Of a stretch of DNA of 64,000 nucleotides, positions 1 to 64,000 are shown piece by piece. Under the pieces are notes generated by a model. That model worked only from the letters and a program-made list of their open reading frames with translations, was not told the DNA's origin and did not search any database. The stretch lies in assembly GCA_010093815.1 (NCBI GenBank), contig ML996568.1; one strand, 5' to 3'. A program made the translations under genes and the position numbers. Positions within the stretch are counted from its first letter, which is position 1. Each line of letters opens with the position of its first letter. The DNA is from Pseudovirgaria hyperparasitica (taxonomy: Eukaryota).

Positions 1-1023
1 CCATCAACATCCACAACCTCCCAATATTCTGCAGGGGTACTGTCCGGTTCCGCAACTTCTTCGGGTGCCTCGGTCTTCTCATCCTCCTTCTGCCTATTCT
101 TCGCGATGGCTGCCTTTTTCTCAAGGGCCTCCTTGCGCTTCTTCTCGATGGCCTCTCTTCTCTTCTTTTCTGACTCCGTCTCTTCTCTAACAAGCTTGAG
201 AGACCCCTGCTGGTTGCCAGGCTTCACGTCAAAAATGAGACCACTCTTCTTGACCTTCTTGCCTGCATCAAGTGATACTAAGTATTTGTGCTCTCCTCGT
301 TGTCCACTAGAAACCTTGGCTGCTTTGATGAACCTCAGAGGTGCCTGGATCGCGCCAGCTGCAGCCTCTAACGCTGGAAGTAGGCTCTTGTTGGGGTGGT
401 CTACGGCCAATCCGCCAGCTTTTGCCTTCGCGGCCGCATCTTCCGGGCTGATCGAGGTACATTTTTCATAACCCTGTACGCGTTGAACGAACAAGGAGCG
501 CCCTGCCTCGGGAGTATAGCTTGCTGCCTTGGTGGATTCCCCGAAAGTGCTGTAAAAGTCGAAGAGGTCTTGGTTGCGAACATCGACTTCGTGTGGGTAG
601 GGATTGGGCTCGTGTGACTCGCGCAGCTTGTTGATCGTCCGACTTCTGATTTCGAAATATTGCTATCAGACAGTAAATATCAATTTGAAAATGTGATCGG
701 AATGCATCACATTCGGGTTCAGGTCTGCCTCATTGACGGCGCCAGCAGCTTTCTTAGCAGCAGGCTTTGGTGGGGCAGTAGCAGCCTTCTCAGCCTTCTT
801 CTTTTCGTTCTCCCGCTGCTTCTGTCTCTTCTTCACTGTAGATCTGAAGTTAGACAAAGCCTACTGGAATTTCGGTAGACTTCTCACATTCACTCTTGGA
901 GACACGCTCCCCTGTAACCTCGTCGAGCAGTAGCTTGGGAGCACCTTCAGCAGCAGACTCGCCAGTATTTCCTGTGACACTGCTAACCACAGCCTCCACT
1001 GCGTTCTTGACAGATTCGGCCAT
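1..1023 (-). CDS. KRS1: Cytosolic lysyl-tRNA synthetase-like protein, 5' part (runs off the window edge)
   Basis: ATG at 1023; introns 836-887 (GTGAGA..CAG) and 663-710 (GTGATG..TAG). Spliced product MAESVK...LLLDEVTGERVSKSELKKRQKQRE...[28 protein letters not shown] matches the eukaryotic LysRS N-terminus. The frame stays open to base 1 but is non-canonical after YPH. The catalytic domain is outside the window. Confidence 0.75.
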
Positions 1024-1041
1024 GATTGTTAGTCGATTAAG

Positions 1042-1113
1042 GAGTCAGGAATTCTGATCTCGAGAGGTATTTGACTTGCGACAACTGACTAACTCATACT
1101 ACCTTCGAGTCAT
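1042..1113 (-). promoter_or_regulatory. Two Gcn4/CpcA-type elements (TGACTC) upstream of the LysRS gene
   Basis: GAGTCA at 1042-1047 and GAGTCAT at 1107-1113 (reverse complement TGACTC/ATGACTC), within 90 bp of the ATG. Fungal aminoacyl-tRNA synthetase genes are typical cross-pathway-control targets. Confidence 0.45.
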
Positions 1114-1629
1114 CACAATAGCACCCGCACAAAATTGTTCGGCACCCGGAGAAACCTAGCTGCCGTGCCCCTCCTAAGGCCCCTCACCAGGAGATGACGG
1201 CTAGCCTCATATATACTGCGGCTGGGATGCAGATTACGTAGTTGCGTGCGGGTAATTAGTGGAGTCTGCCCGCCACAGAGCGTCAATCGTGTTCTAGTTG
1301 GCTGCCTGAGGCTCCTCACCCGGAAAGGGATGGTTATTTATATGAAGTTGAACCACGCATGGATATATATACGTGGAGCTCTTATCACTTACGTCTCATA
1401 AATTGGAACATTATCCATCTCAACTCTCCCGGCATATATTCACTCCTATGTACCATACGTATTGACGCTATCGTATTCTGTCCATGATCCATCACATATT
1501 CGTCACATGTTTGTCAGACAGCCTACCTCCACACATATCCATCGGTGTCACACTCCTCCCTGACTGACCACTCATGTCGATACAATGAGCGATTTCGATA
1601 ATTAGGATGCGACGAACAACCACGGCGCC

Positions 1630-2724
1630 ATGATGGAGATTCACCACGGCACAGCACGAGACCTTGACGCCCAATGCGACCACGAATACGTCCACACCCT
1701 GTTCAGAGGCCCCAGAGCACCGCCGTCTCAGACTTCCCTTCATACATCTAATCCCAGCGACGACCCTCCAAGTTACGTGGGTGACTTGAAGGAACACCGC
1801 GATTTCCTAATTGACTTTGATGCTCCTGGCCCTGCTTCTGCTCCGCCGCATTCGCCCACGACCACGGGCAGCACCTCCCTGTCAGCATCATGGGATGAGT
1901 ATGCGGCCTTTTCACTCTTTCAACTACCACGAGAACTTCGAGATTTTATCTACGGGCACGCTCTAACCCCATCGAACCATCGTGTTCTGGTTGAGATCGA
2001 CCGCGACCTGTCACCCCAACCCGGCTACAACCGAAGTCCCCACAAGAGGTGGGATCCAAAGATTTGCTACGAACGTCGACCTCGAGAGTATCTCAGTCCG
2101 GCATTGCTACGCACATGCAAGAACGTCTACAGAGAGGCGCTTCCGATACTATACTCTAGCGCCATCTTTTACCCAGTTAACAACCAAGCGCTGTTACCCC
2201 TATTCCTCGAGCGACAAGGAGCACTCGCTCGGCGTTCCATACGATATATGCGTATCGCCACAACTTTCTCGCTGCCCTTGTCTCAAAATCGCTTCCACTG
2301 GGCCGTCACCTGTGCGCAGGTTGGCAGTCTAGCTTCTACACTGAAAAAAGTCGAAGTCTTGTATACAAGCAAGCCCTCAGAACGACCGTGTCTGCTTGGC
2401 TCCGGATCAGATACCGAGGCGCTGATGAAGCCTATTATCAAGCCATTGTGTAAGATACAGTGTCCGAAGGTCATCGTATTCTCACCAGTCGACATTTCGG
2501 AGGCCCAATCTGCTATCGAGGAACGATTTGAAGGCTTGATGAGGACTGGTCACGAACTGGTAGCTCGAGATAAGAAGGGAGCAATAGAGCGTGGCGATGC
2601 TAATGAGATGGAGAAGCTCTGCAAGGAGTGGGACATAGCCAGTGATGTCAGTTCTTTGGATGGATCAGACTGGGAGGACGTCAAGAAGGACTTTGACAAG
2701 ACTCACAACACAGAGTCCGACTAG
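1630..2724 (+). CDS. Fungal F-box-like domain protein (LPxELRxxIY family)
   Basis: 364-aa ORF with FSLFQLPRELRDFIYGHAL and ALLRTCKNVYREALPILYS, typical of the expanded fungal F-box-like/2EXR-type proteins. Confidence 0.7.
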   Translation: MMEIHHGTARDLDAQCDHEYVHTLFRGPRAPPSQTSLHTSNPSDDPPSYVGDLKEHRDFLIDFDAPGPASAPPHSPTTTGSTSLSASWDEYAAFSLFQLPRELRDFIYGHALTPSNHRVLVEIDRDLSPQPGYNRSPHKRWDPKICYERRPREYLSPALLRTCKNVYREALPILYSSAIFYPVNNQALLPLFLERQGALARRSIRYMRIATTFSLPLSQNRFHWAVTCAQVGSLASTLKKVEVLYTSKPSERPCLLGSGSDTEALMKPIIKPLCKIQCPKVIVFSPVDISEAQSAIEERFEGLMRTGHELVARDKKGAIERGDANEMEKLCKEWDIASDVSSLDGSDWEDVKKDFDKTHNTESD

Positions 2725-3262
2725 TGTCGTGCCTTTTTTGAACCAATCAGTTATCGCTTTCCGAAGTCTCCGAAGAAAAGAAGACAGATGTCGATTTATT
2801 TTATTTCCATATTATGCGACAAAGTTTCCGTTCCCGAAGTTTCCATCGTGAATCTGGACGTCAATCCTGAATCCCTCCGCGGTCGGTTTGCTGGACCTAA
2901 TTGGCAGCTGAGCTCGCCGGAGCTTCTTGATATGTAACTAGACTGGCGCTAAATCATGATACCGGATGCGGAAATTTTTTTCTGACTTCGGCCGGGTAGC
3001 TGATTTAATTCGTTGGCGCCAAAAAGTTCATCAGATCCACAGGAAACACTGACTCAACGTGGCAGTTCTGACGATGACATGCAGCTATATAAGATACAGA
3101 TTTCTGGTCGACTGATGATGTCCCCTCTAAATCCCATATCTCAAGGACAAACTCAACGGAGTCAAACAGACCACGCCATCAGTCCCAGATATCACAATCT
3201 AATACACCAAGCCTCACTCTCACCACTACCCTCAATCGACTCACTAGATTCCAACCTCCACT

Positions 3263-4099
3263 ATGCCCCCAACCATTCACTGCATCCGTCACGCCCAAGG
3301 CTACCACAACCTCTCCACCGATAACTACATCCTCCCGGACCCCGACCTCACCCCCCATGGCATGTCCCAATGCACAGCACTCTCAAACTCCTTCCCACAC
3401 ATGCCTCAGATTGACCTCATCGTTGCCTCCCCCATCCGCCGCACCCTGTACACCGCGCTACACACCTTCGCCCCCATCATCGCCTCACGCGGCACCCCAA
3501 TCATCGCGCTGCCCGAGCTCCAAGAAACCTCCGACCTGCCTTGCGACACCGGCTCCGCGCCCGCGGCCCTGGCAGCCGAATTCGCAGCCCACCCCAGCGT
3601 CGATCTCAGCCTCGTCCGCGACGGCTGGAATCTCAAGCACGGCGGTGCGATGGCGAGTCCCGACGCTGGAAGCATCATTTTGCGCGCACGGCGCGCAAAG
3701 GCCTGGCTTAGACAGCGACCTGAGGCGCATATCGCCGTTGTCACACACGGTGGGTATCTACACTACTTCACGGACGATTGGGCGGGCATTGATGACTTTA
3801 CGGCCGGCACAGCGTGGCGGAACTGTGACTTTCGGACTTATGTGTTTGTGCGACCTGAGGGGGTGGAGCAGAGGATTGAGGAGACGGCGGAGAGTAGGGC
3901 GCGGAGAGGAGATGCTGGGAAGGAAGTGCTTGGAGTGGAGGAGAATAGGGTGCGGAGGAGTGAGGTTGTTGTGCAGTGGATCAGGTTGGGACATATTACC
4001 GCACCAGGGGATGGGGTTGGGAAGGTTGAGAGGGAGATTCTGGAGGATGTTTTGAGGCCTGGGGCGGAGCTGGAAAAGATGCCTACTGCGTCATTGTGA
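3263..4099 (+). CDS. Histidine phosphatase / phosphoglycerate mutase-like protein
   Basis: Catalytic RHAQG near the N-terminus, ASPIRRTLYT, LQE and VTHGG motifs; intronless 278-aa ORF. Confidence 0.9.
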   Translation: MPPTIHCIRHAQGYHNLSTDNYILPDPDLTPHGMSQCTALSNSFPHMPQIDLIVASPIRRTLYTALHTFAPIIASRGTPIIALPELQETSDLPCDTGSAPAALAAEFAAHPSVDLSLVRDGWNLKHGGAMASPDAGSIILRARRAKAWLRQRPEAHIAVVTHGGYLHYFTDDWAGIDDFTAGTAWRNCDFRTYVFVRPEGVEQRIEETAESRARRGDAGKEVLGVEENRVRRSEVVVQWIRLGHITAPGDGVGKVEREILEDVLRPGAELEKMPTASL

Positions 4100-4566
4100 G
4101 TGGGATGATCGTAGACAGAGGACTGATGGCGCAACATTCCGTTTGCGAGATGCAACTCGAGTGGAGGCAGATTATCGTAGGTAATTCATAGAAGTTGTCG
4201 TTCTCGGATAGATATCATAGGAAAGATCTTAGCTCAGAGAGTTACTTGTAGAACACATGACTTCATACGGGTTACAGTAGAATGAACACGCCAATCGCCA
4301 GCGAATCCTGAGAACAGTATTGCAATCACCTGAGCAAGCAAAATTGTTATTGCTATTCCATACCTGTGGATCGTTTCTATTGTGCTAACCACACCACTGC
4401 CTGAAAAAGGGTTGATGTCTCACACATGCCTATGTGTGCTGGCCCAAACGTCTAGACCTCCCTTGATATCTGAACCATGGTGTCCTACATCTCATCCAAA
4501 GGATCCGTTCCTGAGTCCTTGGCAGCCCATGTTCGATACTCCATCCCTCTGTCAGATTCCAGTTCA

Positions 4567-5671
4567 CTACAGTAGGCTCTTGATGACCTGCCCGGCCTCC
4601 CATCCCTCACCGCCTTCCAATTTCACCCAACTATTCACATGTCCAACTTCCACGCAGATCATGTTCTTCCAGCCATCAGCTGGTGCGAAGTCTTTCATTC
4701 CGGCAGCCTTCTCTTTGCTTGGATTCCAAATCACCGTGTCCGGGAAGTTGTCCCGTACCACGTCGAAGCGGGGCTTATTGTCTATGAGCACGGAAGTTGT
4801 ATCTTGCGGGATCGACGCGTATACGCGGTCAACTTCGCCGGAGATACTGAGAGAGGCATTGGACTCAGTGTGAGTGGTTGCGTTGAGGACTTTGTCGGTG
4901 TAAGAGACGTCCATGAGGCCGGTTATGCTTGTTTTGGAGATGTCCTATATCCGTCAGCGACTGCGATACCGCAACTGTAGAGCAAGCGGAAGCCTACCGC
5001 AATTCTCAGGTAGGTGTGCAGCAACACCTGAAACTCAAAGGTCCCACTACCTTCATTCCGAACGTTCAGACTGGTGTGCAGCCCAATTTTTGTCAGCGTG
5101 ACGCTGTACACAAGCCCGAATTCGTGTGGCCAGGCTTTCTTGAACTCATCGCTGAGGTTCGCGTTCGAGAGACCAAAGTCAAGCTTCACGCCACCATCAC
5201 CCGCGGCTGTGGCGCCCGGAGGAGACTCGGACGTTGATTTACCCAGGTATTCCCAACGCGAGTTGCGTGCAAATCCGTGCTGTGGAAGAGAGGATGTTGC
5301 GTGGTCGGAGGGCGGGGGACCAAAGACCTGAAAATTATCAGATATGTGCCCTGTCTCTGAGTTTTCACTCTTTGCTAAGCAACGGTCATGAGGCCTGAAG
5401 AGCGACGTACAGGAAACACGACTGGAATACCCCCGCGCACTGGCTTACTCCCGTCCAAGCTTGCCTTCTCGCTCAACCACATGTTATCAGACCCGTCCGC
5501 ATTCTTCCAGCTTGTGACAGTGGCACCATATAACAGTACAGAAACGCTTTCGCCTGAGGGCAGCTTCGCGGTGACGGTAGAGTTGTCTTGGGCGATATCG
5601 ACAATGGGCTGCGGGGCAGAAGAGGGCTTAGGAGCATCGATTGGGCCGGGTTTCTTGGGGCGGTCAACCAT
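4567..5671 (-). CDS. Glucose-6-phosphate 1-epimerase (aldose 1-epimerase family)
   Basis: Exons 5671-5411, 5327-4998 and 4944-4567. Motifs YGATVTSW, VRGGIPVVFPVFG, QHGFARNS, LHTYL, VDRVY, VIWNP and MICVE. Confidence 0.9.
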
Positions 5672-6227
5672 GACTGATGATACGGAGGTGAATATGGGTG
5701 GAATGTATGATCGTAGAAGGCACTTGAGAGGGCGGATGAAGTTAGAGAAAAGTGGAAGTTGAGAGAGGTTGAAAGGCCAAGATTATGTACTGTAGTGGCA
5801 CAGGATAGACATATAAAATAGCGGGGCAGCGTTTCTGACCTCACCGTAACACTTTCTGACGCCAGCGAGATTCTGGGTTAGCTGCGGCATGTGTTTTACG
5901 AATTCTGTAGTGGTACGATTTAATTGTCTTGTATGGGCGGCCTATAGTGCTCTAGGAATGCAAAGAAGTGGCAGACTGCGGCGACGAGGAGCTCTATAGG
6001 CTCCGCCGTCTTTGAACTGATCACATTCATCTGAAACGGCGGCTAACGACATCCACGACTTCGCTTCCAATACTTCATAAGGCGAATTGGGCCATCATCG
6101 GGATGTCTTGTACAGGCTGTCCATGCTATACAAACTGCCACTTCACCAAACACCTGTTGCTACGCCGCCTAAACCCATGGTTTCAAACACCCAACGAGCG
6201 CCACTCGTAACAAACAATACAGGAAAA

Positions 6228-9200
6228 CTATTCCAAGTCCTGCTCGCCCCGCTCACTCGCCCGAAACCCTTCTCTTCGAATGGCAGCCATTAAGCTGTCC
6301 GCCTCGTGATATTCTTCCATTGATCCAAATGCGTAACTCTTGAGATCGGTAAGCATGCTTTTCAGTCGATCTATAATGCTCTTCGGCCGCAAGATCGGGC
6401 GCTGCCTCTGTGAGCTTGAGGCAGCTGAGTTCGCTTCCACCTCTACATGACCTAGTGCCTGATCTGAGCTACGCTTACGCGTCTTCTCGTGTTGCGGCGT
6501 GACCTGGACGTGACTCAACCGTCTTGACTCTGATGCCGTTGACTCTACTACTGATGGCGGCTGTGATGGGACCTCGCTGGACCCGTCAGACGTCAGATCA
6601 AGGGCAGCTTCAAGTTGCGACGAGGTGAGTTCGGTCATCTGTTTGCGTGGACGTCCAGGGCCGCGTCTGCGTTGCGTTTGCGATGATTGGGAGTCGTTCG
6701 CAAGTCCTGTGCCCTGCCCTCTCTTAGGTCTTTTCGACGCGGCAGTATTGATGACACCTTCTCCACTTTTGCGCTTGCGAGATGCTCTCGTACTGGACGC
6801 AGATGCATCTTCTACCTGCGAAGAGCTAGGCGCTGCGAAACTGTCCTCAATCTGGCTCAAGCGCTCCTCGTCCGTTTCTGTCTCAGCCTCTGCTTTGAAG
6901 GCCAAAGGTACAGATGACTCGTTCTCACGCCTGATGGTCACCTCCTCAGCGACAACAGCTGTATCAAGCTCGGGCGATGCGTCGACAAATTCCGCTTCAT
7001 CAATATCGTTGTGTTCGAGACATTCGGTTGGGGCATCTACGAACACATCGCTAAAAGTCGTGGGAACGGGCGGTTGAGGACTTTGGCGTTCCTTGCGCGA
7101 CGTTATCTCGTTATTAATTTGTGCATTAAGAAGGATGTCCGCATCTGAGCTAGTAACATCGGGCATTGTATCATCAAGTCCTTGATCGAACTCTCCGTCA
7201 GGAAGGTCAGCTTCTTCGTCTTCAAATGGAGCGAGACCATGGGCTTCAAGGGTGGAGTCGTTCTCCCCGATGTCAATCATGTCTTCACGTTCTTTGTGGT
7301 TGTGGGATCGATGCATAAAACGGTCCTGGGCGAAATCGCTTGAAGAATGAAGAACCAATTTACTGATTCTCGGTACAGGTGACTTCGGTGGCGATGAAGG
7401 AAGCTCCGTGGCCATCCTCCTTTGGCGTCCGGAACTCGTAGAACGAGACCTTTGTCCGGGCACAGGTGTTGGCGAAGATCCTACAAACACTTGGGCTTCA
7501 AGCTTCGCGGTAGGAGTTTCCTTTCGCGCTGGAGGGGTATTGACGACTCTTTTAGGCCGATTCCTGGGAAGTATATTCAATCGAGAGTTATCAGGGCTCG
7601 CCTCACTTAGTGGTATCGATATTGCTGTACTGATGTCGGGAAACATCATAGCTGCTTCTTGCCTTTGCTTTGCCAGCACCTCTTTCTGATTTTCCGTCAA
7701 GAGTTGAGAGCTAGCATCGTTTCCGCCTAAAGGCGACGAATCAATTGCTGCAAATTGTAGCTGCGAGTCCTCGTGACGAAGGCGACCTTTTGATGCCTTC
7801 CGGACAGGGGTGCGACTGTGAGTTCGCATGGGGGATACTTTTGGAGAATGTCTTGAGAACGCTGGTGATCTAGTCACAGCTAGATTCCTATTCTTCTTGT
7901 TAGGGCTTACTGGCGAGCTCATCAGAGAGTCGTCTTGGGAGTCTAGGAAAGATAGGGGGACTATGTCCTCGTCGGCGCTGATGTCTGGAAAAGATGGAAC
8001 TTCGATGTCAAGAACTCGTCGCAGCCTTTCAATGACGGGCACTAATGGGCTTGGATAAGCAAGTGTGTCCTGTTTTCCAAACGTGTCGTTCCAAAATTCC
8101 ACAGTAGCATTGACGATCTCGCGTCGACTACTAGAGAACCCAGCTATTAATAGAATGTCCAGAGCAGCGAGTGTTGCTGTGTTTTTCTGTGGCAACGCCC
8201 TGAATGTTAAAATTACAGTTCGCCACAGAGCAATGACCTATATGCAATTAGCTCATGATCCTGATACTTTCGCGCCTATATGACCGCTAGTTCTCATCTG
8301 GCTCGATGTAAAAGACGAGACAAGCGTACCTCGTTAACAATATCACGACTGTCAGCACTGCTGTTGACAAGGCGGCGATCCTTATCTTGGATCCAAACAC
8401 TGAGAGAATCCTGATTCTTCCGCAGGAACAGTCCTGCCAGAGACTGAGGACAGGTCTCGATGGCCTTACGAAGTTCATGTATGACCGATTGCACCGTTTT
8501 CTTGTTGATAGAGTCAAGACTGTTGTAGGCCAGAACAAGCGCGAGGTGCACCATAGTGTATACACTATGATACGGATCGAAGTCTGAGTTGCGGTGGAGA
8601 TGACTTGAAGAAGTACCCAGCGCTTCATGGCTCTGTCGTAGAGCACGCTGGCTTTTGGGATGGCGATTATACTTGAGAATCATTGTAGCCATGTGGAGAA
8701 AAGTAACTCTAGTCAGAGAGCTTTTGTTTGGAGCCAAAGCTGACATAGGCTCTGAAACAGCGATTGTAACTCCCGCATCTCCAGAGTCGCGTGCCACAGT
8801 CTCAGAAAATGCTTCGTAGAGATCTTCCCAAGCTGGTTGCAACTGCACGTCATCCTGATCCACACCCGCCGACAGAATTTCGACAATGAAAGCGAAAGAC
8901 TTGCCCGGAACAGAGATACCATCTGGAGGTGAACGCAACGTTGTTGACGTTAGATCCGCGAGGTAATGCCACAGGGCCTGACTGATGGGTCTTCCCTTAG
9001 CCAAAGGCATCATGATACTTGTGCAATCCCGGAGAAGCTGAACTTTAGCTTGTTTCATGTTCCTTGAGTTCAGACAGGTAGCTATCATTCGTTGTATCAC
9101 CGCAAGGCGACTCTGGTCCCCTATGCTGTCAGGCCCAACTCTTAGGATCGACTCGAGAAGGGATAGCAATGGCGAGTGTAGCGAAACCTGGAGCCGGGAC

Positions 9201-11341
9201 CGGTGGGAAGGTGTCGGAGCTGCTTCAAAGTCTGCCTCGCCATTCCGAGACAACAATCGCTCGCTGAAGTACAGAGGACCAAGACTTGTCATTGCAGATG
9301 AGATGAGGAATCCGAATTTTTCCATCCACATGTCGCCATTGCGTCGGTGGTTTGAAAGCGATTCAGGGTAATCATTCCAGAAGCTATGAAACATGTTCGT
9401 GACGTGCGCAATAGCATCTTTCAGCTCCATTGAGACTGTGACCTCTTTAACACCTGCTTCAGCCAGTGCTTGCGTAAACGAGAGCCACATATCCTTGACG
9501 GAAGTCGATTTGTTGATAGTTGGTTCCCATGGACCGCTATTTAAGCAAAGGCGAATGGGTTGGAGGACCAGCGCAATATTCTGTCTGATCCACTTCGAGT
9601 CAAGATGGGGAAGGTCTTCGAGGGTCGCTGATGATGGGGTTTCGAATACTTTGCCTTCGTTCCAGAACTTGATCTGCCCACGCATCAAGAGTCTATGAAG
9701 AACCTGGGTTATCACTGAAGCGTCGAGACCAAATTCACCGTCAGTAGGAAAAGCCATTTCGCTCACAAAGTTTCGCCATGAATGACAGTGGGATTGAGTC
9801 GGTAGGCCTGGCCGCAAGGAGTAATATAGCAAAGTAGCGTACGCCATTGTGGCATGGGTCCGGCCGTTAGAAGTGGTCTTCTCCGTCTTGTCATCTTGAA
9901 ACCAAACGCTGATGACCTTACGAAGGAGATTTGCCATGCTATCAGACACACCGTCTCTCAGGATCACGACGTACACAAAGCGATTCCACGCAAGAACAGC
10001 CTGCTTTCGTACATTATCCTCTGAGTTCTTGAGTACTTTTTCGAACACCCGTAGCCATGACTTTAGATGGCGCCAGGTGTCAAGATGCCCCGGTCTTTCT
10101 TTCATAAGTAATACCACGATAGACCATATTTGAGGGACCTGGAAGGCTTCTTCTTGTTTTGCGGCCATCTGAGTCAGGCGTGCCACGATGTAATTAATAT
10201 AAGACTTCCCGACCTTTGATTCGTGGTCGAGAATAGCCGAAGTTGCGATATGAGTATGCTTCAGAGATGAGAATTCCTTGGCAGCAAGAAGGCCGACATC
10301 AATAGCCCGTGACCGTATTTCTTTGATGCTGCTGACCATTGCGTGAAAGACATTTTCGAGCCAGGGTGTCAGTCTGCTGGCCATAGACTGGGGCGATTGC
10401 AGAATCAATCGTCTGTATACATGGAGACGCACGATGACCATTGAGTTGCCTTTTACTCTATCATGAATCGGATTCAGGATTTCCAGAAGCCTCTCGACTC
10501 TCTTGTCTGTCATGATGTGAGATGGAAACTTTTGGTGTCCTACCAAATTCAAATAGTGATTGGTGAACGCTTTGGGTGCATTTGAATCTGCCAGTATGGC
10601 GATGGCACGCTCAACAACAAACTCTCGAAAGTCATCGTCCATTGCGTTCGCTGCTTGTGGGATGTGGAGCAGAGCAACAGTGAATTTGATGGCCTGTGTT
10701 ACCACAGTCATGTTCATGACACCTTCGGATCCCATGTCTCGCTCAATGTACCCTAGAAGTGTAGGTATTCTTTCGACTAGAGCCTTCACACCCCCAGGGA
10801 CCTCCTCATAGTGTTTCAAGGCGCCCTGGAGTACAACATAGGCATCTCCACGTGCATCTCTGCCCTCTTCAGCTAGCTGATCGATCACAGCTTGCAGCAT
10901 TTTCTCCACGCTTTCGAAGTCGTGAGCACTCTGTGCAGCGGCAGGAGCAATGTTCTTTGTGTTCTCAACCAGCGGACTTGGCTCAGACGCTTTTAGTATA
11001 GATTTGAGCGGGGTTCCTGCTCGAGGTAGAGCTCTCAGATTAGAGGCGTTAGGATGATTGTGGTATGTACTCCATCCAGAGATCTCGACGCGTTTCCGCC
11101 TCTTATTGCTGTTCGAAATATGATCACCGCCAGAGGAAGGAGGAGTGAATTGTAAAGTCTGGGCAGTAACATCCATAGAGCGGGTACCGCTCGATTGTTT
11201 GATGTCAAAGTTGTCCTCGAGAAGTTCGATTGCTTTATCGAGCTCTACATCTATGTCGGGTTGGGGACTGGTGTCTCGTGGTGGAGTCGGTGGTCGTGCT
11301 TGAAGGGAACTAAATCGCGAATTACTGGAAGAAATGGACAT
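6228..11341 (-). CDS. RIF1: Telomere/replication-timing regulator Rif1
   Basis: ATG 11341; one intron 8238-8329 joins the 1029-aa and 655-aa ORFs in frame (..IVNE|VIALWR..). N-terminal ARPPTPP, RVxF-position and KSILK PP1 motifs, then a HEAT-like Rif1_N region (WLRVFEKVL..AVLAWNRFVY, YYSLRP, FEAAPTPSHR) and a disordered C-terminus with LRHEDSQLQFAAIDSSP. Confidence 0.85.
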
Positions 11342-11494
11342 GGCTGCAACTCCAACACAGATTAGAAGCAAAAAGAAAGACAACGGTCATGAATGCATCG
11401 TGTGTGTCCCGAGACAGCGAGAGGATGCAGAGAGTATCCACGGAGATATTCGAGGACGACGGCCTCTAGCGCTGAAGCGATATACTTCCACTTT

Positions 11495-11542
11495 ACGCGG
11501 ATTAGTACGCGCTTTCGTAGAACGCGATTTATTGGAACGCGT
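11495..11542. promoter_or_regulatory. Cluster of MCB-like (ACGCG/ACGCGT) G1/S elements upstream of RIF1
   Basis: ACGCG at 11495, 11507 and 11522, and ACGCGT at 11537: four copies in 48 bp, 150-200 bp upstream of the RIF1 ATG. Confidence 0.6.
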
Positions 11543-12506
11543 CAAAATGCTCCCCAGCCTCACCAACCTTACCAGCCACATAAGACACGTGACATAGAAA
11601 TTCATCTTTGGAAGGCTATCGCTCTGTAATTCCTTTTTAGCCTAGTGGTCTAATAAGTTCCATTTCATTTCGTACCGGGCATGGTGGCAAGCAAAATATC
11701 TGACCGAACTGTTGCTTGGTCGGACTATCGATGACGGAATCTCTATCTATACAGGGAAACGGATTCTGTTTCTAGTATATACAATATCTACCTCATGCGC
11801 TGCTAAGTGTGTAGACGCTTCTCTCATTGCCATTAGACTAGAGCAAGGCCTCGTACAAGGATATGTGATAGCATAAACCCGACTTTGATACAGCTCACCA
11901 CGTCGCAAACGCGAACTCAACACCGTCTCTTTCTGAAAGGTGGTCCTGGCGCCAGGTCGTGCGCTACGCTTAGAATCTGGGGAAACCAGGGTCATCGGCC
12001 GGTAGCCCTCCCTGGAAGGACCTGCAAGTGGGAAATATACGGTAGCCCTTCGTCATGCATCTCCCTTTTGCCAGCAGCGTTCTCATGACAAAGCCTGTAT
12101 CCACTGAACAATGTTTGGACAGGAGACAGAGTCACGCGCCGTGACAGCTCTGTATGCTACTCGTCACATGCGCCACCCTTGACTTTGTTGCAGGCCTCAT
12201 CGGCTGCCTTGCTGGAAATTCTGACCCTGGACATTGCGCCTGGCTGAGGGCTGATTAGCGAGAGAACGCCTCAATGAAAGATGGATGATGGGCCTTGAGG
12301 AATCCTTTTAACTACTCGTGTTAAATCAACTTGATATCCCATCTGTGTAATACGGTGTTCGTGCGGGGCATTGCTCTCCCAGATTTGCACTGTGTCCACT
12401 AGTCAGTCCCACCGCCTCCTCGCTGCCCGTACTGATGGGCATTCGCCGCCCCAGTCGTTTCAGGGCTCTCGCAACTGTTCCTCAAACTTACCCAGCCAAT
12501 GTTGCG

Positions 12507-14220
12507 ATGGCCTCCATGATTGAAATGAAGTCCAGTAGCGGACAGGGTGAGTCGTAGTCTCAGGCGCGGCTGTGCGTTGCGGGAGTTGGGTTGCTAATGA
12601 TGCAATATTCTAGATAAATTGCAGGAGGTAACGGAGATGCTAAATATGCTGCGCGCCGACCTCACCGAGATGAATCTTCTACCACAACGTGAGATACATA
12701 GACATATGTAGCCCTTTGTACTACAAGCTGATAAGTGGCCTGGCGTAGAGAGAAATGAAGCATTGGAGAAGCTCAAGGTTCACGGCCGGTCCGTTGAAAA
12801 CGCCGATCCAATATTCACCAAAGAGGTACGTATACTTATGTACTCCGCAACGTTGCGCATGATTCTGACGCTTTGCAATAATAGGGCATCGATACGCTGT
12901 GTCGACACGGCTTTCATAGCCCATCTACTACGACTTCCCGCGAAGCTCTCCGCTGCCTAGCCAATGCTCTACTCCTACAGACCGAAACCCGCCAAATATT
13001 CGTTGATTTGGGATTCTCAGAGAAAGTCTGCGAACTTCTGAAAGTTAGTTCACAAGAAAGTCAAAAATTCATATTCAATGGAACTCACAAAGTACAGAGC
13101 GACAACCGCGACGATGAGTTCCTCGCATCCCGCATACTATTCCTCACAACTTATGGGACGAATCTGGATTTTGAAAAACTCATGAGAGATAGTCAGTTGG
13201 CCGAGACAATAAACCAGAATATAGCACGACATTCGAAACGGTATCCCAAGTCAGGGCGACGCGCTTCTTCTATAGCGTCCCCGATGGAAGACATGGCGTT
13301 GTCCGAAACATTGAAACTGATGTTCAATATCACCAACTTCTACCCTGACTTGGCCGAGATGTTTTCGAAATCGATCGCGCATATCTTCAAGATACTTTTT
13401 CGCACTCGTATTCCAACTCCGCCCTTGCATCCGCCTGTATGTTACCTCGTCAACGCATTGATGAATCTCGACCTAGAGGGAAAGAAAGGAAGCCAGCCAC
13501 TCGCCGTTAATCCGGTGTTTCCAAAATTTGATCAGAAGCTCAACGCGGAGCACCTGATCAAAATTCTCGATATGGCCATCACTCAGTATCCGGAAAAGGA
13601 GCTAGATACAGTTGCAGCACCTGTACTGGTACTTATCCGGAGAGTGTACGAGTTCGCTCCAGACACTGTCAAACGATATATGCAGTGTTTATTATTACCA
13701 ACGGATGAGGAGAGAAACATGCCTCTCGGGCAATCTGACACACTTTCTTCCCGGCTATTACGACTATCAACTTGCCCTTCCACTCCGAACCTTCGAGAGT
13801 CTATATCTGCTATGTTTTTTGAAATTTCTGGTAAAGATGCGTCAACATTTGTCAAAAATGTTGGCTACGGCTTTGCCTCAGGCTTCTTAATGAGCCACAA
13901 TATTGCAGTACCTGAGAACGCATCAGACGCTTTCAGTAGCCAAACGGAGGGTACACCAATCAACCCGATTACCGGGCAGCGTCTTGATGCGGAAGCCATC
14001 GAGACTGGACCAGAGATGACTGAAGAGGAAAAGGAAAGGGAAGCAGAAAAATTGTTCGTCCTCTTCGAAAGGTCTGTAACTTCGATCTCCGATTCATTCG
14101 AATCAATATATCGTTTGCGCATACTAATATGTACACAGATTGAAGAAAACGGGTGTCATGAATGTGAGAAATCCCGTGGAGCAAGCTGTACAAGAAGGCC
14201 GATTCGAGGAATTGGATTGA
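12507..14220 (+). CDS. RIC8: Ric8/synembryn G-alpha guanine nucleotide exchange factor/chaperone
   Basis: Six exons. Motifs SREALRCLANALLL, DEFLASRILFLTTY, FVKNVGYGFASGFL, INPITGQRLD and EMTEEEKEREAEKLFVLFERLKKTGVM..NPV; stop TGA at 14218-14220. Confidence 0.92.
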
Positions 14221-14707
14221 GATTCAGCTCTCTTCAGACTCTCTTGTGCCTAGGCAGCATTCGGCGATTGAGGCGAAGCATGGCTTAAGGTTCCGGCAGC
14301 TGCAGGCGTTGGTACGGCATTGGCGGCGTTTCGTTCATCTATCACTTGTACTATATATTATATATGTACGAGACGCGTCGAGAAATTGCGCTGAGACAAG
14401 CAATCGACAAGATTGGAGGTGGTAGTGCTGAATTCCTCCGTTAGAGTTGTTGTGTACGTTGGTGTTATGTGTCTAGGTAGTGTAGTCACGCCGGTGCCGA
14501 AAAGCTAGTTAGCATGGATAACCCTTGATGCGGCATGGGAAAGATCCAAGTCAGAGTTGCCTTCTTGCCAAAATAAACCTCAAAACACTGCGCTTGGTCC
14601 GCATACGGACGAGTCATCGTCGCCATGCTAACATCTTCATTTGGAAGGGTTTCTGGAGAGGTTTGCACTCTACTATATTCCCTGACCTACGCACGCGACT
14701 CCAAGTG

Positions 14708-16924
14708 ATGGCAGAGACCCCACCGCAGCGCAACCTTTCTCTGGTACCCTACTTACCTGCAGAATCGCGGCAGATCGTTTTGTAAGTATCATCTGTATAT
14801 GCGCTGGGAGTTTTTGAACTTTGGCTGTAGCATTGGACTGACATTGTTCATCTCTCTAGGCGCCATGGCTCAGCAGTTGTCGTGTTTGATCAGCGATCAA
14901 AACAGCTCTCGTTGAGAGATGCTTCTCGATCTGATGCCGTGGAGCTTTCCGACTGTCCATACTGCCATCGGCCCTTACGAGAAGAACCCGATCCAGAAGT
15001 GTATCACGATAACGAGCATGAAGCCGATACCACACCTGCGCCGGGATTTGTCAATCCAGAGTACTTCCGCATGCTCCAGTCCAGCGCGCCGGGCTCTACC
15101 ACTTCAACACGTCCACCTTCACCAGTTAAGAGGATCAGGCAACCAGTGGTGGAGAGCGATGACTACACGAGAACGCCCCCTGCTGAAGCTGAATTCATTG
15201 GAAGTGCGCCTGCACCCCAAACTACTCCAGCGTCACAAAATATCTCCACGGAAGCTTTTAGTCAAGGCTATTTCAAAACGTTCTTTGTCGAGGAGAAAGA
15301 GCTTGGACGAGGTGGAAAAGGTGTAGTCCTATTGGTTCGACATGTTCTTGATGGTGTCTCTTTGGGGCATTTTGCTTGCAAGCGAGTGCCTGTCGGTGAC
15401 GATCACGAATGGCTTCGCAAGGTTCTGATTGAGGTACAAGTGCTACAAAATCTTTCACATCAGAACCTAGTCTCATATCGGCATATCTGGCTTGAAGATT
15501 GGCAGCTCTCGTCATTTGGTCCCAGAGTTCCCTGCGCCTTTATTCTGCAGCAATACTGTAACGCTGGTGATCTCTACAAATACATCGCTGGGCCCACTAA
15601 AACCACTCTTTCTCCACAAGAACTCAAAGACCGTAGAAGGCGACATTCAAAGGGCCAATTAGAGTTTCCTCTGGACTCTACTGTACCTAAAAGATTGACT
15701 TTCGACGAGATCGTGAGCTTTACAAGAGACATTACTGCGGGTCTGCACCATCTTCATACGAACCGTTACATACATCGCGATCTCAAGCCCAGTAATTGTC
15801 TACTGCAGCGCACCGGTCTGCAATCATATAAAGTGCTGCTAAGTGACTTTGGAGAGGTCCAGTTGGTCAATGTCGACCGCAAGTCGACTGGAGCGACAGG
15901 CACAATTTCATATTGTGCCCCAGAAGTGCTCCGGCGTGACCTAAGCTCCGGAGCCCTTGGCAACTTCACAACGAAATCTGATATCTTCTCACTTGGGATG
16001 ATCGTACACTTCATGTGTTTCAGTAGATTGCCTTATCGCAACGCCGACGGTCTGGATGAAGACAATGAAGATGTCGATCAACTGAAAGCGGAAATCGTTG
16101 AATGGGCTGGTTTTGAAGAGGATCACAAGAACTCAAGAGCATTGCCAGAACTTTTATTCAAGTTTCTGAAAAGGTTGCTCTCTCTTGAGCCAGCACAACG
16201 ACCAAATACGTTGGAAATTCTCAAACAATTCAATCGCGGTACAAGCGCAGATGAACTCCCTGACTTTTCCGGATCTTTTGTAGCGGAGGACATGGAACCT
16301 CGCATCTCGTCTGTAGATAGCCCAACAGGTCCAAGTCGTCAAAGTTCTGCACGAAAAACACCGACAAGGTCAACATTTGTCAGACCAGGACCGTCTAAGC
16401 TGCGGCATTCCACCGTAGAGCCTTCAAGATCGCCAAGTCCACCTTCAGATAACTCTGTCGCCGATAGTACCACATGTGGACCGGAAAATTCGGGAGTTGT
16501 CCTTCGTACTCATAAAGCAACGTCTCGCGCAACCTCACCGCACCTGCCCGACGAGGGCCCACAGCGACTTTTGCTCCCTCCACCACCTACTTTCACTGGA
16601 CGAATCTACCGTTTCCTCGAGATACCTATCGTGGTGTTCATTCTGAAGACCTCGCTATTCCTTGCAAAAGCTGTTTCAATCCTAAATCCGTGCTCGACGC
16701 TGAGCCCGAACCCTTGGGTCACTTATCCGTTACTTTGTGTAGCGGCCCTTGATTTCTCGTTCCTCAAACCACATGATGGGACGTCCTTTGGTATTCTCAA
16801 TGGATCGTTAGTCCTTTTAGGTGTACATGTCGCTGCTCTCGTGGTTGCGACCTACTTTGGTCTTCTGTGTAGTATCAGACTGCCAATCTGGCATGAAGGT
16901 CCCATGTACACCGACGACATGTAG
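14708..16924 (+). CDS. IKS1: Iks1-family Ser/Thr protein kinase with C-terminal hydrophobic segments
   Basis: First exon MAETPPQRNLSLVPYLPAESRQIVL spliced to RHGSAVVV. CPYCHRP and FVNPEYFRML family motifs; kinase motifs LGRGGKGVV, ACKRV, HRDLKPSN, DFG and APE. Confidence 0.9.
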
Positions 16925-18730
16925 TTAGGAAGTGAACCCAACTCTCCATGAGTCTTCAGCAACCTCTATTCTCCTCCTGTCTCTGTCACAGCAGGGCTGT
17001 ATCACGCACGGAACTCTAGGCTGGTCAACCGCACGTCGGCCTTCAAGATTCGGGTCGTAGCGTACCATACTTGAGTCACCATTTTTTTCAGACGGGCGCA
17101 ACCGACACACGAGATACCAGCCTGCATATTTCCAGAAGCCATGATGCAACCCAATCATACGGCTCCAGACGATCGGCTTGACCTGTCTTAAATTGCTTGA
17201 CTTGTGGCATGAAAAACATTATATGCTGCATGCACGTAAGCGTATCTTGCTGGTCCAGCTTCAATGATGGACGTGATGACCAAGATGAGTCCCAATAACA
17301 CCTGGTTCTATATCTCAACGCACTTGTGGGTTATTGCAGACTCTATGTAAGGTATGTGAAACCTAGCAACACTATCAGGGGGGATATCAGAACGGGAGTT
17401 CACGCAAGGATACATTTACTAAGACATAAAACTGAGTACAAAAAGTGATCAGGAGTACTAGTCGAAAAGGGGAAAGTGCGATATGTAAGACGCAGCCTGG
17501 AGTCACCTAGAGATGGAAGTAACTCAAAGTCGACTGAAGATACGGAAGTGGTTTCCAGCTCAATCTGTGTCATTGGTCAGCGTCCACTAGGTGGCTGACG
17601 CTGAGCTTGATTCAGTCCACAGGTAGAGCACACTATGGATTGGCAAAGTGTCTCTTCATATCCTCATCTATGATATTTAGCCGTTGCTGATATCTTGTGC
17701 TCTACCTTTGTGGTGACTGTCAGTCGTCTTCTGACTCTAAACACGAACGTGGAACAGAGTCAGTACGTTATACTCACAATCGAATGCTCTTGCCTATTTC
17801 CTCGCAGGGACGGGGCTATGGAATTTCGTTCTTGAGAGGGATTCGTTTAATGAGGTCAAACGGCGGTGTCTACAGCATCAGTATGTTGGCCTCCACGTTG
17901 GTATTATTACTTTTTTGTGGTGACCTGCATGCAGTCTGACGGAACAATTCTTTCAAGACCGCCAGCAGCCACCATGGAACATCGGCGTCTTCTGGAAGAT
18001 GTAAGGTTGCAGCTGTATGCTTCGATACGATACTATGTCTTCCTTGAGCCTAGTTATACACGTGCAAGAATAGCGCAGATTCCGCAGAAGGGTTAGTTTT
18101 GCGCATTATGTGCAGATGGCACAAATACACGTGATGAGAACTTATGCATTGTGCAGTAAAGGAGAAATGTGGCCCAGAATCAGACAAGTCGGGAGTGTCG
18201 GCCGAGTCATTCACATCGGCATGCCGAACTGCTAGAACGACGCCCGGCTGGAACCATCCTCAAAGACTCGACCACACAGTACGTGAGCGAGACCCTTGAC
18301 GCCATCGCTTAAGGCCCAAGCAATGATATTATCAATGGCCCACTCGAAGCGGCTTGAACACAGCTTGACACACCTATCAGCTCGTTTCATGCTGGCAGGG
18401 GTGTAGGTCCGTGGATGGCATCCACCGTAGTATTGTGGTGTCTGGAGGCGTCCACAGGCGGTCAATCGAACTTTGCGTGTGGGAGACTTCTCAGTAGGGC
18501 TAGCAAGGCTGGGAGCTTTGACTTTGGAATATGAGCCATAGCTGTGATGGTACGGAATACGGCTGATGCGCTTCATGGATTTAAGAGTCCTCTGGTCCCA
18601 GATATCTCTGAGGCAAACAAGACTTAAGAAGCTTAAAGCTCCAACGACATATTCTTTCAATCTCGATATATCACATTGCTCTTGCTCAAAAGTGCTAATA
18701 AAACCACATTATCTTACCACCAAGTTTGCA

Positions 18731-19472
18731 ATGGCCCACTACTACGCTCCTCGCTATCAAGTGAGTGCTATGCACTCCCCGTACGATGCTGGCTATGATA
18801 GCAGCAGTGACACTACCTCCAACGTAAGTAGTTCCATAGTTTTATGTGCTTGATTAAGCATCACTAACACCTGTCAGTCTGCCTGGGATTCCAATTTCTC
18901 TGAAGATGTGCTTCCGCCTTTCGAGTATGCACACAGCTCGCATAGCATGAGCCCGGTCTCTGCGGCATCAACGCATGCACCAAACACCCCATATATGACC
19001 GCAGTCCGCCCTTCCACATCTTGCACATCCAGATCTTCGGGTGTCAAACAAACCCCTCAACCCACATCCGCTATGGAGAACGAAGAAGAGCGCCGCAAGA
19101 ATAGGAAGCGGGAGCAGAACCGTGAGAGGTAAGCTATCCGACGCCCCACCTGCACCAAACAACATACTCACACACAGCCAAAGCCAACGCGCCTTTCGTC
19201 GCCGCCAGGAAAACCGCGTCAAGTTCCTCGAGACGAAGACTCTCGAGCTCGAGACTTCCAGCCGACAACTCCGTGCTGAGAATGACCAGCTACGTACCGA
19301 GCTTCATGGCGAGCGCACACGCAATCAGGAGCTTGTCTCTACTATGAACATGATGTCGCCCTCACCCCTCAACCTTACGCAAGACATAGTGCCTTCGATA
19401 GAGGCAGACCGGTATCCCCAGTACAGCCAAAACCATGATAGCCAAGGGCTAGACCGTCGCGTCGTGTGGTAA
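18731..19472 (+). CDS. bZIP transcription factor (Yap/AP-1-type basic region)
   Basis: Exons about 18731-18823, 18878-19128 and about 19178-19472. Spliced basic region RKREQNRE..QRAFRRRQE followed by a leucine zipper (LETKTLELETSSRQLRAENDQL). Confidence 0.8.
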
Positions 19473-22400
19473 AGAGACGTATAGCCTTTGGGAGGAGGAG
19501 TGAAAGTTTTGGCGGGCCCGGGCGCCCGCCTCGCGTGTGCGGGCAAGTGTCACCGGGACATCCGGATCTCAGCGCAGCCCCACCTACTGCTGCTAAGAGG
19601 ACGGCCCAGTATGCACGTTTTTTGGGCGTGATAGTGGGAGGAAAAGCGATATGTTCATTCTGGTCTTCGTTCGACACAACACAAGGAGGGTTAAGCGTGG
19701 CGTTTGGCGATCTTTGGGCCCCGCGGTCGAAGCTCCTTGTGGGACAGGCCACCAAGTGCCGGTGTCGCTATACAAATGCGACAGGGCTTCGGCAGCAGGG
19801 GCCACGGATCTAGACATTGGGATGGCCTCTGTATCATTCTGCTGGGATCAATTGGGTCTTGTTTGGGATGTGTTGTTAGGATCTCACGATATGAGTGGTC
19901 AACAAACAATGCAATAAATCCACTTTGTCCTGTTCGCCTATCTTCTTTGTTCGTCAAGTTTGACTATGCCGTCTAGACACGGGAGATCTGCACTGCGCTC
20001 GGCTTGTCTGCACTCCAGGTTTGGCATCCTATCTTCTGGACTGGTCTGTCTCGGACAACATGGGATGATCGAGTTCCAGTTACGGCTGCCTCCATTATCT
20101 CAGCTCGTACCCACACATAACCTGGAAGCTATCACGACCAGGAGGAGTATGTCAATACCGCTTTGTTCAGCTGTCCATCTGTACCAAGATGCGGTCTGCA
20201 ATCTAATCCCAGATACAAATCAGACAAAATGCAACAGTGACACCACAACGCAGTCATTGTCATCCAGGGGAGATCTGCAACGTTGGCTACCATCTTCAGC
20301 TCAGAACTGTCCCTACCCCAGCAGAACAGGGATTGCGTATACCCGGCGCTAAACTAAACGGATGGATCTATCCCTGATGGCCTTGCCCTCAATCCCTCAC
20401 ACGTGTATCCAATAGTCAGATGAACACACCAGGTTCTGGTTCTTGTTTCCGCTCTTTGTTTGCTTTTATCAAACCTACACTAGCCATCTCATCACAAACA
20501 CGTCTACCAAAGCTTCGTCGTGTTCGTAGATTGCCTGCCAGCGGAGCCACATCCAGGCTTGTCTGCCCCTCGTAGAACCTAATTCGAAACAGTCACTTTC
20601 TTTAGGTTGATGAACTGACATTCATGAAGCGTCGCTGCTACATCTCTTTCCTCATAGCATGCCAACAGATACGGCGTTCCTCTACACCCAATGAGGAACA
20701 CGGGATGCAGCCTGAGCTAGCGCCACAAGAGTACTCACGTTGATCCTCGGAGTGGATCTTGTGGGGTTGTTTGTATGCTGTTGTCCAGCTGGAGGTCAAA
20801 ATAGTAGTAACCCTTGTTCGAGTCGGTTACATAGTAGTGGCAGGTTTGCCCTTTAGAAGTTTGCACATACCAATTGCCAATCCGGCAGATGAACGCATCA
20901 TATTGTCATATAGCGTTGTCATAGCTCCATCCTAATGGCAGAGCCTCAGCCCAGATAAATGTACCCCATATCGTCATACTAAGACGCTGCTGTGCTTAGC
21001 GGATGTTACTCCACGATGTATCAGCTCCGAAGACAAGCTTCAGCGTCATTAGGAGAGACGTCACCAGCTGTTCTCAGCATTTTGGTATTGATCCTACGTA
21101 AACGCTGAAAAGGTCGGCGCATCCAGGGACACCATCTGCAGGAGAGATCCTGCACCCTGCTGGACTACAGCGGTTTAAGCGGGATGCAAGTGCAAGTACA
21201 AACCTCCGTATTTCAGATCTAGCCGTGGGAAGCGAAGTTCTCGCCTTTTCTTTCCAGGCAGACTACTGTATGTCGTCGTCTGCGTGGCAGCTATTCACGA
21301 GATGGCGCCAGGAGACCAATAGACAGCCGCCATACACTTCGTACCAAGTTCCGACAAATGAACTCGTGCACGTCCGCCCTTTGGCACAGGCCGCAGCTTA
21401 ACGCACCGTGGGGATTTTGGCGCTCTCGATGGCTTTGAACAGCGCTGTGGGAGAGGGGACGACTTGTGGCTTCAGCAGACGTTTCCAGTGGTGCAGCGTG
21501 GCTGTTATGGCTGGAGAGGAGAGAGAGAAAACACACCGCACGCAGCCAGGGATCGTCGGGGGCTCCGTCGACTCATTGGCTGGTTGGCGCAGTGACCTAA
21601 TCGGGCAACGTGTACCTGTACCAAGTCCATAACTAGTGACTAGTCTACATCCTTAAGCGAAGCGCCTCATGGGCTAGAATCTAGTGTTCGGGACGTTGGT
21701 TCGGCATGCCGATGCCGATCTTAGGCCCGTTGCGAAGGGGCCGAGGCCGGGTCGGGTGGCCCGCTAGACACGTCTCAGAAGGAACGCATTCACATTCGCA
21801 TCACAACACACATCAGGTATTGGTATCGATTTGTCTACATTGCCGCTAAACAGAACATCGTCTTCTTGTGGGCCCTAGGTACCTTGATGGCAATCCACTC
21901 GACGTGCATGGCTGAAATCGCAATGTCCTGGGAGTGGTATCAGTATCTATGATCTCGTACCCCTTGATGGCTTTTCTCACACCTGCAACACGCCACTCGA
22001 GACATCCATGCGTTGTTGGCAGAAATTTACGTGTCCGAAGACCATTTCTGGGATACGGAATTAATAGCATAATGTCGTCTTCAACTATGCTGCGGAACAG
22101 CGGCGCTGTAAACATTCATAATGACAGATCTGACTAGTCGTAATAATGTCGTTCAAAATCGCCATGCTAACTAGGTAAGCAGTTCAGCCAATACAATTGC
22201 ACTCAGCACATCTTCAAGGCTCTCACCTAACCACCACAGAGTCCCGGTGCTGAATAGGACAAGCCCATCAATCAAACATGCATGAAGCTCCTCGCACCTC
22301 AGCTCGATGTTACATCACACTCCCCAACACCAAAACGACGGGGCCTCACTCTTCCTCGCGTGAGCCACTACCACCGTGCCTGCATCCGATCCCATTATAG

Positions 22401-23409
22401 CAACACGGGACCCGCATCCCTGTCAACATACATACAATGACACCGCTCCTTCAAGACCATCCAGCCCTCGACCCTCCGCCCAAAACCCATCAATCTGCTA
22501 GACAGATCTCCCATCTACAGTGCATGGCACCCCACCCTCCCCAATGCGAACGCACACTCCCGCAGCGGTGTAGCCGTCCAGCCACAAATATGCCATCATT
22601 CCACTCTACCCACCCTCCTCAAGCCAAGTTCGCTGCACGTCTCGTCACCCACAGGGTCCTCAGCTAGACCTAGTATGGCCGTTTATTCCCGCCTGTCATA
22701 TCGCAGTATGCGTAATGAGACGGCCCGCTGAAGGTGCGGTTGGCTTTGGGGAGTCAGGGCTGTTGGGTGGGTGTAAGTTTGATGTTGTTGTGCGCCGAGT
22801 GGGAGGGCGTGGCGCTGTGGCTGTAGCTATTTGTATTGGCTTGGGCGGGTGGAGGATGGGATCGAACTCCGGGGGCATTTGTCTGCCACACAATACAACT
22901 GTACTCGAGCGTGAATGTTGGACTGGAGGAGGGCTGTTCCGGCTGAACTGTGAGTGGACTTTTAGTGCGTTGGGCGGACTCAAGGCGTGCACAACATGTG
23001 CTCCACGGGCACTCTAATGAAGGACGAAAGCGGTCTCTGCCTGAAATTACGGTTTCTTTCTGTACAACGTTGTGCTCGTACTGACTATGTGGCATAGATT
23101 GTACCTTCACCAATCTGTCGTCGAGCAGCAGTAGCTGTACCTGCTTTGTATCTCATCAATTAGCAGAGATCTCAAGCATGCTGACCAGAGAGTTCATATG
23201 TTTGAATTCATGGCTAGACATCATGTCGACTCAATATAATAACTATGTACGCAAGCCAGGGTGCGACACACCTCAAAATTGAGGACCGAAAGTCATGTAC
23301 GGTAGGAGAATCATCGACCGCATGACATCTCACGTATTTAAACCCATATCACCACGCCAGATACCCCGAACAGACACATCCAGTACGCCGATATGATTGA
23401 GCACCGGTC

Positions 23410-25109
23410 TCACCTCCTCAGTACAACCCCCTCAACCAAGCCCCTCTCCCTCGACAGCCTCTCCCCTTCATCACCCACCGTCTGCACCAGTGCTGGAAAT
23501 ATACAGACTTCCCCTGCCCCTAACTCCCATCTAAACTCCCACACGCCAGGCTGCCCGAACAGTAACCATCCGAATCGGGCCCCACGCTTAAGGATCTCCT
23601 CTAAATTCGACGTCCTGTCCGCGTCCGAGTATCTGCTGGACACGTACGGTGCGAGGACGACCTGGAGAGCGGCTAGGGCGGCGTGAATACTTGCAGCGGG
23701 GAGAGGAGGTGCAGACAGGGCTGATGAGAGAGAAAGTGTGCGGTTCTCGTCGTGGATGTGTTTAGACTTCAGCAGGTTGGCAGTGAGGGTACGCCAGAGG
23801 TTGAAAGTGGCGGTTTGAGCTGTGATTGCTTAGGATTGACCATACTGGAACGTGGATTTGGGAAAGAGCCAACGGGGTCGGACATACCTCGATCTCCACT
23901 GATGACTGCGCCACGGACTTGCGCCAGAATAGTTGATGCTTCAATGGGCAAGAAGGATGTCTGTGGGTCACATGAGAGTGACAGGCGTGAAACGATGGTC
24001 CATGAGACACATAGACAGAGAGCAGAAGCACGTGTATCTGGGCTAGCCAGCAAAGTTGAAAGCTCAGGAGTTGAGATATACATCTGCGGACCAAGCGTCG
24101 AGAGGTCCAGAAGAGTTGTGGCAGGTGTAGGAGTTGAGCAGTCGTAGTAGCTTCCGATATGGTCTCTTGAAGTACGTCAGTCTATATAATGAGTGTCACT
24201 GTAGCATCAACATGGAAAGGGAACCACGGCCTACCTGATCCTCTGGCATAGTGTGCCCAGTTCGCGCTCTATCTGCCGGTCTTCTGCTGCCTGTGGCATG
24301 TTACTGCTCACCATGGCCACCAGTCCCGTGGTTGGAGACTTCGGCTCGTCATATGGTTCTTCTCGGTCTTTCGTAATCATTTCAACTAGACCGATGCGGG
24401 ATTGTGTTCGTGTCTGGCGTTGATCCTGGCGACGGAAGAAGAACATGATGGCGGCTCCTATAAGAGCTCCAAGAAGGGCCGTGCCGATTGCGATGCCTGC
24501 GATAGCGCCCGAGGAGAGAACCCGTGAAACAGCAGGTCCAGGAGAAGCAGTAATTGGGCTGTTCGTCGTCGTCGGTACTGCTGACGATACGGATGGTGCA
24601 GCAGATGGGCCCGCTGCCGTGTTTGACGCTGTAGTCTGCGAAGGCGTGTTCAAGGCTGGTGAAGTAGTGGAGATGGCGTCAGCTCCAGAGACAGGTATCA
24701 GAGAAACGCCATTGACAAGTAGATTGTCTGTATGGAGGCCCATCCTCACTCCCTCCACATTAGTTTCTGCTCCCAATATGAAACTGCCCGTGGCAGAGCC
24801 ATGGGTGAACGTTGCCGCGGCCTCTCCGAGCGTGTATATGACATTGATATTGGAGTCACTGATTGACGTAGTCGTCGTGGTAGGATGCCAATCAGAGATC
24901 CTTAGGGTCTGGTCTACGAGCTCGACGAAGTATGTTTGGGAGCCAAGTTGGGGGCAGCTGCTAGAGCAAGCTGACTTGACGACGTTGAAACCTTGTTCAT
25001 TGGAGACCGTGAATCCGCCAGTAATCAGAGGGACCGATACCGTAACACCATTAGATGGAGCTGTGTTAGCGGCATCATTACCATAGACGATGAGAGTGCT
25101 GGCTCCCAT
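23410..25109 (-). CDS. Single-pass membrane protein: beta-rich ectodomain, S/T stalk, TM helix and conserved-looking cytoplasmic domain
   Basis: Three exons (introns about 24166-24234 and about 23820-23887) join in frame. TM segment GAIAGIAIGTALLGALIGAAIMFFFRR. The cytoplasmic part ends ..NLEEILKRGARFGWLLFGQPGVWEFRW..VCIFPALVQTVGDEGERL..VVLRR*. Confidence 0.75.
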
Positions 25110-26235
25110 ACTGCGCTGTATCCCTTTCGATCGCTCGAGCCCTCGTGTTGTTCAGTCCTCTTGACTGCGATCGTGCGCCGTAAGTAAAAATAGAGAGATG
25201 ATGAGAAAGACAACAATGGAGATGTCTCAGCCTCGCTTTTAGCAAACTTCGAGATCCTTTCGACTAATAGCTTCTTCAATTGGTCAAAAGCACAAGGCTA
25301 TGGCATTAGGCCTTCCAGTCCCACCTTTGATCACTGAGCCTTCACCCGCCTGGATAGCTGCATGCATATGTTCTTGCGTCCGGTGCAGTGCACTCATCCT
25401 GTCTTGAGACCATTGGTATGATCGCAAAGCTTTCCTGCGCGAACCCGTCGGCCTTACAGGCACTGAAACACCGTGCCGTTACCACTCATAAGACGGCCGT
25501 CTACCAGCGACATGAAACTCATGCCTTTGGACCTATTTTTGTGCACCTCTTTGCCGAATGGCATAGTTTGGGACCACGCAAGGCTGAAGCCTCGCAAGGC
25601 TCGCAGGTGTTCGGGTGGCGCAGAGTGCGCAGAGTGCCCAGGGCTACAGTGGCGCGAGCCAGTCAAAGCACGAATAGGGGCAGCCCCCAACACACCGTCC
25701 AGGCTTGCAAACCAAAACAGCGAGGGATCAACGACACGCAGCAAACTGGCGTCGAGCTGCACGCACAGCGATCAAGGAATGCATCATGCACAACTCCAAA
25801 CGACTTTGTGGAACACAGCGGCCTTGCTTAATAGGCTGGCCTCGAGCGCACTCTGTGATGTCGTGCATCCTGGTACTTTTCTCAAAAGTACCGCATTCCG
25901 GGCCAGCCTCGCGCGCTGTGCGATAAGATAGTAGAAGAACATTATTGCCGACAGGGAGGACTTGCGTTTGCTCTCCCAACGATATAATCTCAAGCCTTCG
26001 CTGTGCAGAAGTGCCAACGATCAACAGACGAGCCATCCAAAGGCGTCGCGTCGACATTCTGGACGACATCCATATCACGGGACCGAGCAGCGACAAGGCT
26101 ATCAACTGAGGGACCAGTCTCGTAGCCTTGCTAGAGAACGCCGCTGATAGCAAGGCGATAAAGAGCATACTAGTGGATTCGAAGTTTCTCTATCTTGCAT
26201 CTGCATGCGCCGCGGCCGATCACACAGAGGCAACC

Positions 26236-28920
26236 ATGGCGTCAATGATGCCTGACATAGTGGTGAGTGTAGACTTCGGCATGACCTGTAAGTGGTTTTG
26301 GTTTCACTCCCGTCAGAGAGGTCCGCTACACACGGCAAGCGAATAAGCTTACGGTAGGGCACTGTGGAGGAGTACACAAGGACCCGATATTTCATCCTAA
26401 AACTACCGCAACCTCCCGAATCTGTTTCTCGAAGCGATGTAGATCTTCAACCAACACTGACATCCTGTAGGCACGGGTGTCGCCTATCAGAACCTCTCCG
26501 TAGCCTCTGAGACAGTCCAATGGATTAATAAATGGCCGGGCCGTTCGCAAGCCGCCGAAAACAAGGTGCCGACTGCGCTCGTCTACCCACGCGAATTCTC
26601 TGGCGTACCCACATCATGGGGCTTCCAATCCGAAGAAGCGAGCGAGCAGCTCGATCACTCCAAAGTGTACCGCGAATGGTTCAAGGTCCTACTGGATCCG
26701 GCGCGACTGATCGAACAGCAAGCGAAGAATCCGCTCACCACGGCGAAAAGCGTCGATGAGATCAAGAAGTGGTACACCGACTACCTGTGCAAGCTGTACG
26801 GGACTATTGAGCGAAAACTTTCCGGACAGCTGAGTAGGCGGTGGGAGGATGCATGCGTGGAATACATCTTCAGCGTGCCGACGACGTGGAGTCCTCCGAT
26901 TGTCGAGAATTTTCGGGAAGTCATCGAAGCGGCTGGGTTCGGACAATGCGAGGACCATAGCGTGATAATCGATCTGACTGAAGCCGAAGCAGCAGCAGTG
27001 TTCTCCTCGCGAGAGACGCCAGGACTCTTCAAGACTGGGGATATTCTACTTGTTTGCGACGCTGGTGGGGGAACCACGGATCTATCGGTATTGCGCGTCA
27101 TGAACACAGATGGAGGGTCGCTCAGACTTGACCAGCTAGACATGGTGCACGGAGAAGCCATTGGGTCAACAGCGATCGACCGCTCATTTCAAGTGTTGGT
27201 AGAGAAACGACTTACCGAAGCCAACAAGCAGTATGCACTGGATATCGACATCCAAACGGCAGCGTGGGAGATGATGAAGAGCAAAGAATTCCAGAACGTG
27301 AAATGCGAAATGGGCTCCCCGGACGAGCCGCCGAGCTTCAAACTGCCGATCCGGGGGCTCCGGCCGGACTACAAAGACCTGATATCCGGAATCGAAGCCG
27401 GATTCATGACCTTCACGCTAGACGATCTCCAAAAGCTCTTCGACCGGCAAATCGACAAAGTCTGCCACTTGATCAATCGACAGCTCCAGACGATCCAGAA
27501 GAAGTATCCGCTCGAGCGCATCGCACACTTGGTTCTCTCCGGAGGCCTCGGGAATAGCGGATACGTCCACCAACGGCTTTCCCAACGGTACATGACACCG
27601 GACTGTCCGTGGCCGTGCGCCAAGGACATGCAGATCCGAACCAGCCCGGACCCCCAGCTTGCCGTTTGCAAGGGAATGATTGTGAATCGCGTGCAGAAGC
27701 TGCGCAGCAACAAGTCGCCGATTGGCATCCGCTGTTGCCGTGCATCGTACGGCTCGCTGTGCAAGGAGCTGTATAACCCGAACTACGCAGCTCATGCGAA
27801 CATACCCTCAGAGATAGACCCCCTGAATGGCAAGGAGTACGTCGTGAACGTAGTGGAATGGTACATTAAGAAGGTTTGGATGGTGCCCAGACATATTTAC
27901 ACAACTCAGTACTGACGTTGCCAGGGCGAACCGATCGACGCAGACGCGCCGATGATGAAGCAGTACAAGCGGCGCGTCCCAGCAGGAGACTCCAAACTCG
28001 AGATTGCCTCGTCCCTGGTGACATCCGACCTCGACGCACACAAGCTCCCATACAGACTCTCCCCAGGTAAGCACAACCAATGCTCTCACCTACTCTATCA
28101 CCATCTGACCAATCCCCTAAGACGTCCACCACATCTGCGACCTCTACGCCACCATCCCCGCGTCCGAAGGCATCCTCCACCGAAGCAGCCGCTTCAAGCC
28201 ATGGAAGAAGTCCCGCTCATACATGCGCATCGACTTTGAAATCAAGATCATCATCGGGCCTGCCGACCTGCGCTTCGAACTGTGTAAGCAGCACAACCTC
28301 CTGAATCCTCCCCCAGCTTCAGCAGCATTCTAATCATTGCATTCACAGGGCGTCAAGGCAGGAAAATGTCTGGCGAGCGCTCCATCAAAGTCGACTTTGC
28401 CCCGCTTGAAGACCCCACGCCCGTCTTCTCCCCTCACACCACTCAGCACGTCTCCCCTCTAACCGCACATCCCCCGAGCAAACACAACAGCAACAACAAT
28501 CACCAGAACAAAAACAACCACAACAACAACCACAACAGCAACAATCACCACCACAAAACCAACAGCCACAACAACAACCGCACCTCCCGCCAATCCACCA
28601 TCCCCCCCGAAGCAGACGGCCTCATCCCCGTTACCAACACCGACGAGCGCCGCAGGAGCCTCCTATACAACCCCAACCCCAACAACAGCCACCACAACCC
28701 CAAGCGCACCAGCACCAACACCATCACCAACATCAACACCACACCCACCCACACCCCATCCAGCGAACCCCACGCCCAACCCCCAAAGCCGCCCAGAGCC
28801 GTCTTCGGCGACAAGGAGATGCAAGGCGACAACGCACGCGGCTCGACGGCGAGTATACCGAGTATCATCGTCAGTCCGGTCGATGGGACGCTGATCGCGA
28901 CGGGGGATGTGTATCGGTGA
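26236..28920 (+). CDS. Atypical Hsp70-like ATPase (HSPA12-type fungal family) with low-complexity C-tail
   Basis: ATG 26236, intron 26288-26470 plus three further introns. Actin-fold motifs VDFGMTCTGV, KVPT, FSVPTTW, LTEAEAAA, VCDAGGGTTDLS, LVLSGGLGNS and AVCKG; no canonical substrate-binding domain or EEVD. The last exon runs to TGA at 28918-28920. Confidence 0.85.
28478..28580 (+). repeat. AAC/CAC trinucleotide-rich coding repeat (Asn/His tract)
   Basis: caacagcaacaacaatcaccagaacaaaaacaaccacaac... encodes KHNSNNNHQNKNNHNNNHNSNNHHHKTNSHNNN. Confidence 0.8.
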
Positions 28921-29898
28921 ATTTTGTTGTGGCTTGGGAGTGGGAGGCCCGTGGTGCGTGGGTGTTGGGATGGGATGGCATGGCGCCGCGTGATTTGATT
29001 TGTTTAGTTTGGTTTGGGTTGGTATGGGTTGGTTTACTACCAGTGCAAACAAGGACCACGGCCAGACTCTGGAAGGCTATATCGCCGAACATACAGAGCG
29101 TCTCTGAAAGAACACCAATACCGACACCAACATCACACCAAGCTCAAGCTCCGTCACGCGTATCGCACTCAAAGATACGATACGCTGCCATTCAGGTACA
29201 CCGTACCCCTCAGACGGCATATCTCTGCTAGATCGTCTGTGCGACATGTGTGGGGACATGTTATGATATGCATGATTATGCATGACTACGCTGGACGGAT
29301 ATGCGCAAGGTTGGTAGTGGTACATACCCATGCATACATGGATCGATGGGTGGATGCATGATTTGGATGGATGCATGAATGGTAGAGGGGTGGATATCTA
29401 TCATCAATCGCGGGCGTATACCCAGTGCCAAAATATGTCTGTGCATAGCATTTGACGCATTATTGATACGCATATGTATCTACGTGTACATATAAAAGTT
29501 CATTTATTCATATCAACTTGAACATTTTAACGTGCTTAAGTATCGTGGCTTGTTGATCTGATACTGATCCGCTCATAGTGAGTGCATACATAGGTAGTGT
29601 GGGTGTATCACTAGGTGCGGTTTCTACATACGGAATTTCTGATTGAAATGGGGTATATATATAGAGGTCTTAGGTAGTAGATGCATACATTATATATCCG
29701 CGCGCGAAGCGAGATGTTGTAGATGACGATGGATATGGGGAGGTGGAAGATGGCGAGGAGGGCTATACCGCAAGAGCGCTCCTCAATAACTCGCATCGCA
29801 TATCATGCATGTGCGGCACAGGATACATCCAATTCCACACACCACACCATCCCCTATACAAGCATCGAGCAAATCGCGCTCTTCATCCCTCAAGCGGT

Positions 29899-31628
29899 TT
29901 AGACCTTCTCAGCCTGCACCGCCTGCCCGTCAAAACTGCTCTCGCTCTGCATATTTTTCAAGCCCATCTGACTCGTGTCGTAGCCGTTCTGGCTCAGATA
30001 CTCCCTAAACTTGACATCTTCCTGCTCAATCGTGTCCTGGTCAATCGGCGGCAAGAACCACACCAAAACACCCGCAAGCACCGCCAGGCTGCTGCCCACA
30101 AAGAATGGATCCTGGCCCGCACGCGTATCGTTTGGTGCATTGTTGATCACGATCGGGATTACGTAGCTTCCGACAAAGGCGCCTACTTTGCCCATTGCGG
30201 CGGCAATCCCGTAGTAGCGGCCGCGAATCGCGGTGGCGGAGGTCTTGGACGCGACGAGGCCGATATTGTCGCCTGGCCCGGCTTCGCCAAAGGCGAGGAA
30301 GAGGCCGTATACGACAACGAATCCGCCAATGTTGGCTGGGTCTTTGAGCTTGCTGTAGGCTCCGGCCTGCTAATAGTCAGTATGAGCGTTGTTGGCTAGA
30401 AAAAAAGGCTTACCATAATGAAACCGACGATGGCCTGCAGAAACACACCGATAGCAAGCGTCTTCTTCGGGCCAAGCCACGGAATATCAGCAAGGAAAGC
30501 ACCGGCGATGCAACCTGGCATGTAGAAGAAGGTGATGAGGGTGTTCCAGCCGAAAGATTTCCAGAGCGCGGTGTTCTCACCAAGGAGGTTGTCGATGATG
30601 GTGGAGGAGTATATGCCGAAGGAGTAGGCGGAAAAGTCGTAGATGAACCAGATTGTGGATACAATCAGCAGTCGGAACCAGTAGTATTTGATAATGAGGA
30701 CCCAAGGGGTCTGGGCCTTGACCATAGACTCGCGCTGGAAGGCTTCTGGTTCTTGGAGTTTGATCCGCATGTAGAGGAGCGATAGAGGCGGGATTACACC
30801 CAAGCCCAGGCAAATGCGCCAAGCGACACGCAGATGCGACTCGGTCGTGATGAGCACCTGGGCACAACATGAGAAGCAGACTAGCAAGAAACGCACGGAG
30901 AGACACTTACAACAATCATGGGCACGATTGCCGCAACGAGAAAGCCGAAATCAATCTGCACATTGGTGAACATGATGAACCAACGATTTCTCGTTCCAGC
31001 CTTGAGCTCCCCTGTGCTCTCAGCACAACCGACACTGCCAGCTGGATATTCACCACCAATGCCAATACCAAGCAAGAAGCGAAACGCAGCGAGGGCAGCG
31101 AAGAGACCGGAGGTGCTGCCACCGGCACCATAGGAGCCAGCGCCAAGAGCAGCAAAGAGGATGATGATGAGGGTGGAGACGAAAAGCGACCATTTGCGCG
31201 AGATGGCATCAGACGACCAACCAAAGAACAGCTGCAAACTGTCAACAGACAATCAAAGCGCGATAGGATCGCAGGAGACATACCATGCCCATCACAGTTC
31301 CAGCGAAGGCGAGAGAGCCCACATTCCTCTGCGCCGGCGAGTTCTTGTAGGTGGTCGGGTAGATGTTCGAGAGCATGGTAGACACCGAGCCGATAACACC
31401 ATTCAGGTATCCGTCTGAGAACTATACACAATCAGATATGGTTCTCTGGTCGCCAGTGATGGCGAAAGTCCAATGTCGACTTACAAGTCCAGCGCCACAA
31501 GCAATGACGGGCCACATGCGCTCCCAACGACCCTTTTCCGTGTCGACCAAGCTCGCTCTACGTATGGCAGCATCGTCAGAGGACGAGCTCCGGTCGTTTG
31601 CGCCGGCGACGGGGACCTCTTTGCTCAT
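29899..31628 (-). CDS. GIT1: MFS glycerophosphoinositol/glycerophosphodiester permease (Git1-like)
   Basis: Five exons. ACGAGLFSDGYLN, FRFLLGIGIGGEYPAGSV, WFIYDFSAYSFGIYS, GEAGPGDNIGL and GKVGAFVG motifs. Confidence 0.8.
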
Positions 31629-33326
31629 GGTTTCGGATGCGAATACACAGGACGTGGGGAGAGGTCGCGCGTACTTAGAGCATCAACGGCGCCAGCGAGA
31701 GTGGCAGGTGGAGGAGGAGTAGGAGGCGAAGTAAATGAAGAAGACGACGAAGAGTGGAGGGTGACGAGCCAGGAGTGAAGAGAAAAAGATGTCACGACAA
31801 CAGGCGGGCCGACTGCATCTTTTAGAGCCGTCGGATCGCCGGTGTAATAGACGGATGGGTGATCCAGTGTGATGGAGTGATCCATGTGAGTGAGTGTTAG
31901 AGAGTGGGAGAGAGAGGGTCCACACCACCACCACCAGGGTCTACACTGCTACAGTACTACTGCAAGTAACCCAACACCTCCCGCTCTGCCCCACGCCGCC
32001 AAATGGTCAATTGGGCCCCATATCTCGAGAATATCTTCAACCAGCTAATCAAAAGTAAACTACTAATGCACCATCTGACCCAGCCGTGCATGTAAGTCTT
32101 GGGAGTCTGGCGCATCGAATACTACTACCGACTGTGCCACAGCCTTCACCTCCCGAGCGGTCTATGTACAGTATCAGCAGCAACCCACCGCGACAAGCTT
32201 TTTTCTCTTCGCGGCCAACAAGACAAGACGAGCGACAAATCGCGCATTTCGATCTAGTCACATAATAATTAGTAGAAGAAAAAAAAGAGGTCTGACAAGC
32301 GAGCGAAACGTCTGCGCAGGGCTCTGTTCGCGGCCAGCACTCTCAGTCTTGGCCCCCCGAATGCTTCGATGGCGCTGGAGGTGGATCAGGTGGCGCCGGC
32401 GGTCGCGTTTTGTACATGGGATAATGTATATAGTACGGTCGCTAACTAAAGCTTGGCCAACCGTCATCTCTGGTGAGCCCATGTGGGTGACAGGGACTTG
32501 ATCTGCGAACCACAATTGTGTAGTTCATGTACCATTCCTACCAAGAATAACAATGACATGTAGACCATCGCGTGTCAGAGGCTTGGGGCTGTTTCGTTGT
32601 CGTCGCAGACCTAGAAGTCTCTGCGGCTCATGTTCCGGCCAGTGATGCGGACAATGACTCGTGTGTGTTTATCTGCATCCTTGCCTTGCCGTATCTTCTC
32701 TCTGTGCTGGTAGTTGAGCTGTCAGGGTCGGCAATAGCCGCACAGTTGGTCCCTTTCGGATATTGATGAGTAGAGAGGAAGGTGACGAGTCAGTGTTGTT
32801 TGTGTTTCGTGCCAATCGAGTATTTTTCGAGAGCACGTGTGGTTTTTGGATAATATGAGAAGAAGATGGGGATGATGAAGAGAAATGGTGATAGAGAGAA
32901 GGAGAAGGAGAAGGATCTGCAATGGATGTTCTGTTGGGACAGTTCCAGTGGATGGCTTGTGGAGGATTCGGTTAGAGTACACAGAGATGTCTCTCCTGGC
33001 CGTCTGGAAGATGACTTGGATCTCTGGCTGCTTCTGCCAGACTCTCCTCCATGCTTGCTATGTTCTCATGCTGTAGCTTTGATCATTATACATAACCTCA
33101 CTCCTCTGTTCTAAGGAGGTGGATGGTCCATGTAGCCCACTAAATATATACAGACATTGCCTGTCTCATGTAAATGTCGAAAAACTGTGATAATGCATGT
33201 ATCGAAAGCGGATCTTTTGCGCTCTACCTCCTCGTTCTAACCGCAGCTGACTGACCGTTTCGAGTCGTGCATTCAATGGCCAGACTCTTGATGCGTCGCG
33301 GGCTATCCAGAATCTCTCACTCGCCC

Positions 33327-35671
33327 TCATTTCCTTCCCTCACCCCCCTTGTCGCTATTCGACCGACACGTCAAAACATATCCCACACTCGCTTCATCCG
33401 GAAACCTCGCGCCCTCCCCATCGCTAGTCTCCCCCGTCAGCATAACCTCCTTCGTCATAAACTCGTCCCCATCCATCCACCTATACCGCCAATGAAACAC
33501 AACCGTCTGTAGAAACAGCGCAACCGCCGGCGCCACCCACATCCAAATCAAATACGGATCCGCAATCCACGGTGTCAGGATCTGGTTCAACGCTGCGCTT
33601 AGCGCACCCATGAACAGGAACAGCGCCATCACGAGACTCTTCAGATGCTTGGGTGCCCGCGCATACGCGATTTCGTACGCCGTCACCTGGCAGAAGAGTT
33701 CGGACACGGCGCTGAGCACGACCGTGGGCATTTGGAGCCAGACGCTGTAGTGGCTGACGCCGGTGCCGGTCTCGCAGCCCGTCGCGTAGTAGCCGCACGG
33801 TGAGGTCTTGTAGATGTAGTATTGGAGCACTGCGCCGGAGATGTTGGAGGCGACGGCGAGGAGGAAGCCGAATGTGATGCGCGAGATGCGGCCAAAGCGG
33901 ATATGGAAGTGTGCGAGGGTTGGATAGACGATGTAGGTGAGTATGGGGACTGTGGAAAGGGGGTTAGTCGGATGTAAAACCGTGGCCAGATTCGTAATAA
34001 CATACCAGCTACGATGATGACAAGCGCGGCAAAGTTACCAAGCAGGTCGTTTGGCGTTCTAGATACAGTCAGTAATTATACACAAAAGAGGACGATATAC
34101 GTATACTGACCCGTTCGTCGTCAGCGTGCTCGCCTGACTGTACAGTACACTCCCGATACCGCCTTTGAAGTAATATATCGGAAAGTACAGGAACATCCCA
34201 CACGCCGACACAACTCTCCTGACATCCTTCACATACTGATCATCCCAACTAGACCAAATATCAGTTGACGATCAGTTTCAACAAGGCGAGCCAGTCTATA
34301 TCTGTACTTACGTGACATTAGCACGTACACGCATGCCCACTGGCATGATGCTCGGCCTCGCGTTCTCCCAGAACTGATCGCCCCACATCTTGCCCTTGCT
34401 ACGGGCGATCGCCATGCGCAGGACCCGGAAGAAGTTGGTGAGCTCGGAGCCGTCGACTTTTCGGCGATATGTGCGCTTGTAGGTGAAGGCAAGAAGCAAG
34501 GGAAGAAGGAGATAGACGACTGTTGGGACCAGGAAAGCAAGCCAGTAGCCGACGTACTTTTCAATGTAGACTGTAGAGATGGGGAGGAAGGCACCCATAT
34601 TGACTGCATGGTCGTTAATATGGCTGGCGCTAGGAGAGAAGTATGGAATGATCCATACCAAAGGCATAGTAGAGCATTGAGATACGGGAGATGGTGAGTT
34701 CGGGGTCTACAATTACTTTCTCCCCAGACTTGAGCACTTTCGTGTACGGACGCTGGATCCTGTACTGATCAAGAATCAGAGGCAAGATACTTGGCTTGAA
34801 GATTCCTATTTCAAGTCAGTAACATAATTCCATATTGATGCGTGGTACACTCGCCAGCTCCAATAGCCAACAGAAACAACCCAATGATGAACGGCGCCGT
34901 GCCATTGCCAGCTTGCAACACACTTGGTATCGCCCCAATGACTTGGATAATATGCGCAAGTCCAGCAATCAAGACGCCTTTGGCCCATTAGCTATACCTT
35001 CCCAACATGCCTATGACAGCACTCACCAAGTGTGATGGCCGGATATCTCCCAATCTTCGCGTCTGCCAGCCATGCCCCCAGAATTGGCATGGCGTACGCA
35101 AGAAAAGTAAACAGAAGCACAAACGCGCTTGCAAATTGCAATCCTTTGTTCAGTGCACCAGCTGTATCCTGAGTACCCTTCTGTGGCGCACCAGCTCCAT
35201 TCCCGCCCTGGCCAAATATCATGTCAGAATTTCCGTGAGAACTGCCCGGATGACGACAGTCAAATACGCAACTTACATCAGGTAGTGGAAACTGGATGAA
35301 GTTTGAAAAGATGCTCGTTGTCCCATAGTACGATGCGCGCTCCGCAAGTTCAATAATACATAGTAGCCACGCGACCCAGGAGATACTTCCATGCACTTTG
35401 CGCAGTGTTGTCAGTTCCTCCTCGGTTGGAACAGGGTACTCGGTTGGATCCAGATCATCAGTCTCCAGAGAATTGCGATTGCGTGGGCTGGAGAAGTCGT
35501 CGAGTTCGACGTCTTGCGGGACGACGCCTGTCTTGTGGGCTTGTCTATTAACCACTGAACTAGGAGTCGTCGAAGCGATAACGTCTGAGATGATCGGTTG
35601 CTCTGACGAGGACGCTGTTGATCTATTAGCATTACATAATCTAGGGACAGATTATCGGATCATTTACCCAT
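33327..35671 (-). CDS. PTR2: Proton-dependent oligopeptide transporter (POT/PTR2 family)
   Basis: IELAERASYYG (ExxERxxYY), GAGAP..GAL..GLQFAS, GIFKPSILPLILDQ, VNMGAF and AYEIAYARAP motifs. Probable 4-nt first coding exon ATGG (35668-35671) and several introns. Confidence 0.88.
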
Positions 35672-36214
35672 GGTTATGGTTCTGACAGGTTTTAGAAGCA
35701 CACCAGAAGGATGCAAAGAAGGAAAAGGTTCTTGTTCTTGAGAGAAACCGCCATTCGTTTATCGAGGTCAAGTAGGGTGCATGCATGGATGGGCACTAAG
35801 ATTAAACGAAGGATCCATTCATTGTCCTTGAAGTCCATTGTAACTCTGTAATGGCGGGGCTGCTGATACTTCTGCCTTATTGGGATTAATCGACGTTGCA
35901 CCCGTTGTCCAACTGTGATAGCGTTGATGGGGGCGCAATCCATAGTTGAGATGTCGCATAGCCCTTATCATTCACGCCAACCATATGCCTAACCTCTAAG
36001 CTCGCTATAGGGTCACGTTTTGTGCCAATATGCTGTCTGCAAGGCACCATCCTTAGTGTATAAACTGTTAATGCCTTTTGTCTATTTGCAAGCACAATCA
36101 CAAGTTCTCACGAATATCAATTATTGAATCGTCCATGAATCTGGCTGTTTTTGTGAGGTGTTGTGGATTCTTACAACATCTTGTGCGACCTATACTTAAT
36201 AGTGTCTCTATGCT

Positions 36215-37786
36215 CTAGCCTCGCTCACTGCCACGTAATCTCACTGACTGCCCGTACTTCTGTAACTTCGTGATGAGCGCATCTCCCTGCTTGACGACGT
36301 CATTGTATTGCTTGTTCTTGTCGTCGGGCCGGTTCGTCTCGATTATACCCTTCACGCGATCGATCGTGCAAGGAACGCGATCTCCTGCGATAAACTTGGA
36401 GAGGTCCCTAAGATGAGGGTCAGCTTACAATCCGACGTGATTGCAATACCGAACAGTGATAAATGACGTACCTATCCAGGAAATCGACCGTCACTCCAAA
36501 GTCATCTGCCATGCTCTGGAGGCCAACAACTCTGTAGCTTTGCAGAAGTTGCTGGTAGCCTCGAAGACGCATTTCTCGAACATACCATCCCTTGTGCTCG
36601 TACAAATATCTATCCTTGCATAGAAAATTGTCTTCCACGGCTGCCAAGGCGGCGAAGAATCCTGAGTAGTTGCCGGTATAGAGACTGTTGACCAAATTCG
36701 CGAGGGGACCGAAGTCAACTGGGGCTTCGTCTTGGGCAGCTGTGTTCTGACCTAATGTGGTCAGATTGACGATGGCGGGCGTGGCAGTCGATTTCGGAGC
36801 GTCAGACATCTCTTCATCTCCAGCAGCTGGTCCTGATGAGATTGCCCCTGAGAGAGCAGCCATCTTCTCCTCAGCATCGCCAAGAATAGCTTTGATTTCA
36901 GGTGCGTCGACCACCTTTGACTTGAAGTCTACGCGTTTGAGTGCGACTGAACCGGACAGCACGGCGTACACAACGAGAGACGGGTAGTTGCAGAGCTCGT
37001 AACTGGTGAATGTGGATAGACTATCGAGAAGTAGGGGCGCGGCGGAACTATAGGACCGGACAGTGAGCAGATGGAGACCTTGGTAGGCCTTCAAACGATT
37101 GCGTCTGTCCCAGTCACCACCGCTCTCTACAAGCGTGGCGCATCGCTCGATGTTCTTCTTCACCAATATCTTGTCTCCAAAGAACAAACCGACGCGAATG
37201 ATAGCTAAGACAAGGTCGATCTTTGTGCCCAAAATGCCTGTCTTCTCAAAGACAGCTTCGAATCCTGCGATCGCTTTTTCCTAGGGGCGTGTCAGTCATA
37301 CTCATGGTCAGAATTAGGATTCAAATAGACCTTGTCGCCGGTTCTTGTCCAGAGCTCAGCCCGTTTGCCTCTTGCTTGTTGTATCTCTGTCTCGCCCGCG
37401 GCCTCAGTTGCCTCATCCTCTTCCTTCTGTATCGCTTCCAGCTCCTTTTCGTTCTCGGATTTCAGCTCCTCGTACAATTTCTCATTCCAAGGTAGAACTA
37501 CGTCTAGTGTAGGACTCCGAGTAGCTAGCATGCTTGCAGCGTTTGAAGATGGTCTTCGGTTGCCTGGAGACTTCTGTGCGGATCCTTCACCTAGCGCATT
37601 CAATATACCCTCCGTAGGATGCGCAAGATACCTATAGAGAGGTGCCATTGTGTGCTCTTTGATGGCATTTTGAAGAGCTTTAACGGATGACTGCTTCACG
37701 GCCTTGGGGCAGTGAGGATTGGATATTTGAAAGATATTTTGGGCGAGTTGGAGGTCAGGGTACTTGGCATATTGAGGTTCACCCAT
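36215..37786 (-). CDS. RPN7: 26S proteasome regulatory subunit Rpn7
   Basis: Three exons. MAPLYRYL, GGDWDRRNRLKAYQG, YVREMRLRGYQQLLQSY and CTIDRVKGIIETNRPDDKNKQY; stop TAG at 36215-36217. Confidence 0.95.
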
Positions 37787-37933
37787 TTTGTCTGACGGCG
37801 AAGATGGTGGTAGAGCTATACTGCGAGGCGAAACAGAGGAGATGGGAGATTGTGTATAAGCTTTTCAGATGTTGACCATATCGCCTGCTCACTTCAGGTC
37901 GGCGATGGCGGAGGGCCGTCAAAATGTGGTCCA

Positions 37934-37939
37934 AGCTCC
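37934..37939 (-). promoter_or_regulatory. Possible filamentous-fungal Rpn4 site (GGAGCT) in the RPN7/ABD1 bidirectional promoter
   Basis: AGCTCC on + (GGAGCT on -), about 150 bp upstream of the RPN7 ATG. GGAGCT has been associated with proteasome genes in Neurospora. It is a single hexamer, so chance is possible. Confidence 0.3.
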
Positions 37940-38083
37940 AGCGGCTAAGCTACGGTTTGCATCACTTCTGGGTCGTCGTCGAAGCCCCTAATAGCTTTCC
38001 AGAGGTCGACTTTTCACTAGAATTTCATGAGATACTTCCTGGGTAATATTTCAGAGTGCTCCTTCGAGTGCCCATAGTACGAC

Positions 38084-39677
38084 ATGCCCAATACGGACTC
38101 CAGTCCCGTACGGAAGCGTCCTGCTGCCAAAGCTGACCCGCCAACTGGCACTGGCAACCCAAACAAGAAACGAGCACGTTCCCCTGCGGCGAACGGAGAG
38201 CGGTCAAGATCACGCTCGCAATCACCGCCGAGGAAAAGACCAGCAGCCAGAGCTGTGCCTTCGGGCGACAATGCAAAAAGGAAGCGTGTACACGAGAACA
38301 GACAAGAGCGTCGGTCACGTTCACGAACACCTCCGAGAAAGCGGCCTGGGGCAAACGCCGCAATCAGTGCCGCTGCACGCGAGGAAGCAAGACAAAGGCG
38401 ACAAGAACGAGAACGTGAGGATGAGCAGAGGGCTGCCGCGGCAGCAGCAGCACGCGGCGTTCATGATGTTGTAAGGCAACACTACAATGCAGTTCCGGAG
38501 CGAGGAAGAGAATGGCGCAAGACAGACAGCAAAATCAAAGGACTACGTAGCTTCAATAACTGGGTCAAGAGCACCTTAATTCAAAGGTTTTCGCCGAATG
38601 ATGGCGGCGACAGACGCGAAGGAATCCTTGTACTGGATATTGGCTGTGGAAAGGGTGGCGATCTCATGAAATGGAGCTCAGCACCACAAAGAGTAGACCT
38701 ATACGTCGCCGCAGATCCGGCCGAAGTGTCCATACAGCAAGCAAGAGACCGATATCGAGAGATGTCGAGAAAGCCACCCCGCGGCCGCAAGCTCTTTCAT
38801 GCCGAATTTTCTGTGAAGGACTGCTTTGGCGAATGGATGGGTGACATACCGATCATACAGGAAGTAGGCATAGATCCCAATGTTGGCCCCGGCGGAGGAG
38901 CAAGCAAATTTGCGACGAGCGGATTCGATGTGGTTTCGATGATGTTCTGTATGCATTACGCATTTGAAAACGAGGAAAAGGCACGCATGATGTTGAAGAA
39001 CGTATCAGGCGCTCTCAAGAAAGGTGGCAGGTTCTTAGGAGTCATCCCCAATTCAGATGTTCTATCTCAAAAAGTGGAAGAACATCACAAGAAGAACTCG
39101 ACTTCGGGAAAAGACGAACCACAGGATAACGATTCGGACGATAACTGGGATCCAGAAAAGACTCTCGACGAACCAGCACCTGCAAAGGCTCAAGAAGATG
39201 GTGAGGTCGAAGATTCAGGTTTCGAATGGGGCAATAGTATCTACCGCGTAAAGTTCCCTGGCAAAACACCAAAAGATGGAGTTTTCAGGCCGCCTTTTGG
39301 GTGGAAATACTTCTATTTTCTAGAGGAGGCGGTGGAGGAAGTCCCCGAATATGTGGTACCATGGGAAGCGTTCCGAGCGTATGTTGGCAATGAAATCTAC
39401 AGTGAAAGGTGGCTAATATCAGCAACAGTCTGGCAGAGGACTACAATCTAGAGCTGCAGTACCGCAAGCCATTCCCGGAGGTTTGGGAAGAGAGCAGACA
39501 CACCCCCGAGTTCAGCGAACTGGCGGAACGCATGCGTGTTCAAGAGCGTGGTTCTGGGAGACTCCTTGTCAGTGAAGAGGAGATGAATGCTTCCGGTATG
39601 TCAAATCCGTTCATGTCCCGCTTTACGCTGACTCCTTGGCAGCTTTCTACCATGCCTTTTGCTTCTACAAAGTGTGA
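38084..39677 (+). CDS. ABD1: mRNA cap guanine-N7 methyltransferase
   Basis: VRQHYN, SKIKGLRSFNNWVKS, VLDIGCGKGGDLMKW, FCMHYAFE and VPEYVVPW; two 3' introns; ends FYHAFCFYKV*. Confidence 0.93.
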
Positions 39678-40002
39678 GCCTTTACTGGAGACCGGCCGTC
39701 GTTCTAGTCGACCTGTCTATCGCGATCCTGATGGGCTTCATAATAGGATAGAAAGTCTACCGAGTGTAGCAGGGATGATGCATGTGATGGGAAAGGTCTG
39801 GTCCTATGAGGGAACAGCTTGTGTGCGGGCACTTTGGCACCGTCCAGGACATCCCAACTCAAGGCCTCTGTTAGTAGCCAAACTCTCGTAGCATAAATCA
39901 GAGAAATGGGCCGACCCCCTCTTATGAAGCTGCAGACAGCCGTTGCTCCGTATTCATTTCCGTCACGCCTGCTCCGCCCGTGGTCTGCCCTATGGGCGGT
40001 CC

Positions 40003-40041
40003 TATATAAAGGCGCACAGACAAAGGCAAAGCCAGCCTCGG
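40003..40041 (+). promoter_or_regulatory. TATA box and FarA/FarB-type CCTCGG element upstream of PEX11
   Basis: TATATAAA at about 40003-40010 and CCTCGG at 40036-40041. CCTCGG is the known fatty-acid induction motif of peroxisomal genes in Aspergillus. Confidence 0.45.
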
Positions 40042-40258
40042 CTTGTCTCCACCTTTTACCCCGACACCACCTTACAGCTTCCGCTGTCACAAGCCGAAGG
40101 AACCAGTAGCCACATTCATCACCCTCACAACGGCTCTCGGCCATCTTCCGCATCCACACTCTGTGCTTCCCTCCCTTGAAGCTTAGCGAAATTCTGGCCG
40201 ATAGTGTCCTCAACGACAAACAAAAGACCTCAGAAGAAACTGATACCATCCGCCCAAA

Positions 40259-41285
40259 ATGGTCGCTGACGCGGTTATCTACCACCCTTCGGTGTCGCAT
40301 TACCTGCGATACGTTGCGACAACAGGTATGCGCGAAAGCCCTTCTTCTTACAGCACCGTCGGTCGCATGACCCACCCGTTCATTACCGTCCCGTCAATAT
40401 GACACGATGATCAAAAGGCGGAAAAGAAGGAAAAGAAAGCTGACAACGCATTTTCTCATATAGTCGGTCGCGACAAAGTCCTCCGCATCCTGCAATACTT
40501 CTCCCGCTTCTACGCCTGGTACCTGTACCGCACGAACCACCCGCAAACCTCCGTCGCGCCATATGAGGCAATCAAGAAGCAATTCGGCCTCGTCCGAAAG
40601 GTCATGCGACTGGGCAAGTTCGTCGAGCACTTCAAGGCGGCCGCCCAAGCGGCGGATGCAAAGGCCATGGACCCTGTCCTGAAGTACTGCGCCGTCGGTC
40701 GACAACTGGGCTATGCGGGCTACATGCTCTTGGACAACATGACAGTGGTACGTTATACATCCGATGGGCGTCTGTCGCAGGCAGATAGAGGGCAAAGAAG
40801 GAAGACTAGGACATTTGGGAAAATGCTAATGTGAGGAAAAACCAACAGCCCGATCTGCTCAACATCAGAAAATCGCCCAAGACGGCAAGCATCCAGCGTG
40901 AAGCGTACCGCATGTGGTTCGCAGGTCTATCCTTCAATATTGTCGCCGGCGCATACACACTCTACAACCTGCAACAGCGCCAGAAGGCCATCGACGAGAA
41001 GACGGGCATGGACGCCGCCGAGAACAAGAAGATCGAAAGGTACGACGGCCCTTCTAACCACTCTATAAATGGAAGGCATTTCATGTCAAGCATACTGCAT
41101 ACTAACCACGACCTCGCAGAGAAAGCAAAGCCGCGCGCCTCCAACTCGTCTCGGATCTCTGCGACATCACCGTCCCGACTGCTGGTCTGAGCATCCTCAC
41201 CCTCGACGACGGCATCGTCGGTCTTGCCGGAACTACCAGCTCGCTGATCGGGGCATACCTGATTTGGAAGAAGACCGCCGCGTGA
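40259..41285 (+). CDS. PEX11: Peroxisomal biogenesis factor Pex11
   Basis: Four exons. MVADAVIYHP..TVGRDKVLRILQYFSRFYAW, RKVMRLGKFVEH, QLVSDLCDITVP and DDGIVGLAGTTSSLIG..WKKTAA*. Confidence 0.93.
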
Positions 41286-41361
41286 AAACACCCTAGAATC
41301 ACGGAGAGCGCTTTGTTGTTGGGGTGTGTGTAACTTGTGGAACAGGCTTGGGAGGCGTGAG

Positions 41362-41395
41362 GAGGAGCGAGGAGCGAGGAGCGAGGAGCGAGGAG
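41362..41395 (+). repeat. (GAGGAGC)x~5 minisatellite in the PEX11 3' UTR
   Basis: gaggagc repeated about 4.9 times. Confidence 0.85.
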
Positions 41396-42033
41396 TATCA
41401 GGACGAGGACGAGACAAGTAGTAGCCCAAAGCTGAAAGAAACCCAGGCTACAGAGGACTTTGAGGTTTTTTTCTGTTTTGTTTCGGAAACGGGGCATTAA
41501 AATAATATCATTTTCCCCCTCTCTATGCAAACTTCTTTTGTCGCCTTTTGCACGCTTTCTCACTCATATTTGACTGCCCCTCCTCCTCCTCAAGAATGTA
41601 AACACCTGTTCCCGTAGTGATGGTCAGCTAAGATGTTTTCTTCATATCTATATATATATCCCAGAATTCACGAGAACTTTTTGTCCCAATGCGCTTTGTG
41701 TGATGTGTGTGTTTTTTTTTGGTTCAACCTGAGCAAGTGAGTAATCGATTGATTGATTGCTTGATAAACACTCGCATCGTGTGAGTTTTCACCAATGACT
41801 TATACTTAAATAACAATAATAACAATAAACACTCAGAAACAATAATCACAAGCTGGCAGGTTAGTGTAAACTACTAAAAAAAAAAAAATGCGAGCCCCAA
41901 AAAAATCGGAGTGCAGATAAAACATCAAGACATCTTTCTACAACGCTGATGCGTCCGGCATACCTCGTTGTACCTCGCATCGCTGTGTATGTGAACTGAA
42001 TGAATGGATGGATGCTGGATGTGAATAGATGCT

Positions 42034-42148
42034 ATATGTCTATAGTCGTATCTATGGTTATATCTATAGTCGTATAAATAGTTATATCTATAGTATACCT
42101 ACAGCATATCTATAGTTTTATCTACAGTATATCCATAGTATACCCATA
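42034..42148. repeat. Degenerate ~12-bp tandem repeat (TATCTATAGT core) downstream of the ALT stop
   Basis: tatgtctatagtcg tatctatggtta tatctatagtcg tataaatagtta tatctatagt... about 9-10 degenerate units. Confidence 0.7.
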
Positions 42149-42260
42149 CCCTCAACAACCAATCCCAAATCTAGCCCGCCCCCCCTTGCGCTCGCAGTGA
42201 AAAATCCATGGTATTTCCCCACAAATTCCAGCACCACACCATCAATCCAATCATCTAAAT

Positions 42261-43851
42261 CTAGTCTCTAAACTCGTCCATAAACTCCTTGTGGAACTTC
42301 TCGATCCGTCCCACCCAGTCCGTGCCCGGAGCCAGGAAGGTTGTGCGGAAGTGCAGCGTGCCTTCCTTCTGGCCAAAGCCGCTGCCAGCCACGACACAGA
42401 CGCCCGTCGCGTCGAGCATGCGGAGGGAGTAGAACTCGTCGGCGGCGCGGCCGTCCTTCTTTGCGGCTTCGAGGGCCTTGTTGGGCAGTGTGATGGTTGG
42501 GAAGAGGTACATGGATCCCTTTTTTCATTTTTTGTTAGTACGGGGATTGTGGGAGAGGAACAGAATCTGTTGCTTTTGCCATACCTGCGGGTCCTGGCAC
42601 TTTACGCCCTCCATCTTCTTGAACGCCTCGAACAGGGCAGTAGCGCGCTTCTTCAGGCCGTCATAGATGCCATCGTACTCTTTCTTGTACAGCTCGTAGC
42701 TGGGCTCGCCTTCCTTGGGCGGGTTTACCATCATCTCGACTATGCACTGGCCGATGACTGGCGGGCACAGCTGGATGGAGATGAACTTGTAGATCTCCGC
42801 CGCAACCTCTGGGTCGAAGCCGATCAACTCAAAGTATCCGCCACGATGTCCGCATTCGCCGACCATGCCCTTGGAGATGCTGTGCAGCGAAACCAGGTTG
42901 ACATGGTCGTATGTTCCTGGGCTGGACTGCTGTAGATCCCGCAGCGCTTTCTTGAATGACACGAATTTGCCAATGAAGACGTTCGTTTGGTAGACTTCGT
43001 CTGCCATGACTACGATATTCTTCTCTGCGGCGAACTTGAGTACCGCTGTGATGTCCTCTACGGGCAGGCTGGCACCAGTGGGATTTCCAGGATTGATGAC
43101 AACAATCGCCCGCACTTCAGTACCCTCCGCAGTAGCTTTCTCGTATGCGTCTCTGATCTCTTTCAAGTTGGTGCCCCATGATTGATCTTCGTCGAGATAG
43201 TATGGAACGCAACGGGCATTGAGGACAGCCAGGGAGGCGGTGTAGAGAGGGTACTGAGGGATAGGAATCAAGAGACCGACTTCTGGTTTTGCGCAGATGG
43301 TATTCAGAAGTGTGTTGACGCCTGAAGAGGCTCCTCCACTGAGATATATGTCTCTCGCGCTACATGGGTGACCGTCACGCTCTATCCAGATATCAGTAAA
43401 CAGAAGTCGACCATCATGTCATGTACTGACTCTCAATAAACTTAGCCACGCTTTCTCGTATCGCCGGTGTTCCCTGACTGGCACTATATGCGCCGACGCT
43501 GTGGACCTCATTGAGCAACCACTTCGCACGCGCAATCTCGTCGCTCTTGTACCCCAAGTGCTGGGTCAAGACGTCCTCTTTCTCCAGTAGATCTGGGTTT
43601 TCGAGCAAACTCGCAACACGGCGAAAGAATGTTATTGGCTTCTGATCCAGCTGCTGAGGATTGCCAATGTTGGCGGAGATGATTTTATCAAAGGGGAGGT
43701 CGTTCTTGCCACCTTCCCTGAGCTGTGCTCTGTATTGCTCCGACTTCAACGCAAGCTCTCCTCGTACAGCATATTTTGCTTTTCGTATATTCTGATTGAT
43801 GTTCTCGACGGTCAAGGCCAGCTTCGCACCGGAGCCGTTGGTAGTAGCCAT
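42261..43851 (-). CDS. ALT1: Alanine aminotransferase (class I/II PLP enzyme)
   Basis: AKYAVRGEL, ANIGNPQQL, GAYSASQG, IPIPQYPLY, INPGNPTG, ADEVYQ, SISKGMVGECGHRGGY (PLP lysine) and GSGFGQKEGTLHFRTTFL; two introns. Confidence 0.95.
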
Positions 43852-45127
43852 GGTCCGAGTGGGTAGGAGGTATGCGAGGTAGCGAGAAGAAAGACGCGGG
43901 ACAGAAGTATCTATGAAGAGGAAACGTTCAGGTACGGCAGCACTAGAAGGGTGAAAAAGGAGGAATTCCCAGGTGGAAGTGATATCAGTGGGGAAAGTGG
44001 GCTTGGAAAGAGAAGCGTGGGGAGGTTGAGGACTGTGTAGAAAAAAGTATGACCAGTCGAGTGGACCCCGCTCATCGGTCCATGTTCAGGTCAACAGAGT
44101 GAATGGATGCATAGTACAGTGGGGGGTAGAGCGCTCAGACAGCACACCTAAAAGCGGCCAATGGCTGTTATCGACACGACTGAATGTGTGAATGTACAGA
44201 TATACTAAGGAGAAAATAGTTGATAGCTAGCACTCACCAATACCTATACGGTGCCATCTAGAGGCCATTTGCAGGCGCGCGGCAGCATGAAGGCATGACT
44301 TCATGGCCGACTTCGCGTCAACGTACCGATTTCGGGTAAACGGGCTGCAGGAGGCGTAGCGCGTTGGTGTTTCGGTTTCGTAGGAGGTAATTAAATAACT
44401 AATTAATTAGAGTTCCAGTGACAAGAGGTTGCGTCGCTCGCTTGCACCTTCTTGTCTGCCTCACGTCGGGCAAATGATTGCGACGATCCAGGCGCAGTGG
44501 CAGCGTGAAGTTGCAGGCAAGGAATAAGCAGAGCTGGAGATGTCTAAGGTAAAGAGCCGAAGCTGCAGGCGATAGGTCGACACGGCGACGCGGCACGGTG
44601 AGAAAATGATACGAATGTCGGTCAGAGCGTGTGATCGATTGCGAGATACAGTAGATATACAAGAGTCCTATCGATACGAATAATCTAATTACATCTTCCA
44701 TTGCCCTGCCGCAGTAGTCAGAGCGGTATGCTCTTTGCAGTGTCCACTATAAAAATCTGTATGGGTTGTATATGACTACCATGAAGCAATTCATAGTGTT
44801 CTCCGAACTTCTAGGAACGCTCATTGGGCACTCTCGTCTATGAATTACACCATTAACATGCACCATTGCAGTCTCAGGCAGCACCGCGACAACACACTCA
44901 GAAATGATCAAGAATTGCTTTCAACACGACTAATAATGAGGTTGCGAAGCTGCTATCTACCAGGATCTGTGGCAAATAGAATATACATTTGAAGTTAAAG
45001 ATGCTTTGCCAAAGCGGAAATGGCCGTACCAAAAGTCCCCTACACCAAAACAAATGCGATAAGAATAAGCCGGCGTAGACTTCATGACAATCAAACCAAC
45101 TCGACACCGAAAATTTAATTACACTGC

Positions 45128-46137
45128 CTATTGTTGGCCACCCATCTCGACTGTGAAGTGGCCAGCGGCCCCTGGGATGTAGCAGGAGCCGTTGCGGTCC
45201 TTGCCATCAAGACCAGGAAGCGTCTGCTTCTCGGTGACCCAGCAGTTCTCCTCGTTGGAAGAAACACAGTCGTTCTCCTTGTTGGTAATCTTCATCTTGT
45301 AGGTGTTACCCTTGGGGTTGAGGATGGCAGACAGGTTGCAAGCTGGGCCGTTGGGTGTCATGTTGCACTCGCCGAATGAAGTGGCAAAGTGACCGGAGAA
45401 CGTCTTGTCTTTGGTGGCTTGCGCGAAACCAACCTGGGAGTCGGATTGGAAAGCCACAACCTGGTTGGCCTGGGAAGCGAGGGTGAAGGTAAGTGTGCAC
45501 TCTTTGGAAACGCTCGCGCCACCAGAGAGGGGCTGGCCATCAGATCCAGCCTTGTTCCAGATACAGATGGTCATGGGGGAAGGAGAGGTGTTCTTGTAGT
45601 TGACAGTGTAGTCGTAGCCGTCCTCAGAGTCGACCTTGATCACGTTGGAGCCGTACGGGTTGCCGACGTTGCCCATGTAAAAGTCTCCCATGGCGCCAGA
45701 CGAAGAGGTAGGCTTGCCGAAAGAGGTGAGCTTGTTGGACAGACCAACAAGGCCGTCGATGACGTCACCGAGATCGAAGCTGTTGGTAGAGACGGCGTGG
45801 TCGTCATTGTTGTAGCCCTTGTCTTCGCCGGCGGGTGGACTCGACGAGGAAGGCGCAGGAGCGTAAGAATCGTCAGTGTGGGGAGCACCGCCTTTGCCAG
45901 AGTAGTCGATCTTAGTCCAGTCAAGTAGGTGCTTCCAGCCGTCGGCATCGAGACCGTATGAGTCCCTGTGGTGTAGCGTTAGTATTGTTGAATGTAGATT
46001 TGGTCTGGTCGTCAAGGATAGCATTTTACGTACTTGTCGGCATGACGATGGAAGTGACGGTGAGCAGTGGGCTTTGCAAATACGCCAGATACGCTCAGGG
46101 CAGCCAGAATGGCAGTGGCAGTGGAGGAGTAAGTCAT
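45128..46137 (-). CDS. Secreted allergen Asp f 4-like protein
   Basis: Signal peptide MTYSSTATAILAALSVSGVFA and His-rich HRHFHRHADKR across one intron. YMGNVGNPYGSNVI and CIWNKAGSDG motifs; Cys-containing beta C-terminal domain. Confidence 0.75.
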
Positions 46138-47324
46138 TTTTGATTATTGGTAGAGATGTGCGAGGTTAGTTTGCGGGAAGCGAAGAGTGGTATCAAGGGA
46201 TATAGATGCTCGGGGCAAATATGGTAATGAGAGACTGGAGTGAATGGTAAATACGCCGGAAAGAGTGACGACGATTTAGATGGGATGAAAAGAACGACTT
46301 GGGAGGAGGATGTGCGGAGAGGAGCAAGTGAGTCGAGGAAGAAGAGTGAGAGAGAGAGGGCAGGGGAGAAGATATTGAAGGAGCGAGAGCGCGGGCAGTT
46401 AAAAAGGGCCTTAGGGCAATTTCGAAGCGCAAGGGCCGATCTGCCAATCGCGGCCAATCAATCAGTGCGCGCGCGCTGAATAGCACTGCATTGCCCCCCT
46501 GTTGACCCCCCGAGACCCCCCAGTCCAGGCGAGATTATCCCCTGCCAAGCGCAACTTTAGTGCCTCCTCTACGCCCAAACCCGCCCGCCACAAAACCTTG
46601 GGAGCCGCCAGCACAGAGCAGCAACACTGCGCTCAGTCCACTCCCACGTCCCTACACCCTTATCCTCATTCCTCTTTTTGCTCTTCTGCCATTTCCTGGT
46701 ACCTGACTAGTCCTTCTCCAGTCAGCTAGTCAGCTAGCCAGTACCTAGGTACACCTGTACAGTACATCCATCCATATGACCATAGGTCCTAACTAATTAA
46801 CATTAATACTGGTGACTCCTGTGGTGTGTTGGTGTGTGTGTGAAGGTACCCCTATCCATTCACAACACTGTCCGGACCTACGCCAGTCCCACGTTTTCTG
46901 GATGTCACTTGTCACCATACATTGTACTATGTATTATCCACCTTCCTTTGTGCTAATTAATTGTCGGATGTCCGCTGGCAAGAAACCATGTCGAGCGAGA
47001 CGAGACACTCTTTGTTTCGCCCCACGTTGTCGCATCGCGGCATACGGCGTAGGTAAGGTACAGTAAGACCCAACACCATGGCGCCTAACCGACCGATTAC
47101 ACAGCTTACTACAACATCCAAGGTCTCTCGGCTCGACTCTCCACGCGCTAGAATATTCAGTCTGGATTTCTCATCTCACAATACGCTTTATCAATGCATC
47201 CGACCATCGGAAGAAATACAAAATCTCCCGTAGTGCCGTCTGTCCTATCGTCACCCGCGCAATCGATATGCCTTGATGCAGACTCAACGGCAATCTCTGG
47301 ACGACAGCCCCATGGGAGAATGCA

Positions 47325-47408
47325 CTGATGCTGATGATGATGATGATGATGCTGATGAGTGATGAGTGACGAGTGACGAGTGACGAGTGACGAGTGATGA
47401 GTGATGAA
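47325..47408. repeat. Compound microsatellite (GAT)n followed by (GAGTGAY)n
   Basis: ctgatgctgatgatgatgatgatgatgctgatgagtgatgagtgacgagtgacgagtgacgagtgacgagtgatgagtgatg. Confidence 0.85.
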
Positions 47409-48355
47409 TAGATGACTAGATTCCTGGCTGTGTTACGCCCTGCATCCGAGCGACGTGGCAGCCTAAACACCAGAGCACATCCGTTGCCCGCATCATCATC
47501 TCGTCGTCCATAATCCAGACATGATAGTAGTATACCAGACATCTGGCAAAGTCTCGCCAGATCGTCGGTCCGGAATGCGACAGTAGGCTGGCGGAAGAAG
47601 TATCGGACATGTCAAACTTGGTTGCTTCTTTTTGGACGACCAGGGTTGTAGACTTGTAGTAATTCTTACAACGTTATGCTGCCAATCGGGTTGTCCATAG
47701 TGGAGTCTACCAAGGCTGTTACGGAACCACCTCAAACAGCCACCCTATGTGTGTATGTGTACTATGTGGGCATAGTCTCAAGGTATAATTCGGTGTGTGT
47801 ACTCCAGCTAAATTTAAGATGTACTGTACTCAGCTTCATCAAACCAGGCTAAGCTCAGTTGACTGTCTAATTATACTTAGTACTGCGCCTGAGGAATGAG
47901 AAGGAAACAGGTGTAGATTCGACCACTGTATACATGACAGGCCCCCCTTTTACTCAATCACCTACTCGCGCCGAGGCTCCTAGATTGATCGCGCGAGAAG
48001 AGTCGAACATGTCCTATCTATCATTCGAGCATTCACCTCTGCGTCCTCCGTTGTTCAGTCTACACACTAGGTGTTACTATTGTCTAGCGAAGTGGAGATT
48101 GACTATACGGGCATATGGCTGGCCACTCCATGTGCCTTGGCAGAAGGACGTGATGCTCAAACAGGAAACCTCTAATTTCCCTTCCGCATGGCGCATAACT
48201 TCCGACGGTCACGTGCCTTCCCCCAGTTATGTCCCTCCAGCTTTCAACCACCTTCAGTCTCTACATCTCTACCACATCTCTCAAGACCAAAGTCGCCAGA
48301 TCACTGCATGCGCTTTTGTTCCTGTTGTCGCACTGGATAAATCGGCACTGTGTGC

Positions 48356-50296
48356 TCACCCTGAACTCCCGGTCCCACCTCCACCGACACGAGTATCGTC
48401 TCGAGTCGTGGCTGGCTTCCGCATGTTCGAGTCGCCTGGCGAGGATTTGGTATTCTCGATGCTCTGAGAGATCTGTAGCGCCAGTCTCTCCAGCTCCTTG
48501 TACTTCTCTGCGACAGTCTTACTATGATTCGACAAATCACTCTTCAAGACCTTGATATCGTGGTATAAGGTGTCCCGCTTTGAAGCTTCCAACCCTTCGC
48601 CCACAGCCTCAGCTTCTGCATACCACTCATCATTGCTAGCCTCTTGTTTATCCTTGGATGACATAGACATGGACGTCACCAGAACCTCCTTTGCGATATG
48701 CTTGGGCTAGCAGGACGGAAAGATATGGCTTCGATATTCTGTTTCCCGCATGTCAGCAACTCCACAAGGCTGTAAAGCCTTCTGCGACAGACCTATATGA
48801 GCTCGAAATCCAACGGCTGTATCCTGCTCATAGGTACCTTCTACACCTCGTTGTCAGGGTGTCAGCTATGAAAGAAGTAGGTAGCGAGTGTGGTGAAACG
48901 GGTAAAGATATGTGAGCTTTGGTCTGCGCCTCTCAGGGTCACACACGTCGCCCTCATGCTAGCACGGGCCTTGAGGCCTTCAAGGAGAGGACTAGCAACG
49001 AAATTCCCAGCAGCAGACCCTTCCAATTGGCAGCCTGGCTTTGCCTAAACACTCACCGACGTCATTGGGACAAACACACCTTTCCCTTGATCATTTCGAT
49101 CAATATATCACGTTGTCATGGTCACGATTGACAACCGCTGAGAACGTTCAGCGTCACATACACAATTACCCATTCCTAGAGCTAAGTGCACAGATACTGT
49201 TGATTATATTACGATTTTTAGGTTCGTTCTACGCTGCACGTTGTCTTTCAAACTAGACATCGCACCCCTCTGCAGGTTTAACCATGCACAAAACGCATGC
49301 TCAGTATCCGCATCATCAAACATTTCTCCAAGATGCCCTGCTATCTCAATATCACGTTCCGTTGCAATATCAACCAACCTAGAAGCGCCTGCATATCAGC
49401 TCTCCGATACCATGCTACCGAAGCGAAGTATCCACGACTTGGGGTATGAAGGCATCTTAAATTTGACCGAAAATTAACTCACAAGCTGAGATACGCCTTT
49501 TGCCGTCGTATCATATTTTGACCCACGTCCATCATGTCGAGCACATCTGCGGCTGATTCCAGGAAATGCAGAAGCTGTTGAGCTAAGTTTGCGTCTAGCC
49601 GTTCCTTCGTAGCGGAGAGGCATCTCTCTACACTGTCAAACACAGGCTTGAGTGACACAGCCCTCAAAGCTCGCATCTGCTCACAAAGCTCTCTCGTATC
49701 TTGCCAGACGCAGTCCTCGCAAACTTTGCGAATCAGCAGCCATCTGCTTATAAAATCTTTCTTCGGATCAAAACAGAGACAAAAATCTTCCACTTGTGTC
49801 ATTGCCGGAACTTGGGCAGATTTGACCAGTCGACTCGCACAAGGCTTTGAGCTCTCATTACCAGGTCTGAGTCTCCTCCGATCAGACCGGCAAAAGAAAG
49901 GAGAACTCATCCAGTCCTGCGGATATGCACATTATTAAGCCGTCCATCAGCACCGCCGAGCTGATGACACACAGGTATTGGGGACTTGACTGACCTTGAG
50001 CGCTCGAGTATGTCACTTCAAAACTGTGGCAATCTTCGTACAAATGCCCAGGGACTGTCTACGATCCAGCTCCTTGATTGCTGTGTAATGACCGCTGTGA
50101 TTTCTCTAGACACGTCAGCCAGGAGATTGCAGAACACTCAATGAGCTTACAATCAAGCAGAGCCAGCTACCGGGTGCGATGGTTCGTAAGTAATGTTCTG
50201 CCACCATACCGAAGTACAATTAGGCCAGCATAATAGAAGATCTCGGACGCAGTTGTTGTCGGCGAGGAAGAGCGACGACTTACCTTTATGAGGCAT
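48356..50296 (-). pseudogene. Probable multi-exon pseudogene of unknown family
   Basis: A series of GT..AG introns with branch points can be spliced in phase from ATG 50296 through the 143-aa and 107-aa ORFs. The joined frame contains stops at 50013-50015 (TGA), 49100-49102 and 49091-49093 (TGA), and 48707-48709 (TAG). Confidence 0.4.
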
Positions 50297-52693
50297 ACGG
50301 ACAGATCGCGACAAGAAACTAGCACGGTTGCAGGGTGTTGATTGGGCCAAGTAATTAAGGCCTCAATGGCAGGGACAGCAGATCAACACACAAATGCAGC
50401 TGTGCCTAGCTGCAGCGGCATGGATATGTAAGAGCTCCGTAGTCCGGGCTCTCGGAACCTTCAAGCCTCTCTTTTTGGACCATTCGACCGATGTGGAAGG
50501 ACAAGAATAGGCTTCTTTATGCGAGCCGCGGGAGCTATCCGAGCAAAAAAAAGGTAAGAGGATACGTTCGCATATGATGGTGAATGGAAAAGTTGTCTTT
50601 GCGGGTGGAGAGGCTCTGAGTTCTTCAGCCAAGCTCAATGCATGTCAATCCTGCCGTCGCTCACGGAAACGGGAGCGACGTGCCCCGACCTATCACGACC
50701 ACACTTTCGGTAGCAGGGACTATAGCTGTCAAGTGTCAAGAAAAGCCGAACAGCGTCACCATCTAGTGGGAAATCTTGTGAAGAGAGCTCAACATTTGGA
50801 AAGCCCATTGGCGCACAGTCAGGAAGATGCATTCAGGCTGACAGTGCCAATGAAGGAGGATACGAAAGCCAAGGCAACAAGACTATGCCTCGTTTGTATA
50901 GACGTGCATAATAGACCAGTGAGTTGAATGCCCCACGATGGAGAATCGGCAGTAGTGGCCTGTGAATAGGCCACAGCTCTTATGGTCCGGAAGTATATTA
51001 GCCGCGAGAAAGGCACAAATCGACCTAGGGCTGAGCCAGGATCATATGTGTGACGATGTTTTTGCTGGCCTGTCGCCCTGTGCGTTTATCGCGGCAGACA
51101 GGTAGTGGCCTCAGATGCCGTTCAAAATCGAGACAAAGACTAGCACCGCCGATATATTGGACCTACATCGTAGCGGTGTTACATATATATCAGATACTGT
51201 AGATTGTAGCAACAGAAGACAGTGAGTGGATGATGCCCAAACCCAGAACGATGTCGAGTCACAGCTGCATACGCCTGCATTAGACGAGCTGCACGAGACG
51301 AACGACGGAACGCACATAAAAGTCCAAGATACATGTTCGATGATGCCTGATACATACTCCAGTTGTACATTCTATATAACACAAGGAACAAGATACATGG
51401 TAATTACATGGTACGAGAAGTAATGCCGATGTATGTGTGCTGTGCTTTCGTCAACTGCCACTGCCCAATCCTCTCCACCCAACCCACCTGCGCCATGGAT
51501 CCTCATCCTGCCCCCACCATCCATGTCCACAATGCTGTCATTCTTCACACTCGAGTCAGCCATCAGCCATCACAACGCCAGCACGCCTCACTCTCGAACC
51601 CACTCAACTACTACCATCCACCCAATCACAATCACGGATATCACAGTTTCCACTGTCAACACCACATTACTACTGCTCGCCACGATTGTACATACATACC
51701 AGCCAAGCAGCAACCTAATCTCAAAACCAAGCCCCAATCTCGTCTCTCCTCTCTCTCTAAACATTCCAAGCTAACCTGTCTCCAGCCACACGACATCTAT
51801 CCCTTAGATCCCGGGTTGTTGGGGTCGTATGACCGAAAACAGTCCATCTAGACCTTGACCTGTTCATACGACATCACAGTACATAATACATACCAACCCC
51901 ATCCATCTTCGATGCGATACAAACCTAGCAGCCACCGCGAGGCGTTCGCGTGCCCGTCCGTCATGACGTGCAGCCCCAGCGCCCCCCCAAAGAAGATGGA
52001 TCTTTCAGCCGCTGACATCTCCCGTGGAATCGCTCGATCTACCCGGTCCCCGCGCAGGGGGGGCTGCCGCGAGTGTATAACATGTAGAACACGTGCGTCT
52101 GGTTTGATTGTACGTAGGGTCTGATTAGTGTATTCGTCCAACTCTGGCAGTCGACGATGGGGCTGGTCCTGCACAGGCAAGGTGTGCAAAGGGCCCAGAA
52201 TCCATGCCGATTGCATCCGGCGTTCGGGATAGAGGGCTGGAATGAAACTATAGTATGTACATTGGAAGCTGGACAGCCGTCATCCATCCACGATGCCGTG
52301 TTTGTGTGGAGCGGCAGAGTATGAATAAAGATTGTCGACAACGGGGGATACAGGCCCGGTGACTGAAGTTTGCTAGTGCTGGATGGGGCTTTTGGAGCAT
52401 ATTAGTCGGTGGAGAAGAGCTACTGTGGATGTTTGGTGGTGGGGGATAGGATGTATACATATACTGGCTGCATTGGATCGAGGGTCCACATGCGGTATTG
52501 TGCTAGTGATGAACATCTAGTGGAGTTGTATAAGTCATTGGGGATGAAGGTCTTTGAGCACATTACTCGCGGCTAAGCAGTAATATACAACCGGCGCGCC
52601 GAAAATGAACATCGTGGCAACGTTGGAACGTAGTGGACGACACATGATAGTCTTCCTCAGTTTTATTGTCCAATGATACCGAAAGATGTTTCC

Positions 52694-52731
52694 ACTGACT
52701 GACTGACTGACTGACTGACTGACTGACTGAC
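52694..52731. repeat. (ACTG)9 microsatellite
   Basis: Perfect tetranucleotide run. Confidence 0.95.
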
Positions 52732-52823
52732 AGATTCCCACTTTCCTACCCGTGCAACCGATCCAATACTGCCCCAAACCGTTCGGTACATCACTTGGCA
52801 TAACAGGAAAAGTCCAAATTCTG

Positions 52824-52826
<3 letters not shown>

Positions 52827-52868
<42 letters not shown>
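52827..52868. repeat. (CA)21 microsatellite
   Basis: Perfect dinucleotide run. Confidence 0.95.
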
Positions 52869-52870
<2 letters not shown>

Positions 52871-53572
52871 ATCGCATGTTATATACAGGAAACAAATCAA
52901 AAGACCCACCCATGTCAAGCGAGGAAGATCACCGAGAAAAGCCGGCTGTCATACTCGTACATGCCTGCTCGACCGGCCGCAAGTCGAAACTTCTTACAGA
53001 ACTGTTTTTTTTTTTTTGAAAGTCTTGGGAATATGTATGGGATGATGGGCTTTTAGTAAAATGTGAAGTCCATATCGATCTATCATCGTCATTCTTAATC
53101 TGATTCATGATGAAATCAGAGCGAGGCAGAGGAGGGAAGATAGACGCTGGACTTCTGAATCAGCATGATAGAATCGTATGCATGCATTGATTTGCGTTTC
53201 CTTTCTTATCTGCACCACCACAAGCACCACGTCCATACTAGCATACATGCATCTCATTCCTGCACCTGTTCCTCCCAATGCCTTGCATACTATATCACAG
53301 CTAACCTGTGCCGTGCGCGACCTAATAACCACAGGCACTGCCTGTGACTCTGCGCCAGCCATGCGATTCTTTGTGATGAATATCGATAGAAAAGAATTTC
53401 CTGTGTTGGCATTGCTAATAAGCTCTTTTGTTGGCCCGGAGAGAGAGACCGGCGCATCTCCTAGTGACTTCTTCCATGGATTCCATGGACACCGTGACCA
53501 GCGTTGCGACTAGATGACCCATTTCCAAATGCTGTTCATCTCGGCTTTGGCCAAATGCAGCACAATCCAAAC

Positions 53573-54639
53573 TCAGCACTCCTCATCCCCATCTCCAGCC
53601 CCACCAAACACACCCTCATACTCCGGAAACTCCAAAAACGCACCTCCAGCACCCCCAGCGCCACGACCACCACCGCTAACAACCCCATAGTCATTATCCC
53701 CAACACCACCATCACCATCATCACTATCCACAACCTCCTTCTTAACCCGCTTCCTACCACCACCACCACCCCCCTCCCTCTTAACCCCCTCCACCTCCTT
53801 CTTGCACCCCCAATTCCCATTCCCCTCATTCCCGTCATTTTCAAGATCTTCCTCACCGTCAAGATCAACAACAACCTTCCCCTTCACCCCCAATCCAGAC
53901 GATGCCTTGCGCTTCTTGCCACCAGCACCACCACCAGCACCACCAGAATCAGACCCCCCAACATCCCCCTCCGAATCATCCTCCACGACCGCGCTCGCGA
54001 AGCCCTTCTTCCCAGTTCCAGTTCCAGTTCCCTTTCCCTTGGCACTAGCCGCTGTAGGACCCTTTGCCTTGGATACTCGTGCAGCAGCAGCGGGTTTCTT
54101 GGACGTGTTGGTTGTAGTTGTTGTATTGGTGGTGCAGCTGGTGCCGAGGAGTTTCTTCTTGACGGGGCCCCAGCAGGCGGATGCGGAGGAGGGGTTCTTG
54201 AAGCCTGCGAGGGTGGCGAATTTTTGGAAGTCGAGCTTGGGTGAGGAGGAGGGTGTTAGTTTTGGGTTTGGTTGGGTGAGGGAGGTGGGGGGTTTGGGGT
54301 GGTGCTATGAGCGTTTGGGGGATGAAGGGATGGGAGAGGATGGGAGGATGGATGGGAGGATGGATGGGAGGATGAAGGGATGGGAGGATGGGAGGATGGG
54401 AGGATGGGAGGATGGGAGGATGGATGTGTAAGTGTAAGCAGCGTGTGCAGCACAAAGCAAAGACATGCATGTTTGCATGTCCATGCATGTGTACACGAGA
54501 TCTCGCGAAGACCCAGAGAAAGAATTTATAAAAAATAAAGAAACAAACAACAAACCTTAGCATCACCCTGAAGACACTGCCACGCAATCCCAGCCAGCTC
54601 CAACTCACGAGGCGTAAGCTTCTTGATTGCCTCGGCCAT
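53573..54639 (-). CDS. Small fungal protein with N-terminal helical Myb-like domain and disordered K/G/acidic tail
   Basis: Exon 1 54639-54556 (MAEAIKKLTPRELELAGIAWQCLQGDAK), 320-nt intron 54236-54555, and exon 2 LDFQKFATLAGFKNPSSASACWGPVKKKLL..., in frame with the 53573..53986 ORF. The ORF track misses it as a single gene. Confidence 0.7.
54325..54425. repeat. (GGATGGGA)n-type purine repeat inside the intron
   Basis: ggatgggagaggatgggaggatggatgggaggatgg... G-rich on the + strand. Confidence 0.8.
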
Positions 54640-54669
54640 TGATAGTACTGCTCTTCAACGACGTCGTTT

Positions 54670-54902
54670 GCGTGTATGTGTGGATGCGTGTGTGTGTGTG
54701 GATGCGTGTGTGTGTGTGGATGCGTGTGTGTGTGTGGATGCGTGTGTGTGTGTGGATGCGTGTGTGTGTGTNNNNNNNNNNNNNNNTGTGTGTGTGTGGA
54801 TGCGTGTGTGTGTGTGGATGCGTGTGTGTGTGTGGATGCGTGTGTGTGTGTGGATGCGTGTGTGTGTGTGGATGCGTGTGTATGTGCGTATGTGTGTGGA
54901 TG
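54670..54902. repeat. 18-bp tandem repeat GGATGC(GT)6 spanning a 15-N assembly gap (54772-54786)
   Basis: At least 10 copies of gtgtgtgtgtgtggatgc around the N run; true length unresolved. Confidence 0.92.
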
Positions 54903-55594
54903 TGAATTGCGCGAGCGTAGCGAAACTCTTAGAGAAACGTGCGTGTGTGCGTGCGTTCACGTAAGGCAAGAATCGAGGCTCGGAGAAGAACGTGAGGACG
55001 TGAGAGAGACCTGACCTCAGACTGACCTCAGGCTGTGAGATGAGGATACTGATCAAGCCAAGCCGCGTCAGTGAACAAGTAAACAAGCAAGTAAGCAAGC
55101 AAGGGAGAGAGGACGTGAAGATGTGCAGACAGAAGACAGAGAGGACTCTCACATACCTAGTAAAGTCTAGAGACGCTTCGATATCAGTGTTCCAAGACTA
55201 GGTCGCAGGTAGGGAAAAGGTAGGAGAGAGGAAGAGGGAGCTCACTTGATATAGATGGCGGCCAGGCGGAGCCAGGGCCGGCCAGAGTGAGGTGTGGGAA
55301 GTAGCGGTGAGAATAAGGCAGAATGAATGCCAAAAGTGAATCTAGGACTTGTTGATGATGAAGATGATGATGAGACGAAGAGTGAGGGAATGAGGGAGAT
55401 GACGCGATATTCGTTGCTTGGGTTTGTTATAGCGATATTCACTTTGCTGCACTGAAGAACCTCATGAACTCATGAAATGAACCATGTCGATCTCTTGCTT
55501 TTCATCTGAAGAACACATTAGGTCAAACCCTTTCGAGCAGCCAAAATCAATGGGACGACGTCTCTTCCCAAACCTGCTCTTCTGAGCCTTGGCC

Positions 55595-58500
55595 CTATAG
55601 AGCCCCAAACCCCTTGGAATAGCTCAACGCCAGCTCCAGCTTCTGCCGCATCTTTTCCTGCCCTGCATACTCCGGCAGCAGCAACTTGCCAAAACAAGTA
55701 CTACTCGTCGGCAGCATCTCCGAGTCGCCTCCGTTCCGCACAATCGCAAACATCATGCTGCCAACCCCCCCGACCGGCACCCTATCACTCGCCGTCACAA
55801 ACTCCAGTAACTTCGCCTTCTGCACATCGTCATACTCCAGCACAATGTTCCAGAACTGTGCGATGGTAGGGTGGTCCGCCGCATATCCATCTTCATATTT
55901 CGCAACACACTTAAGCTCATTCATGTCGATGTACTGATATCCCTCAATCACTTTGCGCAGACCGACGGGGTCGAAAAGCGAGAGAATGGTCGGGTCGAGA
56001 CACCTCAGGAAGCCCTGACGGAATGCATGGAGCTGCGGTGCGACGGACTGGTATACGAGCCAAAAAATATAGTCATTGACGAACTGCGCTCGAGTGTCGT
56101 TTGTCACCAGAGGAGCCTCGTCAGTTGATCGAGGGTCCACATACGTGCGATCGTTTCCTTCGTACACCTTGTTGAGTACCTGCAGGCGGTCTGTACGTGG
56201 ATTGGTCTGGCTGCTTGCCGGGTCAAGCATGTTGACGGTGATTGTCTCGCCAAAGGCGTCAAACGTGAATTCGTGAGAACCGCCGTAAATTTCACTCACA
56301 TCGCCATCCTCCCAAGTCAGTAGCTGGTGGAGGGACCTCGCGAGATCTGGCCAGCCGTCCTGCAGTAATGACAAACATGAATGTGTCGTACTCAAGTCTA
56401 ATAGAAAATAGTAAAATACGATTGGGAACGTCACCGGTAGCGTGATCCCGTTGTATACGGCCAGGGAGAATAAGAGACCAATGAGTTCGCAGTGTGCTAA
56501 AGAGGCCGGAGACGCTGGTTTGAACCATGTCATGCGTGTGTGTGGATCAGTAGTGAAAATTCCGTTGTCAGGGTTAAATGCTTCTGCAAGAGCTACGTGG
56601 AAGAATTCTAGCGAAACACCGCCCTGATCGACGCCATCTTCACCCTCGAGAGCGCCAATGCGTACCTTAAGAGGTCTCAAGAGTTGGGATTCGCTCAAGT
56701 GCCAAAGCTGGTTGAAACTGTCTTCTAATGCGTGGTTTCTGCGAACATCCAAGAGTAGATAGCGGGATAACAGATCCTTGAAAGCTGAGTGCCATGGTGA
56801 ATGGTTGGGCCGCGCTAGCACGTCCAGCATCTGATTAAGACAACGAGAACGTTCCGCTGTCTCATATGTACTGAACATTCTCGAATAGTTGAAAGTCCGA
56901 AAGAGTACCAATAGTTCCTTGGAGCTGTAGAGAAAAGGATAGTTGAGAACATGTCTATGGTTTGGAGTAGGAATGTGTCTTGCGAAGTGTCCGGGAACTT
57001 TAACCTTGTCCAGATTGGCATAGAAATAAGGTATGCGAAAGAGTTCAGCAGTCAAACCAAATTGATCGACCGGTTTCTTGTCGTACAGTATTTCGTCTGT
57101 CAGGTCGGGCATTCGAGGACGGTACCACGCTAGATTCAAACGTCAGCACACGTACCTGATAGACTCATAGATGGAAATACCCATTTCGTTCATCATGTCA
57201 ATAGCACCACCTACGACATTCCACCTCTTGATCAGCGGTTCTTTGTCCCAGTGAGTCACGCAGATGGTCTTCAGCCATTCCAGCCACACAGCAGACACGG
57301 ACCAGCCTGGTCCATCGTGCTCTTCTGGGGTATCCGGCTGACAGTCGATAATCTCACGGCGACACTTCTCTGCTTCTTGAAGATACTCCAAGACCATACG
57401 CATGAGATCAAATGCGGTATTGTTACCTTCAGTCCCTTCAAGTGCGTTCAGGATCTCAAAGAAACAACGCCGTGCCGAGATTGCGCGTATCAATCTCTCG
57501 GCCAATCTTAACGCGGGCTCATATTGCATCGCATCAATTATCTCTATCAATGACTTTACAAGCGGTCTTGGAAGAGATTTTGTTGCCGAAGCAGGTATGT
57601 GAACACCATGAGACCGTTCTCGAACTAGTGGCCACACTGATGGGGAGCCTCTGGGCACCTGAGATGTCAGAGCATGGATGCAGATGATAATGACATATGC
57701 CGCTTCACAATCAGGTATATAGCGAGGGCCATCAGCCGACTTCTTCGTATCAAGACGTGCTGTGTGGTTTTTACCGCGATCTCCATAAACAGACGTCTGA
57801 GGGGTGCGTAAACGAGGTTCTTTACCGTCTACAATGATCTCTGGCGGCGGTCGAAAGAGAGGTTCCAACGCCTCCCAAAGACAATCGAAGATGAAAGCTC
57901 CATTGATGCGAGACCATCCTCTAAAAGCACTCTCGAGCTTCGTGGGATTTAGATGAGACAGTGGAGACTGAATAAGAGGACAGCCACGATCGGCAAAGGA
58001 ATGCAAAAGTCTATCTATGTCGCTCAATGATCGTCTAAGAAAGATCTCTGCTGCCGCGATAGTAGGGTCTGGTGCCTTGAAGTAATTTTGAGAGTATGGA
58101 GTCATATATCCACGCCAAAGCGCTTTGTCCAATCGTGAAGACGACGAAAGCAAGACCTTTAACTTCTCCATGGTCGCGCACGTCAACGTGCGAGGTGGTA
58201 TGAACTTTTCGCTTCCGTGCCGTCTAGGTGTAGGAAGCTTTCTAGGTGTGTCCCGAAATTCCCTGCTAAATGATGACTTCATGTTGTCCGAGGCACCGCC
58301 TGCTTCAGAGATCCCATGGTTAATGCCCACCTTGGTCGATGCGAGTTCGCTTGGGAGCTTGAACCGCAGTGTGGACTGCTCACAACCAAGTCCGTCATCC
58401 AATGAGCCTTTCTGTCCAGCAGGAAGAGCCCCATCAGTATCGGACACCCTAATATTTCGCTGTTCCAGTATATCTTTCTCTTCTTTGTGAAGCTTTAGCT

Positions 58501-59246
58501 TCGACTGAGTCTCATCATTATCCACCGGAATGAACTGCGAGCAATTTTGCTGGACAAATGGATTTGCATGGCTCGAAAGTTCGACAACTGGAAAGCGCTT
58601 GAAATAGAAATATATTAACGCCACTGTGTCGAACAGATTTTGGCTCAATGATAGCTTATCTAGCTGTGGCGCATGCTGCGCGTCCAGCTTCGACCAGAAT
58701 GTACTTGATTTTTTGTGTGGTGTTCCTTTTGGCTCATGCATCTGAGCCGATCCTGTGTCGTGCCGCGAAAGCCATGATGACGCATCACAACCAATATCAA
58801 ACGGGGATACGTGTAGCGCATGTTGGCAAAGGCCGGCCCCCGGATCATCTTGAGCAGCGAGATAGTACGCAAGCATACGGGCGGTGAGTACGGTCGGCGG
58901 CTTATAAGGCGTGTCTCGGACTCGTATCTGGGCGCTTTTACACATGGGAGTGGTGCAATTGCGTTTATGACATCCATAGAGGATCTGCGACATATATCTG
59001 AAACATGTTAGGCCGTTGTCAGCGTCTACGGTTCCGGTCGGCTCACCTCCGTACGAGGTACTGGAACGTGATACTCCTTCTCATGCGCTTGTCTTCAATA
59101 TCTGAGCTTAGCTCGCCATCAGTGCTATGATGTACAACAGCCGTAAGCGGTGTTGGCGCGGGGCTCATCGTTGGATCGGCTGGACTCTTTGCAGCTGATG
59201 GTCCGGCTCCGTCTGGACCATTGGTCCACGATGAAGTATTTCGCAT
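55595..59246 (-). CDS. HECT E3 ubiquitin ligase with N-terminal AZUL-like Zn motif (Mug30/UBE3A-like)
   Basis: Three exons. QILYGCHKRNCTTPMC (AZUL-like), LDVRRNHALEDS, GEDGVDQGGVSLEFF, LLEFVTASDRVP, LPTSSTCFGKLLLPEY (catalytic Cys) and terminal GFGAL. Confidence 0.88.
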
Positions 59247-59787
59247 GTCATCTGTGTGGAGGTATATATAGTGCTCTACAGAGTCTTCGTGGCTCTGCTT
59301 GTGGAGCGCTGTTATATAGGGGTATAGAAGGTGGGAAGATACTGGACGCGTTCAAGCATCATCGCAAGTATCGCATTGGCGTTATTAGGCGGCGCAAGGT
59401 AGGTAATGAGGAACAGTGGATGTATCCAGGATCGAACGAGGAACTATGCGGTACGTACCGTGCTGATATATTCCTAGATGACATATATTACGAGTCACGC
59501 TACTGAGAGGCTTGAGACATTACACCTAATTATGCAGGTCTATTATGTACATAAAGCAGGTAGAGTCTTATCAGCTTTGGCTTACATGCTTCCACGCTGA
59601 CAAGCAATATACAAACATCTGTGTCGAATAACAAAATCGCACTACTTTCTATTCTGATGATCTCATATGCTACATTCTTCATCCTATCTTATCCAAGTTC
59701 TCTACAATTTCGGTACACTGTTAAGCTTTTCTTCGCCCCTGTACGACCTTAGCACCATCTCCATCCGAGCTCCAACAGGTGTGATCC

Positions 59788-60915
59788 TTACAACTTCCGT
59801 TTCTTATTGATGAAGCTCCTCGCCGCCTGACTACTCTTCCTTGCCGCAAACTCAAAGCCGACAATTGGCCCGACCAATATATAGTCATGTGGTGCATTCT
59901 CCTGGATGTCCAACGCTACCTCATTACCCTCCTTCTTTAGTTCCTCGTATAGTTGCGTGTCGTCACCGAGAAGTACCTCGCTGCCACCGACCGTGATCCA
60001 GATCGGAACAGTGCTTTTGAACGGGTTGCCGAGAGGCGAGATATACTCGGCGAACTTCGCGCTTGGCGACTTCATGGAGTCAGGGATGTATTTCGAAATG
60101 CCCCAGGCACCGAAGGAGGAGTGGATATAATCAGTCGCATAGTTTGGCGCCATCCGGGTGCGAGCTTGATCATAAGAGCCATGAGGCTCGACCCAGGGCG
60201 AAAACAACAAACTGGCACCCGGCGCCGGAATGTCAACCTCCTTTCCAAACTGTGCAATATATCTCAACAGCGCCAAGCACAGATTCCCACCCGCCGAATC
60301 TCCCGAGATGATGATGCGGCTCGCCGGAACCTCCAAGTCGTGAAGCGGGTACAGATACGTCGTGACGGCGTCCTGGAACGCAGCCGGGAATTTGCCATTC
60401 GTCGGCGCGCCAGACAGTCTGTACTGCGGAGCAAACACAAATGGCAACTTGGCATGCTTGTTGAGCGTCGCGCCTGCAAAGCCTGCGTCTCTCTTGCGGC
60501 CATCACCAATCACGAAGGCGCCGCCATGGAAGTGTAGACCGACGTCTTTACCCTTGAGCTCAGCTTTGGTCGGGGCGTGCGGGTACCAGGTACCGCCGAT
60601 CTTGATGGGCGACACATTTCCAACGCGCAGGGGACCGGTGTAGTACTTTTCACTTGCGGGCTCGACGGTTAAGAATTGCTTGCCCTCAGCGCCCGGAGCG
60701 AGTGGGAGGGGCACGTTCATCTCGACGGCGCCTGCGTGATAGAGGAACAGACGGACAATCTTGATGCCGATTGCTTGCCGGAAGGTCCATTTTGCGTTCG
60801 GGCGGAGGTTTGGAATGAGGTATGATACAACGAAGAGGGGGAAACGAGACAATTCGAATGCTAGAGCAAGGAGGACGTAGATGCCCTTGAAAGGCTGTGA
60901 GGTAATCAGTGCCAT
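59788..60915 (-). CDS. Alpha/beta hydrolase, hormone-sensitive-lipase (Abhydrolase_3) family, with N-terminal membrane anchor
   Basis: FHGGAFVIG oxyanion motif, PQYRLS, GDSAGGNL nucleophile elbow, FSPW and APHD; intronless. Confidence 0.9.
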   Translation of the reverse strand: MALITSQPFKGIYVLLALAFELSRFPLFVVSYLIPNLRPNAKWTFRQAIGIKIVRLFLYHAGAVEMNVPLPLAPGAEGKQFLTVEPASEKYYTGPLRVGNVSPIKIGGTWYPHAPTKAELKGKDVGLHFHGGAFVIGDGRKRDAGFAGATLNKHAKLPFVFAPQYRLSGAPTNGKFPAAFQDAVTTYLYPLHDLEVPASRIIISGDSAGGNLCLALLRYIAQFGKEVDIPAPGASLLFSPWVEPHGSYDQARTRMAPNYATDYIHSSFGAWGISKYIPDSMKSPSAKFAEYISPLGNPFKSTVPIWITVGGSEVLLGDDTQLYEELKKEGNEVALDIQENAPHDYILVGPIVGFEFAARKSSQAARSFINKKRKL

Positions 60916-61105
60916 TGCCAATCTTGGTAACCAATTTTCTCGAATTTCGTGAAAAGATACTGTGTACTAAGAAGCTCGAAACACACAGAAACGGGAGTCC
61001 TTGAGAGAATGGTCAAGGCAAAGTTCGGATCACCGTGGGGAAGAGCAATATTTGAGCTCATGGTTGAAGCTACTAAACGATCATTTTAGCTGCTGTCGTC
61101 AGATG

Positions 61106-61111
61106 CCTCGG
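61106..61111. promoter_or_regulatory. FarA/Ctf1-type CCTCGG element upstream of the esterase
   Basis: CCTCGG about 190 bp upstream of the esterase ATG; single hexamer. Confidence 0.3.
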
Positions 61112-62090
61112 TACGCTGAGACCTTCTACGGAGCCGTGCCCAAGGAAGAGATCTCGACATTGCGGGGGTCTGTCTAGGGCTCGGGATGGTCACGTGGAGT
61201 GTGGGAGAACTGGATTTTGCCCTTTGGCATGTGATTCTCTGTCAGTAATATAGCTCGAGTCTTAATCCAAACAGTTTGAGCACTTCTCGTGATGATGTAT
61301 GCTTAGTCTCATACTATGTAGAGCCTGTACTACCATCACAAGCTGCCAAGAGGTTCTATCAATGCGGATGACGGGAGGTACAGGCACTTGCCAAGCAAAT
61401 ATCAATATCTTAACAATACTCGTTTGCTACCCAACTTGGAACTCAGACTCATACACGTCACGATACGAATACTGTGAATTAATACAAAGTCAAGCAAACG
61501 TGATGATATATTTCAACTCGCATATCCCTGTTGGGAATCACAGGCCCCCTGGACGACATTTAGACCCTGGCTGAGAAGTCACTGCATTAGTGCCTCTTGG
61601 AAAGGCCTAATGTCTGCCTCAGGTTTCAGGGGCAGATAAGGCAATGTACGGACTCACGTCGCCCAAGTAAACCCTGCGAAGGGTTTGAGCCACGATTTGC
61701 AATTCATGAAGCAGCAATCTAATATATAACCAACAATCTTTGCATGTCTCGTGGTCGCGTCGAGTGAATTGCTTGGCGCCATTCGTCTCTGACAGCGCGT
61801 CGGCTGCTTTTTACTCAGGCAGGCCAGGGCTAATTAATTAGCTACGCCGTAATTAGGGTTGCATACGGCCCATGCCTGTACTACAAAGAGTACCACCATC
61901 AGCTTCAATAACACGGATTTTACAAAGTAACAACTTCTAATTTGGCCGTTGACGGCGAGGTATAAAACAACGTGCCCACAAAGGGCTGTGGCATTATTGC
62001 CACCCTATATCCCGAATTTCGCTAGATGGCGATGCCCTCTAAAGTGTAGAATTTCCAAAACTTTTGTTTATAATATCAGCTGGACACCGT

Positions 62091-62319
62091 CTAACCCTGG
62101 AACGTGTCTCCTAAAGTATTAATGCTCATGGCCATTCCGCGGCCCAAATAGCCATCTGCGTGTGCCTCGAGCCCTTCCATAGGCATCATACTGAGAGGTG
62201 ATGCCTGGTTGCTCATCATGTGTTGCTGGTGGTGCTGCGCCAAGCTGTGGTGGCTACTTCGGCGTGATAAGGAACCTGCATCCCAGAATACTTGCTGATG
62301 GTGATTGTGATTTTGGTTC

Positions 62320-62372
<53 letters not shown>

Positions 62373-64000
62373 TTGATTATGATGGTGATGATGTTGGCTG
62401 TGATGGCCCTGAGACTGGTGACTATGTGCCTGGTGGTGGTTCTGCGGGGGATTGTTTTGCGTCAAGTTTGACATATCCTCAACGTCGACATCACCTTCCG
62501 CATCCTCGTCATCCCCCTCACCGTCAAAGTCGTTGTTCGCATCGTCATCCATCACGCTGTCTGACGTTGCCGTGGTAGATATCGAGGGGATGATGGATCG
62601 TGATGAGGTTTTGGACAAGCTAGTGGAAGAGTTGCTCGTAGATACTGGTCCTGTGGTTGGGCTCACCTGCACCGATGAGTTATTGGTGGATCTACCTTTA
62701 GGTATCCTTACAGGCCCGAGCTGTGGGACAGATGATGTTGATAAGGATCGTTGCGCTTGCATTCCATTCGACTTGCTCCGGTTCTCACGGACCACATACC
62801 GCCACTTTTCGAGTAGTCGATCGTAGTCCAAGCTCATTGAGTCAACATGCTGTCCATATTGTTTCCTCAGTTCCTTGGCCATGTTTGCGGAAATGCGTGG
62901 CATGGCCGGATTTGCCTTGTCCGCGGTTGTAGGCGGGCAATTCCTCTTCAACTCGTCTATTTCCTGCTGTGCAACCTCCAATTTCGTTTGCAGGTCTCTC
63001 TGGGACTCTTGAGCGCGAGCAGAGAACCTTAACAGCTCCAACTGCCAAGCTTCCTGCTTCTGTTTCTCGGTCAATTTCTTCCAATGTGTCCAGGCAGCAG
63101 TCAAATGCGTTTTGACTTTCTGACACTCTACATCAAGGATTGGAGGTGTGGTCAGGGGTGAAGCAGACGCCGGGGTGTTTGGTGCAGTTTGCGTTGATTG
63201 TCCCAGTAAATGCTGACGTTGATAGCTGACTATGCGGTCGCGTGCTAGCTTTTGTAGAGTCTCGTGGTGCCTTTGCCCAGGTGGTTGTACGGACCAAGTG
63301 TCGTCTGCAGTAAAAGGTGTGCTGGAGAAGAGGGTCGGAGGAGTTTTCAACATATGTAGACACAGACCAGGGAAGTTGAGCGAACAGAAGTCGAATTCGA
63401 AGAGGCTAAAATTTCCACTTCGCATGCTAAAACCTTCAGTCAGTATTGAGCTTGCAGAACTTGGGTGATTGGTCATACCTTGCGTCACGGACATTCTGCA
63501 GCAGCTCTTTCAGAGCAAGCTCTGCCGCTTTGCCATTCTCCCATTCCTCGGAGAGCTTTTGTCGCTGCTCGAATTCCGTCTTTTGCTGGACGTGTCTTGA
63601 AACCTCTCGACGTCTTTCGGGCACAGTATTGATAGTGGGACGCGGGGCAAGATTGTTGATCAAGCCAGTGGCTTGCCAATTCAGCTCATTGAATCTGGTA
63701 CGGACCTTCTCATTCGGACCAAGGGTATGGGACGGTGATTCGGCTGTGATGGGCGAACCCTCGTCTCTGGCCGATTCCTGAGGTGTGGGCGCTGCTGTGG
63801 CGGGAGCCGAGTCCTCTTGCCTGGACCAGACGCCGGAAGAAGAATTCCTCACTTGCCGCCTTGTTATGCCTCCTCGTAGCTTCCGAATCTCATCTACATT
63901 ATGTATACCGTCAGGTGGCTTGGCGTTCTTGGGCTTTATGTATAGGTCAAGATGACGGCCGAGCGAGGAGGAGGTAAAGGCTTGACCGCAGTAGGGACAG
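62091..64000 (-). CDS. Conserved fungal nuclear protein with atypical Zn-finger-like motif and polyQ tail (possibly Rsf1/respiration-factor-like); 5' end outside the window
   Basis: The frame from the window edge reads CPYCGQAFTSSSLGRHLDLYIKPKNAKPPDGIHNVDEIRKLRGGITRRQ. An intron at about 63427-63477 joins ..VRDAS|MRSGNF. Coiled coil AWQLELLRFSAR, acidic tract, and His/Gln-rich C-terminus. Confidence 0.7.
62318..62374 (-). repeat. CAG/CAA repeat encoding polyglutamine (~19 Q)
   Basis: (ctg/ttg)n on the + strand, within the last CDS. Confidence 0.9.

Follow-up and report, generated by a model that had tools for sequence, protein, structure and literature searches.

The gene at the start of the 64,000-nt stretch of Pseudovirgaria hyperparasitica DNA analysed here (hereafter the window) most probably encodes a cytoplasmic-type (KRS1-like) class IIb lysyl-tRNA synthetase (LysRS) that carries a lineage-specific, translated insertion of ~240 residues in the linker between its N-terminal helices and its OB fold. 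Few enzymes are as constant in length as the aminoacyl-tRNA synthetases, and a transcribed orphan segment of ~235 residues shows a housekeeping enzyme absorbing a large new sequence. The case is clean and expressed: a large orphan sequence of putative function has entered a part of an essential enzyme that otherwise does not vary in length, and this was found in a single lineage. It also provides a natural test of how separable the N-terminal helices and the anticodon-binding domain are. Should the gene be the only LysRS copy, unrelated sequence would make up a quarter of an essential, working enzyme; if it is a second copy, it becomes a candidate LysRS with a new role.

The gene is located on the minus strand, with its ATG at 1023-1021, two introns and a third exon that is stop-free to the window edge. 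The joined segments 1023-888, 835-711 and 662-1 give residues 1-307 of P0001, a database protein of 851 aa flagged by the search as the window's own, with zero mismatches. The following features were assigned in and just upstream of the gene.

888..1023, minus strand: exon 1, residues 1-45 plus one base; from translation, P0001 identity and RNA-type contigs
836..887, minus strand: intron 1, 52 nt, GT..AG, 42% G+C; skipped by one contig each in runs X3 and X4
711..835, minus strand: exon 2, the lysine-rich N-terminal extension (LKKRQKQRENEKKK ... DLNPN); from RNA-type contigs and P0001 identity
663..710, minus strand: intron 2, 48 nt, GT..AG, 33% G+C; skipped by one contig each in X3 and X4
531..662, minus strand: start of exon 3, the canonical helix and then EVDVRNQDLFDFYSTFGEST, residues 88-131; the last LysRS-alignable part before the insert
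1..530, minus strand: the portion of the orphan insertion that lies in the window (residues 132-307 out of ~132-371); open frame and contig cover
75..176, minus strand: K/E-rich helix, residues 250-283; the sole confidently predicted element of the insert (pLDDT)
15..38, minus strand: TPAEYWEV, residues 296-303, resembling the conserved TPNQYFEI of the LysRS N-terminal helix; weak significance in profile alignments
1024..1074, minus strand: 5' UTR as far as the contigs reach (X3 contig to 1074, X4 contig to 1008), which cannot set the true start
1042..1047, minus strand: TGACTC element inside the 5' UTR
1107..1112, minus strand: TGACTC element upstream of the transcribed region

P0001 is a member of the LysRS family by each sequence criterion tested except the length of the linker. 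On TIGR00499, the NCBIfam equivalog model of lysine--tRNA ligase, it scores 568.7 bits against a cut-off of 427.6, with residues 370-826 matched to profile positions 54-494 of 496. The OB fold (PF01336, 35.1 bits, cut-off 27) was found by Pfam at 373-457 and the class II core of the D, K and N enzymes (PF00152, 285 bits) at 476-824; both the OB and the catalytic parts lie outside the window and are read from the P0001 gene model only. The core contains EVETP at 518, FRNEG.DLTHNPEFT at 575-589 and GG.GMGIDR at 796, which we take to be class II motifs 1-3. In the last of these P0001 reads GGFGMG, with W at that position in at least 90% of 45 aligned sequences. On the N-terminal side, the lysine-rich extension and the QYFEIRS...PYPH helix of KRS1-type enzymes were both found by alignment to 44 fungal LysRS and to the PDB LysRS structure 7f6w, residues 88-131 being alignable to residues 2-43 of the latter. 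For the product of exon 2, an AsnRS_N-type match over residues 28-76 was also obtained, which is weak and does not reach the cut-off (E 0.007). A first-pass annotation of this DNA had considered a remodelled anticodon domain; the domain proved to be ordinary and simply displaced, the OB fold and the class II motifs both resuming past the window edge in P0001.

The insert comprises ~240 residues (132-371), a net gain of 232, and lies in the linker that joins the second N-terminal helix to OB strand 1, where according to the alignments no strand or helix is interrupted. Inside the window it accounts for 176 codons; a further ~195 nt (~64 residues) lie beyond the edge and are known from P0001 only. 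The unbroken frame to the window edge that had been described earlier, together with the peptides quoted from it, was reproduced by minus-strand translation of 1-665. The point of departure from the canonical sequence had been placed near base 590. The departure is real, and its onset lies ~20 residues later: EVDVRNQDLFDFYSTFGES (the EVDVRNQDLFDFYSTFGEST region), made up of the ~20 residues that follow PYPH, aligns with the canonical KFxV..DLxxFxxxY helix of LysRS, and unalignable sequence starts at about residue 132, which is window base 530. The segment after PYPH carries the changes K112E and F113V in P0001, both at positions that are otherwise invariant. The earlier figure of ~200 codons devoid of OB motifs needs to be revised, as the insert is longer than this and the motifs return at residue 372 (EMRIGARIYTMRSAGSNLVFYDIR ... 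HLRRGDIV), past the window edge. The suggestion of a large novel insertion before the OB fold was sound, since the OB fold and the class II core follow the insert in P0001.

The size of the insert was also evident from comparison with structures and with other sequences. In the best solved-structure match, 7f6w, P0001 residues 82-121 correspond to chain residues 2-43 and residues 371-826 to 59-514, and between the two matched stretches P0001 has 249 residues as against 15 in the crystal chain. The spacing from PYPH to FYD is exactly 50 residues in 107 of 108 stored LysRS and 282 in P0001, which thus departs from the short, fixed linker between PYPH and the OB fold (50 to FYD) of KRS1-type LysRS. 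The count was made on 125 stored proteins, 108 of which have both P[YF]PH and FYD[LIV] motifs; the 17 outside it are one non-LysRS, one protein in which FYVV stands at this spacing, 13 models truncated at the N-terminus and two full-length models that lack a P[YF]PH match. Four longer models (P0124, P0072, P0014 and P0087) also have a spacing of 50, and their added length lies elsewhere.

The whole protein has diverged, and not only at the insert. When 45 cores were placed in a maximum-likelihood tree, P0001 grouped within a Botryosphaeriales clade (97/98), sister to the Botryosphaeriaceae (88/65), on a terminal branch of 0.81 compared with a median of 0.1, a length at which placement is uncertain. 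The best LysRS relatives listed are from Botryosphaeriaceae and other dothideomycetes; all have ~600 aa and at most 74% identity over residues 376-851. Identity between P0001 and its relatives is 62-71% in the N-extension (79-95% among the relatives), 62-69% in the OB fold (73-97%) and 75-78% in the catalytic part (84-98%). A recent chimera of a fresh N-terminus and an old core therefore appears unlikely, the divergence being uniform over the three regions, and the earlier idea of a LysRS-derived chimeric gene is not supported. At otherwise invariant sites P0001 has 7 private changes and other sequences have up to 6; hence, the core is fast-evolving rather than decaying. Since the protein as a whole changes several-fold faster than the orthologues of its relatives, constraint has presumably been relaxed or altered, either in a second copy or after the insertion.

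A second copy is a possibility to be kept in mind, although we hold it tentatively: the gene would be a divergent LysRS paralogue, with a canonical copy of ~600 aa elsewhere in the genome doing the housekeeping and the insert tolerated through redundancy. An inhibitor-resistant, a regulatory or a drifting copy would be examples, and the proposal overlaps with the main explanation. It draws on the long branch inside a well-supported clade, on catalytic domains that are so much more alike among the clade members than any is to P0001, and on the loss of K112 and F113; judged by sequence, the long branch and these two losses would be equally compatible with a redundant copy under relaxed constraint and with an active housekeeping enzyme. 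Fungal annotation moreover contains additional LysRS copies under the name 'cla4-like' (P0040), and P0001 resembles them as a divergent cytoplasmic-type LysRS on a long branch. The name cla4 presumably denotes the LysRS of the cladosporin cluster. Cladosporin is described as a LysRS inhibitor in one report (PMC12721105). On the other hand, P0001 retains the N-extension, the motifs and the lysS equivalog score, its gene is transcribed and correctly spliced, and apart from the uncertainty of long-branch placement, the lineage may just have no close sequenced relative, the best match being 74% identical. On the side of the gene that is present in the window, its surroundings also differ from the cla4-type setting: these 63 kb contain housekeeping genes and no polyketide synthase or other cluster genes. 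The following neighbours were recognised by Pfam.

8294-11386: Rif1_N
12885-14288: Ric8
14831-16924: protein kinase
38078-39451: mRNA cap methyltransferase
55595-59080: HECT/AZUL ubiquitin ligase

Among the 20 long ORFs scanned between 1.6 and 63.5 kb, which represent the one side of the gene present in the window, no polyketide synthase or cluster genes were found, and the reading of a resistance gene in a cluster has no support on this visible side. Seven of the 20 have no Pfam family. Other ORFs in 3000-64000 include a POT transporter fragment, RPN7, an aminotransferase, an Asp f 4-like protein and an alpha/beta hydrolase.

The preferred reading, a KRS1-like LysRS with an inserted segment, was further considered with respect to the structure of the insert. 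An AlphaFold model of the full-length protein, made with a 45-sequence alignment, was poor overall (mean pLDDT 54), and within the insert residues 250-283 alone were confident, with ten-residue block means of 82-90. When the isolated piece was modelled (mean pLDDT 46), the same helix was the only part above 70 (blocks 74-84); the parts with pLDDT below 50 contained four strands as well as three to four helices. Neither model of the insert reaches a confidence that would give meaning to fold matches. A beta-rich part and a K/E-rich helix had been foreseen in the first-pass annotation; the helix was predicted with confidence and the beta part at low confidence only. The low pLDDT of the insert, and with it the picture of a flexible excursion, may merely reflect the missing alignment. 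Residues 246-290 consist of 33% K+R and 31% D+E. The DNA coding for this helix (54-188, minus strand) contains short direct repeats, among them a 19-nt family at 82-100, 127-145 and 151-169, which suggests local expansion of a purine-rich sequence.

Because a linker is interrupted and not a strand or helix, the insert probably loops out and is mostly flexible. The N-terminal helices and the OB fold would still assemble around it, and the enzyme probably still charges tRNA-Lys and remains a working LysRS. By analogy, the 34-residue K/E helix may be a second, non-specific RNA- or protein-binding arm; it is similar in composition to the N-terminal tRNA-binding helix of eukaryotic LysRS and may stem from a duplicated extension. 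The N-terminal extension of eukaryotic LysRS is described in one study as a disordered tRNA-interaction domain (PMC6213541). As no relative carries the insert, conservation lends no support to the view that it would be under selection or functional.

The K/E helix resembles the N-extension of eukaryotic LysRS in composition, in predicted helicity and in a weak alignment, and differs from it in being internal and additional to the normal N-terminal copy; the two are at most putative homologues. It is conceivable, though less likely than not, that the C-terminal half of the insert (~243-371) is a degenerate duplicate of the protein's own N-extension, with a K-rich helix, TP.(Q/E)Y(F/W)E(I/V) and a linker; the original extension beside the OB fold would then have decayed, its place being taken by a more recent copy upstream. 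Residues 250-303 could be aligned, with their elements in the expected sequence, to a profile built from 44 LysRS N-extensions with 11.8 bits, a score that was reached by 1 of 2000 full shuffles and, in a semi-global test, by none of 1000. However, when local composition was kept, 15 and 21 of 2000 and 15-29 of 1000 shuffles reached it, which corresponds to a post hoc p of ~0.01-0.03. Similarly, hhalign gave a P of 0.0044 but a probability of just 7.9%, and composition-corrected BLASTP gave an E of 0.28 or worse. At the DNA level, the purine-rich exon 2 matches the region better than all of the 362 control chunks from the window (0/362), whereas no relic of intron 1 could be detected. An exonised remnant of this intron, apparent by eye, was rejected, as 145 of the 362 controls scored equally well. 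The first half of the insert gave a null result (under standard gap costs 730-765 of 1000 shuffles reached its score, under lenient ones 65-72 of 1000); a triplicated N-extension, in which both halves would be copies, was discarded since the first half was no better than shuffles. In these sequence comparisons the K/E helix and the N-extension are alike mostly in composition. Internal duplication of the N-extension is a plausible, though not a proven, source of the insert's second half.

A combined scenario is improbable: it would have a neofunctionalised second LysRS, its insert derived in part from a duplicated tRNA-binding extension, in which an orphan module lies between two arms that bind RNA or protein and which has a role beyond bulk translation, such as inhibitor resistance, stress-specific charging or a non-translational task.

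The translated insertion of the preferred reading was examined at the level of transcripts and assembly, and it was found that the segment is exonic in assembled transcripts and is not an assembly chimera. Four public runs hold the stretch, X1 and X2 from sample S1 and X3 and X4 from sample S2 of a second study (P2). In X1 and X2, one DNA contig each spans 1-1700 with no differences, although these runs may be the assembly's own source. In X3 and X4, one contig each skips exactly 663-710 and 836-887 at GT..AG and covers 1-662 without a joint or a difference. The kind of these two runs is not on record, and they are taken as transcript assemblies because both introns are skipped. As their contigs splice both introns yet keep 1-662, the segment is not a normally removed intron; a spliceosomal intron is removed and its frame is not kept open, and the insert behaves in neither of these ways. 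The X3 contig has 3154 nt, of which 974 nt are in the window, leaving room for the remaining 1634 nt of the 2556-nt CDS and a 3' UTR. The RNA evidence comes from a single sample of a single study, for which two runs were available as assembled contigs; minor isoforms would be hidden in such contigs, which speak for the transcript and not for the protein. Base 590, near which a mis-assembly had been suspected, is crossed by contigs from two samples and two studies with no differences.

The composition of the segment points in the same direction. The insert frame has 0 stops, whereas 5 and 9 occur in the two alternative frames. Over the 530 in-window bases a frame stays open in 1 of 20000 mononucleotide shuffles. 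The G+C content by codon position is 0.616/0.424/0.557 in the insert and 0.595/0.412/0.588 in the N-terminal CDS, which is unlike the introns with 42% and 33% G+C, and the downstream OB and catalytic parts remain in frame after the insert. That the segment might be non-coding, whether as a long intron left unspliced, an artefact of the gene model or a chimera of the assembly, is thus largely refuted and very improbable: the insert has neither a homologue nor a confident fold, and the contigs leave room for a spliced isoform, minor or major, beyond the window, but the contigs that remove both short introns retain 1-662, the two samples and studies are identical base for base over 530-590, and the open frame, the coding-like composition and the preserved downstream frame all speak against it.

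No other protein in the collections searched resembles the insert. A phmmer search of 196 in-window residues against 1.84 billion representatives gave no credible match; the sole hit, P0008 (E 3.3e-4), was rejected as a relative and treated as an artefact, because it is a tandem-repeat protein in which eleven near-identical matches of ~25 bits each add up to the score. P0008 has 2928 aa and many copies of a 53-residue unit (EAGLKAFKDTIAAIEEIFGIDAEDMRKK..GGLALEEKIRLITAAY), which aligns with insert residues 139-190 without gaps at ~30% identity; this was judged to be chance amplified by repetition, the register being curious nonetheless. With words from residues 128-372 only, a word-index search returned P0001 alone among 7690 candidates, and a search with residues 88-307 returned P0001 and six ordinary LysRS matched via their first 24-50 residues. 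Among the 120 best LysRS matches listed, none exceeded 74% identity over 376-851 and none was similarly long by virtue of an insert at this place. A metagenome contig scan produced 385 pattern matches, of which none was confirmed as a relative. No Pfam family was found in the insert or in five alternative-frame ORFs, and a profile search of the insert for a hidden OB fold revealed neither this nor any other family. In the protein atlas, feature scores of at most 0.83 and a best TM of 0.38 were obtained, both under the search's own bar.

That the insert was captured from elsewhere or is mobile, as an intein, a transposon that became exonic or a domain from another gene, is hardly to be expected: the insert is indeed abrupt, lineage-specific and unlike its flanks, but no Hint, intein, endonuclease, transposase or other Pfam domain was found in the frames tested, no inverted repeats were detected in 1-1300 (the 3' end of the insert being beyond the window), no second copy exists within the 64-kb window, and the protein collections searched hold nothing similar apart from the repeat artefact P0008.

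In comparison with canonical fungal KRS1 LysRS, for which P0010 from Neofusicoccum parvum (608 aa) and 7f6w may serve as examples, P0001 shares the N-extension, the QYFEIRS...PYPH helix, the OB fold and the class II core, with 74% identity to P0010-type enzymes over 376-851. It differs in the 232 additional residues in a linker whose length is otherwise constant, in the loss of the invariant K and F after PYPH and in a terminal branch that is ~8x longer. In one report, the fungal LysRS listed range from 594 to 630 aa and lack an insert of this kind (PMC4301749). In a literature search covering titles, abstracts and passages, no description of a comparable LysRS insert was found. A parallel exists in the synthetases of protozoan parasites, in which a housekeeping synthetase likewise carries a taxon-restricted extra segment whose role is unclear (PMC3532385; PMC3680381). 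The protozoan cases are mostly terminal domains or recognisable modules, whereas the insert of P0001 is an internal orphan in a filamentous fungus. In the course of these comparisons it was observed that the ordinary LysRS P0014, P0051 and P0113, and one name of P0072, are labelled 'Protein kinase' by the source, an error that has been propagated in fungal and lichen records.

The two TGACTC elements that had been reported upstream of the coding region are both present on the minus strand, at the positions listed above. Neither is a full TGACTCA, and the one at 1042-1047 is inside the transcribed region, the RNA contig starting at 1074. The window contains 37 copies of the motif against an expectation of 45, which is no enrichment, and ~0.09 occurrences are expected per 150 nt on both strands; two of them near the LysRS start are at most mildly suggestive. 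A gene of the DUF7730 family (ORF 1630-2724, plus strand) is divergent from the LysRS gene. RNA-type contigs reach 1372/1386 on the DUF7730 side and 1074 on the LysRS side, and the ~300 nt left uncovered between the two genes are possibly a shared promoter. Three further TGACTC elements occur within 35 nt at 6511-6545 (plus strand), spaced by 14-15 nt and located inside a minus-strand ORF (6228-8237) that has no Pfam family.

Follow-up and report, generated by a model that had tools for sequence, protein, structure and literature searches.

Gene structures at the locus

The window, a stretch of 64,000 nucleotides of contig ML996568.1 of Pseudovirgaria hyperparasitica (GCA_010093815.1), carries two head-to-head genes, one for an Hsp70-like ATPase on the plus strand and one for a membrane protein, its putative partner, on the minus strand. 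The product of the former is P0001 (776 aa), a deposited protein of P. hyperparasitica; the product of the latter, P0121 (520 aa), agrees letter for letter with another deposited protein of this fungus. The six introns, all GT..AG, are exactly absent from spliced transcript contigs of one sample (runs X1 and X2), which confirms transcription of the two genes and the modelled splice sites. Deposited proteins and spliced transcripts confirm the positions that a preliminary description of the locus had given for the two genes, and the 'gene-poor stretch' mentioned there is roughly right, as no open reading frame of at least 150 aa lies within 19472-24231. The features are:

23410..23819, minus strand: membrane protein, coding exon 3 with stop codon; C-terminal helices and beta-sheet of the cytoplasmic domain; 149 bits to the membrane-family profile (A2-HMM)
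23888..24165, minus strand: membrane protein, coding exon 2 (transcript joints 23819/23888 and 24165/24235; P0121)
24235..25109, minus strand: membrane protein, coding exon 1, residues 1-291 and part of 292 (open reading frame; identity to P0121); variable N-terminal region, Ser/Thr stalk, transmembrane helix and start of the conserved cytoplasmic domain
24429..24503, minus strand: single transmembrane helix, residues ~203-227, followed by the basic RRQDQRQTR (model helix 200-230; weak matches to transmembrane/juxtamembrane models)
25110..26235, no strand: ATG-to-ATG spacer of 1126 bp, common to both genes
25578..25606, no strand: cluster of three CRAGGCT/AGCCTYG sites, with eight such sites in the whole spacer
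26236..26287, plus strand: ATPase, coding exon 1, phosphate-1 motif DFGMTC (protein and transcripts)
26471..27873, plus strand: ATPase, coding exon 2, nucleotide-binding domain and start of the beta-domain
27925..28066, plus strand: ATPase, coding exon 3 (protein and transcripts)
28122..28283, plus strand: ATPase, coding exon 4 (protein and transcripts)
28349..28920, plus strand: ATPase, coding exon 5 with stop codon; disordered His/Asn/Thr-rich tail from ~28375

The Hsp70-like ATPase

The structure model of P0001 has the two-lobed fold of an Hsp70 nucleotide-binding domain. Foldseek aligned it to BiP and DnaK with E-values of 5e-18 to 1e-16 and a probability of 1.00 over 580-650 alignment columns, and the RAC structures 5mb9 and 6sr6 were among the fold matches. 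The sequence likeness to canonical Hsp70 is marginal: the Pfam HSP70 profile (PF00012, gathering cut-off 20.6 bits) gave 20.6 bits for the exon-2 product and 19.4 bits for the whole protein, and a profile of 33 relatives reached a best E-value of 0.0064 against the Hsp70s in the PDB. The segments DFGMTCTG, DAGGGTTD and SGGLGNS, which we take to be the phosphate-1, phosphate-2 and adenosine motifs, show little or no variation among these relatives; D214, G216-G218, T219, T220, D221 and G375-G378 are invariant in all 33. Neither a helical lid nor an EEVD was found in model and sequence, the C-terminus reading ...GDVYR, which rules out a canonical Hsp70 chaperone. In the model, the folded part ends at about residue 595 in beta-strands and residues 596-776 are disordered. 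A beta-rich domain (~435-590) aligns at the place of the Hsp70 substrate-binding beta-domain. Intact nucleotide motifs without a canonical substrate-binding domain or EEVD had been described for this protein before; the motifs and the missing EEVD and lid stand, while the loss does not extend to the whole substrate-binding domain, its beta-domain being kept.

A language-model feature search placed the chordate 'HSPA12A.1' cluster near P0001 (score 0.96, 194 shared features, rank 25 of 30). DUF8340 (PF27033) is the precomputed label on many relatives, with '-' for P0001 itself, and is named for the aligned part in the first row of an Atlas structural search with P0001. Patellaria atrata, Lophium mytilinum and Zopfia rhizophila each have at least two paralogues of the ATPase among the best 120 matches.

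The membrane protein

In P0121, a variable N-terminal part is followed by a stalk rich in Ser and Thr and a single hydrophobic helix; residues ~265-520 form a folded domain. Basic residues flanking a transmembrane helix mark the cytoplasmic side (positive-inside rule), which would place the C-terminal domain in the cytoplasm. This domain of about 250 residues was modelled with a pLDDT above 90 as a helical bundle with a small beta-sheet. The N-terminal part had a pLDDT of 28-46 and is not conserved, since relatives align only from residue ~130-150 onwards. No signal peptide or N-terminal hydrophobic signal was seen by eye in P0121 and nine relatives, and in one sublineage (L055, L058) the partner, likewise judged by eye, seems to be devoid of a membrane segment. 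From the arrangement of ectodomain, stalk, transmembrane segment and cytoplasmic domain proposed initially, the stalk, the helix and the folded C-terminal domain were recovered; the ectodomain was modelled with low confidence.

A search with P0121, 56 relatives and six pieces of the cytoplasmic domain at E-values up to 10 returned no Pfam family for this domain. J-domain, BAG, GrpE and HspBP1/Sil1 had no Pfam match in the same set; nothing resembling BAG, GrpE, an armadillo-type exchange factor or a J-domain stood among the matches listed, in sequence or in fold. A solved structural relative of the domain was not found, the best Foldseek E-value being 0.2 and the best VIA Z 5.0, to Cascade subunits (114-119 residues, rmsd 4.0-4.5). 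A mollusc MIEAP cluster (MIEAP C-terminal domain, PF16026) came up in the structure search of the Atlas with a TM of 0.47 over 180 residues, which is under the naming bar, and PF16026 had no Pfam match in the partner. P0121 was not assigned to the Wsc/Mid2-type sensors: stalk and transmembrane helix are present, but neither a Pfam match to the WSC domain nor a signal was obtained.

Conserved linkage and co-divergence

Fifty-nine metagenome loci with relatives of the ATPase, all on anonymous contigs and found from the ATPase side, formed the synteny set. Thirty-four had at least 1 kb upstream of the ATPase gene and were assessable, and in 31 of these the membrane-family HMM matched directly upstream of the ATPase. 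The match covered the cytoplasmic domain in 29 linked loci and was cut by the contig end in two; 29 pairs were head-to-head on opposite strands, two (L020, L021) were on the same strand. Collapsed at 95 % identity, the loci formed 29 groups, 26 of them linked (24 with the cytoplasmic domain, two partial) and three without the partner. The partner was absent in L032 and L037, with 10 kb of flank each, and in L058, with only 1.1 kb. Away from the ATPase gene, no match to the cytoplasmic domain was present in the 518,699 bases scanned. Other neighbours are not shared: the next family in a BLAST clustering occurred in only nine loci, antisense shadow frames aside. A third gene, coding for a helical protein of no known kind, joins the pair in 13 of the 16 loci with enough flank, though not in this window, and hints at a larger machine in other fungi. 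The head-to-head linkage of the two families expected from the preliminary description was thus observed, and the pairing of the two genes is not chance. Their adjacency holds across many distantly related fungi.

In 18 non-redundant pairs, with ATPase identities from 27 % to 95 %, the distances within the two families correlated with a Pearson coefficient of 0.94 and a Spearman coefficient of 0.79, values reached by none of 2000 Mantel permutations. The trees agree, as had been anticipated, and the same three clades were recovered in the ATPase tree and in the membrane-family tree. Species history shared by both genes can by itself yield such congruence.

The spacers of the related loci have estimated lengths of 402-1568 bp. 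In this window the transcript contigs end 5' at 25631 (minus-strand gene) and 25726 (plus-strand gene), a gap of about 95 nt between contig ends, which are not mapped transcription starts; both 5' leaders exceed 500 nt. The CRAGGCT motif, found post hoc, had a frequency of 2.25 per kb in 20 spacers versus 0.39 per kb in the remaining sequence of these loci. A heat-shock element was present in none of the 20 spacers, so a classical heat-shock gene is probably not at hand. The two genes are probably expressed from a shared promoter.

Predicted complex

An interaction of the cytoplasmic domain with the ATPase, proposed beforehand, was also predicted here. Three complex runs, performed without alignments built in this analysis, gave ipSAE values of 0.67, 0.69 and 0.67 against 0.01 for the best control; the runs shared at least 68 % of contacts, with a partner pLDDT of at least 75. 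Of 78 solved complexes, 51 passed the mark set for this test, as did 2 of 108 mismatched pairs; for eukaryotes, 39 of 65 solved pairs and 2 of 126 unrelated ones passed. Of 44 gene pairs drawn blindly among neighbours, 7 passed as well. An ipSAE of 0.67 exceeds the range of 0.34-0.59 of the four mismatches that passed calibration. Binding of the ATPase to the cytoplasmic domain is accordingly a prediction of the models, with these contacts in the interface list:

24150..24317, minus strand: membrane protein, residues 265-297 (first intron spanned), predicted contact to the ATPase
26491..26562, plus strand: ATPase, residues 25-48, family-specific loop, predicted contact to the partner
27283..27342, plus strand: ATPase, residues 289-308 (KEFQNVKCE...F307), predicted contact to the partner

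A later helix of the partner (448-463) is also in the predicted interface. The family consensus of the region 265-297 reads LPQPLEDKAISGE...IKNHVQSYYH, with P274, D277, I291 and H294 near-invariant. The ATPase loop 25-48 is nearly invariant (W35, W39-P40-G41, A45, E47-N48) and of low confidence in the monomer model; from general Hsp70 anatomy and an approximate sequence register, not from coordinates, we take it to belong to lobe I. Residues 289-308 align to the helix-loop of Hsp70 subdomain IIB (mortalin AEKAKCELSS...). In both proteins, the segments that the predicted interface occupies are the most family-specific among the conserved ones, and clade-specific motifs occur on either side. Conservation is in modest excess at the interface, 0.82 versus 0.71 for the rest (reached by 148 of 20000 permutations), with 0.54 versus 0.44 as second pair of values (516 of 20000 permutations). 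On the same register and anatomy, the contact geometry may be called exchange-factor-like, and the remark in the preliminary description that Hsp70s need exchange partners would fit the predicted contact on subdomain IIB.

Function of the gene pair

We take the pair for an undescribed, dedicated ATPase-adaptor module; a literature search found no publication on it. Probably, ascomycete fungi have a conserved module of two divergently transcribed genes, of which this locus is one copy; in it, P0001 would be a lidless Hsp70-fold ATPase of the HSPA12-like or DUF8340 kind and the cytoplasmic domain of the membrane protein its dedicated docking partner. Both genes would be expressed from one compact bidirectional promoter. 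The cytoplasmic domain may then bind the nucleotide-binding domain via the juxtamembrane helix 265-297 and the helix 448-463, its helices clamping the loop 25-48 of lobe I and the tip of subdomain IIB (289-308) of lobe II. The ATPase would thereby be tethered to a membrane. Because the predicted contact links both lobes, which move apart and together around the nucleotide, the partner probably sets the nucleotide cycle, like an exchange factor or a lock.

The preliminary description had gone further, to a receptor-Hsp70 switch with an ectodomain that senses an extracellular cue and activates the ATPase in sensing, allorecognition or defence. Its dedicated module holds, supported by the linkage in 31 of 34 loci, the co-divergence, the 5' ends about 95 nt apart and the predicted complex; receptor, extracellular cue, allorecognition and defence find no support. 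The architecture of P0121, which crosses the membrane once and joins a conserved inside domain to a stalk and a variable outside part, would suit a switch of this type, as would the several ATPase paralogues in the named genomes. Recognition proteins typically have fast-evolving N-terminal regions, and that of P0121 may be seen in this light. The N-terminal part, however, is without a conserved fold, modelled at low pLDDT and unaligned among relatives, the signal peptide was not seen, the membrane anchor seems to be missing in one sublineage, and a Pfam search of both proteins gave no HET, NLR or pore-forming domain and no other domain of death or defence. We consider such a switch unlikely. 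The same low probability is given to a dedicated chaperone and its client. In that case the membrane protein would do the actual work, and the ATPase, not regulated by its partner, would be a private assembly or recycling factor that folds, inserts, traffics or disassembles it or oligomers of its cytoplasmic domain. A client relation would agree just as well with linkage, co-divergence and predicted complex, and a beta-domain is kept where Hsp70 binds substrates; but the contact is predicted on the nucleotide-binding domain (25-48, 289-308) instead of this beta-domain, and the confidently folded partner domain is unlike a typical extended client segment.

Two further readings dispense with an interaction. 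The genes may be co-regulated neighbours in the same process that share a bidirectional promoter and never touch, the complex prediction being a false positive. The rate at which blindly drawn neighbours passed the complex test, the short spacers and the enriched CRAGGCT motif, a post hoc hint at common control, point in this direction. Yet the score lies above those of the passing mismatches, the interface coincides with the most family-specific segments, and adjacency is kept in the same-strand loci L020 and L021, where the bidirectional promoter is lost; this reading is quite improbable. Finally, the synteny may be inherited without function, from ancestral chance neighbours or by co-travel in a duplicating or mobile segment, and any two linked genes are expected to give congruent trees. 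Gene order is poorly conserved in Dothideomycetes (mesosynteny), and the pair is nevertheless kept across ATPase lineages of only 27-35 % identity in which flanking genes are not kept; flanking inverted or long direct repeats were not found in 19500-32000 of the window. Mere inheritance is therefore very improbable.

Comparison with known systems

The dedicated ATPase-adaptor module resembles several systems in part. In bacteria, the actin/Hsp70-superfamily ATPases MreB, PilM and FtsA dock on the cytoplasmic parts of RodZ, PilN and FtsN, single-pass proteins encoded in their vicinity that keep them at the membrane; lineages and partner folds are unrelated, so the likeness would be one of analogy only. 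Like the fungal cell-wall stress sensors Wsc1 and Mid2, P0121 combines a cytoplasmic signalling part with a single transmembrane helix and a stalk rich in Ser and Thr. It differs in the lack of a WSC domain and of a signal peptide visible by eye, and its cytoplasmic part is a large folded domain in place of a short GEF-binding tail.

Among Hsp70 systems, Ssz1-Zuo1 of the ribosome-associated complex is a stable pair with an atypical Hsp70, and Sec63 is a membrane-anchored J-protein that recruits Hsp70. The module is similar to the first in that a diverged Hsp70 is half of a fixed pair, and to the second in that an Hsp70 would be stationed at a membrane by the cytosolic domain of a bitopic or polytopic partner. 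In contrast to both, P0121 has neither a J-domain nor a Pfam family, and the contact predicted at lobe I and subdomain IIB would not be the J-domain site. The exchange factors GrpE, BAG, HspBP1/Sil1 and Hsp110 contact the Hsp70 nucleotide-binding domain at its upper lobes (IB, IIB), and nucleotide release is under their control. The predicted contact 289-308, aligned to the IIB helix-loop, resembles theirs, whereas the partner had no sequence or fold likeness to them among the matches listed.

HSPA12-type Hsp70s are greatly expanded in bivalves. Like P0001, HSPA12A and HSPA12B of animals combine an Hsp70-fold nucleotide-binding domain and intact phosphate and adenosine motifs with the absence of lid and EEVD. 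P0001 differs by its fungal lineage, with DUF8340 annotated on relatives, and by its conserved linked membrane partner; no such partner was reported for HSPA12 in the literature searched. A passage of a 2026 review states the function of the HSPA12 family as unknown (PMC13580251). The gene pair offers a first testable partner for a poorly understood branch of the Hsp70s.

Gene models and transcripts

The locus had been described from the sequence as two head-to-head genes sharing about 1.1 kb of intergenic DNA. The products of both gene models were identical to deposited proteins, P0121 for the membrane partner and P0001 for the Hsp70-like ATPase.

Coding exons of the two genes in the window
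25109-24235, 24165-23888, 23819-23410, minus strand: membrane-partner gene, three coding exons; product identical to the hypothetical protein P0121 (Pseudovirgaria hyperparasitica, 520 residues)
26236-26287, 26471-27873, 27925-28066, 28122-28283, 28349-28920, plus strand: Hsp70-like ATPase gene, five coding exons; product identical to P0001, 776 residues

P0001 belongs to this fungus as well and is encoded on the 2.13-Mb contig that contains the window. Transcript evidence was obtained from two coded runs, X1 and X2, both of one sample. For both genes the transcript contigs omitted exactly the six predicted introns, with GT..AG borders, thus the contigs stem from processed RNA. Product identity, spliced contigs and a spacer of 1126 bp between the two start codons (25110-26235) confirmed the head-to-head arrangement. 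The minus-gene contig extended to 25631 in X1 and to 25419 in X2, and the plus-gene contig began at 25726 and 25731, respectively; the gap of about 95 nt between the two 5' ends refers to contig ends, not to mapped starts. Each transcript has a 5' leader of more than 500 nt (minus, 25110-25631; plus, 25726-26235). Nine upstream ATGs are present in the leader of the membrane gene and four in that of the ATPase gene, where the frame opened at 26205 overruns the main start. These upstream ATGs in both long leaders suggest a translational control.

Beyond its stop codon the contig of the membrane gene continued (22800-23400) with a 148-nt joint at 22949/23098 that has GT..AG borders on the plus strand. 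Hence, a convergent spliced plus-strand transcript overlaps or abuts the 3' end of the membrane gene. A convincing protein frame was not found for it at 22800-23400, and it may be a non-coding or orphan transcript. The genes flanking the pair are ordinary genes: Rif1, Ric8, a protein kinase and a bZIP protein on one side, two transporters, RPN7 and an mRNA cap methyltransferase on the other. No ORF of at least 150 aa was present between 19472 and 24231. A mobile element was considered and discarded, since flanking inverted or long direct repeats were lacking between 19500 and 32000 and Rfam families were absent from the window between 19000 and 30000.

Conserved pairing in metagenome loci

Metagenome contigs were scanned with an alignment of ATPase relatives, which yielded at least 59 confirmed loci (590 pattern matches listed). 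A hidden Markov model of the membrane-partner family was then searched in six frames of 59 loci and the window, together 518,699 bases. Linkage across fungi, as the preliminary description had anticipated, was recovered: among the loci listed, the sequence upstream of the ATPase gene was 1 kb or longer in 34, and 31 of these contained the partner there; the remaining 25 of the 59 loci had too short an upstream sequence to be judged. The cytoplasmic domain was covered by 29 of the 31 hits, the other two (L023, L029) were cut by the contig end. Partner and ATPase gene were on opposite strands in 29 loci and on the same strand in L020 and L021. Collapsing the loci at 95 % ATPase identity left 29 groups, 26 of them with the partner: in 24 the hit covered the cytoplasmic domain, in 2 it was partial; the other 3 had no hit. 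The 518,699 bases contained no hit to the cytoplasmic domain away from the upstream position; downstream or distant hits (L019, L051, L008) comprised the low-complexity stalk and transmembrane part alone (34-36 bits). The spacers between the start codons were estimated at 402-1568 bp in 19 loci. Flanking genes were not common to the loci, thus the pair itself is kept rather than a larger block.

The partner was not detected in L032 and L037, with 10 kb of flank each, and in L058, with 1.1 kb, where an upstream frame was similar to the start of the L055 partner. A loss of the WPG...KVPT loop of the ATPase in L032 and L037 was rejected, the loop being present in both, and therefore this motif is no indicator of whether a locus has the partner. 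A small frame located 3 kb upstream in L037 (6341-6838, minus strand) has a myristoylation-like start, MGCGNSK, and holds a stretch faintly like the juxtamembrane motif of the partner that the model search did not detect. Two near-identical loci carry an extra small single-pass membrane ORF between the ATPase and the membrane-family genes, with stalk, transmembrane helix and short tail (L036:4980-5651 and L048:5731-6645, minus strand); the spacer of L048 is about 3 kb longer than that of L036.

ATPase and partner sequences diverged together. We compared 21 loci including the window, with at least 290 ATPase columns and at least 180 columns of the cytoplasmic domain aligned; after dropping loci at least 97 % identical, 18 loci and 153 pairs were left, with ATPase identities from 27 % to 95 %. 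The distances of both proteins correlated with a Pearson coefficient of 0.94 and a Spearman coefficient of 0.79, reached by none of 2000 label permutations. The expected congruence of the trees was also observed: both maximum-likelihood trees contained the groups {L001, L002}, {L014, L026}, {L035, L047}, {L036, L044, L051} and L042 with {L016, L022, L024, L028}, and the last three formed one clade in both trees (support 0.99 and 0.87). Distances and trees agree as predicted by a long co-inheritance, with co-duplication or a shared species history both fitting.

Spacer motifs

Heat-shock elements occurred in none of 20 spacers, which renders a classical heat-shock control unlikely; STRE, CCAAT and TATA motifs were not enriched in these spacers. 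The density of the motif CRAGGCT (AGCCTYG) in the spacers was 5.8-fold that in the rest of these loci, with 2.25 vs 0.39 sites per kb (34 sites in 15,092 spacer bases vs 119 in 305,898 bases), and 16 of 20 spacers contained the motif. Eight sites are located in the spacer of the window (25225-26131), three of them at 25578-25606. The motif was found post hoc in the same data and spacers differ in composition from coding DNA, thus the enrichment is only a lead. Some sites extend to AGCCTCGG, containing CCTCGG, a putative site of fungal Zn-cluster factors.

The Hsp70-like ATPase

The Pfam HSP70 family scored 20.6 bits for the exon-2 product and 19.4 bits for the whole P0001, at a cut-off of 20.6. 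Searched as a single sequence, P0001 matched nothing in PDB with an E value of 0.01 or lower; with 33 relatives combined into a profile, mortalin and DnaK were reached (E 0.006-0.09). In the predicted structure the folded part spans residues 1-595 (mean pLDDT of the whole chain 69.7), and Foldseek aligned the model to BiP and DnaK (E 5e-18, probability 1.00, 580-650 columns). An atypical Hsp70 without a canonical substrate-binding domain had been proposed. The first part stands, as the three nucleotide-binding motifs are invariant among the relatives and EEVD is missing; the second has to be narrowed to the helical lid, which is absent, since the fold alignment spans the position of the substrate-binding beta-domain. 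Residues 596-776 form a disordered His/Asn/Thr-rich tail coded by CAA/CAC-rich repeats. The tails of relatives are shorter or different, thus this tail is lineage-specific. At 28479-28742 the repeats are imperfect units of 9-15 nt of the CAA/CAC type (His/Asn/Gln/Thr-rich).

Dothideomycetes, Leotiomycetes and lichen-forming Lecanoromycetes contain close relatives (48-56 % identity), in many cases two in one genome. Many relatives are labelled PF27033, named DUF8340 in the Atlas, a protein cluster resource; the wider family extends to Basidiomycota, Mucoromycota and plants. By language-model features, a chordate HSPA12A.1 cluster is a near neighbour (0.96), which we regard as a lead. The ATPase probably belongs with the HSPA12-like lidless Hsp70s and works like them.

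The membrane partner

A word-index search with P0121 returned P0121 alone; an exhaustive search gave 844 relatives at E up to 0.001, of which 316 had E values of 1e-10 or lower. Their alignment to P0121 starts at about residue 130-150 and continues through the C-terminus, thus the N-terminal 130 residues of P0121 are not conserved. Members of the family consist of a variable N-terminal part, a Ser/Thr/Pro-rich stalk, one transmembrane helix, on whose C-terminal side basic residues follow, and finally a conserved domain that is about 250 residues long and carries the motifs LPQPLEDKAISGE...IKNHVQSYYH and NLEEILKRAA.FAF.LFSQPS.W.F.W. A signal peptide was not evident by eye in the N-terminal part. 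In the model of P0121 the pLDDT exceeded 90 over most of residues 270-520, which form a helical bundle closing in a small beta-sheet, and was 28-46 in the N-terminal part.

Pfam contained no family for the conserved domain, searched in P0121, 56 relatives and six domain pieces. The best Foldseek match of the domain had E 0.2, and VIA, an all-against-representatives structural search, gave a best Z of 5.0, within the range for unrelated helical proteins. A PDB profile search matched only stalk and transmembrane segments of type-I membrane proteins. The neighbours in the Atlas were ascomycete clusters without names. In view of these searches the cytoplasmic domain is a candidate for a new fold family without a clear solved relative. 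Two likenesses below any threshold were recorded: residues 269-520 of P0121 to a mollusc MIEAP cluster (TM 0.47), and the L017 partner (2375-3199, minus strand) to DUF3731, a 'DNA-K related protein' (E 0.16, 12 bits).

L055:800-3236 and L058:3-623 (minus strand) represent an ATPase sublineage 29 % identical to the window's. Its upstream partner kept the cytoplasmic domain, had no hydrophobic segment in the frames read and carries a long C-terminal extension. Judged from these frames, membrane anchoring may be dispensable for the partnership.

Predicted complex

The complex of ATPase residues 1-600 and partner residues 250-520 was predicted without the alignments of this analysis as input. The ipSAE values were 0.67, 0.69 and 0.67, against 0.00, 0.00 and 0.01 for three controls; the runs shared at least 68 % of the contacts, with a partner pLDDT of at least 75. 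Among the solved complexes used in calibration 51 of 78 passed the mark applied, among the mismatched pairs 2 of 108; for eukaryotes the figures were 39 of 65 (solved) and 2 of 126 (unrelated). Of the blindly drawn neighbour pairs, 7 of 44 passed. The preliminary expectation of an interaction is borne out to this extent: the prediction counts as support for binding, not as proof.

The predicted interface comprises residues 25-48, 289-308 and 413 of the ATPase and 265-297, 448-463, 500-501 and 510 of the partner. Residues 25-48 are a family-specific loop with invariant W35, A45, E47 and N48, which has little order in the model of the monomer. In the alignment, the counterpart of residues 289-308 is the mortalin segment AEKAKCELSS..., presumably part of subdomain IIB. 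Interface positions were more conserved than the remainder, with 0.82 vs 0.71 in one protein (148 of 20000 permutations) and 0.54 vs 0.44 in the other (516 of 20000). Motifs on both sides vary together among three clades, as is expected of any region once the trees agree.

A third gene family

In many loci a further gene is located beyond the membrane gene. Its product starts with a helical domain, conserved and about 170 residues in length, and in many cases ends in an extended disordered region; neither Pfam nor PDB had a match for it. An iterated search detected the gene in 13 of the 16 loci whose sequence continues for 1.5 kb or more past the membrane gene; L008, L014 and L055 lacked it.

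Third gene in the metagenome loci (iterated search)
L001: 1212-2057
L002: 6242-7111
L017: 1130-1768
L022: 5729-7711
L024/L025: 5450-7333
L026: 5722-6765
L028: 5163-7466
L035: 6699-7796
L036: 410-2137
L047: 6968-7900
L048: 950-2677
L051: 5260-7000

The family was not found in the whole 64-kb window (best E 1.9), which thus holds the two-gene form of an often three-gene cluster; in many fungi the module may consist of three genes. P0261, a relative of 1000 aa, comprises a membrane-family member at 67-436 and a third-family domain at 469-615. It may be a natural fusion, or two neighbouring genes on one strand may have been merged in the gene model; in both cases it links the two families. It is not a fusion with the ATPase.

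Interpretation

A dedicated ATPase-adaptor pair is the best-supported reading. The cytoplasmic domain of the partner is predicted to dock the Hsp70-like ATPase at a membrane, where it would grip lobe I and the IIB tip. These two parts of an Hsp70 move apart when the nucleotide leaves, thus a partner gripping both would probably set the nucleotide cycle of the ATPase. The dedicated two-gene module of the preliminary description is well supported in silico by linkage, co-divergence and predicted binding. Its receptor function, with an extracellular cue and a role in defense, found no support: a full receptor switch would fit the stalk and single transmembrane helix of the family, and has against it the unconserved N-terminal part with its low model confidence and the lack of an evident signal peptide.

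A private chaperone with its client is a less probable reading of the same linkage and predicted binding; the beta-domain kept at the substrate-binding position speaks for it, and the predicted contacts at lobe I and IIB of the nucleotide-binding domain, not at the beta-domain, speak against it, as does the confidently folded domain of the partner. Co-regulated neighbours that do not touch would be consistent with the shared spacer and its enriched motif, and a share of blindly drawn neighbours passed the complex mark as well; the ipSAE values and the conserved interface argue for contact. Neutral synteny is compatible with tree agreement through shared species history, and is opposed by the upstream position of the partner in most loci next to flanking genes that are not kept. 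A far wider generalization of the ATPase-adaptor pair, which we consider improbable, would make HSPA12-like lidless Hsp70s one half of obligate ATPase-adaptor machines instead of free-standing chaperones. The ascomycete adaptor would then be a membrane-anchored domain with a new fold, holding lobe I together with subdomain IIB and thereby gating the nucleotide cycle, and in most lineages the cluster would be completed to three genes by another helical protein, in many cases with an extended disordered tail.

Hsp70s of the HSPA12-like branch occur widely in fungi and animals, with a massive expansion in bivalves; molluscs are the animals with the largest HSPA12 expansions. If the faint structural likeness of the adaptor to the MIEAP domain of molluscs were real, the partnership would be older than the split of fungi and animals, and would thereby point to the long-sought function of animal HSPA12. 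The function of HspA12 is given as unknown in the accessible part of a 2026 review (PMC13580251), and fungal HSPA12 is left untreated in that of a 2008 survey (PMC2266713). A publication on this gene pair was not found in the literature on HSPA12, DUF8340/PF27033, MIEAP and fungal atypical Hsp70s, subscription journals and bioRxiv supplements being outside the scope. Conserved non-metabolic gene pairs or triplets are uncommon in filamentous fungi, thus this pair marks a functional unit worth annotating across genomes. A conserved, co-diverging partner that is predicted to bind opens the question of HSPA12-like function to simple experiments.

The closest known systems share single principles with the pair: Ssz1-Zuo1 the atypical Hsp70 with a fixed partner, Sec63-type J-proteins the membrane-stationed recruiter of Hsp70, and exchange factors the binding at IB and IIB; the partner has no detectable sequence or fold in common with any of them. 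Hsp70-type ATPases with a dedicated partner are already known, new are here a testable partner for an orphan Hsp70 branch and a candidate new domain family.
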